UHGV virus genome: UHGV-0237655
DNA length: 38,406 nt
Source of the DNA: a virus
Strand: one strand, 5' to 3'
Shown: positions 1-38,406 of the stretch, piece by piece
Layout of the letters: the number at the start of each line of letters is the position of its first letter
Position numbering within the stretch: the first letter of the stretch is position 1
The notes under the pieces: model-generated
The model's database searches: none
The model's input: only the letters and a program-made list of their open reading frames with translations
Told to the model about the DNA's origin: nothing
Made by a program: the position numbers and the translations under genes

Positions 1-1
1 A

Positions 2-94
2 GATTTGTCCACAGAAACAGCGACTGACCTGAAAAATAAAATCAATGCGATTCTTGCGGAGATGAAAAAACAGGGGATCATGGCGAATTCATAA
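2..94 (+). CDS. 3' end of the collagen-like protein gene that begins at 38108 (wraps around the window ends)
   Basis: The frame is open from base 2 to TAA at 92-94. It is in phase with the ORF at 38108..38406, whose last two bases GG plus base 1 A make GGA. Confidence 0.5.
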   Translation, partial: DLSTETATDLKNKINAILAEMKKQGIMANS

Positions 95-105
95 GGAGTA
101 TGCTT

Positions 106-387
106 ATGAGAGTGATTGTATTGCAACTATTAAAAGACAGACTTGGAATCTCTACAGATAGTAGGGATTCCGTCCTTTATGCGATCATAGATGGTATTCT
201 TGACGAATGCAAAAATGTACACGGCGTTCGCATCACGGAAGAGAGATATGACCACATCCTGTTTGTGCTGGATTGGGCTACGTGGAAGTACAATCATCCA
301 GAAGATGGGGTGATTCCAAGAAGTATACGGTTTCGGTTGAACAACCTGATGATTAAGGCGGTGCAAAATGAATCGAACATGGGATGA
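106..387 (+). CDS. gp6-like head-tail connector protein
   Basis: AAGGAG at 93-98 sits 7 nt before ATG 106 (ATG 100 also possible). The ~90-aa product has an LKxxL...DD..L..II...E motif typical of Phage_connect_1 proteins. It lies just downstream of the head module. Confidence 0.55.
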   Translation: MRVIVLQLLKDRLGISTDSRDSVLYAIIDGILDECKNVHGVRITEERYDHILFVLDWATWKYNHPEDGVIPRSIRFRLNNLMIKAVQNESNMG

Positions 388-679
388 GAAAGTGATATTG
401 ATATCTTCCAATGGGTATGAAGAGGATGAGATCGGTCAGCAAGTACCGATTGAAACGGAACAGGAGATCTGGTGTTGCAAAGAAAAAGTTCCCCGAAATG
501 AATTCTACCTTGCAGGACAGAACAATATGGAAATTTCAGAAAATTTGATCGTGCATCCTTACGAATATGAAGGACAGAGATATATCCGATTCCACGGAAA
601 GAAGCTGAAAGTGATTAAGACGTATCCAATCAGCATGGAAGAGTTGGAATTGACCTGCACGGAAAGGATCGAAAAATGA
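368..679 (+). CDS. head closure / head-tail joining protein
   Basis: 103 aa, translationally coupled to neighbours, in the slot between connector and gp10-like gene in HK97-like siphoviruses. Confidence 0.5.
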   Translation: MNRTWDEKVILISSNGYEEDEIGQQVPIETEQEIWCCKEKVPRNEFYLAGQNNMEISENLIVHPYEYEGQRYIRFHGKKLKVIKTYPISMEELELTCTERIEK

Positions 680-1056
680 GCGAAAGCATAAGTGCTGACA
701 AACTCGCCAGAGAAATTATGCGGCAGATGGAAGAATACACAGAAGAAGTGAGGGAAACCACGCAGAAAGTCGCAATGAAAGCGTCCGGAAAAGCTGCGAA
801 AAAACTAAGAGAAAATAGTCCAAAGAGCAAGAATGGTGGTACTTATGCAAAGAACTGGACGAGAACGACCGATAAATATGGAATAATGGTGTACAACAAA
901 TCGCCAACATACCGCCTAACCCATCTACTGGAAAAAGGACACCAATTGAAACGTGGTGGGAGAAAAATCGGTGAAGTACGAGCATATCCGCATATCGAAG
1001 AAGTGGAACAGGAATGCATAAAAGAGTATGTCGAAGAACTGGAAAGGAGGCTGTGA
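676..1056 (+). CDS. HK97 gp10-family tail component
   Basis: 126 aa with N-terminal SADKLAREI and KNGGTYAKNWT motifs, typical of HK97 gp10-like proteins. Confidence 0.55.
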   Translation: MSESISADKLAREIMRQMEEYTEEVRETTQKVAMKASGKAAKKLRENSPKSKNGGTYAKNWTRTTDKYGIMVYNKSPTYRLTHLLEKGHQLKRGGRKIGEVRAYPHIEEVEQECIKEYVEELERRL

Positions 1057-1057
1057 A

Positions 1058-1375
1058 ATGACATTGCCAGAATTAAAAGACAAGTTAAAATCACTCAATC
1101 TTCCGATTGCGTATCGTTGTTTTGCAGTCGGTCAAGTACCAGAATTGCCGTACATCGTATACTATGTTGACGAGGATATCGGATTTTATGCGGATGACAC
1201 CGTGTATTACGAGGGATACGCCGTCACGATTGAGGTATACACAGATCAGAAAGACTTGCAGTTGGAAGAAAAAGTAAAGGAACTATTAAACAGTAATGAA
1301 CTCACGTATGAATCGTACGAGAGTTTTTTAGATTCTGAAAATATGTATTTGAAAGCATATGAAATTGAAATATAG
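1058..1375 (+). CDS. tail terminator / tail completion-like protein
   Basis: GGAAAGGAGG sits 7 nt upstream of ATG 1058. 105 aa, immediately upstream of the major tail protein gene. Confidence 0.4.
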   Translation: MTLPELKDKLKSLNLPIAYRCFAVGQVPELPYIVYYVDEDIGFYADDTVYYEGYAVTIEVYTDQKDLQLEEKVKELLNSNELTYESYESFLDSENMYLKAYEIEI

Positions 1376-1385
1376 GAGGTAGCGT

Positions 1386-1958
1386 ATGGCTGCAGGAAAA
1401 GAAAACAAAGTGGAATTTGGCTTAAGAAACTGTTATTACGCCGTTATTACAGTAGATGAGGGCGGAAAAATCACATACGGATCGCCGAAGAGATTGCCGG
1501 GAGTAGTAAGTATCACATTCGACAAGAGCGGTGATCTGATCCGGTTTAAGGCAGATGATATTGATTATTACACCAACGCAAATAATCAGGGATACGAGGG
1601 CACTCTGACACTTGCAAGAGTACCGGAAGAATTTCGGACAGAAGTGTTAAAAGAGGAGAAAACAGACAAAGGAGTGCTGATCGAAAACTCTGACGCTCAG
1701 ACGGCAAATATTGCATTGATGTTTGAGTTCCAGGGAGATGTAAAAGCGACACGACATCTCTTGTATTACTGCTCCGTAAACAGACCATCTGTTGGAAGTA
1801 CGACAAAAGATAGTGGTAATCCGAATACAACAGAACTTTCTCTGGTGGCAAGTCCGAGACCGACAGACAACTTAGTTAAGGCATCCACAGCGGCAGGAGT
1901 TGATGAAACAACATATAACTCTTGGTATACAACAGTGTATGAAAAATCGGGGGAATAG
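1386..1958 (+). CDS. major tail protein (about 190 aa, phi13/TP901-1-type size class)
   Basis: GGAGG RBS. A 190-aa product between tail terminator and tail chaperone genes. Ends ...SGE* within the motif TCGGGGGAATAG. Confidence 0.7.
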   Translation: MAAGKENKVEFGLRNCYYAVITVDEGGKITYGSPKRLPGVVSITFDKSGDLIRFKADDIDYYTNANNQGYEGTLTLARVPEEFRTEVLKEEKTDKGVLIENSDAQTANIALMFEFQGDVKATRHLLYYCSVNRPSVGSTTKDSGNPNTTELSLVASPRPTDNLVKASTAAGVDETTYNSWYTTVYEKSGE

Positions 1959-2029
1959 CACCCCCTGAAGACCTCGCCTTGGTAGGCAGGGGGAAGATTG
2001 GAAAGGCAAAAGTAGGAAAAGCAAAATAA
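1949..2029 (+). CDS. -1 frame C-terminal extension of the major tail protein (putative programmed frameshift product)
   Basis: The -1 frame is open from 1943 to TAA 2027-2029 and encodes GGIAPPEDLALVGRGKIGKAKVGKAK. A near-identical peptide is encoded after the capsid gene. Confidence 0.5.
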   Translation, partial: GGIAPPEDLALVGRGKIGKAKVGKAK

Positions 2030-2059
2030 AGGGGCGGAGCGATCTGCCCCAATAGAAAA

Positions 2060-2434
2060 GTGGAGGATGTTATGGAAAAAACAATTTACATTGACGAAAA
2101 ACCAGTGAAACTGAAATCGACAGCAGCACTGCCAAAGAGATATAAGGCGCAGTTTGGAAGAGATTATTTTGCAGACCTGATGAAAGTAGCGAAAGTGTTC
2201 GGAAGAGGAACGAAAAGGAATTTTGGAATACAGGACATTTCTTTTGCTTCGCTTGATCACATGGACATGGAAGTATTTTACGACATCATCTGGACAATGG
2301 CTAAAACAGCAGATAGGACGATTCCTGATCCATTGGAGTGGCTGGATGGATTCGAAGTATTCCCACTCAATGAGATTATGGGAGAAGTAAAGGATCTACT
2401 TACAGACACCATGCCAACTACTAAAAAAAAATAA
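2060..2434 (+). CDS. tail assembly chaperone (gpG-like)
   Basis: GGAGG RBS. 124 aa directly upstream of the tape measure gene. Ends in ACT AAA AAA AAA TAA. Confidence 0.6.
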   Translation: MEDVMEKTIYIDEKPVKLKSTAALPKRYKAQFGRDYFADLMKVAKVFGRGTKRNFGIQDISFASLDHMDMEVFYDIIWTMAKTADRTIPDPLEWLDGFEVFPLNEIMGEVKDLLTDTMPTTKKK

Positions 2435-2640
2435 ATGATAAAGATTCATCCAGTGGAGAGCCGTTCACGAATGAGTCTTTTTTTTATGTTTGCAGACAGG
2501 TTGGACTGACCAGCGAAGACATGGAAGAAATGACGATCGGAGACTGTCTGGACTATGTACAAGAGTATATAGACAACCAGAAAAAAGATGAAAATCCTAC
2601 TGCGAGAAAAGCAACACAGGAAGATTTTGATAATTTTTAA
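2425..2640 (+). CDS. gpT-like -1 frame extension of the tail assembly chaperone (G-T fusion)
   Basis: Slippery A_AAA_AAA heptamer at 2425-2431 just before the G stop. The -1 frame is open for ~70 codons to TAA 2638-2640, 12 nt before the tape measure start. Confidence 0.65.
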   Translation, partial: KKINDKDSSSGEPFTNESFFYVCRQVGLTSEDMEEMTIGDCLDYVQEYIDNQKKDENPTARKATQEDFDNF

Positions 2641-2652
2641 CGGAGGTACGAA

Positions 2653-5600
2653 GTGGCGAATAAGAAAATAAAAGGAATCACAATAAAATTCGGTGCGGAT
2701 ACAACGGCACTCAGCAAAGCTTTGAAATCCGCGGAAGATACATCAAAAAGTCTTGGTAGCGAATTAAGCTCTGTAAATAAACTATTAAAATTTGACCCGA
2801 AGAATACGCAGTTGCTTGCGCAGAAACAGGAGTTATTAAGTAAACAGGTTGAAAATACCAAGAAAAAGCTGGAATCCTTAAAACAGGCGCAAGGGGAAGT
2901 AGAAAAGAAGTTCAAATCTGGAGATATCGGAGCGGAAGAGTGCCGAGAATTTCAGAGAGAAATTGCGAAAACGGAACAGGATTTAAAATCTTACACCACG
3001 CAGATTAGCCGGATGGAGACGGAGCAGAAATCCCTAAAGGAAAGTACGAAGCAGTTGCAGACGCTGTTCGAAGCAACTGGAAAGTCTCTTGATGATTTTC
3101 AGGACGTGCTCGGCACAAGGCTGACAAATGCTATAAAAAATGGAACTGCAAACAGTGACGATCTGACTGTTGCACTCAACAAAATAGGAAAAGAAGCGCT
3201 TGGGGCAGAAACTGACCTGTCAAAGATGAAAGCTACACTGAATAAGGTAGATGACGGGGCGAGTATTGATGAAGTGAGCAACGACCTGAACGAGATGAAG
3301 AAGAATTCAGATGAAGCAGAGGAAGCACTTGACGGAATTGGAAAAGGAATTGTCGCAGGAAACATGATGCAAGCCGCTGAAATTATAGCAGATGCAGGGC
3401 AAAAGATAAAAGAGTTTAGCGACAATGCAAAAGAAGCATTTAATGAGGTAGATGCCGGATCTGATGCAATCATAACAGCGACAGGTGCAACAGGAAAACT
3501 TGCTGAGGGAATGGATAATGTCTATAAAAGCATTGCGTCCAGCCTTCCAATAGATAACCTTGAAAACATTGGAAAAGTAATTGGAGAGATGAATACGCAG
3601 TTCGGGTTCACCGATGAAAAATTGCAACATGCATCTGAAAAAATGTTGAAGTTTTCGGAAATTACTGGATCCGATGTGGTAGCATCAACGCAAAATGCAA
3701 AACAGGCGATTAGCGTATTCCACATGTCGAGTGATGATCTAGACAGCGTACTTGATGATGTCGCAAAAACAGCGCAAGACACGGGCGTATCTGTAGACGA
3801 TCTATTCAAAAAAGCGATCGAAGGCGCACCACAGTTACAGGAATTGGGATTGAGTTTCTCTGGATCGGTAAAGCTTCTGGGGGCATTTGAGCAAGCTGGT
3901 GTTGATGGATCTGCTGCATTAAGTAGCTTATCAAAGGCTGCGGTAGGTTATGCAAAAGACGGTAAATCACTCAGTGACGGATTGGCAGAAACGCAGGATA
4001 AAATTTTGAATGCGACTAACCAGACGGAAGCCTTAAATGCTGCTGCTGAGGTATTCGGAACAAAAGGTGCTGTGAGGATGGTAGATGCCATCCAGAGAGG
4101 CGTTCTGAACCTGAATGACCTAGGAGGCGCTGCATCAGACAGTCAAGGAACTGTGGAAACGACTTTCGAAAATACTTTAGATCCGATTGACGAAGAAACG
4201 GTTGCGCTAAATAACGCAAAGTTGGCTATGGCTGAGTTTGGTGGTGCGATTTCAGAAGCAGTAGCCCCAATCCTTGAAACACTTGTTCCTATAATTCAGA
4301 AAGTTGCAAAGTGGTTTAGCGGTCTTTCTGAAACAAGCAAGACTATTATAGTCGTAATCGGTGGGATTGCAATTGTAATTTCGCAATTACTGCCGATTCT
4401 TGCGGTTGTAGCTGGTGGAATAGCAGCGGCTGGAGGTGCAATGGCATTTTTGACAGGAGTGCTATTACCAGTAACCGGAATTATTGCCGGAATTATTGCA
4501 GTGGTTGCAGCAGTTGTGGCAGTAATAAAAAACTGGGGAGACATTACAGATTGGCTATCCGAAAAATGGAATGCATTTAAAGATTGGATGTCTGGGTTAT
4601 GGGATACCATATCCGAGAAAATCCAAGATGTATGGAACGGAATTAAAGATTTCTTTGCCGATATTTGGCAACAGATTTACAACGTGATAGAAGGGCCACT
4701 AAAATTCATTGAGGGAACAATTGGTGCTGTCATGTACGCAATATACGCCGTTATTTACACAGTGTGGGAAGTGATCAAGTTCGCGCTTGAAAAGGCGTGG
4801 AAATGGATCAGTGATACTGCAAGTGCTGTTTTCGTTCCAGTAGCGAATTTCTTTTCCGATATCTGGAATGGAATCAAAGATACTGCAACCGGAATCTGGA
4901 ACAGCATTAAGGATACGCTCGGAGGAATTTGGGGGTCGATCAAGCAGAATGCTATGGACGCTTTTTCTTCCGTTTGGAAGTTTATTAAAGACGGATTTAA
5001 CAATCTCAAGGACACTCTTGGAGGAATCGTGAAAGGGATTGCGAACGCAATTGTGAAGCCGATTGGCGGTGCGGTAAATGGCGTAATTAACGGTGTAAAC
5101 TGGGTGCTCGACAAAGTAGGATCGGACAAGCAATTTGCATTGTGGGAAGTCCCGAAGTTTGCAAGAGGAACTGGTGGCATCCCAAAAGACACGCTAGGTA
5201 TCGTAAACGACCAGAAAGGCTCTACATACAAAGAAATGATCGTTCCGCCACATGGAAAACCATTTATTCCAGAAGGAAGAGATGTAGTTTTGCCCCTGGA
5301 AAAGGGAACAAAGATAATGCCAGCGAACCAGACGAAAACTTTTCTGGAAGAACTTCCACATTTTGCAAACGGAATCGGTGACTTTTTTGGTGGTGTCTGG
5401 GATACGGTAAAAGACTTTACGGGAAATGTATGGGATTATATCACGCATCCGAGTAAGATCGTGCAGATTGCGATTGATAAATTTACGGATTTAACGGGAG
5501 CGTTTGAACCGTGGATTTCCGTGGCAAAAGGAGCGGTTAATACGGTGTTTGACAGCGTGGTCGGATTTGTGAAAGGAATTTTTGATACGCAATCGAACGT

Positions 5601-6312
5601 TAATTACAATCCAAGTGCAGGAGTAGAGCAGTGGAGAACTCTGGCAACAAGGGCACTACAGATGACAGGGCAGTACTCAGAAGCGAATTTGCAGAGGTTG
5701 TTATACCAGATGCAGACAGAATCCGGTGGGAACCCGAATGCGATTAACAACTGGGATATCAACGCGATTAATGGGACGCCATCTAAGGGACTCATGCAGG
5801 TCATTGGCCCAACATTTAAAGCTTATGCAATGCCGGGATACGATAAAAACATCTACGATCCACTATCTAATATGCTTGCATCCATCCGATATGCAGTTTC
5901 GAGGTACGGAAGTCTCGCTGCTGCTTATCGTGGAGTTGGGTACGAGGATGGTATTGGAGATATCAATTTGTCCGATCTATTACCGAGTCTGCCGATGTTG
6001 GACGTGAAATGGTTTAAAGATGGTGGAATCCTTACGAAACCAGCATTATTCCAGATGCCGTCTGGAGGAATCGGTGGTGCTGCGGAAAGAGAAGCAGAAG
6101 CAATCACTCCACTGAGATCGCTAAAAGGTTATATTAAGGAATCGATCTTGGAGATTATGGGCGAAAAGGATATTAATCTAAATATCAATCTGACAACGAC
6201 ACTGGACGGAAGAGTTGTCGCACAGCAGACGGTTGGATATGCAAGACCGATGATAAAAAAGATGGATGATTTTGAGAAACTATTAGGAGGTGAGAGGGTT
6301 GGGCTTGCTTAA
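2653..6312 (+). CDS. tail tape measure protein with C-terminal lytic transglycosylase (SLT) domain
   Basis: GTG start after GGAGG. 1219 aa with coiled-coil N-terminus and a hydrophobic Gly/Ala/Ile-rich TM block (4320-4540). Trp-repeat region (NWGDITDWLSEKWNAFKDWMSGLWD...). SLT motifs TESGGNP and GLMQV near 5700-5800. Confidence 0.85.
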   Translation: MANKKIKGITIKFGADTTALSKALKSAEDTSKSLGSELSSVNKLLKFDPKNTQLLAQKQELLSKQVENTKKKLESLKQAQGEVEKKFKSGDIGAEECREFQREIAKTEQDLKSYTTQISRMETEQKSLKESTKQLQTLFEATGKSLDDFQDVLGTRLTNAIKNGTANSDDLTVALNKIGKEALGAETDLSKMKATLNKVDDGASIDEVSNDLNEMKKNSDEAEEALDGIGKGIVAGNMMQAAEIIADAGQKIKEFSDNAKEAFNEVDAGSDAIITATGATGKLAEGMDNVYKSIASSLPIDNLENIGKVIGEMNTQFGFTDEKLQHASEKMLKFSEITGSDVVASTQNAKQAISVFHMSSDDLDSVLDDVAKTAQDTGVSVDDLFKKAIEGAPQLQELGLSFSGSVKLLGAFEQAGVDGSAALSSLSKAAVGYAKDGKSLSDGLAETQDKILNATNQTEALNAAAEVFGTKGAVRMVDAIQRGVLNLNDLGGAASDSQGTVETTFENTLDPIDEETVALNNAKLAMAEFGGAISEAVAPILETLVPIIQKVAKWFSGLSETSKTIIVVIGGIAIVISQLLPILAVVAGGIAAAGGAMAFLTGVLLPVTGIIAGIIAVVAAVVAVIKNWGDITDWLSEKWNAFKDWMSGLWDTISEKIQDVWNGIKDFFADIWQQIYNVIEGPLKFIEGTIGAVMYAIYAVIYTVWEVIKFALEKAWKWISDTASAVFVPVANFFSDIWNGIKDTATGIWNSIKDTLGGIWGSIKQNAMDAFSSVWKFIKDGFNNLKDTLGGIVKGIANAIVKPIGGAVNGVINGVNWVLDKVGSDKQFALWEVPKFARGTGGIPKDTLGIVNDQKGSTYKEMIVPPHGKPFIPEGRDVVLPLEKGTKIMPANQTKTFLEELPHFANGIGDFFGGVWDTVKDFTGNVWDYITHPSKIVQIAIDKFTDLTGAFEPWISVAKGAVNTVFDSVVGFVKGIFDTQSNVNYNPSAGVEQWRTLATRALQMTGQYSEANLQRLLYQMQTESGGNPNAINNWDINAINGTPSKGLMQVIGPTFKAYAMPGYDKNIYDPLSNMLASIRYAVSRYGSLAAAYRGVGYEDGIGDINLSDLLPSLPMLDVKWFKDGGILTKPALFQMPSGGIGGAAEREAEAITPLRSLKGYIKESILEIMGEKDINLNINLTTTLDGRVVAQQTVGYARPMIKKMDDFEKLLGGERVGLA

Positions 6313-7771
6313 AGCAACATATGGAGGCGTAGAGATTCCGGTTAAGATTACAAGACTTGACCGGAACTTATCACCTTCCATCACAAATAATACAAGGAGC
6401 ATTGAAAATGTAAATGGAGGAGAGTTTACGCATTCCACGTACTCTCCAAAACAGATTGTAATGGAGTTTCGTATTTCAAACTCTACGGCAAGGGAACTCA
6501 GTGAGTTCCGCAGAAAAATGTCAGAAATTCTGTATAGTAAAGAACCAAAGAGGCTGATTTTTTCCGATGAACCAAGCATTTACTATGAAGCAATCGTGGA
6601 TGGGGAGCCGGTACTGGAAGAGGATGATATGTACAGTAGCGGAACAATCACATGGCTCATCCCGGACGGAGTAGCATACTCCACAGCAGAATTCGACTTC
6701 TATGGAGTCCAACAGAACGGCTACCAAACAATTACCATCCAAAACAACGGTACAGAATGGGCAGATGTGGACTACGAGATCACACACAATCATGAAAACG
6801 GATTTATCGGACTTGTGAGCCAGTGCGGAGTGATCCAGCTAGGGAAAGAGGAAGAAGCAGACGGAGAGAATTACAAAGCGTCTGAAAACCTGTTTGATGG
6901 ATACAACCTGTTTCGAGACGATCATGGAACGTCTTACCAAAATCCAGAGAATACCACACAGGGAACGCTTGAAGTAAGGAATGTTGCCGGATACAACGTG
7001 ATGGCATTAAAAGGTGGGCAAGCCACATCTGGATACTGGAACGGTGGAATGAAAACACTTACTATCCCGGTGGACAGCGAGGGCAGACGTGGCGCAAAAA
7101 ACTTTTACTGCTACACGCAGCACTGGTTCGAGACAGGCTTGATGGGGCAGACAGGAGCGCAGACCATTGCATTTCTGACGGGAGATAACAAGGTGATTTG
7201 CGCCATGTCTATTAACAAAAGTGATACGGTTGGTAATACGGCTCGTATCGAGTGGTTTGCTCCCGGAAACACCTTAATCAGACGAGAAGAGTTCCAGCCG
7301 ACAGCCTACGAGGGCAATCCGTTTAATCTTAAAATGGGATGCCACAACGACTTTTTAAAAGAGGGAGAAAAGCTGCGGATTTTTTGGTATGGGACTTACA
7401 TGGAGCGAAATATACCGGAGATCAAGGACATGGAATGTGAGAAGATACAGGTCTGGATCGGACAGTGGGGGGACCGAAATCTGTCGAACCAGTACGTTAC
7501 GCACAACTATTTAAAAAGCATCTGGTTTCGTAAGGACAACGTGGAAAAATATCAGGATGTGCCAAACCGGTACCGTGCCGGAGATGTGGTGTCTATAGAC
7601 GGAGAGAGCACAAAGGTCTACGTTAATGGTATGGCGGCTAAGGGAGATGAGATTACAGGGACGGATTATTTTAAAGTGCCGCCAGGGATTACAGAAGTGC
7701 AGTTCTGCTACTCTTCCTTTTCTTCTCCGCCGCCCCAGATTAAAGCGAAAATACGGGAGGTGTATTTATAG
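6299..7771 (+). CDS. distal tail protein (Dit)
   Basis: Follows the tape measure gene; Siphovirus-tail-family-like N-terminus. The start is probably TTG 6299 or 6305; GTG 6290 overlaps the RBS. Confidence 0.65.
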
Positions 7772-10700
7772 TGGATAACATCAGGATCGCGATTTTAAGC
7801 GCGAATAACACACCAGTAGCGTTTATGGACAATCAGCACAAGAAGTCCATGCACTACTGGGATGACGAGCTACATGAGTACTTGCAGGGGACTGCCAATA
7901 CTTACACCTTTACGGTGTCCGCAAAGCATCAGGATGCAGAGAATGTTACCGCCGGAAATAAGGTGGCGTTTATACACAAAGGGAAATCCTACTATTTAAA
8001 CATCGTAAACACTGAGCAGACAGAGGAGACGATCACAGCTACGGCGTGGTCGTTATCTTTTGAGCTAATTAACGAGGATGCCGGGGAATACAAGGCAGGA
8101 CAGGCAATGAGCTTTGCAGAGTACCTTACCGTATTTGACGCCGAGAGAACACTAAAATTAGGACTTAACGAGGTATCAGATAAGCGGATTACCAACGAGT
8201 GGACGGGCACAACTTCCATACTAAAAAGGCTGTTTTCTTTGGCAAACGTATTTTCTGCCGAAATTGAATTTGAGACAGTCTTAAACAAAGACTACTCTTT
8301 AAAAGAGATCGTCCTGAATGTCTACCGAGAACACTCCGACACCAACAGTGGAGTCGGAGAATACAGGAATGACATTGTCCTGCGGTACGGAAAAGGAATT
8401 ACCGGAATCCGTAAAACCACAGATGCTGAGAGCTTGTACACCTGCATCTACCCAACAGGAAAAGATGGTCTGACCATCAATGGTCTGGACAAAAAGGAAT
8501 ACGACGCAAGCGGGCGTTTGGAATATTTTACAGACGGGGCACTCATCCGGGCACCGCAGGCAAGAGATCGATTCCCGTCCAACATCGTAAACAAGGACGA
8601 TGCTTATATCATGCTGCGGAAAGAGTACGATACAGACAGCAAGGACAAGCTCTATAGCATGGCTCTGTCTGATCTTAAAACAGCATCCGAACCAGTAGTG
8701 ACCTACGAGGTGGATGGATATTTTGACACCAACATCGGGGACACCGTGAGGATGCAGGATCAGGAGTGGACACCAGTGCTTTATCTACAGGCGAGGGTGT
8801 CGGAGCAGGTACGAAGCCTTACCAATCCAAAGACTGCCAAGACAGTGTTTAGCAACTACAAGGAGCTGACCTCCGAAATATCCGACGATCTCATCAAGAG
8901 GATGGAGGACTTGATCTCAAAAAATAAAGTATACACCTGTTCCATCTCTACAAACAATGGTGTTATCTTCAAAAACGGAGTTGGCAGTACAACCTTGACA
9001 GCCTATGCCTACAACAACGGAGTAGACGTGTCAAGCAACCTGCAGTTCCGTTGGAGCAAAGATGGACAGGAGTTTTACGCAGGCCGTAGCGTGACGGTTA
9101 ATGCAGAAGATGTAGACGCCAAGGCGGTGTATTCTTTCGTAGCAACTGAAAATGGAATCCGGCGTGGATATTACGAGGTTACGATCGCAGATGTAATGGA
9201 TGGAGAACATGGTTCGCAAGGTGAGAAAGGAGAGCAAGGCGAACAGGGACCTCCTGGTCCACAAGGCGCTCCGGGATTGGATGGTATACAGGGTCCAAAA
9301 GGGGATCAGGGAATCCCGGGACCTCAAGGAAATACAGGTGCTACTGGACCGCAGGGACCAGCCGGACAGTCCACCTATTTCCATATCAAGTATTCCTCAG
9401 TTGCGAATCCTACATTAAGTAGCCAGATGACGGAAACGCCGTCTACATACATTGGTACTTACGTAGATTCTGCTCAAGCGGATAGCACGGATCCAAAGAA
9501 ATATACCTGGTCACGCTTCCAAGGACTCCAAGGGCCACAGGGAACGCAGGGCATACCTGGAACGAACGGCACAAACGGCAAGACAAGTTATCTGCACATT
9601 AAATATTCCAACGATGGAGGTAAAACGTTTACCGGAAACAGCGGAGAAGATGTGGGAACGTATATCGGTACTTGTGTAGATTACAATCAGTCCGATCCTG
9701 CAAGTGTTAGATCTTATAAGTGGGCGAAGATTAAAGGGGAAAACGGACAGGATGGTCAGGATGGAGCAGACGGTCAGGACGGTGTTGGGATTAAATCTAT
9801 TACAAAATACTACCTTGCATCCGAAAAAAACACCGGAATTACAACATCCTCTTCCGGGTGGACAACTACAATGCAGACCATGACGGAGACTAAAAAATAC
9901 CTGTGGAGTTATGACAAGATATACTACACCAACGGAAAAACAGTAAACACAACACCTGTGATCATTGGAGTACACGGGCAAAACGGAAGTGACGGAACAT
10001 CCGGCATCATCGTGTCTCCCACACCACCGGAAAATCCAAAAGTAGGACAGCTCTGGCAGACAGCAAGTGGAGAACCAATTAAAAGATGGGATGGAAGTCG
10101 TTGGGTGCTGCATTACGTATCAGTTGAGAATTTGGACGTGCAAACGCTTAGTGCAATTACTGCAAACTTGGGATCAATAAATGCGGGAAAGATAGAGAGC
10201 AACAACGGGAACATGCTTATAGATGCTAATTCCGGCAAAATCGTAAGCAAATTGATTGATAATGGAGTTGTCGACAGCACGATGGAACTTAATTCCGCTT
10301 CCCTTGCATTTTCCGGTAAGGACTCGGGAGGTAATCCTGCAAATATGACTTTTTCCATGCAGGGGCTTACTTATATAAACCGGAATACCGGAGGACGTTC
10401 AAAACTTGTGTTATCAGACGGAGATATATATGCGCAGAACGGAAATAATCCATTAATTGGGTTGTCTTCGTACAGTAAATATGATTCTGGCATAAAGCAG
10501 GGACCATTCCCGGAAATAAATCCATCAAATTCCATCAGAATAAAGCTCATAAGAACTGCTTTTGTTGTAACGTGCACGATTATTATGAAAGCACAGTTCC
10601 CGTGGAAAGGAAGAATTGAAGAAATACAAGAGGTAAGAATCCCTGACGGATACAGACCGGCAATAGAAGTGTTGGCACCAATCAGCGAGGTTTCCAACGG

Positions 10701-10818
10701 ACAAATATTCGGAACAGGCAGGTACATAATAAAAGAAAACGGCGCAATAGCTATAGATGTGGAGAATGAGTCGTACCTAGAAAGGATGCTAACAACAACT
10801 TGGATAACGGAAAACTAA
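7771..10818 (+). CDS. tail-associated lysin-like protein (Tal, prophage tail endopeptidase family N-terminus) with collagen-like tracts
   Basis: GTG start overlaps the Dit stop. 1015 aa. G-X-Y repeats at 9208-9372, 9523-9588 and 9738-9791. Duplicated Y(F/L)HIKYS...TYIGT(Y/C)VD modules. Confidence 0.7.
9208..9372 (+). repeat. collagen-like G-X-Y coding repeat inside Tal
   Basis: About 55 consecutive Gly-X-Y triplets. Confidence 0.7.
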
Positions 10819-10844
10819 GCTGAATTGAGCAAAGGAGGCATACA

Positions 10845-13670
10845 TTGGAAAATAAAATAGTAACAGCAATTTTTAAAGATTCCACCCACACCAAAGTAAG
10901 TGACGTTTGGCAATATGATTACGGACAGATATTAAGGATACAAGGACTTAACTTGCCAACAGCTGTGGAAGTGGATTTTGCAGTTGCAGGAGCGAGTGAA
11001 TCCATTGCGAGAATTGGAACAACAAAGGACGGCGTGACGGATGTTGTTATACCAGACTCACTAATCGAGACCGGTAACAACCTTGTAGCCTATATATATC
11101 TTAGAGATTCAGCGTCCGGCAACACGGAGTACCAGATTGACATGCTCGTAACCAAGCGGGCAAAGCCGGAAGCCTACGATAGGCCGGAAGATAAAAAATT
11201 GTTTGGCCAAGCTATCGAAGCGGTTAATACCGCCGCAGACCGGGCAGAGAAAGCCGGACAAACTGCCACGGAAGCGGCAGGACAGGCGGCGGAAGATGCA
11301 CAGCAGACGGCGGAAGACCGGAAAGAAGTCGAGAAGATGGTAGAGACCGTATCGGACATTTCAGAGCAGGTCAAAAAGGTAGAGCAGTTGAGTCAGCAAG
11401 CCCAAGAAGCAGCAACGAAAACAGAAGCAGACGCACAGCAGACCGCAGAAGATCGTGTGGAAGTCGGTAAGATGTTGGAAACCGTCAAGGACGTGTCCGA
11501 ACAGGTGAAGAGCGTGGAAGAATCCGTCCAAAAAGCGAAGGAATCCGAACAGGCTGCGGCAGAACACCGGACTGCCGTGGAAGAAATGAAGAACAGTGTC
11601 GAGCAGACGGCAAGCACATTTCCGCAGACAGTACAGGAAGGCGTGCAGGCAATCGAAAATGCCGGAACAGCAGAAGTACAGGAAATCACCCAAGCTGGAA
11701 CAGCCCAGAAAACAGCCGTAGAAGCCGCAGGGACGCAAGCAGTTGAGAGCGTGGAGAATGTGCAACAGGTAGCCACAGAAGCCGTGGAAACAGCGAAAAC
11801 CGAAGCCGTACAGGCAGTACAGGCAGAGGGAGTGAAGCAGACTGGAAATGTGACCGCAGAGGGAACAAAACAGGTTAAAGCTGTACAAGATAAGGGGACA
11901 GAGGTATTGCAGTCCATACCCGAAGATTTTACAACGCAGATGGAGACTAAGCTGGATAAACAGCAGGGAGTGGAGAATGCAGGGAAAGCACTGGTAATAG
12001 GGGAAGATGGAAATGTAGTGGTCGGAGAAGTTCAAGGCAATGGAAGTTCGGTTGAGTTTGATAGCACTCTTACGCAATCTGGTAAGGCAGCGGATGCTAA
12101 AGTTGTCGGTGACAATATAACTACTTTAAAGAGAGATTTAAATACAGTCGAAAATGAAATCGAAACATCTGGTCTATTAAAATACAAAAAAGTTGATATT
12201 ACAGGCACTTTTGAATATGTGGATGGATATTACAACATAAATAACGGCGTACTAACTTCTTCAAATCTTAAGTCCACAACTAAAATTCCTTGCAAAAAAG
12301 GCGATAGATTTGTTATTGAAAAAGCTAATCAACAAGCGCTTACCTGTGTTTTAGCTATATGGGATAAAGATGGGATATTTATAAAAGGTGGCAATGGTTA
12401 TGGGTCTGGTGAAATAAATATTACATCTTTCCCATTCGAATATACCTGTGAAGAAAATGAAGCTTTTATTGCCTTTGGTTATACTCCTCTTAAAATTTAT
12501 AAATATATTCAAAGTTCTTTCGAGGAAAACTTGCTTCAAAGTGTAGACAAAACAATGCAAACAGTAACATTGGAAATCTATAACACCAAAAAAGGCAAAA
12601 GCATTCTCGACGCGCTAAGCATTGAAAATAAATATCTAACGCAAACTGGTTCTTTTGCAAGTTATAATACCGCTAGAGGCACATCCATTGAATGTAAAAG
12701 CGGGGAGATATACTATATCACAGGATATGGTGGTAATTTGTCTAGAGTTCTTGGAGCAGTTCATAATAATAGGGATTTCGAAGTAGTGTTGGGCGTAGGA
12801 ACATTTGTAGATTACGTATATGTTGTTCCGGAAGATGTAACCGAACTACGATACTCCACAATAAATGCTGATGTTTTAGATATTGCTAAAGGTGAGATTA
12901 ATACGTCGGATAGTAAAATAAAAAAAATAGAGACAGATTTAGCGGATTTGAAGGCGAATAAAGGTTTTGCGTTTAAGGATAAAATTGGTTTTGCGTTTGG
13001 CGACAGCATGACTTATGGATATAGCGGTGGTTTTATCAAACATATAGAGAATAAGACTGGTGCAACGATTACCAATTATGGTCATCCTGGTGACGGTGTA
13101 AAAAACATGCTTGGGATTATTTCTAATGGGAAATATGGCAGTGTAAACCACAATCACAACGAGCCTACATTATGCGATGATTATTCTAATTGCTCATTTG
13201 TTACCATTATGATTGGTACCAATGGCGGTATAAACGCAAATTGGAGAGATGATTTTTCTAATCTCCCAAGCTTGGTATATGATCAAAACATGAGTCATTT
13301 GCCATTCGTAAAAGATGAAGTGACAATATCCACAATAGATGATTATTACAGATTATTCGCGGATAATCATGCATCTTATTTAGCTTTTACCATTGAATAT
13401 TTGAAGTACAAAAATCCTAATATGTTTATCTTCTTGGTGACACCACCGCCTAGAAAAGGCGATGACATGATAGAGTTTAGAGAATTTTTAATTACTTTAG
13501 GTAAACGATATGGTGTGCCAGTAATTGACGCAATAGCAAATAGTGGCGTAGATTTGTCTACATTCTCTGATTATTCGGTTGACGGTACGCATTTTAATGC
13601 GCGAGGCAATACCAAATGGGGTAATTATATCGGACATCGGATAAACGAATACGGGCAGATATATTTATGA
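10845..13670 (+). CDS. tail fibre / receptor-binding protein with C-terminal SGNH (GDSL) hydrolase domain
   Basis: TTG start 6 nt after AAAGGAGG. BppU-like N-terminus, then tandem coiled-coil repeats. C-terminal SGNH blocks: FGDSMTYGYSGG (Ser), GDGVKNMLG, IGTNGG (Asn), DGTHFNARGN (Asp/His). Confidence 0.65.
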   Translation: MENKIVTAIFKDSTHTKVSDVWQYDYGQILRIQGLNLPTAVEVDFAVAGASESIARIGTTKDGVTDVVIPDSLIETGNNLVAYIYLRDSASGNTEYQIDMLVTKRAKPEAYDRPEDKKLFGQAIEAVNTAADRAEKAGQTATEAAGQAAEDAQQTAEDRKEVEKMVETVSDISEQVKKVEQLSQQAQEAATKTEADAQQTAEDRVEVGKMLETVKDVSEQVKSVEESVQKAKESEQAAAEHRTAVEEMKNSVEQTASTFPQTVQEGVQAIENAGTAEVQEITQAGTAQKTAVEAAGTQAVESVENVQQVATEAVETAKTEAVQAVQAEGVKQTGNVTAEGTKQVKAVQDKGTEVLQSIPEDFTTQMETKLDKQQGVENAGKALVIGEDGNVVVGEVQGNGSSVEFDSTLTQSGKAADAKVVGDNITTLKRDLNTVENEIETSGLLKYKKVDITGTFEYVDGYYNINNGVLTSSNLKSTTKIPCKKGDRFVIEKANQQALTCVLAIWDKDGIFIKGGNGYGSGEINITSFPFEYTCEENEAFIAFGYTPLKIYKYIQSSFEENLLQSVDKTMQTVTLEIYNTKKGKSILDALSIENKYLTQTGSFASYNTARGTSIECKSGEIYYITGYGGNLSRVLGAVHNNRDFEVVLGVGTFVDYVYVVPEDVTELRYSTINADVLDIAKGEINTSDSKIKKIETDLADLKANKGFAFKDKIGFAFGDSMTYGYSGGFIKHIENKTGATITNYGHPGDGVKNMLGIISNGKYGSVNHNHNEPTLCDDYSNCSFVTIMIGTNGGINANWRDDFSNLPSLVYDQNMSHLPFVKDEVTISTIDDYYRLFADNHASYLAFTIEYLKYKNPNMFIFLVTPPPRKGDDMIEFREFLITLGKRYGVPVIDAIANSGVDLSTFSDYSVDGTHFNARGNTKWGNYIGHRINEYGQIYL
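11263..11560 (+). repeat. tandem ~43-codon coiled-coil repeats in the tail fibre gene
   Basis: A(E/D)AQQTAEDR(K/V)EV(E/G)KM(V/L)ETV(S/K)D(I/V)SEQVK(K/S)VE... occurs twice in tandem. Confidence 0.6.
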
Positions 13671-13849
13671 ATTTAACTAAAGTAGGTGGCCTTAACACTA
13701 ATCATTGGTATCCAGAATGGCATCCTTTTGAGGTTATAGATGCGGAAATCAGAACCGGAAGTGACAGAATAGAAAGGCAGTGATCCGTTTATCTCCCAGC
13801 TATGGGTTAAATAGCGGTTGGGTGGAGGGAAGAAAAGACGGAGGTAGAA

Positions 13850-14131
13850 ATGACAGAAAAAGACATTGAAGTAAAAATTGCAGAACAGGGAAAGGAAATC
13901 GGCTCATTAAAGCACCGAATGAATGAGGTGGAAGATGTAGTCAATGTAGTGCACCAACTGGCACAGGAAATGGTGGGGCTCACCAAAGAGGTCGGCTTTA
14001 TGAACCAGACACTGGTGCAGTTAACTGCAAAAGTGACGCATCTGGAGCAGACACCAGCTAAGAGATGGGATGGGGTCGTGACAACACTGATCGGAGCCGT
14101 GATCGGGGCTGTAGTAGCAATGTATTTGTAA
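13850..14131 (+). CDS. XhlA-like holin-associated membrane protein
   Basis: 93 aa: coiled-coil N-terminus with a single C-terminal TM (VTTLIGAVIGAVVAMYL), the PBSX XhlA layout. Strong GGAGG RBS. First gene of the lysis cassette. Confidence 0.6.
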   Translation: MTEKDIEVKIAEQGKEIGSLKHRMNEVEDVVNVVHQLAQEMVGLTKEVGFMNQTLVQLTAKVTHLEQTPAKRWDGVVTTLIGAVIGAVVAMYL

Positions 14132-14146
14132 AAAGGAGAATGAAAA

Positions 14147-14395
14147 ATGAAGAAGATTAACTGGATTGTAAGAATTAAAAACAAGGCATTCTGGGTAGCA
14201 CTGATCCCGGCACTCTTGCTGTTGATACAGGCAATTGCGGCAGTGTTTGGTCTTACCATCGACCTTGGAGACCTTGGAGATAAGTTATTGACTGTAATCA
14301 ATGCGCTCTTTGCAGTACTGGCAATCCTTGGTGTAGTGGTAGACCCAACAACACCGGGAACAGGAGATTCAGATCGGGCGCTTACATATAAATAG
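14147..14395 (+). CDS. holin (LL-H / phage_holin_4_1-like)
   Basis: 82 aa with two TM segments and the characteristic C-terminal VVDPTTPGTGDSDRALTY motif. Confidence 0.7.
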   Translation: MKKINWIVRIKNKAFWVALIPALLLLIQAIAAVFGLTIDLGDLGDKLLTVINALFAVLAILGVVVDPTTPGTGDSDRALTYK

Positions 14396-14401
14396 ATTCT
14401 G

Positions 14402-14430
14402 GAGAGCTTGGAAACAGGCTCTCTTTTATT
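14402..14430 (+). terminator. intrinsic terminator between holin and endolysin genes
   Basis: Stem GAGAGC/GCTCTC with a 10-nt loop, followed by TTTTATTAT. Confidence 0.45.
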
Positions 14431-14448
14431 ATGCAAGGAGGTGAGAAC

Positions 14449-14538
14449 ATGAGCGAACAGAACGAATTTGGCAGAGTATCCGCAGAGGAACTGGAAAAGG
14501 TATTTGAGACAGAAGAACAGGAGGAAGAGAAAGAATGA
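14449..14538 (+). CDS. 29-aa acidic mini-ORF coupled to the endolysin start
   Basis: AAGGAGGTGAGAAC then ATG. Encodes MSEQNEFGRVSAEELEKVFETEEQEEEKE. Its TGA overlaps the amidase ATG (ATGA). Confidence 0.3.
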   Translation: MSEQNEFGRVSAEELEKVFETEEQEEEKE

Positions 14539-15338
14539 AAATTGGCTTAAGGGGAGGACACTCCCCAAATTGTAAAGGTGCAATCGGTCTGATCGATGAG
14601 CAGGCAGAAGTGCGGAAGATCTACAATGAGCTTGTACCAATGCTACAGGCAGTCGGTCATACTGTGGTTGATTGTAATTCCAACGCATCCAATGCGTCTG
14701 GTGAACTGTCTGACGGCACAAATAAGGCGAATAGTGCCGGGTGCGATATTTACGTAACTTTGCACATGAATGCGGCAGGAGCGGCGTCAGCTGGCGGCAC
14801 AGAGGTGTGGTTATATGATGCATCCAATCCGACTATGAACATGATTGCAAGTAACATCTGCAAGAATTTTGAAGAAAAAGGATTTGTTAACCGCGGTGTT
14901 AAATATAGTTCCGGCTATCATGATCTGAATGCATCCAATATGCCCGGTATGATTGTGGAGACATTATTCTGCACCGGAACAGATGATGTAGCCAGATACC
15001 GGAGCTTAGGAGCAAAGGGAGTTGCAGAACTGATCGCAAAGGCGATCGACAGCAAAGCATCAACAGGAAGTGGACAGGGAAATAATCAGAATACAGGAGA
15101 TCAGGAAGGAGAAGAGACTATGCAGTGCATGTTTACAGTAGAAGGAAAAGGATGTGTTTATTGGATGCATGATGGAGTGGTTACAGCTTTAGCACACCCT
15201 GACGAGTTAAAAATCATTCAGCAAATTTATAAGGATAACTATGGACATGATATGCCATGTTACAGTTGGAGCAAGCCAGCGCCATGGCATATTAGGCTGA
15301 TGGAACCATTATATCGTGAACCCGTAAAATCTATTTAA
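14535..15338 (+). CDS. N-acetylmuramoyl-L-alanine amidase endolysin (Amidase_3 type) with C-terminal wall-binding-like region
   Basis: N-terminus MKIGLRGGHSPNCKGAIGLIDE...YVTLHMNA is typical of MurNAc-LAA catalytic domains. Directly follows the holin. Confidence 0.8.
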   Translation: MKIGLRGGHSPNCKGAIGLIDEQAEVRKIYNELVPMLQAVGHTVVDCNSNASNASGELSDGTNKANSAGCDIYVTLHMNAAGAASAGGTEVWLYDASNPTMNMIASNICKNFEEKGFVNRGVKYSSGYHDLNASNMPGMIVETLFCTGTDDVARYRSLGAKGVAELIAKAIDSKASTGSGQGNNQNTGDQEGEETMQCMFTVEGKGCVYWMHDGVVTALAHPDELKIIQQIYKDNYGHDMPCYSWSKPAPWHIRLMEPLYREPVKSI

Positions 15339-15349
15339 TAAAAATCCCC

Positions 15350-15378
15350 TCAGAGAGCTGATCTCCGAGGGGTGAATA
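15350..15378 (+). terminator. terminator after the endolysin gene
   Basis: CCCCTCAGAG...CTCCGAGGGG imperfect 10-bp stem, immediately after the endolysin stop. Confidence 0.4.
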
Positions 15379-15430
15379 TTGTATCATTTTCGTGTATATT
15401 TATAATATGTAAAAATATTATAGGTTACTG

Positions 15431-15504
15431 CTATATGGCGGCCCGGACGGGGAGCTCGCTGCATCGATGCGGTATTTATCTCAGCGGTACACCATGCCAT
15501 ATAA
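15431..15504. other. candidate attP region for the serine integrase
   Basis: 9-bp inverted arms CTATATGGC / GCCATATAA flank a GC-rich core (GGCGGCCCGGACGGGGAGCTCGCTGCATCGATGCGG) in otherwise AT-rich intergenic DNA. Located between endolysin and int, the canonical position. Confidence 0.35.
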
Positions 15505-15578
15505 AGAGGTGACAGCAACACTTACGGATATCGGCACGGAGGAATACGCTCGTAGAAGATGCAACTAATAAATATGCT

Positions 15579-15609
15579 CCGAAAGCACCGTCATTTCGGC
15601 ACTTTCGGG
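15579..15609 (-). terminator. hairpin at the integrase 3' end
   Basis: CCGAAAG / CTTTCGG stem spans the int stop codon. Followed on the minus strand by U-rich AGCAUAUUUAUUAG. Confidence 0.35.
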
Positions 15610-17123
15610 TACACATCGATTGTGAATTCAGAGTTTTTCTGGTTTTTCTTATTTCGTTTCGTCTTAGTCAGAACAATCCTGTCAATCAGCTGTCTCAAGG
15701 CGCTGTTCTTTTCCGAGACAGTCAGAGAGTCCCACTCACTCAATAAATTCTTGCACTTCGGCACAAAATTTTTCCGGTTTGCCTGCCTTGCGATTGTGGT
15801 ATGCAAATCTTCACGGGCAGCAGTGATGTTATTCATGCAGTCTCTGATCCGCTGCTCCAGAGCATTGGACCGTTCAAGGAAAATTTCTTTCGTGTAAATT
15901 CCCTGCTCTAAAAAATCGAATAAGGATTCTCGCTGTTTTAAAAGAGTCTGATGCTCTGTTTCAAAATTCGTGACGATCATTTCTTTTGCAGCAATGGCAG
16001 CAGCGTCTTCCTCATGAGTGTCGGTAAATTCATACTTAACGATGTAGTCTTTCAGCCATTCAAGCAGAGCTTCTTCCAGTTCATCAATCCGGATCCCGAC
16101 TGTGGAGCACTCTGTATACTGACAGATCAGCATATCATAGGGCGTTTTCGTTTGCGCTTTCTTACGGACCATAAGCCGATCGCATTGTGAGCATCTGACC
16201 AGACCTGCAAATAGATTTTGTATCGGTCTGTCGTTTCTGACTGGAGCAGAAAAACATCCTTTTGGTTGGTTCGCGCGTTTAAATAAGTCTGGGCTGATCC
16301 GTGGAGCCCATGCCGCATCTGAGAGGATGTAATCTGTGGCTTTTGGACGGGACTTTACTACGCGCCCATCTTTTACAGCTCTGACAGTCTTACGATGCCC
16401 CCAGCGGACTTTACCGATGTTTGCCGGATTCGAGATAATCCCTTTTAAAGTGGATGGAGTAAAAGGTTTGCCACTCCTTGCAAGGATTCCCATATTGGAC
16501 ATATAGGTACAGGCTTTCTGGTATCCGTACTGCTTATTTCCGCACAGATCATACATTAGATCAAGGACGGGTGCTTCTGTCTGATGTGGGGCGAGAGAGT
16601 AGTGTTTTCCATCCGGCGCAATGACGCGCTCCCATCCATAAGGGGCAACATTACCAACGTAATATCCGTCAGAACTGGAACGTTCCCTGCCACGCTGCAT
16701 TCGGCGCTTGATTGTGGCGTACTCCCGGCGGCTCATAAATAAACTGAACTCAAAGTACTCATTATCATACTCGTTTGCAGGATCGTAGGTTTTATTCGGT
16801 GTTACAATCCGGGTGTTGGAATAGAAAAATGCACGCTGCACACGCCCCTGATCGATCGTATCACCTCTGGCCAGACGATCTACGTCCATTACGAGGGCAC
16901 CATCCCACATACAGGCTTCCACCTCGGATAGGACTTGCGTCATGACTGGGCGGGCATCGATACTGTCTCCGGACACAACTTCCCGGTAAATCGCACCGAT
17001 CGGAAGAGAGAGAGTCTTTGCCAACTCTAACAGGGTAGTAATGTGGCGTTCCAGAACATCAATCCCTAGCGCTTCCAGTTCGGCGTCTTTTCTGGATTTT
17101 CTGGCGTAGATAAAATAAGACAT
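15591..17123 (-). CDS. int: large serine recombinase (integrase)
   Basis: 510 aa. N-terminal IYARKSRKD with catalytic-Ser motif Y-x-R-x-S, resolvase and recombinase domains, C-terminal zinc ribbon CSQCDRL...CQYTEC. AGGAG RBS. Confidence 0.85.
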   Translation of the reverse strand: MSYFIYARKSRKDAELEALGIDVLERHITTLLELAKTLSLPIGAIYREVVSGDSIDARPVMTQVLSEVEACMWDGALVMDVDRLARGDTIDQGRVQRAFFYSNTRIVTPNKTYDPANEYDNEYFEFSLFMSRREYATIKRRMQRGRERSSSDGYYVGNVAPYGWERVIAPDGKHYSLAPHQTEAPVLDLMYDLCGNKQYGYQKACTYMSNMGILARSGKPFTPSTLKGIISNPANIGKVRWGHRKTVRAVKDGRVVKSRPKATDYILSDAAWAPRISPDLFKRANQPKGCFSAPVRNDRPIQNLFAGLVRCSQCDRLMVRKKAQTKTPYDMLICQYTECSTVGIRIDELEEALLEWLKDYIVKYEFTDTHEEDAAAIAAKEMIVTNFETEHQTLLKQRESLFDFLEQGIYTKEIFLERSNALEQRIRDCMNNITAAREDLHTTIARQANRKNFVPKCKNLLSEWDSLTVSEKNSALRQLIDRIVLTKTKRNKKNQKNSEFTIDVYPKVPK

Positions 17124-17263
17124 TGTATCACACTCCTATGTTATTGTATTTAAATTTGGGTACAAAAATAACAGCCAGCGCAAAACATATGTTCCGCTTG
17201 CAAGCTGTTTCCGAAGATGATACAATATTCTTGGATTTTAATCGCATATCTTCGGATATGTAG

Positions 17264-17300
17264 ACCGTCTCAGTGCTGGTAACACTGGGGCGGTTTTTGT
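17264..17300 (+). terminator. plus-strand intrinsic terminator between lipoprotein and int genes
   Basis: 12-bp stem ACCGUCUCAGUG/CACUGGGGCGGU (two G-U pairs only on the plus-strand RNA), followed by TTTTTGTTTT. Confidence 0.4.
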
Positions 17301-17301
17301 T

Positions 17302-17901
17302 TTATTGCAATTTTATCTCCTGTTGTTGCGCGAATTTCTCTTCTCCTTCGTAAACAAGAGAATCAGTTATTCTGAATTTTACAGGACTCTCCGAATCTCT
17401 TAAATCAAACAGGAAGCCAACATTTAAAGTTGCTCCATCCATAATATCTAAAGTTGAATTTTTCAAAGACTCGTTTTTCTCAGAACCTCCCCACCCCTGC
17501 AATTCTACTCCATTTTGAAATGCCCTAGTAGAAAAAGCAGATGAAGAAGACATAGCGTTTGATGTTTTATTTGTGAAGTCGCAGTATACAACCAGTTGTT
17601 TTATTGGATTTCCTGCGTCATCGGTTGAATCTAATATTTCCAGTCCTGTGTATACTAAAGAGATGTCTTCGGTGTCTATATTGATAGAATCTACGATTTC
17701 GTACCCGTCCTCCATATTATCCGCTCCACCAGATGCTATCCATTCACTCTGTGACATGTTGCTATCATTTTCATTCAGCTCCTTTTCTGTAGCTTCTGTT
17801 TTCGCATTGTTCTCTTTTTTCAGTTCTTTATCTCCACCGCACGCTGTAATAGACAACGCCATAGTTCCAATCAATAACATTGTTACAATTTTCTTCTTCA
17901 T
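17302..17901 (-). CDS. secreted lipoprotein of the lysogeny module (candidate superinfection exclusion protein)
   Basis: Signal peptide with lipobox LSITAC, hydrophilic Ser/Asp-rich mature part. Sits between int and repressor and is co-oriented with int. Confidence 0.6.
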   Translation of the reverse strand: MKKKIVTMLLIGTMALSITACGGDKELKKENNAKTEATEKELNENDSNMSQSEWIASGGADNMEDGYEIVDSINIDTEDISLVYTGLEILDSTDDAGNPIKQLVVYCDFTNKTSNAMSSSSAFSTRAFQNGVELQGWGGSEKNESLKNSTLDIMDGATLNVGFLFDLRDSESPVKFRITDSLVYEGEEKFAQQQEIKLQ

Positions 17902-18030
17902 TTTTTCCTCTCTTTCCTCTGTACCTTTAACACCACTTTACTCTATATAAACGCCGAAGCGGTTATATCGTATTATTACCATTATTTACCTGTAGTTTCC
18001 AGCTCTGGAATATACTACAATAAAACCACT

Positions 18031-18228
18031 ATGAAAATACTACTCGATAAGATCATGCTTAAGAAAAATCTATCAGTCCGGCAAGTATCCATTCTTACTG
18101 GCGTGTCAAAATCAACCGTCAGTCGCATTGCAAACGGTGAAATATCACCGACAGCCGACACGCTTGAAATACTTGCCAAAGGATTAAAAGTCCGAATTTC
18201 TGACCTTATCGACTCTCCATATCAATAA
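18031..18228 (+). CDS. small XRE-family HTH protein
   Basis: 65 aa. LSVRQVSILTGVSKSTVSRIANGE is a classic HTH_3 motif. Confidence 0.55.
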   Translation: MKILLDKIMLKKNLSVRQVSILTGVSKSTVSRIANGEISPTADTLEILAKGLKVRISDLIDSPYQ

Positions 18229-18230
18229 GT

Positions 18231-18260
18231 GTCCCAGATCTGGGACGATGGTCCATTTTT
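18231..18260 (+). terminator. terminator after the small HTH gene
   Basis: 16-bp perfect palindrome GTCCCAGATCTGGGAC, then CCATTTTT. Confidence 0.4.
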
Positions 18261-18331
18261 GCGTTAGTTTCCCGAATTTTAACTGTTTACTTAATAGAGG
18301 GCAAAATATTGCCATAAAATAACAGAACAAA

Positions 18332-18397
18332 TGTTCGAACAAAATATTGATTTTTATTCACCGAAATAGTATTATGTATTCAGGGATTTCGAACATG
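18332..18397 (+). promoter_or_regulatory. sigma-70-like promoter (TTGATT-17-TATTAT) flanked by two TTCGAAC-containing palindromic sites
   Basis: -35 18347-18352, -10 18370-18375. TGTTCGAACA at 18332-18341 and TTCGAACATG at 18388-18397. Confidence 0.4.
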
Positions 18398-18423
18398 TGT
18401 TTTTGCAGTTAGGGGGATCGCGA

Positions 18424-18522
18424 ATGGACTACAAAAAACTTATTATTGAATTGGTTAGCAAGTCCAACAACATTGAGATGTTGGAACTTGTATACCGATT
18501 CTGCAAAAAACTTTTAGGCTAG
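18424..18522 (+). CDS. 32-aa small ORF
   Basis: AGGGGGA RBS 6 nt before ATG. Encodes MDYKKLIIELVSKSNNIEMLELVYRFCKKLLG. Ends inside the bidirectional terminator shared with the repressor gene. Confidence 0.3.
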   Translation: MDYKKLIIELVSKSNNIEMLELVYRFCKKLLG

Positions 18523-18545
18523 GGGAAACCCTAGTCTTTTTTAAT
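18508..18545. terminator. bidirectional terminator (CTAGGG-GAAA-CCCTAG) with flanking A and T runs
   Basis: 6-bp stem with a GNRA loop, then TCTTTTTT on the plus strand. On the minus strand it follows the repressor stop codon. Confidence 0.55.
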
Positions 18546-18911
18546 TAAGCTCTCTGCGAGCTTCTCTAGGACTTCCCATTCATTTTCATCCAGCTTGGCA
18601 AGAGCTTCTACTAATCTTTTCTTAAATGTATTATCTTCCATTATAAGATCAGTAGCAAAGTCTGTAATCAGCTGGTTTCTTGTTAATGGTACAAACATTT
18701 CACCGTTTCCGGTTCTTAACCATTCTTCGCTTACATTAAATTTTTCACACATCAACCTATAAATCGGTTCCTGTTTCTCCGGATTTTTCAAACGATTATT
18801 TTCAATATTATTTATAACGTCTCTTTTTACTCCAAGAGTTTCACCGAATTCAGTCTGTGTCATATGTAATTGTTCAGTTCGGAGGAGCTTTATTCTCTCG
18901 AACATTTCCAT
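18531..18911 (-). CDS. CI-like phage repressor (XRE HTH, no S24 peptidase domain)
   Basis: 126 aa. HTH LHMTQTEFGETLGVKRDVINNIENN. AAGGAGGTGATATA precedes the ATG. Divergent from the early operon. Confidence 0.75.
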   Translation of the reverse strand: MEMFERIKLLRTEQLHMTQTEFGETLGVKRDVINNIENNRLKNPEKQEPIYRLMCEKFNVSEEWLRTGNGEMFVPLTRNQLITDFATDLIMEDNTFKKRLVEALAKLDENEWEVLEKLAESLIKKD

Positions 18912-18934
18912 TATATCACCTCCTTGCGAAATAC

Positions 18935-18963
18935 ATTATATCATAATCTAGTGAGTTTATCAA
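18935..18963 (-). promoter_or_regulatory. repressor maintenance promoter (TTGATA-17-TATAAT on the minus strand)
   Basis: -35 is rc of 18958-18963, -10 is rc of 18935-18940. Overlaps operator O1. Confidence 0.5.
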
Positions 18964-18966
18964 CTC
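18953..18966. promoter_or_regulatory. operator O1 GAGTTtatcAACTC
   Basis: 5+4+5 palindrome; one of three copies around the divergent promoters. Confidence 0.5.
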
Positions 18967-18993
18967 AAAAATGAAATAAATTTCTTGAAAATA

Positions 18994-19007
18994 GAGTTGA
19001 CAAACTC
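18994..19007. promoter_or_regulatory. operator O2 GAGTTgacaAACTC
   Basis: Palindrome overlapping the -35 of the early promoter. Confidence 0.5.
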
Positions 19008-19025
19008 TGAAAAGGGGTGTATTAT
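18997..19025 (+). promoter_or_regulatory. early rightward promoter (TTGACA-17-TATTAT)
   Basis: Perfect -35, 17-nt spacer, 5/6 -10, directly upstream of the early gene block. Confidence 0.6.
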
Positions 19026-19039
19026 GAGTTTACAAGCTC
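19026..19039. promoter_or_regulatory. operator O3 GAGTTtacaAGCTC (one mismatch)
   Basis: Immediately downstream of the -10 of the early promoter. Confidence 0.4.
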
Positions 19040-19073
19040 AAACAACACAAAAACCAAAAGCGAGGAAATGAAA

Positions 19074-19262
19074 ATGAAATTATACGATATCATAATGGCG
19101 GCGGATGCCGACACCAGTATCACAGTAAGAATCAAACTGTATGGTGCAAAGTTTGAAACAACACACTATGCGGAATGGTTTTTGGAAAATGATGATCTGA
19201 TGGAGAGACGTATTGTTGATCTAAGAGTTTTCAAAGATACATTGATTTTAGACCTTGAATAA
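19074..19262 (+). CDS. small early protein (62 aa)
   Basis: GAGGAA 6 nt before ATG 19074. The GTG at 19017 in the ORF track overlaps the promoter -10 and is rejected. Confidence 0.4.
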   Translation: MKLYDIIMAADADTSITVRIKLYGAKFETTHYAEWFLENDDLMERRIVDLRVFKDTLILDLE

Positions 19263-19304
19263 ATATTGAAGCTGACCTATCGGCTACGGGGAGAAAGCGA
19301 GAAA

Positions 19305-19514
19305 ATGAAAATGACAAAAACAATGATTAGCGAGTTAAACAAAATAGCGCAGGAGGATTTTGACAAAGCACAGTTAATGCTTGACGGCATCAACCTTGTA
19401 CTCGGAACAAAATACGGATGGTTGAATAGAAGAGTAGTTTTCTTTGACGAACCGGACAAATCTGCTTGTATCAAATATAGAAATGCACATGACGCTTATG
19501 CATATGCAGAATAA
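19305..19514 (+). CDS. hypothetical early protein (69 aa)
   Basis: ATG after GGGGAGAAAGCGAGAAA. Preceded by a 30-nt element repeated before the next gene. Confidence 0.45.
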   Translation: MKMTKTMISELNKIAQEDFDKAQLMLDGINLVLGTKYGWLNRRVVFFDEPDKSACIKYRNAHDAYAYAE

Positions 19515-19561
19515 ATAACAAACGCTGACCTATCGGCTATACAGGGAGAAAGAGGAAGAAC

Positions 19562-19795
19562 ATGTTGAAAAAAGCAAAGCATAATCAAAAAACAAGAGAT
19601 TGGTACGTTAAGCTTGTAAAGGGCTTGCCGCTTGAGAAGAAAATAGAATATATGAAAATAGCAGAAAGGCAAAAATACAACTACTATTGCGATTGCTCTG
19701 ACGGATGGACAACAGAGCAATGTATTGAGTACGAATCGCAATGGAATGAAATTATCGAAATGCTGAATGAATTAGAGGAAGAACAAAAAGCATAG
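19562..19795 (+). CDS. hypothetical early protein (77 aa)
   Basis: AGAGGAAGAA RBS. Cys-containing C-terminal half. Confidence 0.45.
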   Translation: MLKKAKHNQKTRDWYVKLVKGLPLEKKIEYMKIAERQKYNYYCDCSDGWTTEQCIEYESQWNEIIEMLNELEEEQKA

Positions 19796-19890
19796 CCGGA
19801 CACCGTTCCGGCACTGTAATGCAGCCGAAGCCGGTTCCAAGCCCGGAAGATGCAGAGGACAGAATATAAGGAAAGGAAGGTAAAACATTC

Positions 19891-20148
19891 ATGAAACTTA
19901 AAAAGAGATTAGATAATCTCGAGAGAAAAAGTTTTTATTACGATTACATTACAAAAAAGTACATATCGGATAAAAACTTATTTGATGAGTTCGACAAAAT
20001 TGATTCTGAATTTAGAATTTCAGAATTAGAAAAGCGAGCAGATAAAAACAGTACCTGCCCGCTGTGGATTATCTTATTCCACGCAATCTCCGCTCTAATG
20101 TTGCTTGTTGTTCAGCTTTTTTTGAAACTTCGCCGGCCAAGTCATTAG
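19891..20148 (+). CDS. hypothetical protein (85 aa)
   Basis: Charged coiled N-terminal 55 aa. The 3' end overlaps a convergent minus-strand ORF. Confidence 0.35.
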   Translation: MKLKKRLDNLERKSFYYDYITKKYISDKNLFDEFDKIDSEFRISELEKRADKNSTCPLWIILFHAISALMLLVVQLFLKLRRPSH

Positions 20149-20272
20149 ATCTGAGAATTCGAATTAAAGAGTCTGTTAAAACTTCTTCTAATTCGGATCT
20201 TGTAATCGTTTCATTTTTACAACATGTATTCACACAGTCGGAAACGATATTTTTAATAGTTGTATCAAGCAT
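20069..20272 (-). CDS. minus-strand small protein (67 aa) inside the early operon
   Basis: Strong RBS AAAGGAGAATAGTT then ATG on the minus strand. Protein-like composition. Confidence 0.4.
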   Translation of the reverse strand: MLDTTIKNIVSDCVNTCCKNETITRSELEEVLTDSLIRILRSNDLAGEVSKKAEQQATLERRLRGIR

Positions 20273-20396
20273 AACTATTCTCCTTTCATAATACTCGGTG
20301 CTGCAACACCTGTATTTACAGTATAGGAGATAAACGAAAAGAAAGCAATCCCGCCACGGAGGTTACGACGGCAGTAAAAATAGGAGGTAAAAGGTA

Positions 20397-21113
20397 TTGA
20401 ACGAATTACAACAGAAATTAGACAGCCGGGAAGTGGCTGAGATGGTTGGAAAGAAACACAAGAATTTGTTAGCCGATATTCGTGTATATGTATCCGAATT
20501 AGGAGAGCTGAAAATTCAGCCCACCGATTTCTTTACAGAATCCACGTATACGACAGCACAAAATAAAACGATGCCGTGCTACTTAATCACAAAAGACGGG
20601 TGTGAGTTAATTGCTCATAAGCTTACTGGAATTAAAGGAACAGAGTTCACAGCAAAATACATCAAGCGATTCCACGAAATGGAAGACATCATCAAAGAAC
20701 ACATTCCACAGGGCAAAGAACTCCTCGCACTGGCGGTCTTAGAAGCGCAGAAGACAATCGAAGAGCAGACAGCGCAAATTGAGGAAATGAAGCCGAAAGC
20801 GATATTTGCGGATGCTGTCGCTACCAGTCATACATCCATCTTAATCGGCGATCTGGCGAAGATTTTGAAACAGAACGGCGTTGAAACAGGGCAGAAGCGC
20901 TTATTTGAGTGGTTGCGTGAAAATGGGTATCTGAGTAAGAGAAAAGGAACGGAATGGAACTCGCTCACACAGAAATCCATGAATTTAGGGCTGTTTGAAG
21001 TGAAAGAGACAACAGCTATGAATCCAGATGGTTCCGTTCGGATTAACAAAACCACAAAAGTAACCGGCAAAGGACAGCAGTATTTTATCAACAAATTCCT
21101 GAATGTAGCATAG
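20397..21113 (+). CDS. phage antirepressor (Rha/AntA-like N-terminal domain, KilA-C-like C-terminal region)
   Basis: TTG start after GGAGG. N-terminus ...EVAEMVGKKHKNLLADIR... resembles Phage_pRha. The repressor lacks an autocleavage domain, consistent with antirepressor control. Confidence 0.55.
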   Translation: MNELQQKLDSREVAEMVGKKHKNLLADIRVYVSELGELKIQPTDFFTESTYTTAQNKTMPCYLITKDGCELIAHKLTGIKGTEFTAKYIKRFHEMEDIIKEHIPQGKELLALAVLEAQKTIEEQTAQIEEMKPKAIFADAVATSHTSILIGDLAKILKQNGVETGQKRLFEWLRENGYLSKRKGTEWNSLTQKSMNLGLFEVKETTAMNPDGSVRINKTTKVTGKGQQYFINKFLNVA

Positions 21114-21122
21114 GAGGTACAC

Positions 21123-21281
21123 ATGAGCGAAAAAGAAAAAGAAATCATTAGAAAAGTAGCACACGCGCTTCCGGATATGTCCGATATGGATAAAGGGTAT
21201 TTTTTAGGATTTGCAGAAGCTATGGCATCACAGAAAAACCAGAAAAACGATGAAGAAAATAAGAAGAAAGAAGATGTGTAG
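21123..21281 (+). CDS. 52-aa small protein
   Basis: GGAGGTACAC then ATG. Lys/Glu-rich C-terminus. Confidence 0.4.
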   Translation: MSEKEKEIIRKVAHALPDMSDMDKGYFLGFAEAMASQKNQKNDEENKKKEDV

Positions 21282-21328
21282 GACAACATACCTCGGACAA
21301 TCCATCTGGCATACATAATAGAGAGGTG

Positions 21329-21487
21329 ATGATTTTGATCGTAGAAACAGTAAAAGTAAAAAATGCAACAATCCGAGTACATGATGATTGTTATGTGGAT
21401 CGCACAGAAGAGGAAGTCAAAAAACTTATAGATGGATGTTGCCGGATTATTCAGGGAGCATTGATACGAAAAGAGAAAACCGCTTAG
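21329..21487 (+). CDS. 52-aa small protein
   Basis: GAGAGG RBS; the start may be TTG 21335. Confidence 0.3.
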   Translation: MILIVETVKVKNATIRVHDDCYVDRTEEEVKKLIDGCCRIIQGALIRKEKTA

Positions 21488-21508
21488 GCGGTAGAAGGGA
21501 GGACAAGC

Positions 21509-21697
21509 ATGGTAATTAAAGGAACTTACCATTGCCAGACTACCCACCACCCCAACACTTTGAATAGCTGGGATATCCGTTCCGTATCCGTAGAGCCGCC
21601 AGAAGAAAAGGACAAGCCCTACTGGCATAAGGTTGCAGTAGCTGTGATCGGGTTCGTGCTGGCGTTGATCGGATGGTGGCTGATATTTGGGTATTAA
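21509..21697 (+). CDS. small membrane protein (62 aa, C-terminal TM)
   Basis: GAAGGGAGGACAAGC then ATG. C-terminus VAVAVIGFVLALIGWWLIFGY. Confidence 0.45.
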   Translation: MVIKGTYHCQTTHHPNTLNSWDIRSVSVEPPEEKDKPYWHKVAVAVIGFVLALIGWWLIFGY

Positions 21698-21784
21698 AAA
21701 TGAGCACCTACAAAAAGGCTGGGGAGCCGTAGGTACTCAGGAAAAAATACGATTCTATATTAACAGATTTTAGGAGGATAAGCA

Positions 21785-21943
21785 ATGGAAAACAGAGAAA
21801 TCCCTGTAAATAGAGACGAATACGCCCGTCTTTGTGCACTTGACGGAAAAATGGATGCGCTGATCGGATACCTTGCAACCGAGGAATCGGAGCTTGTGTA
21901 CAAAAATGTTATAAAAGCAATTATCGGCATGGAGGACGAATGA
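21785..21943 (+). CDS. 52-aa small protein
   Basis: AGGAGGATAAGCA then ATG. Its stop overlaps the next start (ATGA). Confidence 0.4.
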   Translation: MENREIPVNRDEYARLCALDGKMDALIGYLATEESELVYKNVIKAIIGMEDE

Positions 21944-22155
21944 TGTATGTAGGTATCGGACCGGAGAAAGGAAAGAAAGTGAGCGATGAGGAAGCATTTT
22001 CCTACGCTTGCGATCGAATCAATAATGGAACCGAAAAAGAACAGGAAACATTTATGCAGATCATGAAAGAAGCTGAAAGTTTTTACATGGCAGTGATCGC
22101 AGTGGTTCTGTGGTACTTTTCTGGGAATTGGGTGCACGAGGAGGCGAAAACATGA
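21940..22155 (+). CDS. 71-aa small membrane protein
   Basis: Coupled start. C-terminal hydrophobic helix FYMAVIAVVLWYFSGNWV. Confidence 0.4.
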   Translation: MMYVGIGPEKGKKVSDEEAFSYACDRINNGTEKEQETFMQIMKEAESFYMAVIAVVLWYFSGNWVHEEAKT

Positions 22156-22313
22156 TTACGATGCAGCAGCGCAAGGAGAGAATTGGGGATTTGTTGGACG
22201 AGCGTCTCGGCATGATCGAGAACGGGGAGGTGAATACATATTATCAGACTAGGGATATCGCAAATCTAACACAGGCACTTTTAAATATTGTGAGAATTAT
22301 GAAGGAGGAATAA
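22152..22313 (+). CDS. 53-aa small protein
   Basis: GAGGAGG 7 nt before ATG 22152 (the ORF track start 22110 lacks an RBS). Confidence 0.4.
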   Translation: MITMQQRKERIGDLLDERLGMIENGEVNTYYQTRDIANLTQALLNIVRIMKEE

Positions 22314-22316
22314 AAA

Positions 22317-22973
22317 ATGGCAACACCAGTATTAATTATTGGCAAATCAGGAAGTGGGAAATCTACCAGTATGAGAAACTGTCAGAATGATGACTTTAAT
22401 CTTATCAGGGTTCTTAATAAGCCGCTACCATTTAAAGGGAAGGTGAATGGATGGTTTTCGGATGATTACCAGCAGATCATGAAATTATTGATTGCATCAA
22501 AAGCGGATTCTATTGTGATTGATGATGCTGGATATCTAATAACAAATCATTTTATGAGGGGGCACAGCTCAGCCGGAAAAGGAAATGGGGTATTCTCCCT
22601 GTACAATGACATTGGAGACTATTTCTGGAATTTAATCCAGTTTATTGTGACAAAAGTGCCAGAAAACAAAATCGTGTATATTATCATGCACGAAGAAAAA
22701 GACGAAGCAGGGGAAGTGAAACCAAAAACCATCGGGAAACTACTCGATGAAAAAGTTTGCATCGAAGGAATGTTCACGATAGTGCTTAGATGCATTGAGG
22801 AAGGCGGAAAGCATTTGTTTGTCACTCAAGCAAGCCAAGGAGCAGTAAGTAAATCTCCGATCGGAATGTTTGAGGATTTAACAATAGATAATGACCTACT
22901 GTTGGTCGATAAAAAAATTAGAGAATACTACGGATTGGCAAAAGGAGAAGAAAACAATGCAGAAACCAAATAA
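22317..22973 (+). CDS. AAA_24-type recombination/replication ATPase (Sak4-like)
   Basis: Walker A VLIIGKSGSGKST at the N-terminus, ~218 aa, typical size and position in phage replication modules. Confidence 0.65.
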   Translation: MATPVLIIGKSGSGKSTSMRNCQNDDFNLIRVLNKPLPFKGKVNGWFSDDYQQIMKLLIASKADSIVIDDAGYLITNHFMRGHSSAGKGNGVFSLYNDIGDYFWNLIQFIVTKVPENKIVYIIMHEEKDEAGEVKPKTIGKLLDEKVCIEGMFTIVLRCIEEGGKHLFVTQASQGAVSKSPIGMFEDLTIDNDLLLVDKKIREYYGLAKGEENNAETK

Positions 22974-23562
22974 TTTTGACAACACACAGGCACAGGGAGA
23001 ATTTACACCGGTAGAGCTTGGAGGGCATATCTTGATCATCAAGGAAGTTCTGGAAATGAAATCAAAGACAAATAAAGACATGATTAAGGTGTCTTTCGAC
23101 TTCGCACAAAATGATAGCCAGCCCGGATATTTCGAAAAAGCGTTTCGAGATGATATAAGACCGGATAAGAAATGGCCGGCAAACGGAACTACATATATTT
23201 TAACCGAGGATCAGAATGGTGATTGCAGCAAATCTTTCAAGACATTTATCACATCTGTTGAGAAGTCAAATCCGGGGTTCGCGGTGAATTGGGGCGATGG
23301 ATTTGCGGAATGTTTTAAAAACAAGTTGGCTGGAGCGGTGTTTGGCATTGTAAATGATTATTACAATGGAAGGAACATTGCAAAGCACCAACTCCGCTGG
23401 TTCAGAAGCGCAGAAGGAGTGAAAGACGCTGATATCCCTGCGGAAATCGAAACAAGGGCATATAAGGATAATAATGGAGCGTCTGCAGCAGCGCCGCCGA
23501 TCGGATCTGATGGATTTATGAATATTCCGGATGGCATCGATGAAGAATTGCCATTTAATTAG
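22957..23562 (+). CDS. DUF669-like protein (usual partner of AAA_24 ATPase)
   Basis: AAAGGAGAAGAAAACA then ATG at 22957. Synteny-based call. Confidence 0.4.
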   Translation: MQKPNNFDNTQAQGEFTPVELGGHILIIKEVLEMKSKTNKDMIKVSFDFAQNDSQPGYFEKAFRDDIRPDKKWPANGTTYILTEDQNGDCSKSFKTFITSVEKSNPGFAVNWGDGFAECFKNKLAGAVFGIVNDYYNGRNIAKHQLRWFRSAEGVKDADIPAEIETRAYKDNNGASAAAPPIGSDGFMNIPDGIDEELPFN

Positions 23563-23564
23563 AG

Positions 23565-24083
23565 GTGAGACAGATGGATATACAGATTGACAGCAGGGAA
23601 AAAGCAAGGGCGATTCGAAAGATCGTGAAGACTTTTGATGATAATGGAGTCAAGCATTTTTCCAGCAAATTATTAGTTGGGGATTACATGTCTTTGGACA
23701 ATCCCCGGCTCATAATCGACAGAAAGCAAAATCTCCAAGAGTTATGCGGAAATGTCTGCCAGCAGCACGAAAGATTTAAAAAGGAACTGCTTAAGGCTAT
23801 GGATGCAGGAATACAGTTGATCATACTGATTGAGCACGGGAAGGATATCAAAAGCATCGAGGATGTGTATTTTTGGAAAAATCCAAGAAAACATGAAGTA
23901 CGATGGCGCACTGTGAACGGAAAGAAGGAGAGGTATGTAGCATCTTCTAAAGCAGTCGATGGGAATCAGCTATACAAGTCCCTTTGCACAATTAGAGATC
24001 GGTATAACGTGAGGTTTGAATTCTGTGAGAAGAATGATACCGGAAAGAAAATTATTGAGTTATTGAGCGAAAGACATGAATAG
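23565..24083 (+). CDS. ERCC4-type nuclease (Hef/Mus81/XPF family), putative recombination-intermediate resolvase
   Basis: IQIDSREKA ... LLVGDYMSL ... LIIDRKQNLQEL matches the ERCC4 motifs VDxRE, GDY and ERK(x3)D. Confidence 0.55.
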   Translation: MRQMDIQIDSREKARAIRKIVKTFDDNGVKHFSSKLLVGDYMSLDNPRLIIDRKQNLQELCGNVCQQHERFKKELLKAMDAGIQLIILIEHGKDIKSIEDVYFWKNPRKHEVRWRTVNGKKERYVASSKAVDGNQLYKSLCTIRDRYNVRFEFCEKNDTGKKIIELLSERHE

Positions 24084-24567
24084 AGAAGAGATTAAACATT
24101 CATACAGCATGAGGGAGATTGTGGAGAGATATGGGTTCCATGTGAATCGGGCGGGGTTTATTCACTGCCCGTTCCACAAGGGAGACAAGGGAGCATCATT
24201 AAAAATCTACCCAGACAGCTTCCATTGTTTCGGATGCGGAGCAAGCGGAGATATCTTTACATTCGTGCAGCTGATTGATCATGTTGATTTCAAAGAAGCG
24301 TTTCAGAGTCTCGGTGGAACCTATGAAAAGCCAACATTCCAGTCGAAACTGGCAATATATAGGAGCCAGAAGAAAGCAGAACAGAGAAAGCGAGAAGAGG
24401 AAAAGCTCCGGAGAAAAAGGGAGCTGAACAATGTTCTGATTGATGTGTACCGCGATTATATGAATAAATCAGAACCGTTCAGCGAGGTATGGTGCGATTG
24501 CTGCAATGCGTTGCAGTACCAGTTATATTTGCATGAAATATTAAACAGAGAAGAGGTGAGGAAATGA
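24076..24567 (+). CDS. CHC2 zinc-finger primase-like protein
   Basis: HCPFHKGDKGASLKIYPDSFHCFGCGASGDIFTFV is the DnaG-type CHC2 zinc finger signature. Confidence 0.65.
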   Translation: MNREEIKHSYSMREIVERYGFHVNRAGFIHCPFHKGDKGASLKIYPDSFHCFGCGASGDIFTFVQLIDHVDFKEAFQSLGGTYEKPTFQSKLAIYRSQKKAEQRKREEEKLRRKRELNNVLIDVYRDYMNKSEPFSEVWCDCCNALQYQLYLHEILNREEVRK

Positions 24568-26423
24568 GGGAAATGAACGAATTCGATGCAGACAGCATAC
24601 TGGATGATGAAGTTTTCATCGAATTATTTGAAATGGAAGATCCGATTCTCCGATCAAAGACAAAAGTGCAGCTCATCAGAAGAGCGAAACAGCTAGGCGT
24701 CAAGTCGGATTTTGAAGAGATTTTGAAAGGATACAATCAGGCTGACCGAGAAATGAAGAGACAGGAACGGGAAAACAGAACTGTCTGCACAGTAGATAAC
24801 TATACGAATTTCACAGGACCTCACGATCGTATGTATTGCGGCGCCTGGATTGCGGATGATCGCGGCGTGTTCGCACAGAATTCCGGAAGGGTTGATGAAG
24901 TGGCTTGCTACCACCCAATCCTGCCAGTAGAGCGGCTGCGAAACTTGGAGACCGGGGAAGAGCAAATAAAACTGTCGTACAGGCGAAATAATCAGTGGCA
25001 CGATATTGTGGTTCCAAAAACGATGATCACATCAGCGAATAAGATCGTGGCATTATCCGGAAGAGGGATTGCAGTTACGTCAGAAAATGCAAAATTGCTG
25101 GTTAAATATCTGGCGGACGTAGAAAACGGAAATGATGACTACATAGACGTGCAATATTCCACCAGTAAACTTGGGTGGATCAATGATCAGTTTATCCCCT
25201 ATGACACTGATATTATTTTTGATGGGGACAATCGGTTTAAGCAGACCTTTGAAAGCGTGTCGGAGCATGGAAGTTTCGATGTGTGGTTGAATCACGTTCG
25301 AGAACTGAGGGAAACTGGAAGAATGGAGGTAAAATTCCTGTTGGCTGCATCATTCGCAAGTGTACTAGTTCATGTCTTGGGCGGACTTCCATTTTTTGTC
25401 GATCTGTGGGGAGAGACAGAGGGAGGAAAGACGGTATCTTTAATGGTCGCAGCTTCCGTGTGGGCGAATCCAGACGAAAGTAGGTATATTGGAGACTTCA
25501 AAACAACGGATGTTGCACTGGAAGCGAAAGCGGATATGTTAAATAATTTACCAATGTTTCTGGATGATACAAGCAAAACATCAGCGAGAATCAGGGATAA
25601 CTTCGAGGGAATTGTTTATGATCTGTGTTCCGGAAAAGGAAAGAGCCGGTCAAACAAAGACCTCGGAATCAATCGAGAGAATCGGTGGCGGAATGTAATG
25701 ATCTGCAATGGTGAGAGACCGCTTAGCAGCTATGTCAGTCAGGGCGGTGCGATTAACAGAATTCTGGAGGTTGAGTGTGGTGAAAAGATTTATCAGGATC
25801 CTCAGAAGACAGCGGAAACGGTAAAACGGAATTACGGACATGCGGGCAAGAAGTTCGTGGAAATCATCAAAGAAATGGGAGAAGATGAAATTCGTTCTAT
25901 CCAGAAAGAGTTTCAGAAGGAATTGTTTAACACGGATAAGATGCAGAAGCAGAGTATTTCACTTTCTATCGTTCTGACAGCCGATAAAATAGCCACAGAT
26001 CTGATTTTTAAAGATGGGCAGTATATTTCAATGGACGAAGCGAAACAGGTGCTTATAGACCGAAATGAGCTGTCTGACAATGAGCGGTGCTATCACTTCA
26101 TTCAGGACAAAGTAGCGATGAACGGTCAGAGATTCGACTCCGTAACGAACTGTGAAAAATGGGGGATTCTTGAAAACGGGTATGCGATATTCTATAACTC
26201 GGCATTCGATCAAATTTGTAAGGAAGGCGGATTTTCAAAGAAATCATTCCTCTCATGGGCGGATAAGAAGTGCCTTATTCAGACACAAAGCGGGCAACAG
26301 ACCAAGGTTAAGAAGATTAACGGAACAAGTGCGAGATGCGTCTGGTTGAAATTGGATGAGAATATGGATTCTGACGGATTTGTAAAGGTTGAGGATGCGC
26401 AAGAAGAGCTTCCGTTTAAGTAA
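24564..26423 (+). CDS. DUF927/P-loop NTPase replication protein (primase-associated helicase-like)
   Basis: 619 aa. Walker A-like GETEGGKT and Walker B-like MFLDD. Coupled to the zinc-finger gene. Confidence 0.5.
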   Translation: MREMNEFDADSILDDEVFIELFEMEDPILRSKTKVQLIRRAKQLGVKSDFEEILKGYNQADREMKRQERENRTVCTVDNYTNFTGPHDRMYCGAWIADDRGVFAQNSGRVDEVACYHPILPVERLRNLETGEEQIKLSYRRNNQWHDIVVPKTMITSANKIVALSGRGIAVTSENAKLLVKYLADVENGNDDYIDVQYSTSKLGWINDQFIPYDTDIIFDGDNRFKQTFESVSEHGSFDVWLNHVRELRETGRMEVKFLLAASFASVLVHVLGGLPFFVDLWGETEGGKTVSLMVAASVWANPDESRYIGDFKTTDVALEAKADMLNNLPMFLDDTSKTSARIRDNFEGIVYDLCSGKGKSRSNKDLGINRENRWRNVMICNGERPLSSYVSQGGAINRILEVECGEKIYQDPQKTAETVKRNYGHAGKKFVEIIKEMGEDEIRSIQKEFQKELFNTDKMQKQSISLSIVLTADKIATDLIFKDGQYISMDEAKQVLIDRNELSDNERCYHFIQDKVAMNGQRFDSVTNCEKWGILENGYAIFYNSAFDQICKEGGFSKKSFLSWADKKCLIQTQSGQQTKVKKINGTSARCVWLKLDENMDSDGFVKVEDAQEELPFK

Positions 26424-26647
26424 AAAGTTACAAGTTACACTGGTTACAAGCAAAAATCACGCTTATATAAGAGTACTAAAAATAAGATATATATCATTAA
26501 ATTCTCTCTATATAGGAAGAACGCTTGTAACTTTGTAACCAGTCATTAAAAACGCTTAAAAACGTGTCAACCGCGGGGATTTTTAGGGGTACAAAAAAAT
26601 GTAACTTAGAATAAATTTTTGTAATTTTAGTAACGAATGGAGCGAAT
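26424..26647. repeat. candidate replication origin: GTTACAAG/CTTGTAAC iteron cluster with an AT-rich core
   Basis: GTTACAAGTTACA and GTTACAAG at 26427-26450. Inverted CTTGTAAC and TTTGTAAC at 26524-26539. TGTAAC-like copies at 26600-26636. AAAAACG direct repeats. AT-rich 26461-26520. Immediately downstream of the replication genes. Confidence 0.45.
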
Positions 26648-26851
26648 ATGCACGAAAAAATAACAGATATCCAGAATTTGTTCTGGAAAGCATATAAAAA
26701 TTATAAGGGTACCGGATCAATGAGTCAATACAATGCAGATGTCGATGGGATTATTGAGAAGTACAGGGATGATCATGCTATGTTGAATTTCTGCAAAAAC
26801 TTGGCAATATCATGGGCGCCGGTTATTAACAAAATGAAAGAAGATGATTAA
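26648..26851 (+). CDS. hypothetical protein (67 aa)
   Basis: GGAG RBS; protein-like composition. Confidence 0.4.
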   Translation: MHEKITDIQNLFWKAYKNYKGTGSMSQYNADVDGIIEKYRDDHAMLNFCKNLAISWAPVINKMKEDD

Positions 26852-26887
26852 ATGTAAGAAAGAAAAAGGGACCTATACGAGCCGTAT

Positions 26888-27187
26888 TTGGACGAAATAA
26901 GGCAAATGCTTGAAGATGGGTGCGTAATTACCCATATACACAAGGAAATTGCGAAAAAGAGCGGAATTGACGCAAATGTTAAGACGATGAAGCGTTTTAT
27001 GAGAGAAAAAGGCTTAATCCAGGAGTCTGAATGCGAAAAGACCGAAATCAATAAATTGATAAAGGATAAGTTTAAGGGAATCGGTGAATACATGGATTTC
27101 TACGAACGTTGGGTGCGGACCAGTTGCCGGCTCAACAGGGCGATGTCGAATCCAAACCGGATATTAATGCGGAGGTATTTGCAGTAG
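26888..27187 (+). CDS. hypothetical protein, possible HTH
   Basis: TTG start uncertain (ATG 26906 alternative). A basic helix pair ITHIHKEIAKKSGIDANVKTMKRFM. Confidence 0.35.
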   Translation: MDEIRQMLEDGCVITHIHKEIAKKSGIDANVKTMKRFMREKGLIQESECEKTEINKLIKDKFKGIGEYMDFYERWVRTSCRLNRAMSNPNRILMRRYLQ

Positions 27188-27264
27188 GTTATAAAAAATA
27201 AGCGAAAAATAGAAAGGAGCCAGCCTCCGGCCGGGGCAAGGGTATACCGGGCTTCTGAGAAAAA

Positions 27265-27621
27265 ATGAAAGAGACACCAGAACAAATCATTAGTAAATGT
27301 GTGAATAACATAGTCAGAGAGATAGCGAGTTGGAAATACATACAAAAATATGGATGCAACGATCCGTTCTGGCCAGATGGATGCAACATGAATCTTACAA
27401 GAAACCATATTATAAGCTACAAGCATGATATACGGGAGATATGCGAAGCGAATAATATGCCACTCCCAGAGGGATATTACCTGCCAACGCCACCGGAAGT
27501 TGATAACAACTACATGGCGAGCCTAAAGCGGGAAGATAGAGTTAACAGGATGCGCCGGCAGGGCGTGAAGTTTGCAAAGAAAAAGACAGAATATGACTTA
27601 GAACAATTGAGTTTGTTTTAA
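27265..27621 (+). CDS. hypothetical protein (118 aa)
   Basis: Long ORF with consistent codon usage. Confidence 0.45.
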   Translation: MKETPEQIISKCVNNIVREIASWKYIQKYGCNDPFWPDGCNMNLTRNHIISYKHDIREICEANNMPLPEGYYLPTPPEVDNNYMASLKREDRVNRMRRQGVKFAKKKTEYDLEQLSLF

Positions 27622-27635
27622 CGGAGGAATGAATA

Positions 27636-27830
27636 ATGGCGAAAACAGAGAGTAGCATGGAAGAAATTAGAGTCGGAGACATAGTGATGTGCGTTGAATA
27701 TCCAGGCAATCCATGCGGAATAGTGGTTAAACAGTATCGTCCGACAGCATGCGGACAGCAGACAATGATTAAATGCAATGACGGGCGGTTATTCCACGCA
27801 CCAACAAGTGATTTTAGAAAGATAAGGTAA
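27636..27830 (+). CDS. YorP-like SH3-fold small protein
   Basis: GGAGG RBS. VGDIVMCVEYPGNPCGIVVKQYRP...HAPTSDFRKI resembles the SPbeta YorP family. Confidence 0.4.
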   Translation: MAKTESSMEEIRVGDIVMCVEYPGNPCGIVVKQYRPTACGQQTMIKCNDGRLFHAPTSDFRKIR

Positions 27831-27852
27831 TTGGAAGGAGAAAGGAATAATC

Positions 27853-28008
27853 ATGATAGGAAAATGCAAAGCACCAAACACATGTGTATGCAAATACGAA
27901 CATTGTTGCATAGAATGCCCAGAAAATGATATTTGCAATATGCAGTGTGTAGATAAGGACAGATATGAGTATTGTGTGGAGTGTCCGGAATATGAGGAGG
28001 AGCAATGA
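27853..28008 (+). CDS. cysteine-rich mini-protein (51 aa, 11 Cys)
   Basis: AGGAGAAAGGAATAATC then ATG. Encodes MIGKCKAPNTCVCKYEHCCIECPENDICNMQCVDKDRYEYCVECPEYEEEQ. Confidence 0.4.
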   Translation: MIGKCKAPNTCVCKYEHCCIECPENDICNMQCVDKDRYEYCVECPEYEEEQ

Positions 28009-28190
28009 TTTTATTTTGTCCAGATTTAACAGGAAAAGAAGAGGTAAAAGCAATGCTTATTGGGAATGGAGATTTTGTTAGACCAGTGTTACATCCGTGT
28101 ATTAAAGAGAAATGTGTAGCGTACAAGGATGGAAAGTGTATGAAATACGACAATGAAGTGGAGAGGGAAAGTGGAAGAGCGAGCATTTGA
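28005..28190 (+). CDS. small Cys-containing protein (61 aa)
   Basis: ATGA-coupled to the previous ORF. GGAGG just upstream. Confidence 0.4.
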   Translation: MILFCPDLTGKEEVKAMLIGNGDFVRPVLHPCIKEKCVAYKDGKCMKYDNEVERESGRASI

Positions 28191-28338
28191 AGATATCCTG
28201 TATATGATTAAAAGATCGTGCGACAAGAATTTTTACAAAGGCACTGATTACGATGGGATGAAACAGGAAATTGTAAGGTGTGCTACAGATATTTACATTG
28301 AGCAGATGCGACAGAACGGAGGAAAAGAAGATGAATAG
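28153..28338 (+). CDS. hypothetical small protein
   Basis: Start uncertain; overlaps the previous ORF. Confidence 0.25.
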   Translation: MKWRGKVEERAFEDILYMIKRSCDKNFYKGTDYDGMKQEIVRCATDIYIEQMRQNGGKEDE

Positions 28339-28741
28339 AGACCTTTTTAAAGCAAAGAGAAAAAGCTGGAAAGAACTTCCGAAAGAGGAATGGTGGGTTG
28401 AAGGATATTTATTTGATGATGGAATGCCAGAACCGAAACATTATTTTATTGGCGGGATAATCGTTAAACCGTATGAAGGTACAGCATGCGACAAATGGAA
28501 TGTAGTTGGCATTGATTTTTGTGAGATTGATATAAACACCCTCTGCCAGTACACCGGACTTACCGACAAGAATGGTAAGAAGATTTGGGAGAATGACCTT
28601 TTAGGACACAAACTGAATCGCGTTGAATTTTTAAATGGAACATACTGCATAAATGGAGATAGATCTTTATTTTTCGAAGCGAACACAAATGAAGTCATTG
28701 GCAATATTTTTGACAATCAAGAGATGTTGGAGGTGGAGTGA
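28331..28741 (+). CDS. YopX-family protein
   Basis: GGAGGAAAAGAAG then ATG 28331. EGYLFDDG ... YTGLTDKNGKKIWENDLL is the YopX signature. Confidence 0.6.
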   Translation: MNRDLFKAKRKSWKELPKEEWWVEGYLFDDGMPEPKHYFIGGIIVKPYEGTACDKWNVVGIDFCEIDINTLCQYTGLTDKNGKKIWENDLLGHKLNRVEFLNGTYCINGDRSLFFEANTNEVIGNIFDNQEMLEVE

Positions 28742-28929
28742 TGAACGCATTAGAGAAGATCGTGGAAGAAATCGAATCCATGAAAAATGACGCCTACGAA
28801 ACACTGAAGGAAGAAAAGAAAAGACATGGAGCGAGCAAAACAGCAGAAGAGCTGGAAAGCTATCTTTATGGCTTGACCTGTGCAGTAGATATTGTGGAGA
28901 AATATGTGGGTAAGGAGAATGTGGAATGA
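28738..28929 (+). CDS. hypothetical protein (63 aa)
   Basis: Coupled ATGA start. N-terminus MNALEKIVEEIES duplicated in the next gene. Confidence 0.4.
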   Translation: MMNALEKIVEEIESMKNDAYETLKEEKKRHGASKTAEELESYLYGLTCAVDIVEKYVGKENVE

Positions 28930-29432
28930 ACGTACTAGAGAAGATCTTGGAAGAGATTGAAGATCATGCGATAGAGTTTGAATCATTCGGAATGTGTGAT
29001 GATTATGTAAGTGTTGGTTGGGCAAAAGACATTATCCGTTCTCATATGGGCGATGTTCCGAAGTGCAGAGAATGCAGCCGAAGAAAATTTTATATGCAAG
29101 GATATGAAGATGGGAAGAAAAATGACGGTTGGATTCCGGTAAGCGAGAAATTGCCGGAAGTCGGAAAAATGGTAAAAGTTACTGTACACTCATCTGAATG
29201 GATTGGAGACTATTATTCATACTGGGTCCCAGAAGAAGAAAAGACATACCATCCGGAAGAGCGCAATGTGTACGACGGATACATAGATAGAGTGGGTATG
29301 TGGAAATTTTGTGATGATGGAGGTTCGGTCTACGCTTGCGACAAAGAATTTGGGACAGATAAGGAAACAGTGTACGATGTCGTGACAGCGTGGATGCCGA
29401 AAGAACAGATAGAACCATACAAGGAGAAATAA
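28926..29432 (+). CDS. DUF551-like protein
   Basis: GWIPVSEKLPE motif typical of DUF551. N-terminus MNVLEKILEEIED paralogous to the upstream ORF. Confidence 0.5.
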   Translation: MNVLEKILEEIEDHAIEFESFGMCDDYVSVGWAKDIIRSHMGDVPKCRECSRRKFYMQGYEDGKKNDGWIPVSEKLPEVGKMVKVTVHSSEWIGDYYSYWVPEEEKTYHPEERNVYDGYIDRVGMWKFCDDGGSVYACDKEFGTDKETVYDVVTAWMPKEQIEPYKEK

Positions 29433-29433
29433 C

Positions 29434-29625
29434 ATGGACATTTTAATTACAATCGCATTCTTAGCCCTGTACTACATCCTGGGGCTGGGAACTATGGTAG
29501 CACTAATAAGTGGGGTATATGAGGATGCAGAACTGAAATTTGAGGATTATTTAATGGCTTTGCTCTTTCCGTTTGTACTATTTGTTGTATTTGTGGATTG
29601 GGTGGTAAGAAAGATAGTGAGGTAG
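29434..29625 (+). CDS. small membrane protein (63 aa)
   Basis: Two hydrophobic helices. Confidence 0.4.
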   Translation: MDILITIAFLALYYILGLGTMVALISGVYEDAELKFEDYLMALLFPFVLFVVFVDWVVRKIVR

Positions 29626-29630
29626 AAAAT

Positions 29631-30230
29631 ATGAGAAAATTTAACTGGGACGAATTTAAGGATGCAGATAATAAGATCGCAGTGCATTGTAAGACCGAGG
29701 AAGAAGCAATAGACTTTTGTAAACAGATGTATAAGCATGGCATGAAATGGGCATCTGGGGGTAGTTATTTGAGTTATACATACTATGGGGTATACAGGGA
29801 TAAAACGTGTTACGGTGGAGAAGGTGGGTATCAAAGTTATGATTACTTCGAGAAGTATAAATGCAAAATTTTAGAATGGAGTGATTACATGCAGAAAGAA
29901 TTTACTAAAGCAGATCTAAAAGACGGAATGGTAGTTGAACAGAGAGATGGGTCTATGTATCTCGTATTGGCTGGGAAGGCAGTAAGAAAAGGCAGATGCA
30001 ATCATATAGACGGTTACACTGATGACTTGAAATGGGAAGGTTATACAGGAGGAGACATCGTTAAAGTCTATAGAATTACTCCGGAATCACTCGGATGCAT
30101 AGAAGATGTGTTTATTAAAAGCAACCTTGAACTCATTTGGGAACGCACCGAATCGAAGAAAATGACCATCGAGGAAATGCGACAGAAGCTTGAAGAGCTG
30201 ACAGGAGAGGAAATTGAGGTGACGGAATGA
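29631..30230 (+). CDS. hypothetical protein (199 aa)
   Basis: GAGG RBS 8 nt before ATG 29631. Confidence 0.45.
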   Translation: MRKFNWDEFKDADNKIAVHCKTEEEAIDFCKQMYKHGMKWASGGSYLSYTYYGVYRDKTCYGGEGGYQSYDYFEKYKCKILEWSDYMQKEFTKADLKDGMVVEQRDGSMYLVLAGKAVRKGRCNHIDGYTDDLKWEGYTGGDIVKVYRITPESLGCIEDVFIKSNLELIWERTESKKMTIEEMRQKLEELTGEEIEVTE

Positions 30231-30451
30231 ACAGGGAAGCCATGAAGCGCAGAAGGGAGACAGCAGACACCGTGAGAAAGATAGAAGCACACAAGATGGC
30301 AACGAGAAAGCCCTGTGAGACAGCTTTAAAGCAAAAGGGGCATAAAGCCTTCGCCTGTGATTTTAAAAGGGCTGACAGAACAAATACGGACACTCTGGAA
30401 TACATAGCAAGCAAGTACAACATCAAAAAGCTAATTCCGGGAGGTGATTGA
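30227..30451 (+). CDS. hypothetical basic protein (74 aa)
   Basis: ATGA-coupled start. Confidence 0.4.
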   Translation: MNREAMKRRRETADTVRKIEAHKMATRKPCETALKQKGHKAFACDFKRADRTNTDTLEYIASKYNIKKLIPGGD

Positions 30452-30452
30452 G

Positions 30453-30860
30453 GTGGATAAGAATATAATCTATGAGTACATGGATGCGAAAGCACTTGTG
30501 AAAGAGACAGAGGAAGATATCAGACGGCACAGAAGAAAGACGTTTGTGCAGGATAAAGTGACAGGCAGCAATCCAGAGTTTCCGTACCAGCCGCAGAGTT
30601 TTAACATTTCCGGATGCGTAGAGAGCACAGTGAGTATAGATGAGGAGGAACGATTACTGGAAGAGCGGAAGAAAAATGCGAAGCAGATCAAAGTAAAAGC
30701 GGAGCGTGTAATCAATAAAGCACCGGTTCGGATGCAGAGGATTATCCGGTTCAGGGTCATGCAGGGGCTGACGTGGGATGAAGTGGCTGCGAAGATGAAA
30801 GGGAATTGCACAGGAGATAGTGCAAGAATGGAATTTCAGAGGTGGATGAAAGAAAAATAA
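30453..30860 (+). CDS. ArpU/RinA-like late transcriptional regulator (sigma region-4-like)
   Basis: GTG 30453, 8 nt after GGGAGG. C-terminal RIIRFRVMQGLTWDEVAAKM resembles sigma-70 region 4 / ArpU. Position immediately upstream of the packaging module. Confidence 0.55.
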   Translation: MDKNIIYEYMDAKALVKETEEDIRRHRRKTFVQDKVTGSNPEFPYQPQSFNISGCVESTVSIDEEERLLEERKKNAKQIKVKAERVINKAPVRMQRIIRFRVMQGLTWDEVAAKMKGNCTGDSARMEFQRWMKEK

Positions 30861-30930
30861 AAGTTTGTTCGTTTTGTTCACATTGTTCGTTTTAAATAAT
30901 ATATAGTATACGATGAAAGAAGTAAATACA

Positions 30931-30966
30931 AAAGCGCGGTTGATCAGACCGCGCTTTTGATTCTTG
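30931..30966 (+). terminator. strong intrinsic terminator after the late regulator gene
   Basis: AAAGCGCGGT-tgatcag-ACCGCGCTTTTGATTCTTG. Confidence 0.7.
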
Positions 30967-30969
30967 AAC

Positions 30970-31143
30970 TTACAAGCTAATTCGTGCAATTAGGAGATAT
31001 ATAATTACTACAAAGATGTAGCTGAAAGTTCTCGAGCTACACTTTTTAATGACTTTATGTAATTTTCTACCTAAAGACAGTCCGAAAAGACTGAGTAAGA
31101 ACAAGAAAAAGTCCGTACTAGCTATCACCTCAAATAACTTCAT
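30970..31143 (-). CDS. 57-aa two-helix hydrophobic peptide (possible type I toxin-like or membrane peptide)
   Basis: Minus-strand AAGGAG 8 nt before ATG. Encodes MKLFEVIASTDFFLFLLSLFGLSLGRKLHKVIKKCSSRTFSYIFVVIIYLLIARISL. Only minus-strand gene in a 1-kb non-coding island. Confidence 0.35.
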   Translation of the reverse strand: MKLFEVIASTDFFLFLLSLFGLSLGRKLHKVIKKCSSRTFSYIFVVIIYLLIARISL

Positions 31144-31453
31144 ACATCCTTCTCCTTTTTATGGATTTAGGGCTTACATCAGAAAATTGAATGCCTAGAG
31201 AAGAATGCGAGGTAAATAGTTAGAGCGTCCTTAAGGAGGTAGGAAGATTTGAGGTGATAGCTTAAATTCCTACTTTTAAAATCGTGTAGTTAAATTTTGG
31301 CATACTGGTTTCCTCCTTTGCTATATTCCTCCTTATTATTTATGGTGCAAAATTGCTACCAGATTTATTTTACATGTTTTTTTGCTTTTTTTCAATTAGA
31401 ATATAATGATATATATAAAACAAAATTAGAGACATTTTTCGAGGTGTTTTTAT

Positions 31454-31498
31454 GCCGTGGCAAATGTAGGGCAGACAGGTTCGACTCCTGTACACGGC
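31454..31498 (+). ncRNA. tRNA-like minihelix (acceptor stem plus T-arm only)
   Basis: GCCGTG(G) pairs with (A)CACGGC. T-arm ACAGG-TTCGACT-CCTGT carries the canonical GTTCGAnTCC loop. Only 14 nt lie between acceptor and T-arm, so there is no D or anticodon arm. Confidence 0.3.
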
Positions 31499-31695
31499 TT
31501 CGGATACAAAGTGTTGACTGCTGGACGGTCCTTAAATGATTAAGCGCGCGATCGGCTTTGCATCTGATTGGTACCAAAACGCAGATATCCGCAGATCTGC
31601 AAAACAAACAAAAATAGATTCAGCAATCTATATTTAGTGTAATCAGCGTACCTGAGTGCTGCGGATAGGGTAAAGGATGTCAACTGGCATCCTAC

Positions 31696-31768
31696 GGGTG
31701 TATAGCTCAGTTGGTAGAGCGATCGGCTGTTAACCGATGTGTCGCAGGTTCGAGTCCTGCTATACCCG
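31696..31768 (+). tRNA. tRNA-Asn (anticodon GTT)
   Basis: Manual cloverleaf: acceptor GGGTGTA/TATACCC (one G-U), D-arm GCTC/GAGC, anticodon stem ATCGG/CCGAT with loop CTGTTAA, 5-nt variable loop, T-arm GCAGG-TTCGAGT-CCTGC, discriminator G. No encoded CCA. Confidence 0.9.
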
Positions 31769-31772
31769 TTGT

Positions 31773-31856
31773 GGACTACTGCAAGGTTCCTCCTTTCTTA
31801 TAGATTTCAGTTGTGTGTTTTGTTGGCATTATAATTCTTTCATTGTGCAGTAGTCC
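31773..31856. promoter_or_regulatory. 11-bp inverted repeat GGACTACTGCA / TGCAGTAGTCC enclosing a consensus TATAAT (31830-31835) upstream of the packaging genes
   Basis: Perfect 11-bp arms 62 bp apart, starting 5 nt after the tRNA. -10 box without a -35, consistent with an activator-dependent late promoter and/or cos-region element. Confidence 0.35.
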
Positions 31857-31912
31857 TAAATTCTTAGCATCCAGAGATGGGTGCTTTTATTATGCTTAAA
31901 AAGGAGAAGAGC

Positions 31913-32119
31913 ATGGGAATTGTTAAAAGATTGTTATGCAAGCATGACAAGACGGAATATGTCAGCACAGATCTTGTAAGACAGAATGATGGTAGTTTTA
32001 TCACAGAGCACATGTGGAAATGCAAGAACTGTGGGAAGCTGATTGAGGGGAAGAAACATGGGAAAGTTTTACGAAAGCCGAAAGTGGAAAAAGAAAAGAG
32101 GAAACATATTAAGGCGTGA
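31913..32119 (+). CDS. small zinc-ribbon-like protein (68 aa)
   Basis: AAGGAGAAGAGC then ATG 31913. CKHD...CKNCGK Cys pairs; Lys-rich C-terminus. Confidence 0.4.
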   Translation: MGIVKRLLCKHDKTEYVSTDLVRQNDGSFITEHMWKCKNCGKLIEGKKHGKVLRKPKVEKEKRKHIKA

Positions 32120-32387
32120 TAACTATCAATGTCAAGAGTCTAAGAGATACGGGAAGTATGCGGAAGCTACGACAGTACACCATATCTATCCATTGGAAGA
32201 GTATCCAGATCTTGCACTGATTGACTGGAATCTCATCAGCATGTCTACGGCGCAACACGACCGGATGCATGACAGGAAGACGGACAAGGTGACAAGCCTT
32301 GGAATGTACTGGCAGAGGAAAAGAAGAAGGGAGTTTGAAGCATGGAAGAAATCAAGATGTATGCAATCAGATGGAAAGGAAAAGTAA
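32058..32387 (+). CDS. HNH endonuclease (terminase-associated)
   Basis: DNYQCQES...VHHIYPLEEYPDLALIDWNLISMSTAQHDRMH matches the HNH motif. Adjacent to the terminase genes. Confidence 0.7.
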   Translation: MGKFYESRKWKKKRGNILRRDNYQCQESKRYGKYAEATTVHHIYPLEEYPDLALIDWNLISMSTAQHDRMHDRKTDKVTSLGMYWQRKRRREFEAWKKSRCMQSDGKEK

Positions 32388-32635
32388 GTGATTACGGATA
32401 CGAAGCAATGCACGTAATCGAGGAGATTGTTAAGACATGCATGGAGTGTTGCGAAGGAGATACATATACTAGCTACAGTATCAGTGGTGGACTTAAATTT
32501 GAAACAGTAGAAATAAATATAGTTGCATTGGGAAAAGAAAAAGCAGTCAGCATGGTTAAATGGTTTAAAGATAGAGTCGGAATGGAAATGGAAGTCAAAG
32601 AGATTGAGATATCCCCCCTCCCTTTTGAAAATTAA
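32342..32635 (+). CDS. hypothetical protein (97 aa)
   Basis: Between the HNH and small terminase genes; start 32342 or 32357. Confidence 0.35.
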   Translation: MEEIKMYAIRWKGKVSDYGYEAMHVIEEIVKTCMECCEGDTYTSYSISGGLKFETVEINIVALGKEKAVSMVKWFKDRVGMEMEVKEIEISPLPFEN

Positions 32636-32726
32636 AAATGTCTCAGGAGAATCGGGAGAGAGGACTCTTTCCAATAGCGCGGGGTTCTGAAAATAAATTT
32701 TCCGGCAGATAAGGAGGTGAGAATAG

Positions 32727-33089
32727 ATGGCGAGATACATACCACAAAGGCAGACGATTATTGACAGGACAGTCAAGTATATGAAAGAGCTGGGAACCTA
32801 TAAAGTACAGTATAAACAGGTGATAGAGATCTACGCAGATATGATCTATCAGTATAATGTCTTAAGCAAGCAATTTGAAGAGTCTGGATACGAAGTGATT
32901 TTGGATACAGAGAAAAGTGGGGGTAAAAAAAGCCCTATTCTCGTGAGTCTCGAAAATCTCCGGAAGGACATCGGAACGTATTCTGACAGACTGATGTTGA
33001 ATGCGAAAACATACAATGCGGAAATTGAACAGCCGAAAAAAGAGAAATCTGCATTTGCGCTATTACTGGAGAAACAGCAGGGAAAGTAA
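32727..33089 (+). CDS. terS: terminase small subunit (P27 family)
   Basis: AAGGAGGTGAGAATAG then ATG. 120 aa, immediately upstream of and abutting TerL. P27-like N-terminus. Confidence 0.65.
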   Translation: MARYIPQRQTIIDRTVKYMKELGTYKVQYKQVIEIYADMIYQYNVLSKQFEESGYEVILDTEKSGGKKSPILVSLENLRKDIGTYSDRLMLNAKTYNAEIEQPKKEKSAFALLLEKQQGK

Positions 33090-34874
33090 ATGGACTTATC
33101 TCATATTAACAGTCCGCATTTCGATACGGCTGTTCGTTATGCGGAGGATATCGTAAGTAAAAAAGTCTTGGTGAACATAGATAGAGTGCTTGCGTGCAAG
33201 AGATTTCTGACAGATTTAGAACGTGATGATTTAGATTTTCGCAGTGATCAATTTGATTTTGTGATTGATCTAATTGAGGGGACCATCCACCATGTACAGG
33301 GAGAAGACAAGAATGGAGTGAGTTTTAAAGGAACTCCGATGTTATTGACTGACTGGCAGAAATTTGTATGCGTGAATCTGTTTGGATTCTTTCGAAAAGG
33401 AACAGACATTAGGCGTTTCAATGAAGCGCTTATTTTTTTACCGAGAAAACAGGGGAAAACATCATTCAGCGCTGCGCTTGCTGAAGCAAAGAGTATTTTG
33501 GATAGATGCTCCGGTGCAAAGACATACATCGTAGCAAACTCTGTAAAGCAGACCATGGAAAGCTTTGGATTTTTGGTGGATAACGTCGAGACATTACGTG
33601 GAGATGTGAATAAGTTAAGAATCCGAAACAATAACCAAGAGCATTCCATTAGTATTGATTTTGGTGATGGAACAGCGGAAATGTATGCAATCGCAAACCA
33701 AGAAGATAAATTGGATTCTTTAAACTGTAACTGTCTGATTCTTGATGAGTTGCATTCTTGGAAAAGAGCCGGGGCAAAAAAATACATCTTGATGAAAAAT
33801 GCCATGAAAGCATATCGAAACAAATTGTTGATCGGTATTTCTACGGCGGGTGATATTCCAGATGGTTTTTTAGCAAATAGGTTAAATACGTTACATGGAG
33901 TTTTGGATGGAACAAATACAGAAAAGGCGTATGACTCCTATTTTATTTTTATTTGCAAAGCAGATCAGGACAAAGAAGGCAATGTTTTAAACAGCAAAGG
34001 CGAGATCACGACATTGGATGATCCGGAAGTATTGCAGATGTGCACGCCGTCAATCGGAGTCACTGTTACAATAGAAGACCTTATGGATGATGCAGCGCAG
34101 GCAATGAATGAGCCGCAGCTGAGAGCAGAGTATTTAAACAAAACACTGAACATCTTTACGAATGCTTTAAATGCTTATTTTGATATCAACGAATTCAGAT
34201 CATCTGACGATGAATATAACTGGTCGTTGGAAGAGCTGGCAAAACTGCCGATCACATGGTATGGCGGTGCCGATTTATCAAAACTTCACGATCTAACAGC
34301 CGGCGCAATCTACGGAACATACAAAGATGTCGACATCTGCATCACACACGCATTTTTCCCGAGGGCAGCGGCAATTAAAAAAGGCGATGAAGACGGTATC
34401 CCACTATTTGGATGGGAAGAAGACGGATGGTTGACGATGAGTAATACAGCCACGGTACTTCCAGATGACATTGTGAATTGGTTCATCTCCATGAAAAAGA
34501 TGGGATTCAAAATAAAAATTGTTGGATTCGACAAGAAATTCGGACGAGAGTTTTTCTTAAAAATGAAAAAATCTGGATTCCGGATTCAGGATCAGCCACA
34601 GTATTTTTACGTGAAGTCTGAGGGATTCCGACATATCGAAGTGAAAGTGAAGAATAAGAAATTCTATTATCTACATTCAGATGCTTTCGAGTACTGCGTA
34701 CAGAATGTAAGGGCAATTGAGAAAGTGGATGATATGATCCAGTACGAAAAGGTGGACGGAGACGGTGGTGTAAGACGAATCGACTTATTCGATGCAGGGG
34801 TCTTTTCGTGCTGTCAGATGTTGGCTGACATGGCACTTGGAAATGCAGCAAATAAATGGTTAAAGAGAGAGTAG
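33090..34874 (+). CDS. terL: terminase large subunit
   Basis: 594 aa with ATPase Walker B LILDELH and a C-terminal nuclease region. Start abuts the terS stop. Confidence 0.85.
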   Translation: MDLSHINSPHFDTAVRYAEDIVSKKVLVNIDRVLACKRFLTDLERDDLDFRSDQFDFVIDLIEGTIHHVQGEDKNGVSFKGTPMLLTDWQKFVCVNLFGFFRKGTDIRRFNEALIFLPRKQGKTSFSAALAEAKSILDRCSGAKTYIVANSVKQTMESFGFLVDNVETLRGDVNKLRIRNNNQEHSISIDFGDGTAEMYAIANQEDKLDSLNCNCLILDELHSWKRAGAKKYILMKNAMKAYRNKLLIGISTAGDIPDGFLANRLNTLHGVLDGTNTEKAYDSYFIFICKADQDKEGNVLNSKGEITTLDDPEVLQMCTPSIGVTVTIEDLMDDAAQAMNEPQLRAEYLNKTLNIFTNALNAYFDINEFRSSDDEYNWSLEELAKLPITWYGGADLSKLHDLTAGAIYGTYKDVDICITHAFFPRAAAIKKGDEDGIPLFGWEEDGWLTMSNTATVLPDDIVNWFISMKKMGFKIKIVGFDKKFGREFFLKMKKSGFRIQDQPQYFYVKSEGFRHIEVKVKNKKFYYLHSDAFEYCVQNVRAIEKVDDMIQYEKVDGDGGVRRIDLFDAGVFSCCQMLADMALGNAANKWLKRE

Positions 34875-34882
34875 GAGAAAGA

Positions 34883-35074
34883 ATGGGCATGAAAACAGAA
34901 TGCGAAATCCTTTATTTATGTGATGGGAAAAGATGCGAGAAATGCAGTGGAGATTGCAAACATACAACTGATATATCTCACGCTAAAAATAAGGATGATT
35001 TTATTGACAGAAAATGTACTTGCCTTGGAAGAGCTGAAAACGGGAGACTGATTTTTGCAGAAGACGAAGAATAG
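34883..35074 (+). CDS. cysteine-rich mini-protein (63 aa, 8 Cys)
   Basis: GGAGAAAGA then ATG. CDGKRCEKCSGDCKH...CTCLG. Confidence 0.4.
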   Translation: MGMKTECEILYLCDGKRCEKCSGDCKHTTDISHAKNKDDFIDRKCTCLGRAENGRLIFAEDEE

Positions 35075-35083
35075 GAGATTAAA

Positions 35084-36268
35084 ATGGCAAAGAAAAAGAA
35101 GCAGAAGAGTATTAGATCAGAACCACAGAATAAAGTATTTGTTTATCAGGGAGCTACGTTCTCTGATTTTTTATTGCCGTCAGGATACACAACGCTGGCG
35201 CAGAATCCAGAAATTCGGGCAGCGTGTCAGAAAATTGCCGATCTGGTTTCCGGAATGACGATCCATTTAATGGAGAATGGACCTCATGGAGATATCCGAA
35301 TTAAGAATGAATTATCACGGAAGATAGATATCAATCCATATTCGCTGATGACAAGGAAGGCATGGGTATACAACATTGTATATTCTATGTTGTTGCCGGG
35401 TGACGGGAATGCGGTTGTTATCCCAGTGATGAGGGATGGATACATTGATGAATTGATTCCGCTGAAACCATCCATGACAAGTTTTGAAGAGACATCGACA
35501 GGGTACAAGATAATCTACGGAAGTGAGGAGTATGACCCAAGCGAAGTGCTACACTTTGCGATCAATCCGAATCCGGAGTATCCGTGGAAAGGAACAGGCT
35601 ACAGGCTTGCTTTAAAGGATATCGCATCGAATTTAAAGCAGGCGAATGCAACCAAAAAATCTTTTATGAGCGGACAGTATATGCCGAACATTATCGTCAA
35701 AGTAGATGCAATGTCAGAGGATTTTGCGAACGAAGCTGGAAGAAAGCAAATAAAAGAAAAGTATTTAAAAGAATCAAAACCGGGTGAGCCGTGGATCATA
35801 CCTGCGGAATTTTTGGAAGTATCCGAGGTAAAGCCGTTGTCCCTAAAAGATATTGCGATCAATGAATCGGTGGAGATTGATAAGAGGACGGTTGCATCCT
35901 TATTGGATGTACCGCCTTTTTTCTTGGGAGTCGGAAGCTTTAACAAGGACGAGTATAACAACTTTGTCCGTACGCGGGTGAAGTCGATTGCGGACGTATT
36001 CCAGCAGACACTTACGAAAGGTTTGATTCAGAGCCCGCATTGGTACTTTAAATGCAACTCGAAAAGCCTGATGGCTTATGACACCAAGGAGCTTGCGGAA
36101 ATCGGAATGAATCTGTATATCCGAGGAATTTATACAGGAAATGACGTACTTAACTTGATTGGCGACTCTCCGAAAGACGGATTAAATGATCTGATCATCC
36201 TTGAAAACTTTATACCGCAAGGCATGATCGGGAAGCAGAAGAAATTAAACGGGGGAGGTGATGAATAG
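35084..36268 (+). CDS. portal protein (HK97 family)
   Basis: 394 aa, positioned between terminase and prohead protease. GGAG RBS. Confidence 0.8.
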
Positions 36269-36849
36269 TGGAGCGAAAAAAAGAAAACTTAACCAGATCG
36301 TGGAAAGCGGAGTTTGAAACACGAGAAGCGGAGGACGGAAAGAAAACAATTTCCGGATACTTCGCTGTTTTTAATTCCGAAACAGAGTTGTGGCCGGGAG
36401 CTTGCGAAGAAATCGCACCAGAAGCGTTTGTAAATACCATGAGCAACGACATCCGCGCTCTGACAAACCATGATGACACACTTGTACTTGGACGGACAAA
36501 AGTTGGAACTTTACGCCTGAGAACCGATACAAGAGGTCTATGGGGCGAAATTGATATCAATGAAAATGATTCAGACGCAATGAACCTGTATGAGAGGGTA
36601 AAACGTGGAGATGTGGATCAGTGCTCGTTCGGTTTTAACATCGTGCGTGAGGAAACCGACTGGAGAGATGACGGCACTGTGAAATGGACAATACGAGAAG
36701 TTGATCTGCACGAAGTGTCTGTATGTACATTCCCGGCTTATGAAAATACGGGCGTACAGGCGAGACATGCACAGGTGGAACAGTATCGAGAGAAACAGAT
36801 GGAACAGTGGAGAAGCAACGCTACAAAGAGATTGAAAGGAGAAAAATAA
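36268..36849 (+). CDS. prohead serine protease (HK97 family)
   Basis: 193 aa. Coupled start; classic position between portal and capsid. Confidence 0.75.
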   Translation: MERKKENLTRSWKAEFETREAEDGKKTISGYFAVFNSETELWPGACEEIAPEAFVNTMSNDIRALTNHDDTLVLGRTKVGTLRLRTDTRGLWGEIDINENDSDAMNLYERVKRGDVDQCSFGFNIVREETDWRDDGTVKWTIREVDLHEVSVCTFPAYENTGVQARHAQVEQYREKQMEQWRSNATKRLKGEK

Positions 36850-38024
36850 TGGCTTTAAGACAGTTGATGCTTGCGAAACAGATCGCAGACAAAGAGAAAG
36901 AATTGGAAGAAATCCGTGGAAAAGACGCAGATTTTGAGACAAGAGAAAAGGAATTGGAAACATCCATTGAAGAAGCAAATACAGAGGAAGAACGCTCGGT
37001 TGTGGATGAAGAGATTACGAAGTTTACTGAGGAAAAAGAAGCGCACGAAGAAAGAAAAAGTGAGCTTGAAACAGAGCTTGGCGAGCTGCGTGGAAAAATG
37101 AAGGAGTATGAAAAAGCTCCAGAAAAACGTGAAAAGGAGAAAGATATGGGTAAAAGAAGTGAAGAAATCGAAGAGGCAAGAAGCGCGATTAACGCATTTG
37201 TGAAGTCCAAAGGGCAGGTAAGAGAGGGCGGATTTAAAGAAGTGGATGCAGGCATTTTGATCCCGGTAGAAATTCTTGCTCCACAGGAGAAACCAGAGGA
37301 CATCGTTGATTTGAGAAACTATGTAAAAGTAGTAGGCGTAAACAGTTCATCTGGAAAATATCCAGTAATTGCGAAATCTGGAAGTAAAATGTCTACTGTC
37401 GAAGAACTGGAGCAGAACCCAGAGCTTTCCAAACCAAAAATCTCAAATACCGACTATAGCATCGCAACAAGAAGAGGATATATTCCAATTTCTCAGGAGG
37501 CTATTGATGACGCCGACTATGATGTAACAGGTCTGATCCGGGATGAAATCAATGACCAGTCCAGAAATACAAGAAATACAGATATCGCAACTGTATTAAA
37601 GAGTGCAACGGCGAAAAGTGTTACAGGGCTGGATGGACTGAAAGACTTGGTGAACAAAGAAATCAAGAAAGTGTATCCTGTGAAATTCATCATTTCAGCT
37701 TCCTTGTATGCCGAGCTGGACAAGTTGAAAGATAAGAATGGAAGATATCTGCTGCAGGATTCCATCACTTCCTCAAGCGGAAAGATGCTGTTTGGCAAAG
37801 AGGTAATCGTTTTGGATGACGAAATGATCGCAGGAGCTGGCGAATTAAAAGGTTTTGTCGGTGATCCGAAATCATTCTGCGCATTCTTTGACCGCAAACA
37901 GACAAGCGTTGAATGGGTAGATAACCAGATTTACGGTAAACTACTTGCCGGTATTGTGAGATATGATGTCGAGAAAACGGATACAGACGCCGGATTCTAC
38001 ATTACATACACACCGGGGGAATAA
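36849..38024 (+). CDS. major capsid protein (HK97 fold) with N-terminal coiled-coil delta domain
   Basis: TAATG-coupled start at 36849 after AAAGGAGAAAAA. ~150 aa Glu/Lys-rich coiled coil then the capsid domain. Ends ...PGE* in CCGGGGGAATAA. Confidence 0.8.
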   Translation: MALRQLMLAKQIADKEKELEEIRGKDADFETREKELETSIEEANTEEERSVVDEEITKFTEEKEAHEERKSELETELGELRGKMKEYEKAPEKREKEKDMGKRSEEIEEARSAINAFVKSKGQVREGGFKEVDAGILIPVEILAPQEKPEDIVDLRNYVKVVGVNSSSGKYPVIAKSGSKMSTVEELEQNPELSKPKISNTDYSIATRRGYIPISQEAIDDADYDVTGLIRDEINDQSRNTRNTDIATVLKSATAKSVTGLDGLKDLVNKEIKKVYPVKFIISASLYAELDKLKDKNGRYLLQDSITSSSGKMLFGKEVIVLDDEMIAGAGELKGFVGDPKSFCAFFDRKQTSVEWVDNQIYGKLLAGIVRYDVEKTDTDAGFYITYTPGE

Positions 38025-38095
38025 TTCCCTCTGACGATGTAGCCTTAGTTGGCAGAGGGAAAGTCGGAAAGGCAAAAGCAGGTAAAGCAAAATAG
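38015..38095 (+). CDS. -1 frame C-terminal extension of the major capsid protein (putative programmed frameshift product)
   Basis: The -1 frame is open to TAG 38093-38095 and encodes GGIIPSDDVALVGRGKVGKAKAGKAK, near-identical to the extension after the major tail gene. Confidence 0.5.
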   Translation, partial: GGIIPSDDVALVGRGKVGKAKAGKAK

Positions 38096-38107
38096 GAGGT
38101 ATGAGTT

Positions 38108-38406
38108 ATGGCATATACACCAACTACATGGAATAATGATGACGTTATTACAGCAGAGAAACTGAATAAGTTAGAGCAGGGCGTGAAGAATGAGCAGGTT
38201 GGACCGGCAGGACCGGCAGGACCAGCAGGAGCAGCAGGACCGGCAGGACCAGCAGGGGCAAAAGGCGAAAAAGGTGATCCAGGAGTAGCAGGACCGAAAG
38301 GAGACAAGGGAGATCCGGGCGCACAGGGACCTGCGGGACCAAGTTACACTCTTCCAGCAGCAAACAAGACAACGCTTGGCGGTGTGAAACAGATGGCTTT
38401 GATCGG
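38108..38406 (+). CDS. collagen-like repeat protein (putative capsid decoration/fibre), 5' part; continues at bases 1-94
   Basis: AGGAGG RBS. N-terminus [20 protein letters not shown] followed by (G-P-A)n and G-X-Y repeats. 9-bp tandem repeats GGACCGGCA x6 at 38201-38254. Confidence 0.6.

Follow-up and report, generated by a model that had tools for sequence, protein, structure and literature searches.

Host cotJC sequence bounded by the junctions of two serine integrases stands in the place of attP in a temperate phage genome

Introduction

What lies in the place of attP when the spacer beside a serine integrase gene of a temperate phage carries a GC-rich island that looks foreign to its surroundings? 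In the published model of large serine recombinases (LSRs; Bxb1, A118/LI, and phiC31), attP is a site of about 50 bp next to the int gene, with inverted outer arms and a very short core, and attB is shorter, its outer motif lying 5 bp nearer the centre (PMC3642061, PMC5499577). I analysed a stretch of 38,406 nucleotides (UHGV virus genome UHGV-0237655; hereafter the window, to which all coordinates refer unless a relative is named), in which such an island lies between an endolysin gene and an LSR gene. A preliminary description of this locus had proposed that positions 15400 to 15520 are the attP of the adjacent integrase. It was found that the GC island is a piece of the host spore-coat gene cotJC bounded by the junctions of two different integrases. 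It is spacer DNA between neighbouring prophages and not a working attP.

Results

The window and the genes around the spacer

The window is a complete temperate phage genome. Its two ends join in frame within a collagen-like ORF with a Gly-X-Y repeat (38157-38406 plus 1-92). It is 99.99% identical across 11.9 kb to the ENA contig ERZ27281601:k141_11057, a MEGAHIT contig assembled from short reads at k=141, whose terminal overlap is exact and 141 nt long. The exact overlap and the in-frame ends make the window a MEGAHIT cycle that closes at about 38.4 kb. Such closure in a de Bruijn graph is not proof of a free circular phage. The linearisation point of the window lies about 60 nt past the collagen-like repeat, and the source contig starts at window position 15211.

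The features around the spacer are listed in Table 1. The flanking genes are those named in the preliminary description, an Amidase_3 endolysin on one side and an LSR on the other. The two genes face each other across a spacer of 252 bp. The integrase of the window is hereafter called int_B, and the phages that carry it type B; an unrelated integrase, int_D, and the type-D phages are described below. An Rfam search of the whole window at the gathering threshold, and of 15250-15700 at E<=10, returned just the tRNA and two sub-threshold leader matches. Thus, the GC island is not a known RNA.

Some other traits of the region were noted. The hairpin past the endolysin gene is wholly inverted in the window (CCCCTCAGAGAGCTGATCTCCGAGGGG) relative to nearly all relatives (CCCCTCGGAGATCAGCTCTCTGAGGGG), one being the exact reverse complement of the other, and a MEGAHIT contig end lies inside this hairpin, at 15351. 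Many relatives (L005, L008, L017, L018, L033, L034, L055, L182, and L194) have an additional 59-aa ORF (MEYQIYESYDTFLLYQEF...) with its own promoter-like region in the interval between the endolysin gene and the att site, and the window lacks this ORF. Directly upstream of the integrase gene, both type-B and type-D phages have a gene for a DUF5067 protein (17302-17901 on the minus strand of the window; 1619-2149 in L088). The homology block common to distant int_B loci ends at the stop codon of this DUF5067 gene and its terminator (17262-17296). The window also has a tRNA-Asn (GTT) gene at 31695-31769, just upstream of the terminase region.

Table 1. Features of the endolysin-integrase spacer and its flanks in the window.
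Feature	Coordinates	Strand	Basis
Endolysin (N-acetylmuramoyl-L-alanine amidase), final gene of the late operon	14535-15338	+	Pfam Amidase_3, 1e-21
Terminator-like hairpin past the endolysin gene	15346-15372		Inverted repeat search
AT-rich phage left arm	15373-15436	+	Comparison with L088, L093
attR-type junction of the type-D integrase (P_D half-site, core, cotJC B' half)	15418-15463	+	Four-site comparison
Type-D outer arm TTATAGGTTACTGC	15418-15431
Identity block with attB, 15 bp	15433-15447
Captured host DNA, cotJC codons G30-E65 (the GC-rich island), 108 bp	15437-15544	+	Translation, Pfam
attL-type (B-O-P') site of int_B	15517-15568	+	Four-site alignment
cotJC-derived B half	15517-15542		Alignment
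Type-C LSR crossover position (GG), unoccupied in the window	15533-15534		attL_C/attR_C in relatives
P' half	15543-15568
Outer arm AAGATGCAACTAA of the P' half	15556-15568
Hairpin over the int 3' end	15579-15608		Inverted repeat I4
int_B, type-B large serine integrase, 510 aa	15591-17123	-	Pfam Resolvase + Recombinase + Zn_ribbon_recom

The island is real, and its symmetry is at the chance level

The letters quoted in the preliminary description are the sequence found at those positions, and the GC-rich island is real: its GC content is 0.72 at 15437-15475 and 0.565 at 15437-15544, against 0.31 in the left flank (15339-15436) and 0.42 in the whole window. The inverted arms and the palindrome, which had been put forward along with the island, fared worse. 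The arms, given as 9 bp in length, are perfect over 8 bp (15432-15439 and 15496-15503), GCCATATAA and CTATATGGC being non-complementary at the ninth position. This 8-bp pair is the shortest among eight inverted pairs within 351 bp, and 28% of the dinucleotide shuffles of the spacer contain a perfect inverted repeat at least 8 bp long whose gap is 100 or less. As for the 10-bp palindrome GCATCGATGC at 15461-15470, ten-bp palindromes number 29 in the window, where 35 are expected. The palindrome is not conserved, since relatives and intact host genes have GCATCAATGC or GCATCTATGC at a synonymous Ser codon, and neither is the left arm, which reads TATTTGGT in relatives. It was revealed that one arm lies inside a half-site of a different integrase, and that the coding sequence of cotJC accounts for the other arm and for the palindrome (MPYK, ASM). 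The arms and the palindrome, taken as the dyad of an att site, are thus at the chance level and variable among relatives.

The integrase of the window crosses over at the right edge of the island

Where, then, does int_B recombine? In IMG/VR, 55 loci have relatives of int_B. In the loci whose integrases are 95-99% identical to that of the window, the spacer between the lysin gene and the integrase gene has two forms. Form B has no island and carries TTAGTTGCATCTT-N26-AAGATGCAACTAA, which spans 52 bp and has outer arms that match perfectly over 13 bp. An LSR attP has this architecture, and the site, found in 16 loci, is called attP_B. Form A, which is the form of the window, has only the right half of attP_B in common with it. 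A search with the left arm recovered attP_B and also attR_B, in which the left arm is followed by ...GAAAGAA|CTGGCCCATATGGAAATG... and the rest of cotJC (ELAHMEMI...). The attR_B junction is present in seven loci, and attL_B, in which the 5' part of cotJC is joined to the P'_B arm and int, was found in L057, L035, L184, L001, and L002. The intact attB_B occurs in 14 loci, and among the contigs with an uninterrupted site B, none also has int_B.

When attP_B, attL_B, attR_B, and attB_B are aligned, GAA at 15542-15544 is their sole common sequence. The crossover of int_B lies at codons 64-65 of cotJC, which is the right edge of the island. The symmetric centre of attP_B falls on G|A, which points to GA at 15542-15543 as the central dinucleotide, with AA at 15543-15544 as the alternative. 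The outer-arm motif of attP_B best matches the B and B' halves when shifted inward by 5 bp (6/13 and 8/13, respectively; 5 or fewer at other shifts), which agrees with the prediction of the published LSR model.

In the window, the LSR gene adjoins the site, its stop codon lying 23 bp from the P' half, and the right half of the site is identical to the P' of attP_B. The P_B arm (TTAGTTGCATCTT...) was found nowhere in the window with up to 2 mismatches, so that of the two inverted P-type half-sites that make up an attP of about 50 bp, the right arm alone is there. Since the window keeps just the P' half, the site is of the attL type and not attP. This attL-type site has no true host-prophage boundary, because only 108 bp of host DNA precede it before phage DNA is met again.

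These results bear directly on the reading of 15400-15520 as the attP of the adjacent integrase, with the island as its core and the arms and the palindrome as its dyad. Two of its elements are sound: an integrase recombination site does lie in the spacer between lysin and int, and the island does match a host gene. The site itself, its coordinates, and its type are different. In integrated copies, the junctions of the integrase of the window map elsewhere, at 15542-15544, beyond the proposed span, an outcome of the kind that the preliminary description had named as a refutation. The site there is attL-type. The one junction that sits within the span (15418-15463) is that of an unrelated integrase, whose gene is absent from the window. 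Furthermore, the canonical attP of phages with a 95-99% identical int has no island at all, the symmetric elements are unconserved and at the chance level, and a P half-site of int_B is absent from the window. The island is host cotJC sequence, as the supposed link to a host gene would have it, and it is not an att core. The attP reading is therefore hardly tenable.

The homology break at 15436/15437 seen with L001 and L002 was at first taken for the int_B crossover, a reading dropped on the discovery of the canonical attP_B and attR_B. Cultured phages of R. gnavus (phiRg519T2 etc.) have the lysis genes in common with the window and a different integrase of 384 aa, and they are thus uninformative for the site. 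One locus, L070, has at about 2315-2334 on the minus strand a type-B P arm that continues from GAA into a sequence other than cotJC (GAA|CCCGAATTGATTGAAGAAAAATATC...). This junction may be a secondary attB or another rearrangement.

The island is a fragment of cotJC

The translation of the island is GGPDGELAASMRYLSQRYTMPYKEVTATLTDIGTEE, part of the product of cotJC, a Mn-catalase-family spore coat gene in the operon cotJA-cotJB-cotJC. The island fragment matches Pfam Mn_catalase at 1.4e-8, and the rebuilt gene does so at 4e-52. Two Lachnospiraceae MAGs have int_B homologues of 83-86% identity. In both, the similarity to the window ends at about 15437, and beyond this point lie cotJB and the 5' part of cotJC, which runs in frame into the island. 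In close relatives, L057 among them (98.9% identical to the window in the region near int), the cotJC of the host continues from its ATG straight through the island. Compared by eye, with the identity not computed, the island and the host part of L057 match at 108/108 positions; the computed match with the L191 allele is 81/108. When the flanks of attL_B and attR_B are joined, they give a 207-aa ORF that is exactly the CotJC of Mediterraneibacter gnavus. The insertion is thus within a sporulation gene, and the flanks rebuild an intact ORF. The intact cotJC of L186 and L187 is a divergent allele, and the exact allele was confirmed at the protein level. The 72-aa chimera encoded across attL_B (...GTEEYARRRCN) occurs as an identical protein on at least 1000 contigs of M. 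gnavus.

The same attL_B chimera has been annotated in M. gnavus ATCC 29149 as a 75-aa 'cotJC protein' (EDN76404.1, P0166) that ends with ...GTEEYARRRCN. Therefore, in this type strain, which was used for isolating the related phages, a type-B prophage occupies cotJC.

The left edge of the island is the junction of another integrase

An exact search of IMG/VR with the left arm of the window (GGTTACTGCTATATGGC) gave no match because of point differences, and a degenerate pattern then succeeded. The left arm (AATATTATAGGTTAYTGYTATWTGG) was found in IMG/VR in four contexts. In the first, the arm is followed by cotJC from codon 30 to the end without interruption (L076, L077, L078, L082, L087, L094, and L096). 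The second is the arrangement of the window (L054, L080, L083, L084, and L091). In the third, the arm is followed by cotJC up to codon 61-62 and then by the arm of a third element (L079, L085, L089, and L090). The fourth, in L088 and L093, is TTATAGGTTATTGC-N18-GCAGTAACCTATAA, a 46-bp site with 14-bp inverted arms that adjoins a gene for a 472-aa LSR. This is a second canonical attP, attP_D, and its LSR is int_D.

In local alignments, int_D and int_B are 21-28% identical. The outer arms of attP_D are near-perfect in L088 and L093, with one mismatch (GGTTATTGC vs GCAGTAACC), and the window's own left arm, TTATAGGTTACTGC, is the exact complement. The window sequence from 15373 to 15436 is nearly identical to that upstream of attP_D in L088 and L093 and unlike the left arm of type-B phages. 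The other three sites of the type-D system were also found: attL_D, in which the 5' part of cotJC is joined to ...GGCCC|GGATTGCAGTAACCTATAA and int_D, in L097 and L098; attR_D in L076, L077, and others; and attB_D in L057 and L191. The left edge of the island is an attR-type junction of an LSR unrelated to int_B, at codons 29-33 of cotJC. Its crossover is resolved to the 15-bp block of identity with attB, within which GG at 15440-15441 is the predicted central dinucleotide.

The P arm of this junction is thus the left arm of attP_D, and the host gene lies beyond it. Its cognate integrase is not on the same element. The P'_D arm is absent from the whole window, and the sole tblastn match of int_D in the window is weak (23%) and is int_B itself. 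Among the recombinases of the three types B, C, and D, the window has int_B only.

Host DNA beside an attL-type junction from which the P half has been lost recalls an aberrant excision of the lambda-gal type. The 108 bp would then have been gained, and the P half deleted, by illegitimate recombination between cotJC and the phage left arm, and a short microhomology (ATTT/TGG) does occur at the left junction. I considered this for the left junction until attP_D and attL_D were found, and it now seems extremely improbable. The left junction is the exact crossover of an independent LSR whose attP, attL, attR, and attB are all observed, and the left arm of the window is the P arm of the type-D system. 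A specialised transducing phage has an illegitimate junction away from att, and here both junctions are at LSR crossovers.

Tandem prophages in cotJC and the probable origin of a hybrid phage

How did the two junctions come to lie side by side in one genome? On the contig IMGVR_UViG_3300039359_000050 (54,460 bp), int_B at 15.0-16.6 kb is followed by the same spacer and then by a phage of 37.6 kb, which finishes with int_D where the contig stops. The remaining form-A contigs are 42, 46, and 66 kb in length, more than one genome. A long-read contig of 103 kb encodes the exact int_B protein twice. One copy lies beside a canonical attP_B. The second is followed in turn by attL_B, 12 bp of cotJC, attR_C, a 6-kb element with a 538-aa LSR, attL_C, a cotJC fragment, attR_D, and the lysin gene of the next phage. 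These contigs show that the spacer separates two tandem prophages within cotJC.

The type-D and type-B phages integrate about 100 bp apart in the cotJC of M. gnavus, at codons 29-33 and 64-65. With both sites occupied, the order is phage D lysin, attR_D, cotJC codons 30-65, attL_B, int_B, and phage B, an arrangement that the contigs show directly. Because the two prophages are homologous, recombination between them could release a unit-length hybrid with the spacer in the place of attP; alternatively, read-through packaging from the upstream prophage may account for the release. When the window is compared with the type-B phage of the 103-kb contig, the identity is 99.2% on the right side of the spacer and only 87-90% on the left, which is a recombinant pattern. 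Positions 15418-15568 are very probably a composite scar, made of an attR_D-type junction, 108 bp of cotJC, and an attL_B-type junction, in a phage that is a hybrid of two prophages. Such a hybrid most likely arose by recombination between the two prophages. The second breakpoint of this proposed recombination was not located. In L194, which is from another sample, a protein-identical endolysin gene lies next to a type-B arm. Module shuffling is thus frequent.

There may instead be no free hybrid. The assembler would then have passed through a tandem D+B double lysogen and closed the path wrongly, and the spacer would be purely chromosomal. The assembly was made from short reads at k=141, the two prophages have long homologous stretches, and all other spacer contigs of informative length are longer than one genome or demonstrably tandem. 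However, a tandem lysogen would give the assembly graph a branch beside lysin and another beside int, and contigs normally break at such points, whereas a clean cycle is seen here. It has an exact k-mer overlap and exactly unit length, and its ends close in frame. A mis-closed path is thus unlikely, though it deserves serious consideration. Among the contigs, none was found to have a single hybrid prophage bounded by attL_B on one side and by attR_D on the other.

Third and fourth integrase lineages in the same gene

The third element in cotJC, called type C, is an element of about 6 kb with an LSR of 538-550 aa, and it lies at codons 61-62 (7312-10419 in L079; 11534-19770 in L180). In L079, it also encodes a Viral_Rep/helicase-like protein. 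Its attL_C was found in L079, L085, L089, L090, and L180, and its attR_C in L016 and L180. No more than 9 bp separate the type-C and type-B crossovers, and the attB sites of the two integrases therefore overlap. The type-C element adjoins attL_B in L180 and L016, with just 12 bp of cotJC between them, so that one of the two integrases, B or C, must have acted on a half-altered site.

A fourth insertion site lies at about codon 137 (HEDLAAE|QKAR), in L061, L065 (4912-6480), L076, L077, and L087 (3501-5072). There are at least two variants of the insert there, each with an LSR of 522-523 aa that has a C-terminal DUF4368 domain. In total, four unrelated LSR lineages use four sites in one 620-bp gene.

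Predicted behaviour of the proposed hybrid

In Bxb1, attP and attB are the only pair of sites that synapse when the directionality factor is absent, and attL is unable to do so with attB (PMC3642061). As the window has lost the P half-site, Int_B at 15517-15568 should take the attL configuration. It would then recombine solely with an attR_B partner in the presence of a directionality factor, and not with attB. Judging from this comparison, the phage of the window should be unable to integrate via attP x attB. The routes that would remain are RecA-type recombination via the 108 bp of identity with cotJC and recombination with resident prophages.

It may be asked whether the cotJC fragment is kept for a function. 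It could serve as a RecA homology arm or, with most of the type-C attB inside it, as a portable landing pad. The 108/108 match with the host (by eye), the synonymous nature of the differences among spacer copies, and the type-C element that sits inside such a spacer in L180 are in keeping with this. However, synonymous-only variation is also predicted from host alleles if the spacers are repeatedly re-sampled from chromosomes, the fragment has no in-frame start codon before the M at 15467, and a single hybrid prophage flanked by attL_B and attR_D was not found. Retention for function is thus improbable.

Discussion

The insertion of LSR elements inside sporulation genes has precedents in SPbeta in spsM, skin in sigK, and vfbin in spoVFB, and here too an LSR insertion lies inside such a gene, with the exact ORF rebuilt from the flanks. 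In a part of the literature, cotJC is listed among the sporulation-gene targets of LSRs, with Abe et al. 2013 as the source (bioRxiv 10.1101/2021.11.22.469490). The present case differs from SPbeta, skin, and vfbin in that the host is a gut member of Lachnospiraceae, M. gnavus, and that four LSR lineages use four sites in a single gene. Unlike SPbeta and skin, the window has a composite of attL and attR and not attP. In the same way, it departs from the att layout of Bxb1, A118, and phiC31, having a recombinant attL form where attP is expected.

Hybrid phages that arise by recombination between co-resident prophages have been described in a spore-former for phi3Ts and SPbeta (bioRxiv 10.1101/2020.05.06.055103). 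The idea is the same, that two related LSR prophages give new unit-length phages, although in the present case the formation is deduced from the contigs. Here, the prophages are about 100 bp apart in one gene, and therefore the hybrid carries the host spacer and both hybrid att junctions. The gal and bio transducing phages of lambda are alike in that they carry host DNA from beside the integration site and have lost part of att. In contrast to them, the captured DNA in the window has precise site-specific ends and is only 108 bp in length, and no phage genes were lost.

Three points appear to be new. The first is a composite in the place of attP that consists of the attR of one LSR, a host fragment, and the attL of another. 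The second is that sites B and C, only 9 bp from each other, overlap. The third is that four LSR lineages, none related to another, target four sites within a single gene of 620 bp. In practice, those who wish to use this integrase for genome engineering or to predict the host target of this phage need the 52-bp attP of the relatives and codons 64-65 of cotJC, and not the GC island.

The proposed origin of the hybrid also gives a way in which serine-integrase phages may acquire host DNA with no aberrant excision, namely by the insertion of two phages side by side in one gene and their subsequent recombination. The cotJC gene of M. gnavus, a prominent gut species, is a hotspot for four unrelated LSR lineages. 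This hotspot and the annotation of attL chimeras as cotJC proteins bear on the calling of prophage boundaries, on spore-coat biology, and on a possible excision of these phages during sporulation. It is a doubtful speculation that cotJC serves as a docking strip, the hybrids without attP persisting via the 108-bp cotJC homology or the spacer acting as a portable attB for type-C elements. If this were true, four unrelated serine integrases would stack their elements in one 620-bp sporulation gene, and neighbours there would recombine to give new phages.

Follow-up and report, generated by a model that had tools for sequence, protein, structure and literature searches.

The DNA that we analyzed (38,406 nt, hereafter the window) is a complete-looking temperate siphophage genome of ~38 kb, in which the plus strand carries nearly all genes, and is best explained as a temperate siphophage of the Lachnospiraceae type. 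Directly after the late-activator gene lies a non-coding island of ~1 kb, which holds a small gene on the opposite strand. The genes around it are the following:

14147-14395: holin, the phage's own
14535-15338: endolysin, the phage's own (lysis cassette 14147-15338)
15591-17123, minus strand: serine integrase
30444-30860, plus strand: RinA-like late activator (phrog_36), convergent with the peptide gene
30970..31143, minus strand: peptide gene, 57 aa, ATG at 31143..31141
31147..31145, minus strand: out-of-frame AUG between SD and peptide start
31157..31152, minus strand: SD sequence AAGGAG, 8 nt before the peptide ATG
31695-31769, plus strand: tRNA-Asn, inside the island
32043-32387: HNH endonuclease, downstream of the island
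32727-33089: small terminase, followed by the large terminase

The initial annotation had drawn a 57-aa minus-strand open reading frame (ORF) with an AAGGAG motif, and both are indeed present, the ORF at 31143..30970. It had called this ORF the island's only plausible gene, which had to be revised: the tRNA-Asn and a minus-strand upstream ORF (uORF) of 13 codons are also found there. The flanks of the island are 81–92% identical to Ruminococcus gnavus phages; the segment from ~30960 to 31440 is absent from these phages, and a tRNA-Ala stands in that place. In nearly every locus with enough flanking sequence the peptide gene lies antisense between a late-activator-like gene of 135–150 aa and the small terminase gene (terS), the exception being L010-type loci, where it adjoins an ORF6N-domain gene. 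The cassette was found beside at least five different terminase combinations, and HicAB or other accessory genes adjoin it in some lineages. Such varied terminase partners, together with the preferred site, point to a mobile accessory cassette that is not part of the packaging machinery. On the sequence, the best reading is a self-contained accessory gene (a "moron"), antisense to the flanking late-activator and terminase genes. Its accessory nature is further supported by its absence from the R. gnavus phages, which are otherwise related, and by the separate holin and endolysin genes of the window.

The initial annotation had proposed to look for the peptide or its repeat in related phages. 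Homologous cassettes with the peptide and the stem architecture were recovered from ~20 metagenomic phage lineages, with peptide identities down to 25–38%. A word-indexed search gave eight clusters at 64–98% identity, and an exhaustive profile search over 1.8 billion representatives plus a second profile search gave ~50 homologous clusters. The index of the assembly collection lists one homologue, P0039, in 496 blocks, and the cluster of P0039 has 236 contigs on record. Back-translated patterns of close-family peptides furnished one extra locus in JGI metagenomes and no match in IMG/VR and GTDB, while tblastn with two family members gave no match among GenBank phages, a search in which the low-complexity filter may hide hydrophobic peptides. 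The members have a constant length of 55–65 aa. C35 is invariant, usually within C-N-P, D11-F12, F40 and Y49 are nearly invariant, and an LG..G motif is common to the family, with Gly at 18 and 21 in most members; some carry a basic C-terminal tail. The family of clusters, the constant length and a pN/pS of 0.42 over the ORF support the 57-aa ORF as a real gene.

An AlphaFold2 model (pLDDT 74) shows a helical hairpin that is broken at the C-N-P turn, with a short N-terminal helix at residues 3–7, a helix at 10–34, a C35-N-P-type turn and a helix at 37–56. The two helices that had been proposed for the peptide are therefore predicted, but they are joined by C-N-P and do not follow the usual pattern of a single helix plus charged tail. 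We found no significant relatives in Pfam, NCBIfam, PADLOC, PHROGs or the PDB sequences. None of the toxin families gave a match, and for Hok/Gef homology there was no Pfam or NCBIfam hit for any member scanned. Seven of 40 members matched phrog_2359 ("holin") weakly and non-significantly (E 0.008 or weaker). Class II holins are likewise small phage proteins with two membrane helices; in contrast to them, the cassette gene lies outside the lysis cassette and antisense to the late genes, and the phrog_2359 matches are not significant. We did not find a cassette of this kind described in the literature.

The feature that had drawn attention to the locus is a perfect inverted repeat of 16 bp, of which one arm lies inside the ORF:

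31247..31262, minus strand: 5' arm of stem P1, AGCUAUCACCUCAAAU, exact reverse complement of 31120-31135
31120..31135, minus strand: 3' arm of stem P1, last base of codon 3 through codon 8

The repeat is exact and unique in the window, where no other perfect 16-nt inverted repeat with arms within 300 nt exists, and it is not expected by chance, given that 60 first-order Markov resamplings furnished none. The arms are 111 nt apart. The initial annotation had put the 3' arm in codons 3–8, 6 nt after the AUG; the location holds, although the arm precisely begins with the last base of codon 3, 5 nt past the AUG. A scan of IMG/VR and GTDB genomes for the exact arm sequences gave only chance matches of single arms in unrelated taxa.

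In the nine closest lineages, 49 nt round the start and 35 nt round the 5' arm are almost invariant and the remaining ORF drifts. Codons 1–9 show a pS of 0.12 versus 0.58 elsewhere, with zero synonymous variants in ten lineages. The sole changes in the codons of the 3' arm are non-synonymous, and they are compensated in the 5' arm. Lineage L089 has the arms ATCGCC and GGCGAT, in which Val became Ala and both sides changed, and L090 has CTCTAGT and ATTAGAG, in which Phe became Leu and one G-U pair was added; a compensated arm change was also seen as Val to Thr. L115 and L118 differ in the arm as CAACUUU versus CAGUUUU. Distant members have wholly different arm sequences and keep the pairing over 13–18 bp in ungapped scans, as is seen in L095 (AGCUAUCGUCUCAA), L097 (GCUACUGUCUCUAAU), L101 (GCCAUCGUCUCAAA) and L113 (UAAGCACCACCUUGAUUA). 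A control comparison of arms across lineages ranked the cognate arm first or second among the partners in all 16 lineages. The ungapped scans and this cross-lineage control are independent of the structure-fitted alignment described below. Within the 3' arm, an SD-like GAGGUGAU was considered as a possible downstream standby site and rejected, as the arms of distant members show no SD resemblance.

P1 turned out to be one of several helices. RNAalifold with eight lineages gave four nested helices, P1, P1b, P2 and P3, and further boxes lie between them:

31246..31243, minus strand: CUUC, pairing with the GAAG of AUGAAG (P1b)
31233..31246, minus strand: CU-rich segment CUUCCUACCUCCUU, its CUUC in P1b, the remainder the 3' strand of P0
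31209..31219, minus strand: P1' box CUAUUUACCUC, a degenerate copy of the 5' arm that can pair with the 3' arm at 31122..31131
31197..31208, minus strand: anti-SD box GCAUUCUUCUCU, the 5' strand of P2 and partner of 31155..31144
31171..31195, minus strand: P3 hairpin GGC-AUUCA...UGA-UGUAAG-CC with a conserved UGUAAG internal loop
31155..31144, minus strand: 3' strand of P2, GGAGAAGGAUGU, which includes the SD and the out-of-frame AUG

In a 16-lineage alignment, which was fitted to the model structure so that the pair counts are somewhat inflated, 94.5% of the cells are paired compared with 79.6% in shuffles (none of 500 reached the observed value) and 35–45% in slid-partner controls, and compensatory changes are found in 28 of 38 base pairs; in P1 96.7% of the cells are standard pairs and 11 of 15 pairs are compensated, and in P2 9 of 11. 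P1b has three of its four pairs compensated. The inner stem of P3 covaries, and its UGUAAG recurs in almost every lineage (UAUAAG in L109). A covariance model built from the eight-lineage RNAalifold alignment found the element in every family locus and scored 174.5 bits on the peptide-sense strand of the window versus 38.5 bits on the antisense strand; the pairing is rich in G-U pairs. With Rfam, only the tRNA exceeded the gathering threshold over the whole window, and in E-value mode the matches within 30880-31700 fell well short of the threshold and were for the most part centred on the terminator. From the comparative data we conclude that the predicted RNA structure is real, specific for the peptide-sense strand and more than one stem. 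The proposed sequestration of the start by an RNA fold is hence borne out by conserved covarying helices on this strand, the 16-bp stem included.

What masks the SD is a different matter. The initial annotation had assigned this role to a CUCCUU at 31235-31240, complementary to AAGGAG. CUCCUU is actually the reverse complement of 31233-31238, and the partner of the SD that covariation supports is the box at 31197-31208. SD variants are matched in this P2 box in L005 (GGAAAAGG), L010 (GGGGAAGG), L093 (GGAGUAGAUG), L095 (GGAGGAGUCG) and also L099. Because changes of the SD are compensated in 31197-31208 and not in the CU-rich segment, we rejected CUCCUU:AAGGAG as the main SD mask. The P1' box abuts the anti-SD box. 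RNAduplex predicted its pairing with the 3' arm in all lineages, and it tracks the arm changes with CGCCUC in L089 and GCCUCU in L090; the duplex of P1' plus P2 amounts to −20 to −35 kcal/mol. In the structure that conservation and covariation show, P2 buries the SD and the upstream AUG (31197-31208 with 31144-31155), P1b and P1 the G of the start codon, codon 2 and codons 3–8 (31243-31262 with 31120-31141), and P1' (31209-31219) can replace P1. An additional predicted helix, P0, joins the CU-rich segment 31233-31246 to GGAGG boxes and the 5' leader. P0 is a long covarying helix in the distant subfamily, where it includes the SD of the uORF, and its cognate partner is the best one in nine of 16 lineages, most clearly in that subfamily. 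P0 and P1 cross and are therefore alternatives in RNAfold, and the modeling allows that both may form together as a pseudoknot.

These data also bear on a function of the repeat at the DNA level, as a cos/pac site, a terminase recognition element or a late-promoter operator, with a fortuitous ORF. The initial annotation had named a cos or terminase element as the alternative, and the position invites it: in such phages, the stretch from the late activator to the HNH/terminase genes is where cos/pac sites and late promoters are located. We nevertheless regard this as hardly credible. The repeat travels with the peptide gene beside at least five terminase combinations, so that it follows this gene and not the terminase type, and it is absent from the closest isolated relatives with the same packaging genes. 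Moreover, G-U pairs are frequent in the pairing, one strand scores far higher than the other, and the arms covary with coding changes. The cos/pac or operator role was rejected on these grounds.

The RNA that would carry these helices can be delimited by signals on both sides:

31367..31395, minus strand: predicted sigma-70-type promoter with 10/12 matches (-35 TTGAAA at 31395..31390, 17-nt spacer, -10 TAAAAT at 31372..31367)
31344..31360, minus strand: 5'-terminal mRNA hairpin GGUAGCAAUUUUGCACC, predicted fold
31332..31328, minus strand: GGAGG box, upstream strand of P0
31316..31312, minus strand: GGAGG box, strong SD of the uORF, 8 nt before its AUG
31262..31303, minus strand: uORF of 13 sense codons, MPKFNYTILKVGI, ATG at 31303..31301, stop TAA at 31264..31262
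30929..30959, both directions: intrinsic terminator, shared with the convergent RinA-like gene

The mRNA is thus predicted to run from ~31360 to 30925 with a leader of ~220 nt. Of the 20 lineages scanned, 18 have such a promoter 220–260 nt upstream of the peptide ATG; none was called in L095 and L097. The 5' hairpin is kept with different sequences in L001, L005, L010, L089, L090 and L101, and a terminator of different sequence stands at the same position in other lineages.

In this leader, the pairing of P1 starts at the final A of the uORF stop codon. The arrangement recurs: in 18 of 20 lineages an SD-driven uORF stops 0–3 nt from the 5' arm or inside it, the exceptions being L093 (a contig with 2.6x coverage) and L097, in which the stop lies 37–60 nt before the arm. 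The uORFs have 11–29 codons and an unconserved sequence, with no shared motif beyond M-A-K in some. The uORF does not overlap the peptide gene and ends 121 nt upstream of its ATG. It looks like the key control element of the cassette.

A leader ORF directly before a stem that masks a downstream start is also the layout of erm/cat-type attenuators, in which a drug or metabolite stalls the ribosome on the leader peptide and the stem opens. However, erm/cat attenuation needs a conserved arrest peptide and an inducer, whereas the cassette conserves the position of the stop codon and no peptide motif. The leader peptides lack sequence conservation and have anything from 11 to 29 codons, and the gene behind the stem does not confer resistance. 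We consider stall sensing of this kind very unlikely.

The reading that we favor, and to which we give an even chance as a whole, is that of an accessory gene for a caged membrane peptide with toxin-like properties, whose release is coupled to translation of the uORF. The leader would keep the 57-aa two-helix membrane peptide untranslated. Since the 5' arm of P1 begins in the uORF stop codon, a ribosome finishing the uORF should melt the base of P1; with the stop codon in the A site, the reach of the ribosomal helicase corresponds to the outer third to half of P1 being unwound. Translation of the uORF would then transiently free the start region of the peptide, and peptide synthesis would be slaved to it in a positive coupling, comparable to that of mok to hok, tap to repA and repY to repZ. 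The SD of the uORF could itself be closed by P0, which would then gate the uORF. Such a relay of locks would make translation rare or conditional, and the product would be harmful when overproduced, i.e. toxin-like. In thermodynamic folds with P1 opened, P1' and P2 can still keep the start region closed. Coupling may for this reason give only a small, transient opening, and, as P1' and P2 can re-close the start region, the output would be very low or conditional. The coupling could also have the opposite sign to the one proposed here.

One natural variant speaks to the effect of P1. Compared with L117 over 540 nt, L119 carries only three differences: a deletion of 17 nt takes away the 5' arm, a G-to-T change destroys the main SD, and a single SNP lies at a distance. 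A repressive P1, with a product that would be harmful when unmasked, is compatible with this pattern. As a single case, it could also stem from the neutral decay of an already dead gene copy.

Whether an antisense RNA takes part is the question that separates our reading from a classical type I toxin-antitoxin system, in which a membrane toxin would be made from an mRNA that is neutralized by a dedicated small RNA or by an antisense transcript of the late operon, the structured leader merely supplying an inert primary transcript. Across 20 lineages, we found no antisense promoter of conserved position. The plus-strand hairpin with T-run that had been noted antisense to the ORF does exist at 31012-31046 (arms 31012-31023 and 31035-31046, 83% complementary), but it is weak and fails the terminator scan; hairpin and T-run are kept in the closest lineages only, and the sense strand folds equally well. 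With neither a conserved antisense promoter nor a conserved hairpin, these scans revealed no antisense antitoxin, the defining part of such a system. Another source of antisense RNA would be late transcription. In the window, in phiRg519T2 and in several family loci, the late-activator gene is followed by a box, TTGTTCGTTTTGTTCACATT. Since this box precedes the cassette on the phage's sense strand, late transcription may cross the cassette in antisense. The bidirectional terminator should halt such incoming late transcripts too. In favor of a type I system are the small hydrophobic ORF with its multiply locked start region in a prophage, the possible antisense passage of late transcription through the cassette, HicAB among the neighboring accessory genes and the L119 variant, and prophage modules of this type are known in Clostridia (PMC7699646). 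Conversely, the peptide is unlike the single-helix pattern with charged tail and matches no toxin family. All things considered, a classical type I system seems rather unlikely to us, and of the type I toxin-like layout that the initial annotation had seen we retain the multiply locked start on a small hydrophobic prophage ORF.

The product may also not be toxic at all. It could be a lysogenic-conversion protein, for example for superinfection exclusion or receptor masking, that is needed in few copies, with the leader setting a very low constitutive output. An antisense gene that, like a moron, brings its own promoter and terminator and sits in a hotspot of accessory genes agrees with this, and LG..G, C-N-P, F40 and Y49 suggest a defined interaction and not generic membrane damage. 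The two-helix hairpin may furthermore resemble known small exclusion proteins. Yet three to four interlocking covarying helices and a positioned uORF exceed what a weakened ribosome binding site would need, and L119 suggests selection against derepression. We find such a conversion protein improbable.

Returning to the caged toxin-like peptide, the closest parallel is hok/mok/sok of plasmid R1. Both encode a small membrane peptide on a mobile element from an inert mRNA with several mutually exclusive long-range helices that are supported by covariation. Hok translation depends on translation of the leader ORF, a dependence that is only inferred for the cassette. The two systems differ in that mok overlaps hok, whereas the uORF of the cassette ends ~120 nt before the peptide start and would exert its effect via a long-range stem. 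In addition, no Sok-like antisense promoter was found in the cassette, the peptide has no sequence relation to Hok, and the host is Gram-positive. For 3'-end processing or a 5'-3' fold-back as in hok, we found no evidence in the cassette. The coupling itself is closer to tap/repA of R1 and repY/repZ of the IncI-alpha and IncB plasmids. Here, too, a short leader ORF has its stop at the base of an inhibitory structure, which the terminating ribosome unfolds for the downstream start, and long-range or pseudoknot interactions are involved. These systems control a replication initiator by means of an antisense RNA (CopA, Inc), in contrast to the cassette with its membrane peptide and no evident antisense RNA.

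Among Firmicute prophages, CD0977.1/RCd11 of Clostridioides difficile and txpA/RatA and bsrG/SR4 of Bacillus subtilis share with the cassette small hydrophobic ORFs with consensus ribosome binding sites. Their toxins have 34–59 aa, one N-terminal helix, a charged tail and mapped overlapping antisense RNAs, whereas the cassette family has two helices, the C-N-P turn, a uORF and no detected antisense gene. The prophage toxins known from C. difficile have 34–47 aa, one helix and a basic tail, and the role proposed for the type I toxins of Firmicute prophages is prophage maintenance (PMC7699646). Neither its sequence nor its architecture makes the cassette peptide a Hok, Fst, TxpA or C. difficile-type toxin. 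As its antitoxin RNA and its toxicity are both conjectural, we claim no type I toxin-antitoxin membership; by analogy, the cassette would work like a type I toxin mRNA with leader-ORF coupling.

One may go further and speculate about a widespread, so far undescribed class of phage modules with caged peptides that need no dedicated antisense RNA, a generalization that we put forward with considerable doubt. In it, a relay of helices, with P0 over the leader SD, P1 anchored in the stop codon and P2 over the effector SD, perhaps as a pseudoknot, would turn ribosome loading of the leader ORF into an all-or-none switch of the effector. As the module would sit antisense in the leader of the late operon, effector synthesis and late transcription might be mutually exclusive, and this exclusion could serve lysogens as a built-in safety or abortive-infection device.

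In summary, we rate the cassette as a new protein family with a new RNA leader motif; it is widespread among phages of gut Firmicutes, and the comparative support for it is unusually clear. If our reading is right, the cassette comprises a new small-membrane-protein family, which Pfam, PHROGs, NCBIfam and PADLOC lack, and a new cis-regulatory RNA motif, which Rfam lacks, at a fixed insertion site antisense before terS in many gut Firmicute phages. It would extend hok-like caging with leader-ORF coupling to Gram-positive phages, in a form where the coupling acts at a distance, via a stem anchored in the stop codon of the leader ORF. The ~20 natural sequence variants are ready-made compensatory mutants and make this a compact, testable system, with which one may learn how ribosomes moving along a tiny ORF control a dangerous gene, and how the prophage benefits from it.

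Among the homologous cassettes of metagenomic phage lineages, each a gene for a membrane peptide of 55-65 aa with a structured mRNA leader, we found two IMG/VR contigs, L117 and L119, whose copies (locus ~1180-1720) are near-identical and show three differences only. These are the loss of the 5' arm of P1, the stem (16 bp in the window) that pairs the leader with the ORF, through a 17-nt deletion with CAT microhomology at its flanks, a G-to-T exchange in the peptide SD, and one SNP far upstream. The two cassettes look like a natural suppressor pair.

The leader hairpin P3 (31171-31195, minus strand) carries an internal loop, UGUAAG, which almost all lineages retain, those of the distant subfamily among them; L109 has UAUAAG instead. 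The stems flanking this loop covary, and its GUAAG is complementary to CUUAC, CUUGC or CUUAU at codons 15-17 of the ORF. The conserved loop could make a tertiary contact or bind a protein. Two further elements involve the region around the peptide start:

31145-31147, minus strand: out-of-frame AUG, 4 nt 5' of the peptide AUG and inside P2, the helix over the peptide SD
31149-31166 and 31892-31909: 18-nt inverted repeat, 89% complementary

The out-of-frame AUG opens a frame of five codons, MYEVI*, and is present in the closest lineages with the exception of L099; it might be a decoy start. The 18-nt repeat arises because the SD region of the peptide gene (AAAAAGGAGAAG) is nearly identical to a stretch at the start of the plus-strand ORF 31877-32119, which may be the SD of an internal ATG there. 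The repeat is probably mere SD similarity.

The plus strand at 31440-31600 holds remnants of a second tRNA, for which ARAGORN gave no call in this interval:

31476-31490, plus strand: T-arm copy CAGGTTCGACTCCTG, 93% identical to the T-arm of tRNA-Asn
31548-31557, plus strand: anticodon-arm-like copy GCGATCGGCT

An acceptor-like pairing, GCCGTG...CACGGC, encloses the T-arm copy. In the related phage phiRg519T2, an intact tRNA-Ala occupies the corresponding position.

A hotspot of accessory and defence-type genes appears to lie in the gap between the late activator and terS, the small terminase gene. L101, L102, L104 and L105 carry a HicA/HicB toxin-antitoxin pair between the activator and the peptide cassette (~3400-4040), while genes with DUF2971 or ORF6N domains occupy the same region in other lineages. 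Within the window, this region also contains a repeated box:

30865-30905 (within), plus strand: first copy of box TTGTTCGTTTTGTTCACATT, directly 3' of the RinA-like activator gene
31811-31830 (region 31811-31836), plus strand: second copy, 80% identity, followed by TATAAT, just 5' of the late genes
31773-31783 and 31846-31856: perfect 11-bp inverted repeat GGACTACTGCA / TGCAGTAGTCC, flanking the second copy, directly after tRNA-Asn

The first copy contains the direct repeat TTGTTCGTTTT twice and is kept 3' of the activator gene in phiRg519T2, L013-L015, L090 and L101. The box may be the operator of the late activator or the late promoter; if either is true, the peptide cassette would lie within the leader of the late operon.
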